Shown: piece after piece, positions 1-44,959 of the stretch
How positions within the stretch are numbered: position 1 is the stretch's first letter
Layout of the letters: the number at the start of each line of letters is the position of its first letter
Origin: Escherichia coli
GTDB lineage: Bacteria > Pseudomonadota > Gammaproteobacteria > Enterobacterales > Enterobacteriaceae
Direction: 5' to 3' (one strand)
DNA length: 44,959 nt
Assembly: GCF_003334255.1 (NCBI RefSeq)
Contig: NZ_QOWU01000045.1
Translations under genes and position numbers: made by a program
The notes under the pieces: generated by a model
The model's input: only the letters and a program-made list of their open reading frames with translations
Told to the model about the DNA's origin: nothing
Databases searched by the model: none

Positions 1-107
1 AATCGGTGGAGCTGCATGACAAAGTCATCGGGCATTATCTGAACATAAAACACTATCAATAAGTTGGAGTCATTACCCAGGACTTCTTTACTGAAAATGC
101 CACACAT
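1..107 (-). CDS. yobF: Small protein YobF, N-terminal 35 codons only; gene runs off the window start
   Basis: Reverse-strand ATG at 105-107 opens an uninterrupted frame MCGIFSKEVLGNDSNLLIVFYVQIMPDDFVMQLHR to position 1; N-terminus MCGIFSKEVL matches my memory of YobF; position upstream of yebO fits K-12 order. Not in the ORF track (too short in window). Confidence 0.55.
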   Translation of the reverse strand, partial: MCGIFSKEVLGNDSNLLIVFYVQIMPDDFVMQLHR

Positions 108-776
108 AAACAGAACTGTACCTCGTTTAACCCGAAATCTGTTATCACATACAACGTTAATTATGGCAAGCCATTTTTAAACATGTCTCGATCAGACGCA
201 CAAATCTCGATACGTCTTCCACTTTTTTTGCACACTTATGCAACGGAATACGCGCCGATATATCATTGTGCTTAACCTTGCCAGTTCAGGCAGATACTTA
301 AACTGGCGTATTTTCTAACATAGTTCAATAAGTTCAGTTGTTCCAGGCCAGTGGGAGAAGTTATTACATAGTGCGTGCAATATCACATTTTTTGCTATGC
401 AATGAATAAAAAGTTATATCACTTTTTCTCATAAAACAGTCAGTTAACGGCTATTAATTACCCTAAAGAGAAGTCAATCCCCAAAGGGATTGTAAATTTA
501 AAATAAGAAAAATTGATGAATGAGCAAAAAAATCAAGAGAGAAACGTTTCGCTAATAAATAATACCACGCTTAATCACAAATCCGATGTAAACATCCTAA
601 TAAATTAATGGGGTAAATATCTTTTTCTGATATCCCGTTACGCAAATAAATAATATGATAATTATTTGAAGTCAGACCAGAGTTTTAATTTGAAGCAGTT
701 GCACCATGACAGTGCGTATAATCAGGATGAATTGAGTAACCCTTCAACGACGGGGTTACTCAAGATTGAGGAAGGA

Positions 777-1064
777 TTATCGTTCGGCGACCAGACGAAT
801 AATATCTTCGTCTTCAACCGATTTTTGACTCTCAACGGTCTTTTTATCTGCTTTCTCTGGTTCGTTTGCTTCGCACAAACGACGTAACAGTGCATTTTGA
901 CGTTTTTGCTGATCCAGCAACGCCTCAAGCAGTTCAATCTGTTCGTTAGTCCGTGAACTGGCACGATTGATAAAAAACCACAAGATGAGCCCGATAAGAA
1001 GAACCACCACCGATACAACCAAAGACGCAATGTTCATCACGCCTGAATTTACAACTTCGTTCAT
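777..1064 (-). CDS. yebO: Small inner-membrane protein YebO (95 aa)
   Basis: Track ORF 777..1064 (-), 95 aa, with a hydrophobic TM segment; size and sequence consistent with YebO; synteny with mgrB. Confidence 0.8.
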   Translation of the reverse strand: MNEVVNSGVMNIASLVVSVVVLLIGLILWFFINRASSRTNEQIELLEALLDQQKRQNALLRRLCEANEPEKADKKTVESQKSVEDEDIIRLVAER

Positions 1065-1138
1065 TTCACCACCTCTGAGTAGAGGCGCTATTCTACCACT
1101 GCTGGAGAGGAAGAAAATCTAGTGCTGAAAAAATGATA

Positions 1139-1282
1139 TCACCACGGGATAAACTGGTTAATGGCACAAATTCCGCTGAAAAATTGTACATCCTGATCGC
1201 ACATCATGTTGAATACCTGCGCCCAAAGCAGCAAGCAAGCCAACACCACGACAACCAGAACGACCCATCGAAACTTTTTCAC
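1139..1282 (-). CDS. mgrB: MgrB, 47-aa membrane peptide that feeds back on PhoQ
   Basis: Hand translation of the reverse strand gives [47 protein letters not shown]-stop from a GTG at 1280-1282, with GGAG upstream. Matches MgrB. Below the track's 60-aa cutoff. Confidence 0.9.
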
Positions 1283-1310
1283 TCCAATCTCCGTTTCACC
1301 TACCTTATGT

Positions 1311-1339
1311 CATTAAACTAGCATGCGTTAGTTAAACAG
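1311..1339 (-). promoter_or_regulatory. Candidate PhoP-binding region upstream of mgrB
   Basis: On the mgrB strand the sequence reads CTGTTTAACTAACGCATGCTAGTTTAATG, about 30-60 bp upstream of the start; it contains TGTTTA and GTTTAA motifs resembling PhoP-box half-sites. mgrB is a known PhoP-activated gene. Exact half-site spacing not confirmed. Confidence 0.4.
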
Positions 1340-1440
1340 CGCCTAACTATGTCGATATTCGTGCTTTTTCGGAATGAGTCGCTTGCTTCAGCGCATATTG
1401 CCGCTACGATTAAGCGAACATAAAAAGAGAAGAGGTTGTA

Positions 1441-1680
1441 ATGCGATTCATCATTCGCACAGTTATGCTGATAGCACTGGTATGGATAGGATTATTACTC
1501 AGCGGATATGGCGTTTTGATTGGAAGCAAAGAGAATGCCGCAGGATTAGGTTTGCAATGTACCTATCTGACTGCCAGAGGCACCAGCACGGTACAATACT
1601 TGCACACTAAAAGTGGTTTTTTGGGGATAACAGATTGCCCGCTGTTACGCAAAAGCAATATCGTGGTCGATAATGGTTAA
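1441..1680 (+). CDS. yobH: Small membrane protein YobH (79 aa)
   Basis: Track ORF 79 aa with an N-terminal hydrophobic segment; size and position between mgrB and kdgR fit YobH. Confidence 0.8.
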   Translation: MRFIIRTVMLIALVWIGLLLSGYGVLIGSKENAAGLGLQCTYLTARGTSTVQYLHTKSGFLGITDCPLLRKSNIVVDNG

Positions 1681-1773
1681 GGGCAATAAATAACCAGATT
1701 CTCACTCCTGAGTAAAATACTCTTATAGCAAGCGCGTTTAATATAACGCCACCTTCAACTTTATTTTTCTCAT

Positions 1774-1815
1774 GCTAAATAAAGAACCTGTCTGTTTGAT
1801 ATTCCGACAGGTTCT
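1774..1815 (-). terminator. Hairpin terminator downstream of kdgR
   Basis: Inverted repeat AGAACCTGTC (1783-1792) / GACAGGTTCT (1806-1815); on the minus strand it is followed by a T-rich run (forward TAAATAAA 1776-1783), 9 bp past the kdgR stop. Confidence 0.5.
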
Positions 1816-1823
1816 TACTCTCA

Positions 1824-2615
1824 TCAGAACGGATAGTCGTGATAACCCATTTGGGCAGAAATTTTGCGCGCTGCGGTATGCAACATTGCGACATATTCCT
1901 GTAAACGCTCTTCAGAGAAACGCAACGTCGGGAAGGAGATGCTCAAACCGGCAATGACCACGCCAAAGCGATCAAATACCGGTACCGCAATGCATCGCAG
2001 CCCTTCTTCCTGCTCTTCATTATCTTCGCCATACCCCTGCTCGCGCACCTGGTCCAGAACGGGTAATAACGCTTCTGTACTGGTGATGGTCCGCTCGGTA
2101 CTGCGTTTATACTCCACGCCCTCAAGAATTTGCTTCACTTCATCGCGATCGCGCCATGCCAGCAGTACCTTACCAATCGCGGTGCTGTACAGCGGATTAC
2201 GACGCCCAATCCGTGAATACATGCGCAAATTGTACATAGAGTCAATTTTGTGAATGTAAACAATACTGTCTTCGTCCAGTGCGCCGAGGTGGATAGTTTC
2301 TTTGGTCAGGCGGGAGAGCTCACGCATCTGGATATCTGCGCTACGAATTAAATCGACGTTTTGTAACGCGCGAGCGCCCAGTTCAAACAATTTCAGGGTC
2401 AGGGAATATTTCTCCGACTCCCCTTCCTGCGCCACATAACCTAAGGTTTTCATGGTCTGTAAAAAGCGATAAACGGTGCTTTTTGACATCATGACGCGCT
2501 GCGACAGCTCGGTTATCCCTATTTCGCGCTCTTCACCCAGCGCCTGCAAAATGCCAAAAACTTTTAGCACGGAAGATACAGAATCAGGCTGTTTATCCAG
2601 ATCTGCGTTAGCCAT
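1824..2615 (-). CDS. kdgR: IclR-family transcriptional repressor KdgR (263 aa)
   Basis: Track ORF 263 aa beginning MANADLDKQPDSVSSVLKVFGILQALGEE with an N-terminal HTH and IclR-type effector domain; matches KdgR. Confidence 0.95.
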   Translation of the reverse strand: MANADLDKQPDSVSSVLKVFGILQALGEEREIGITELSQRVMMSKSTVYRFLQTMKTLGYVAQEGESEKYSLTLKLFELGARALQNVDLIRSADIQMRELSRLTKETIHLGALDEDSIVYIHKIDSMYNLRMYSRIGRRNPLYSTAIGKVLLAWRDRDEVKQILEGVEYKRSTERTITSTEALLPVLDQVREQGYGEDNEEQEEGLRCIAVPVFDRFGVVIAGLSISFPTLRFSEERLQEYVAMLHTAARKISAQMGYHDYPF

Positions 2616-2791
2616 TTATCACCTCATTGCGAGTGTTTTATAAAAATCAGAACTGTTTTTTATTATAATTTCGCACCAGGGTGGTCGCAATCCATCTTTT
2701 GCCGGTTAGTTACAATTCTGCGACATCCACCGTGAATATCAGTGCTAGAATCATACCCCTGTTGATTATTCACCAAAGATATAAAATTCCT

Positions 2792-4165
2792 ATGCCAAAA
2801 GTTCAGGCCGACGGCCTGCCATTGCCCCAGCGATACGGTGCGATATTAACCATTGTGATTGGTATTTCGATGGCCGTCCTTGACGGCGCAATCGCCAACG
2901 TCGCCCTGCCAACAATCGCCACGGACCTTCATGCCACGCCAGCCAGTTCCATCTGGGTAGTGAACGCCTATCAAATCGCCATTGTCATCTCCCTGCTCTC
3001 GTTTTCGTTTCTGGGCGATATGTTTGGCTATCGACGTATTTATAAATGCGGTCTGGTCGTTTTTCTGTTGTCTTCACTGTTCTGCGCCCTTTCTGATTCG
3101 CTGCAAATGCTCACCCTTGCGCGTGTCATACAAGGTTTCGGCGGTGCAGCGTTGATGAGCGTTAATACCGCACTTATCCGCCTGATCTATCCACAACGTT
3201 TTCTGGGTAGAGGGATGGGCATAAACTCGTTTATTGTTGCCGTCTCTTCTGCTGCCGGGCCGACAATTGCTGCAGCAATCCTCTCCATCGCATCCTGGAA
3301 ATGGTTATTTTTAATCAACGTACCGTTAGGTATTATCGCCCTGCTTCTGGCGATGCGTTTTCTGCCACCCAATGGTTCTCGCGCCAGTAAACCCCGTTTC
3401 GACCTGCCCAGCGCCGTGATGAACGCGTTAACCTTCGGCCTGCTTATCACTGCGTTGAGTGGTTTCGCTCAGGGGCAATCGCTGACGTTAATTGCTGCGG
3501 AACTGGTGGTAATGGTTGTTGTTGGTATTTTCTTTATTCGCCGCCAGCTTTCTCTTCCCGTACCGCTGCTACCGGTGGATTTACTGCGTATCCCGCTGTT
3601 TTCACTTTCTATTTGCACATCTGTTTGCTCTTTCTGCGCACAAATGCTGGCAATGGTTTCCCTGCCCTTTTACCTGCAAACCGTGCTCGGGCGTAGTGAA
3701 GTCGAAACAGGTTTACTTCTGACACCGTGGCCGTTAGCAACGATGGTGATGGCTCCGCTGGCAGGCTATTTGATTGAACGCGTACATGCAGGATTGCTGG
3801 GGGCTTTAGGGTTGTTCATCATGGCTGCGGGGCTTTTTTCCCTGGTTCTGCTGCCCGCGTCACCTGCGGATATCAATATTATCTGGCCGATGATCTTATG
3901 TGGTGCTGGATTTGGCTTATTCCAGTCACCCAATAACCACACCATTATTACCTCCGCGCCTCGCGAACGTAGCGGTGGAGCCAGTGGCATGTTAGGAACG
4001 GCTCGTCTACTGGGTCAGAGTAGCGGCGCGGCGCTGGTGGCGCTGATGCTAAATCAGTTTGGAGATAATGGTACACACGTCTCGCTGATGGCTGCGGCTA
4101 TTCTGGCAGTGATTGCTGCCTGTGTCAGTGGTTTACGTATCACTCAGCCACGATCCAGGGCATAA
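2792..4165 (+). CDS. yebQ: MFS-family efflux transporter YebQ (457 aa)
   Basis: Track ORF 2681..4165 trimmed to the ATG at 2792 (MPKVQADGLPLPQRYG), giving 457 aa; multi-TM MFS-like sequence. Confidence 0.9.
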   Translation: MPKVQADGLPLPQRYGAILTIVIGISMAVLDGAIANVALPTIATDLHATPASSIWVVNAYQIAIVISLLSFSFLGDMFGYRRIYKCGLVVFLLSSLFCALSDSLQMLTLARVIQGFGGAALMSVNTALIRLIYPQRFLGRGMGINSFIVAVSSAAGPTIAAAILSIASWKWLFLINVPLGIIALLLAMRFLPPNGSRASKPRFDLPSAVMNALTFGLLITALSGFAQGQSLTLIAAELVVMVVVGIFFIRRQLSLPVPLLPVDLLRIPLFSLSICTSVCSFCAQMLAMVSLPFYLQTVLGRSEVETGLLLTPWPLATMVMAPLAGYLIERVHAGLLGALGLFIMAAGLFSLVLLPASPADINIIWPMILCGAGFGLFQSPNNHTIITSAPRERSGGASGMLGTARLLGQSSGAALVALMLNQFGDNGTHVSLMAAAILAVIAACVSGLRITQPRSRA

Positions 4166-4196
4166 AAAAAGCGCGTCGATCAGGACGCGCTTTTTA
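4164..4196. terminator. Bidirectional rho-independent terminator between yebQ (+) and htpX (-)
   Basis: AAAAAAA-GCGCGTC-GATCAG-GACGCGC-TTTTT: perfect 7-bp GC-rich stem flanked by an A-run and a T-run, between convergent genes. Confidence 0.75.
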
Positions 4197-4210
4197 GTAT
4201 TTACTTCATA

Positions 4211-5092
4211 TTACTTCAGGTATTCACCCGTACGCAGAGCTTCAATTCGTTTATCCAGCGGCGGGTGGGTCATGAACAACTCACTGAGCGATTTCGACTT
4301 ACCGTTAATGCAGAGAGCCATCATGCTGGTTGCTTCTTGCGGTTCATAGCTGGTTTTCAGGCGCTGCAGCGCGGCAATCATTTTCTCGCGACCAACCAGT
4401 TTTGCCGAACCGGCATCAGCATGGAATTCACGATGACGCGAGAACCACATGGTGATAATGCTCGCCAGAATACCAAACACCAGTTCCAGAACCGTTGCAA
4501 CCGCAAAGTAGATCAGCGGGTTGCCGTTGCTCTCTTCACCTTCATCACGATTTCCGCCCATAAAACCCGCGGCAAGCTGCGCCAGAATACGGGAAATAAA
4601 GATAACGAAGGTGTTCACCACGCCCTGAATCAGCGTCATGGTAACCATATCACCATTGGCGATGTGGCTGATTTCGTGAGCAATTACCGCCTCGGCTTCA
4701 TCCGGGCTCATGTTCTGCAGCAAACCGGTGCTGACAGCAACCAGAGAGGCATCACGGCGCGCACCGGTTGCAAAAGCGTTGATGTCCGGCGCATGGTAGA
4801 TAGCCACTTGCGGCATAGCGATCCCCGCCTGACGAGCCTGGGTTGCTACAGTATTGACCAGCCAACGTTCCCTTTCGTTACGCGGTTGCTCGATCACTTC
4901 CCCGCCAACAGATCGTAATGCCATCCATTTGGACATCAGAAGCGAAACGAAGGAACCACCAAAACCGAACAGCAAGGCCATGATCATCAGCCCCTGAACG
5001 CTGCTCGACTGTATCCCTGTCAGGCTCAGTACCAGCCCGAAAACGACCATTACGGCCAGGTTCGTTAGCAGGAAGAGCGCGATTCGCATCAT
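4211..5092 (-). CDS. htpX: Heat-shock zinc metalloprotease HtpX (293 aa)
   Basis: Track ORF 293 aa with the HEISH zinc-binding motif ([11 protein letters not shown]) and TM segments; matches HtpX. Confidence 0.95.
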
Positions 5093-5283
5093 AATTTTCT
5101 TTTTACCTCAGTTTAACAAAACGCAATATGCGATACCCACATCGTATGGGTTACGCGACTATTTTCAAGTCTGGATAGTGCGTAAGTCACCAGAAAGACA
5201 CAACTTTACATTTTGTAGCATCTGATTTACGGCATCTTGTCGCTGTTAAAAAATCAGGCACAATTTCTTGTGCCTGATTGATA

Positions 5284-7332
5284 TTACTTGACGGGAGCGG
5301 GTTGTTCCGCGGGTCTGGCTTTTTCAAGCTTCGCCAGATCGAGTGCGATATTCACCGTCTCATCCAGATAAGGATCCGGCTCCTGGTAATCTTTCGGTAG
5401 ATCATCCAGTTTCTTCAACTCCGGTTTACCTTCGCGTTTAAAGCGTTCGTTCAAACGCGCCAGACGCGTCGCATCATCTTCATTATTCTCTTTCTCACGC
5501 ACAGCGTAATTCAGAGAAACGATATTGCGCTTGTCCTTCATAGCGTTGAAGCGCGCGATATCCTTCATGATGTTCTGGAACTCAGGATCTTTCGCGATAC
5601 GCGCATTATGTTCCTTCAGCAGCTCCGGTTCAAAGGCCGTTAAATCTCCTGATTTCACATAAGTCGCGGCATCAATGCTATCCCACGGCAGCGCGTTATC
5701 TTCGAATTTCTCACCCGTTTCCGTTTCTTCATTACCCGTCGGCATGATGATGTCTGGCGTTACGCCTTTACGTTGCGTACTGCCGCCGTTAACGCGATAG
5801 AATTTCTGGATCGTGTACTGCACAGAACCCAGCGCTGGCCATTCAGGACGTAACATCTGATCGTAAATACGGTTCAATGAACGGTATTGCTGAACGGTGC
5901 CTTTACCAAACGTCGGTTCACCCACAACCAGCGCACGACCGTAATCCTGCATTGCCGCGGCAAAGATTTCTGAAGCCGAAGCACTGAAGCGGTCAACCAG
6001 CACCACCAGCGGGCCTTTATAGAAAACCTGTCCGTCGGTATCGCTATCTTCACGAACCTTGCCGTTGTTATCGCGGACCTGAACAATGGGACCCGCAGGA
6101 ATAAACAGACCGGAGAGCGATACGGCTTCAGTTAACGCCCCACCGCCATTGCTACGCAGGTCGATGATGACGCTGCTGACATTCTGTTTTTCCAGTTTCT
6201 GCAGTTGCACTTTGACATCGTCTGTCAAACCCACATAGAAGCCCGGAATATCCAGCACGCCGACTTTCTCTTTACCGACGGTCTTCACCGACATTTTAAC
6301 CGCGCGGTCTTCGAGACGAATACGTTCACGGGTCAACGTTACAGTACGGGTCTTGGTCCCTTTACCAGCAGGTAAAATTTCCAGACGAACTTTACTGCCC
6401 TTCGGCCCTTTAATTAAGGCAACCACATCATCAAGACGCCAGCCAATCACGTCAACCATCGGCTTGCCTGTTTGACCAACACCGACAATTTTGTCACCAA
6501 CGCTGATAGCTTTACTCTTCGCTGCCGGACCACCTGCCACCATCGAATTGATAACGGTGTAGTCATCATCCATTTGCAGCACTGCGCCAATACCTTCCAG
6601 CGACAAACTCATTTCAGTGTTGAACTGTTCGGTATTACGCGGGGAAAGATAGTTGGTATGCGGGTCGATTTCACGCGCAAACGCCGTCATTGCCAGCGAG
6701 AAAACATCTTCGCTGTTGGTTTGCGCCAGACGACGAATGGCAAATTTGTAGCGGCGAGTCAGGGTTTCACGAATTTCTTTATCCGTTTTTCCTGTCAGCT
6801 TCAGGCTTAACTCGTCGAATTTGACTTTACTGTCCCACAGCGCGTTCAACTCAGCCTCGTTTTTCGGCCAGGGCGCTTTGCTGCGGTCAAGGTTATAAGT
6901 GTCGTTGCCGGTGAAATCCATCGGCTTTTCCAGTACCGACAAAGCGTACTGGTAACGCTCAAAACGGCGCTTTTGCGCCAGATTGTAGAGATCGTAGAAA
7001 ACGTCGAGTTTGCCTGAACGCAGTTCATCGCCTAACTCGGTTTTCTTTTTCGCGAACTGTTCAACATCGCTTGCCAGCAGCACGTTGTGGCTGTAATCGA
7101 GCAGATTCAGGTAGCGGTCAAAGATTTTGGCCGAAAATGCCTGATCGAGGTCGAACTGGCGATAATGAGAACGGGTGAAGCGCGACGTTACGCGCTCACT
7201 TACCGTCGCATGCTGCGTCTCTTCCTTTAATACCGGAATTTGATCAGCACGCGTGATATCTTCTACAGCGAAGGTCTGGCCTGCTATTGCAAGCAGGCCA
7301 GCTAACGCGGTAAGCCTAAAAAACATGTTCAT
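5284..7332 (-). CDS. prc: Tail-specific periplasmic protease Prc/Tsp (682 aa)
   Basis: Track ORF 5284..7380 trimmed to the Met at 7332 (MNMFFRLTALAGLLAIAGQTFA signal peptide), giving 682 aa; PDZ/S41 peptidase sequence. Confidence 0.95.
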   Translation of the reverse strand: MNMFFRLTALAGLLAIAGQTFAVEDITRADQIPVLKEETQHATVSERVTSRFTRSHYRQFDLDQAFSAKIFDRYLNLLDYSHNVLLASDVEQFAKKKTELGDELRSGKLDVFYDLYNLAQKRRFERYQYALSVLEKPMDFTGNDTYNLDRSKAPWPKNEAELNALWDSKVKFDELSLKLTGKTDKEIRETLTRRYKFAIRRLAQTNSEDVFSLAMTAFAREIDPHTNYLSPRNTEQFNTEMSLSLEGIGAVLQMDDDYTVINSMVAGGPAAKSKAISVGDKIVGVGQTGKPMVDVIGWRLDDVVALIKGPKGSKVRLEILPAGKGTKTRTVTLTRERIRLEDRAVKMSVKTVGKEKVGVLDIPGFYVGLTDDVKVQLQKLEKQNVSSVIIDLRSNGGGALTEAVSLSGLFIPAGPIVQVRDNNGKVREDSDTDGQVFYKGPLVVLVDRFSASASEIFAAAMQDYGRALVVGEPTFGKGTVQQYRSLNRIYDQMLRPEWPALGSVQYTIQKFYRVNGGSTQRKGVTPDIIMPTGNEETETGEKFEDNALPWDSIDAATYVKSGDLTAFEPELLKEHNARIAKDPEFQNIMKDIARFNAMKDKRNIVSLNYAVREKENNEDDATRLARLNERFKREGKPELKKLDDLPKDYQEPDPYLDETVNIALDLAKLEKARPAEQPAPVK

Positions 7333-7351
7333 GCCTGGCCCGGCCTCCGTT

Positions 7352-8050
7352 TCAGAACACCAGGTGTTCTGCGCGCACAATCAAAGACATACCCGAATTC
7401 AGCTGGACGCGGACGCCGTCTTTGGTGATTTCTAATACGGTGGCATCCATCGCGTTTTGACCCGCTTTCACCTTCAGGGCTTGTCCGACAGTCAGAGCTG
7501 AAATGTCAGAAACCGGGGTGTGCTGTTCTTCGCGAGGTGCTTTTACTGTTTTTGGCGCTTTCTCTACCGGCTTTTGCGCACGAGGTTTACGTTCAGCGCC
7601 TTCTTTGCGGCGTGGCGTAGTCGGACGTGGCTTGCGTTCGCGGCGCGGTGCGTCTTCTTTCTCACCAGCAGTTGCGGCAGCTTCGCGTTTTTTCGCTTGC
7701 TGTTCAGCACGCTGTGCCTGAACACGCGCTTTCGCTTCTTCAAGCTGCTTGCGAGCATGCTCTACATGTTGCTCGTCCAGCTCACCGCATGGGTTGCCGT
7801 CAAGATCGACACGCGTTGCGCCGGGTTTAACACCGTAAAGATAACGCCAGCTCGAAGTGTAGAGACGTAAAGCGGATCGCAATTGCGTTTTGCTCAGGTT
7901 CATTTCCCCAGCAACACGATCGACCAAATCCTGAAAAATACCGATTTTCAGCGGACGCGCTTCACCTTCCGCACTGAAACAGTGGGGAAAACGTTCGGCC
8001 AGAAACGCGATTACTTCTTTACTGCTATTCAACTTAGGTTGATTTTCCAT
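7352..8050 (-). CDS. proQ: RNA chaperone ProQ (232 aa)
   Basis: Track ORF 232 aa; FinO-like N-domain, basic K/R/A/E-rich linker and C-terminal domain; matches ProQ; immediately upstream of prc. Confidence 0.95.
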
Positions 8051-8146
8051 GAAATTTCCTGATTACAACGGACGTAGCCAACAAGCGCAGGCATGAACAG
8101 GCGTCATTATAATGACGCTATCAGTAAATGCTACGTTATCCGTTGA

Positions 8147-8644
8147 TTATCCTGCGACGCTCGCAAAGAATTTTTTGTAATCCGTCGTTGCAAGCACTTT
8201 TTCAAGCTGTGCCACAAGCTGACGTAAGCCTTGCTCGTCCTCGTCTGTAAAGCGACCGAAGACGGTACTATCGATGTCGAGAACACCAATAATCTGATTT
8301 TTCACCACCAGCGGCAGAACAATTTCAGAATTACTCGCCGCATCACAGGCAATATGCCCGTCAAACACATGAACATCCTCGATACGCTGCACTTGATTGC
8401 GGGCAACCGCAGTGCCGCACACGCCGCGCCCGACGGGTATCCGGACACAGGCAATTTTGCCCTGAAATGGTCCGAGTACCAGTGTATCGTCCTCAAGCAA
8501 ATAAAAACCTGCCCAGTTTATGTCAGTGAGACGCTCATATAACAACGCACTGGTGTTCGCAAGCGTTGCCAGAAAACTGGTTTCTCCCGCCATCAGCGCG
8601 TTAAAGTCGCGATTTAAATCCGCGTAAAATTCTGTTTTGTTCAT
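8147..8644 (-). CDS. msrC: Free methionine-(R)-sulfoxide reductase MsrC/YebR, GAF domain (165 aa)
   Basis: Track ORF 8147..8698 trimmed to the Met at 8644 (MNKTEFYADLNRDF...), giving 165 aa. Confidence 0.85.
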   Translation of the reverse strand: MNKTEFYADLNRDFNALMAGETSFLATLANTSALLYERLTDINWAGFYLLEDDTLVLGPFQGKIACVRIPVGRGVCGTAVARNQVQRIEDVHVFDGHIACDAASNSEIVLPLVVKNQIIGVLDIDSTVFGRFTDEDEQGLRQLVAQLEKVLATTDYKKFFASVAG

Positions 8645-8773
8645 TATATAATCACTTGGTTGTCTTACCTGGATCTGCCAGCCTATTAAAATAAGCATTA
8701 AATGCGTTAATGCTCAAGATCATTCCCATCATGGGTTAAGATTAATGTTAATTCTTATTACATTTGGCACGTC

Positions 8774-10057
8774 ATGGCTCTTAACACACCACAAATTACG
8801 CCGACAAAAAAGATAACAGTGAGGGCAATCGGCGAGGAACTGCCGCGTGGTGATTACCAACGTTGCCCGCAATGTGACATGCTGTTTAGCCTGCCCGAGA
8901 TAAATTCTCATCAAAGTGCCTATTGTCCGCGCTGTCAGGCAAAAATTCGTGACGGGCGCGACTGGTCGCTAACGCGCCTGGCGGCAATGGCCTTCACCAT
9001 GCTGTTGCTTATGCCGTTTGCCTGGGGCGAACCGCTGTTGCATATCTGGCTGTTAGGCATTCGTATTGACGCCAACGTTATGCAAGGCATCTGGCAAATG
9101 ACCAAACAGGGCGATGCGATAACGGGGTCGATGGTCTTTTTCTGCGTTATTGGTGCCCCGCTCATTCTGGTGACCTCCATAGCTTATTTATGGTTTGGTA
9201 ACCGACTGGGAATGAATTTACGTCCGGTACTGCTGATGCTTGAGCGACTTAAAGAGTGGGTAATGCTCGATATCTACCTGGTCGGCATTGGCGTTGCTTC
9301 TATAAAGGTACAGGATTATGCCCATATCCAGGCTGGTGTCGGCTTGTTCTCTTTTGTGGCGTTGGTGATTTTAACGACGGTGACGTTGTCACATCTTAAT
9401 GTCGAAGAACTGTGGGAGCGATTTTATCCGCAGCGCCCCGCTACGCGTAGGGACGAGAAACTTCGTGTCTGTCTTGGGTGCCATTTTACCGGCTATCCAG
9501 ATCAGCGTGGTCGCTGCCCGCGTTGCCATATCCCGCTACGCCTGCGTCGCCGTCATAGTCTGCAAAAATGCTGGGCGGCGCTGTTAGCGTCAATCGTTTT
9601 ATTGTTACCTGCCAACCTGTTGCCTATTTCTATCATTTATCTGAACGGAGGACGGCAGGAAGATACAATTCTTTCCGGAATTATGTCGCTGGCAAGTAGC
9701 AACATTGCGGTTGCAGGAATCGTGTTTATCGCCAGTATTCTGGTACCGTTTACTAAAGTGATCGTCATGTTCACTTTACTGTTGAGCATTCATTTTAAAT
9801 GCCAGCAAGGTTTACGCACACGCATTCTGTTACTGCGGATGGTGACCTGGATTGGTCGCTGGTCGATGCTCGACCTGTTTGTCATATCTTTAACCATGTC
9901 GCTGATTAATCGCGATCAGATCCTCGCTTTTACTATGGGACCGGCTGCGTTTTATTTCGGCGCAGCGGTAATTTTGACTATTCTTGCTGTGGAATGGCTG
10001 GACAGCCGCTTACTTTGGGATGCACATGAGTCAGGAAACGCCCGCTTCGACGACTGA
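8774..10057 (+). CDS. letA: PqiA-family inner-membrane protein LetA/YebS (427 aa)
   Basis: Track ORF 427 aa; two CxxC zinc-ribbon-like motifs and multiple TM segments; matches YebS. Confidence 0.9.

Positions 10058-44959: not shown

Follow-up and report, generated by a model that had tools for sequence, protein, structure and literature searches.

Positions 1 to 1,680 of the window (the whole 44,959-nucleotide stretch of Escherichia coli DNA that was analysed) are the E. coli cspC-yobF / yebO-mgrB / yobH locus, which is well studied and carries one lesion, an IS1 in yobF. Our overall reading, to which we assign a probability of about 85%, is that this known locus has IS1 after yobF codon 10, and that the AT-rich gap between yobF and yebO is the control region of yobF-cspC, containing no new gene. 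Publications already cover the genes and their start sites as well as the control of mgrB by PhoP and of yobF by small RNAs. The following features make up the coding part of the locus.

1 to 77, plus strand: right end of IS1 (the side of the terminal inverted repeat), the element continuing beyond the left window edge.
78 to 107, minus strand: yobF remnant, the ATG and codons 1-10 (MCGIFSKEVL), running straight into IS1.
777 to 1064, minus strand: yebO, 95 amino acids with one N-terminal hydrophobic helix, from the ORF list and RefSeq annotation.
1139 to 1282, minus strand: mgrB, 47 amino acids with a GTG start, the PhoQ inhibitor, from an NCBIfam equivalog and RefSeq annotation.
1441 to 1680, plus strand: yobH, 79 amino acids with an N-terminal hydrophobic segment, from the ORF and annotation.

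Sequence comparison showed that the window is base-for-base identical to E. coli K-12 MG1655 from position 78 to at least 3016, and the genes (b1823-b1826, b4536), start sites, terminator and PhoP box are all shared with that strain. The two differ at yobF, which in the present genome is interrupted by IS1 at MG1655 1907561/62. The window also has 59 substitutions relative to K-12 further along, and K-12 synteny is lost at 44007. Thus, the host is a close relative of K-12, not K-12 itself.

An earlier note on this DNA had recognized yobF, yebO, mgrB and yobH, and its coordinates stand, including a yobF ATG at 107 on the minus strand. It took yobF as intact, however, and overlooked the IS1 end, and only 10 codons of the gene remain. 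Alignment to MG1655 breaks at 77/78, and yobF homology begins at base 78. The first 77 positions match the terminal 77 bases of IS1 with 97-100% identity to IS1A/IS1B elements (found in thousands of E. coli records), and their reverse complement begins with the IS1 inverted-repeat end, GGTAATGACTCCAAC. The remnant itself is identical to MG1655 yobF 1907562-1907591. Because bases 1-77 are an IS1 end, yobF is a 10-codon stump, severed from the remaining yobF-cspC.

Insertion of IS1 after yobF codon 10 appears to be the event recorded here, as known from one junction, the other lying beyond the window edge; the alternative would be an assembly join at a repeat. The IS1 transposase genes would read on the plus strand, opposite to yobF; the complete element is 768 bp, and its expected 9-bp target duplication is CAGGACTTC (window 78-86). 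An independent IS1 lies within 1 nt of the same yobF site in a W3110 derivative. Such an insertion would leave the promoters, the leader and the first 10 codons of yobF (78-205) reading into IS1. The rest of yobF and cspC would lie beyond the element, and loss of YobF and uncoupling of cspC from the yobF promoters would be expected.

In ageing K-12 colonies, yobF-cspC is a recurrent and adaptive target of insertion sequences, which were found in 12 of 24 isolates and silence cspC (PMC13162491). The present case resembles isolate Y5 of Saint-Ruf et al. 2026 (PMC13162491), as in both an IS1 pointing against the operon lies in the yobF coding sequence, with silencing of cspC expected. They differ in position, with the insertion at 1,907,482 in Y5 and at 1,907,561/62 here, and the present one is seen through one junction. 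Thus, the yobF disruption suggests that this strain is probably low in CspC, a state selected in published evolution experiments. For annotators, the correction is that yobF in this genome is an IS1-disrupted stump.

On the far side of the gap, three features describe the transcription of mgrB and yebO.

1308 to 1349, minus strand: PhoP-activated mgrB promoter, with a PhoP box TAGTTA-GGCGC-TGTTTA (1349..1333), a 12-nt spacer, an extended -10 TGcTAGTTT (1323..1315) and a start at A1308.
1083 to 1098, minus strand: the promoter of yebO itself, TGgTAGAAT (1098..1090), with its start at 1083.
728 to 761, minus strand: 3' end of the mgrB-yebO transcript, a leaky hairpin GAGTAACCC/GGGTTACTC (734-742 / 753-761) that has no U-tract.

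MgrB is identified at full length (1-47) by NCBIfam equivalog NF007635, scoring 89.9 bits (cut-off 40). Its PhoP box, TAGTTAGGCGCTGTTTA at 1349..1333, has 2 mismatches to (T/G)GTTTA-N5-(T/G)GTTTA; relative to the PhoP consensus, the two departures are in the distal half-site, TAGTTA. Conservation across 71 loci is at least 95% for each half-site, and the direct repeat, the 12-nt gap to the -10 and the lack of a -35 hexamer are shared with PhoP promoters of the mgtA/mgrB type. The dependence of this promoter on PhoP is known from the literature. A PhoP box upstream of mgrB had been suggested previously; it is real but was mislocated, the true box being at 1333-1349. The range then proposed for a scan, 1311-1339, takes in the proximal half-site and the -10 region but leaves the distal half-site outside, and the TTTAA repeat with 19-nt spacing that was apparently picked is not a PhoP box.

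The operon start of mgrB-yebO was mapped at 1908792, which is window 1308, 7 nt after the -10 (PMC6131387). SMRT-Cappable-seq also places a yebO start at 1908567, window 1083 (PMC6131387), the same base at which the primer used to clone the yebO 5' UTR begins (Adams 2021). In this arrangement, mgrB is driven by a canonical PhoP-box promoter and shares its transcript with yebO, which also uses a start of its own at 1083. Term-seq gives a primary 3' end at 1908212/3, window 728/729 (eLife 62438 supplement), and SMRT-Cappable-seq lists a read-through operon yebO-yobF-cspC (PMC6131387). The yebO 3' hairpin, with no U-tract, lets some transcripts continue into yobF-cspC. Orthologues of yebO are 63-95% identical in 80 loci, and alignments show non-homologous hairpins at the same place after yebO in other genera. 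Additionally, yobH has a predicted candidate promoter, TTGCTT (1383-1388)-16-TACGAT (1405-1410), and the mgrB-yobH spacer contains a block conserved in the alignment.

The 669-bp gap (108-776) is as AT-rich as had been remarked, with 35.1% GC against 50.2% in the whole window, and no ORF of at least 60 amino acids lies wholly within it, again as previously described. One 73-amino-acid ORF (666-887, plus strand) begins in the gap and continues antisense into yebO. Genomic SELEX has placed H-NS in the 670-bp yebO-yobF spacer (PMC3946193), and an RpoN peak also falls within it (PMC8743547). Close to yobF, the gap is occupied by promoters and leader.

108 to 205, minus strand: block A, comprising promoters and leader, with 80-94% identity to the E. 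coli sequence at each of 76 orthologous loci by blastn and alignments.
108 to 133, minus strand: yobF leader of 26 nt, with a Shine-Dalgarno GAGG at 124..121, 13 nt before the ATG.
141 to 169, minus strand: sigma-70 promoter Pa, with -35 TTGCCA (169..164) and extended -10 TGtGATAAC (149..141).
160 to 189, minus strand: overlapping promoter Pb from a promoter scan, with -35 GAGACA (189..184), extended -10 TGcCATAAT (168..160) and a start near 155.

The earlier view of the gap as a promoter region for yobF-cspC is borne out both by an RpoD promoter and by a mapped start. The promoter, TTGCCA-17-GATAAC, which is Pa, was found by genomic SELEX together with several RNA polymerase peaks in the 670-bp spacer (PMC3946193), and SMRT-Cappable-seq maps the yobF-cspC start to MG1655 1907617, window 133 (PMC6131387). 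Pa lies 8 nt upstream of this measured start, and both Pa and Pb are invariant across genera in the alignments. The primer for the 5' UTR of a Salmonella yobF::sfgfp fusion begins at GTTGTATG, corresponding to window 155 and giving a leader of 48 nt. The leader is reported to be a target of OxyS and CyaR (PMC10965054, PMC5861431), and in our own reading of the sequence GGGTTAAACGAGG at 133..121 is complementary to the OxyS loop. Across 16 genera the leader is near-invariant in alignments, probably because it carries the ribosome-binding region paired by OxyS and CyaR. A CRP reading of the upstream part of block A was poor against the consensus by eye and was dropped.

Beyond block A, a blastn profile and alignments show a block structure conserved across 76 enterobacterial loci.

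229 to 241, minus strand: block B, GCATAAnTGTGCA, conserved in alignments.
317 to 345, minus strand: block D, promoter-like, TGGAAC (345..340)-17-TATGTT (322..317) in E. coli, with the consensus TGGACG-17-TATGGT.
377 to 412, minus strand: block E, TTTATGCATT...AAAGTGATAT, conserved in alignments.
502 to 581, minus strand: block F, a distal upstream element of yobF-cspC, from blastn and alignments.

Across Enterobacteriaceae, the pattern of blocks F, E, D, B and A points to about 470 bp of the gap as an upstream control region of yobF. Block E may be a promoter of the extended -10 type or a site where a protein binds. Read towards yobF, the gap consists of the yebO 3' hairpin, then about 100-150 bp of fast-evolving AT-rich DNA, and then about 470 bp of block-conserved control region.

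An AT-rich gap of this kind might instead be what is left of a decayed gene that the Escherichia lineage has lost. The candidate is a 331-amino-acid MBL-fold hydrolase, whose gene separates yebO from yobF in Lelliottia, many Enterobacter, Kosakonia, Leclercia, Buttiauxella and Cedecea. The length of the yebO-yobF gap is bimodal (441-744 bp or 1455-1581 bp), with the hydrolase gene directly after yebO in the long class, and two short-gap loci of the Enterobacter hormaechei group retain a weak trace of the hydrolase C-terminus (tblastn E = 0.016). The same search, however, revealed no trace of the hydrolase in the E. coli gap. Moreover, the long-gap genomes have about 520 bp between the hydrolase stop and yobF, which contain the same blocks F to A; block F is thus also found in genomes with the extra gene after yebO. 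Because blocks F to A are kept after the hydrolase stop, about 470 of the 669 bp in E. coli are yobF upstream region and not gene remnant. A hydrolase scar could occupy at most 100-150 bp, at 582-727, and we regard a decayed gene as an improbable account of the gap.

It had also been suggested that the gap could hide further small ORFs or a small RNA. Two examples are a plus-strand ORF of 31 amino acids (513-608), which overlaps the best-conserved distal block and has a same-frame ORF readable by eye in Citrobacter koseri, and a minus-strand transcript ending at a hairpin that scans as terminator-like.

475 to 492, no strand assigned: hairpin of 7 perfect base pairs around a 4-nt loop, confined to the E. 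coli lineage, called terminator-like on the minus strand, where ACTTCTCTTT follows it.

Neither candidate survived comparison. Ten related species were compared for the 19 gap ORFs of at least 10 amino acids. Each of these ORFs fails in start, frame or stop in most of the ten, none is intact in more than two, and none is retained by all three of the other Escherichia species, so the conservation of short ORFs that had been proposed as a check is lacking even within Escherichia. The 513-608 ORF is frameshifted by a 1-nt indel in an A-run in two of four other E. coli strains, and in Enterobacter the invariant core sits in another frame. This core is unchanged at every codon position, which argues for constraint at the DNA level. 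The ORF was dropped as a conserved peptide on the Enterobacter frame, the systematic ORF test and the E. coli indel.

Evidence for a small RNA was equally absent from the sources consulted. Published E. coli SMRT-Cappable-seq and Term-seq data place starts at 133, 1083 and 1308; they list none between the first two of these and give no RNA 3' end for the gap. An Rfam scan of positions 1-2400, with E values up to 1, returned only a chance plant snoRNA (E = 0.9). The hairpin CAATCCC-CAAA-GGGATTG is present exactly at 475-492, as described, but its stem has 4 GC pairs and its tail, ACTTCTCTTT, is weak, and Term-seq has no 3' end between 1907479 and 1908212, so that it does not behave as an intrinsic terminator. 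In alignments it is absent from three other Escherichia species, and in E. coli AHB30 it is broken by two non-compensatory changes, so the hairpin is not conserved either outside E. coli or throughout it. Three perfect 7-bp hairpins occur in the gap, where shuffled sequence would be expected to give 0.4 and yields three in 2.6% of cases; the two besides 475-492 are pure A/T palindromes. The 475-492 hairpin is probably a lineage-specific palindrome without function. We conclude that the gap encodes no conserved peptide (from ORFs of at least 10 amino acids) or small RNA, and consider it very improbable that it conceals an unannotated gene of either kind. Given this negative result, a search for hidden genes in this conspicuous AT-rich stretch is unnecessary.

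Given a control region for yobF-cspC, it may be asked how much of it is transcribed. Most of the gap could be a long, structured 5' leader that is transcribed from a promoter further out and serves as a riboregulator or thermosensor. A Salmonella yobF-cspC start lies 172-181 nt upstream of Tn5 insertions called as 5' UTR, which by our own calculation from the Tn5 coordinates (PMC10965054) brackets this start at 180-389 nt upstream of the yobF ATG, with a leader of that length. Induction of yobF by heat and low Mg2+ is reported to be post-transcriptional (PMC11429745), read-through from yebO yields a long 5' extension, and block D stands at a near-constant distance from the yobF ATG, its CTATGGT motif being 214-219 nt away at 53 of the 77 loci and within 207-231 nt at 62 of them. 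Against this, the sole E. coli yobF-cspC start listed by SMRT-Cappable-seq yields a leader of 26 nt, and in Salmonella OxyS control is reproduced by a reporter with only 48 nt of leader. No consensus structure emerged from 48 non-redundant 206-nt leaders (RNAalifold -7.5 kcal/mol, with pairs only in the invariant proximal part). In a test for a conserved 5' hairpin after block D, single-sequence z-scores were weak, with a mean of -0.75 and 13 of 48 below -1.5, and there is little sequence conservation in the interval that separates block D from block A. We therefore consider a gap-long structured leader rather unlikely. The long leader envisaged in the earlier note does not hold for the main E. 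coli transcript, with its 26 nt; a long form arises only through yebO read-through or from the distal start reported in Salmonella.

Within the control region that we favour, block D is promoter-like and probably gives the distal Salmonella start. Its predicted start near 310 would produce a leader of about 203 nt, which fits the Salmonella start and Tn5 coordinates, and blocks E or F as the source of this start are less consistent with the Tn5 phenotypes and coordinates. SMRT-Cappable-seq in E. coli lists no start at block D. Readings of block D as a sigma-54, sigma-E or sigma-32 promoter were poor against the consensus by eye and were dropped.

Block F contains what we consider a previously unreported lead, a conserved box that resembles the operator of the ribose repressor RbsR.

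538 to 553, no strand assigned: RbsR-operator-like palindrome, AGCGAAACGTTTCTCT on the minus strand, matching rbsO (AGCGAAACGTTTCGCT) at 15 of 16 positions.

The rbsO reference was confirmed both upstream of MG1655 rbsD and in the RbsR-DNA crystallisation oligonucleotide. A pattern scan of the window matched once, where 0.02 matches were expected. The box is invariant in five diverse E. coli strains. In 69 of 77 loci AAACGTTT, the centre of its core CGAAACGTTT, precedes the yobF ATG by 380-475 nt; in 62 of the 77 the distance is 421-464 nt. Compared with rbsO upstream of rbsD (TCAGCGAAACGTTTCGCTGA), 15 of 16 central positions are shared, the left half-site AGCGAAAC is exact, and both are palindromic about CG. 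The right half, in contrast, is GTTTCTCT in the E. coli yobF box and GTTTTTAT or GTTTTGCT in other genera, and the yobF box lies about 440 bp upstream of yobF, whereas rbsO is between promoter and start codon. A literature search tied RbsR to yobF/cspC only as separate hits of one Salmonella screen, and found no binding data.

Tentatively, and at odds that we put well below even, 538-553 may be a real site for RbsR, or for a close paralogue of the LacI family, that couples yobF-cspC to ribose. RbsR bound at the candidate box could act on a distal promoter, or could roadblock read-through transcripts from yebO. If so, there would be a direct route linking the rbsR and cspC mutants recovered from the same Salmonella succinate screen, and the site would also bear on the effect of RbsR on RpoS, which is post-transcriptional. 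The AAACGTTT core is also common to PurR and Cra boxes.

An IS1 insertion interrupts yobF in this stretch. Window positions 1-77 are an IS1 end, with matching IS1 termini in thousands of chromosome and plasmid sequences; the match to MG1655 is interrupted at 77/78. On the yobF strand, the ATG and nine codons (MCGIFSKEVL) run straight into GGTAATGACTCC..., the IS1 terminus. Thus yobF, which the earlier note had described without a lesion, keeps only codons 1-10, and its remainder, like cspC, lies past IS1, outside the window. None of the complete genomes inspected carried the 77/78 IS1-yobF junction as a single match. Independent IS1 copies occur in or beside yobF in other E. coli genomes (fetched loci):

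L003:1771-2540, IS1 copy
L004:1365-2062, IS1 copy
L002:2055-2752, IS1 copy

In a W3110 derivative IS1 lies within 1 nt of the window's insertion site in the opposite orientation, in KMi029 at the yobF 3' end, and in SHP24 inside the yobF-yebO gap. A 2026 study of an ageing K-12 colony found yobF-cspC lesions, mostly IS1 or IS5, in 12 of 24 isolates; the lesions silenced cspC and made the isolates more competitive (PMC13162491). The window's insertion fits these lesions, and together with the other copies suggests that IS1 has a hot spot here, that insertions here are selected, or both.

The locus and its regulation are already known, and the earlier note, IS1 aside, was largely correct. Positions 1-1700 were matched in all 5,426 complete E. 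coli genomes, with yobF, yebO, mgrB and yobH annotated beneath the matches. Gene order is identical in MG1655 (rlmA, cspC, yobF, 669-bp gap, yebO, mgrB, divergent yobH, kdgR; window position = MG1655 coordinate - 1,907,484), and 78-3016 shows zero differences from it. The ORF list places the genes as first described:

107, minus strand, yobF ATG
777-1064, minus strand, yebO
1139-1282, minus strand, mgrB (GTG start)
1441-1680, plus strand, yobH

The description of all four products as small membrane proteins holds for YebO, YobH and MgrB, in which N-terminal hydrophobic helices are obvious (MgrB also passes a curated NCBIfam equivalog); YobF is not obviously hydrophobic, and its membrane association has been reported (PMC11429745). 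The window is colinear with MG1655 over 73-44006 (99.87% identity, 59 substitutions over 43.9 kb, no gaps), and synteny ends at 44007, near the yecD/yecE boundary. Because of these substitutions and the lost synteny, the host is not K-12 itself. The foreign DNA at 44007-44959, annotated elsewhere as 'S6 family peptidase' and 'DinI-like family protein', reaches at least 80% coverage in only 9 of 5,426 genomes and is probably the edge of a prophage or island.

The gap (108-776) is AT-rich, as noted (35.1% GC against 50.2% for the window), and its proposed role as the yobF-cspC promoter region is borne out by published data. In the 670-bp spacer, gSELEX identified an RpoD promoter (TTGCCA-17-GATAAC), several polymerase peaks and H-NS (PMC3946193); the motif occupies window 169-141, 8 nt upstream of the first of these starts measured by SMRT-Cappable-seq (PMC6131387 supplement):

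1907617 (window 133), yobF-cspC start
1908567 (window 1083), yebO start
1908792 (window 1308), mgrB-yebO start

That data set has no start between 133 and 1083, and it includes yebO-yobF-cspC as a read-through operon. Overlapping the RpoD promoter is a second one (GAGACA-18-CATAAT), which agrees with the 5' end of a Salmonella yobF::sfgfp fusion (GTTGTATG, window 155). As the 5' ends lie at 133 and 155, the main yobF leader is 26-48 nt, not long. The yobF SD (GAGG) lies 13 nt from the ATG (window 108-124), an unusually long spacing that fits the reported extreme difference in translation efficiency between yobF and cspC within one mRNA (bioRxiv 10.1101/109264). In Term-seq data the primary yebO 3' end is 1908212/3 (window 728/729), immediately downstream of a hairpin at 734-761; no other 3' end was reported in the gap, and none at the 475-492 hairpin (eLife 62438 supplement).

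A hidden gene or sRNA in the gap, which the earlier note had raised, is not supported. Each of the 19 gap ORFs of at least 10 aa, on either strand, lacks a preserved start, reading frame or stop codon in most of the ten related species compared, and none is preserved in all three other Escherichia species. One of them (513-608, plus strand, 31 aa) overlaps conserved block F; its core, which does not vary at any codon position, falls in another frame in Enterobacter, and the ORF has a 1-nt indel in two of four other E. coli strains. For an sRNA, no Rfam family was found, and the transcript data offer neither an internal start nor a 3' end. The 475-492 hairpin is missing from the three other Escherichia species and carries two changes, both pair-breaking, in E. 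coli AHB30. The gap holds three perfect 7-bp hairpins against 0.4 in shuffles; two are A/T palindromes of a kind common in AT-rich DNA.

Across 80 orthologous loci fetched via YebO, the order kdgR-yobH-mgrB-yebO-gap-yobF-cspC is kept throughout and gap length is bimodal. Short gaps (441-744 bp) occur in Escherichia, Salmonella, Citrobacter, Klebsiella and others; long gaps (1455-1581 bp) hold, after yebO, a gene for a 331-334 aa MBL-fold metal-dependent hydrolase (HNHYDH motif):

L011:3308-4303, hydrolase gene between yebO and yobF
L065:3328-4332, the same, as in about 30 other loci

The gene is found in Lelliottia, many Enterobacter, Kosakonia, Leclercia, Buttiauxella, Cedecea and Phytobacter, and is absent from the four named short-gap genera. 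No remnant is detectable in the E. coli gap; two short-gap Enterobacter hormaechei-group loci (L072, L055) retain a weak trace of its C-terminus. Conservation relative to E. coli is strongly graded, with no alignable sequence outside Escherichia at 627-776 and these islands nearer yobF:

502-581, block F
377-412, block E
312-346, block D
229-241, block B
108-205, block A, near-invariant in all genera

In long-gap genomes the blocks keep their distances from yobF, which assigns about 470 bp of the gap in E. coli to the yobF upstream region. Block A holds both proximal promoters, the SD and GGGTTAAACGAGG, which by our own reading is complementary to the OxyS loop; published work shows that OxyS and CyaR control yobF at its SD region (PMC10965054, PMC5861431). 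A GCATAA(n)T(g/a)TGCA-like motif occurs in both block B and block E, some 120-150 bp apart, also in loci L005-L084, and blocks F and A both have TGTGCA/GGTGCA at their ends; neither motif convincingly matches a known binding-site consensus. Within E. coli, 430-620 varies widely (at least 99% identical in only 854 of 5,421 genomes, 95-99% in 4,172, 90-95% in 395).

The long leader first suggested is thus not the main E. coli form, and survives in the read-through operon and a Salmonella distal start. The Salmonella yobF-cspC start is at 1893683, with Tn5 insertions called '5' UTR' at 1893511 and 1893502 and one in cspC at 1893137 (PMC10965054); with Salmonella gene spacing, these coordinates put the start 180-389 nt upstream of the ATG. 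The sequence of block D is TGGACG-17-TATGGT (TGGAAC-17-TATGTT in E. coli); of 77 loci, 53 have it at 214-219 nt from the ATG and 62 at 207-231 nt. We infer that block D could be a distal promoter. The leader would then be about 203 nt, and the Tn5 insertions, 23-32 nt short of the ATG, would lie downstream of all starts, which would explain their null phenotype. Alternatively, the distal start may be at block E or F. No consensus RNA structure was found in the long leader.

Block F has an invariant core, AGCGAAACGTTTCTCT (553..538), that shares 15 of 16 positions with the RbsR operator AGCGAAACGTTTCGCT. This is the only such match in the window (0.02 expected); the reference operator was confirmed upstream of rbsD and in the oligo used to crystallise RbsR with DNA. 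In 69 of 77 loci AAACGTTT, which is the centre of the CGAAACGTTT core, is found 380-475 nt upstream of yobF, and the box is unchanged in five diverse aligned E. coli strains, inside the variable 430-620 region. We hypothesize that it is a putative RbsR operator for yobF-cspC, although PurR or Cra could recognise the core equally well. Mutants in rbsR and cspC were independent hits in one Salmonella succinate screen, which left the RbsR effect on RpoS unexplained (PMC10965054); we found no literature report of RbsR binding at this site. In many genera (for example loci L063, L076 and L055) an inverted repeat, TGCCT-N7-AGGCA, directly follows the RbsR-like core, about 400-440 nt upstream of yobF in non-Escherichia loci. 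Where its arms are longer, changes on one side are matched on the other (GCCTCATGATGAGGC, GCCTCATTCTGAGGC). The repeat is absent from Escherichia, Citrobacter and Salmonella, and it may be a hairpin or a second protein site.

The PhoP box suspected upstream of mgrB is present, but the proposed 1311-1339 holds only one half-site and the -10:

1349..1333, PhoP box TAGTTA-GGCGC-TGTTTA, then 12 nt, TGcTAGTTT and the measured start A1308

Across 71 loci, each half-site shows conservation of at least 95%. mgrB shares a transcript with yebO, and the pair is a CyaR target (PMC5861431); yebO also has its own promoter, TGgTAGAAT. Term-seq gives 3' ends inside yebO (1908368/371, 1908477, 1908502), one scored in the Rho-inhibitor data set, and its authors cloned the yebO '5' UTR + ORF' for a premature-termination assay; yebO may thus be subject to intragenic Rho-dependent termination. 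Between yobH and kdgR, a convergent hairpin (AGAACCTGTC / GACAGGTTCT, window 1783-1819) suggests a shared bidirectional terminator; a plus-strand Term-seq 3' end at 1909303 (window 1819), within the kdgR stop region, gives yobH a 3' UTR of about 139 nt.
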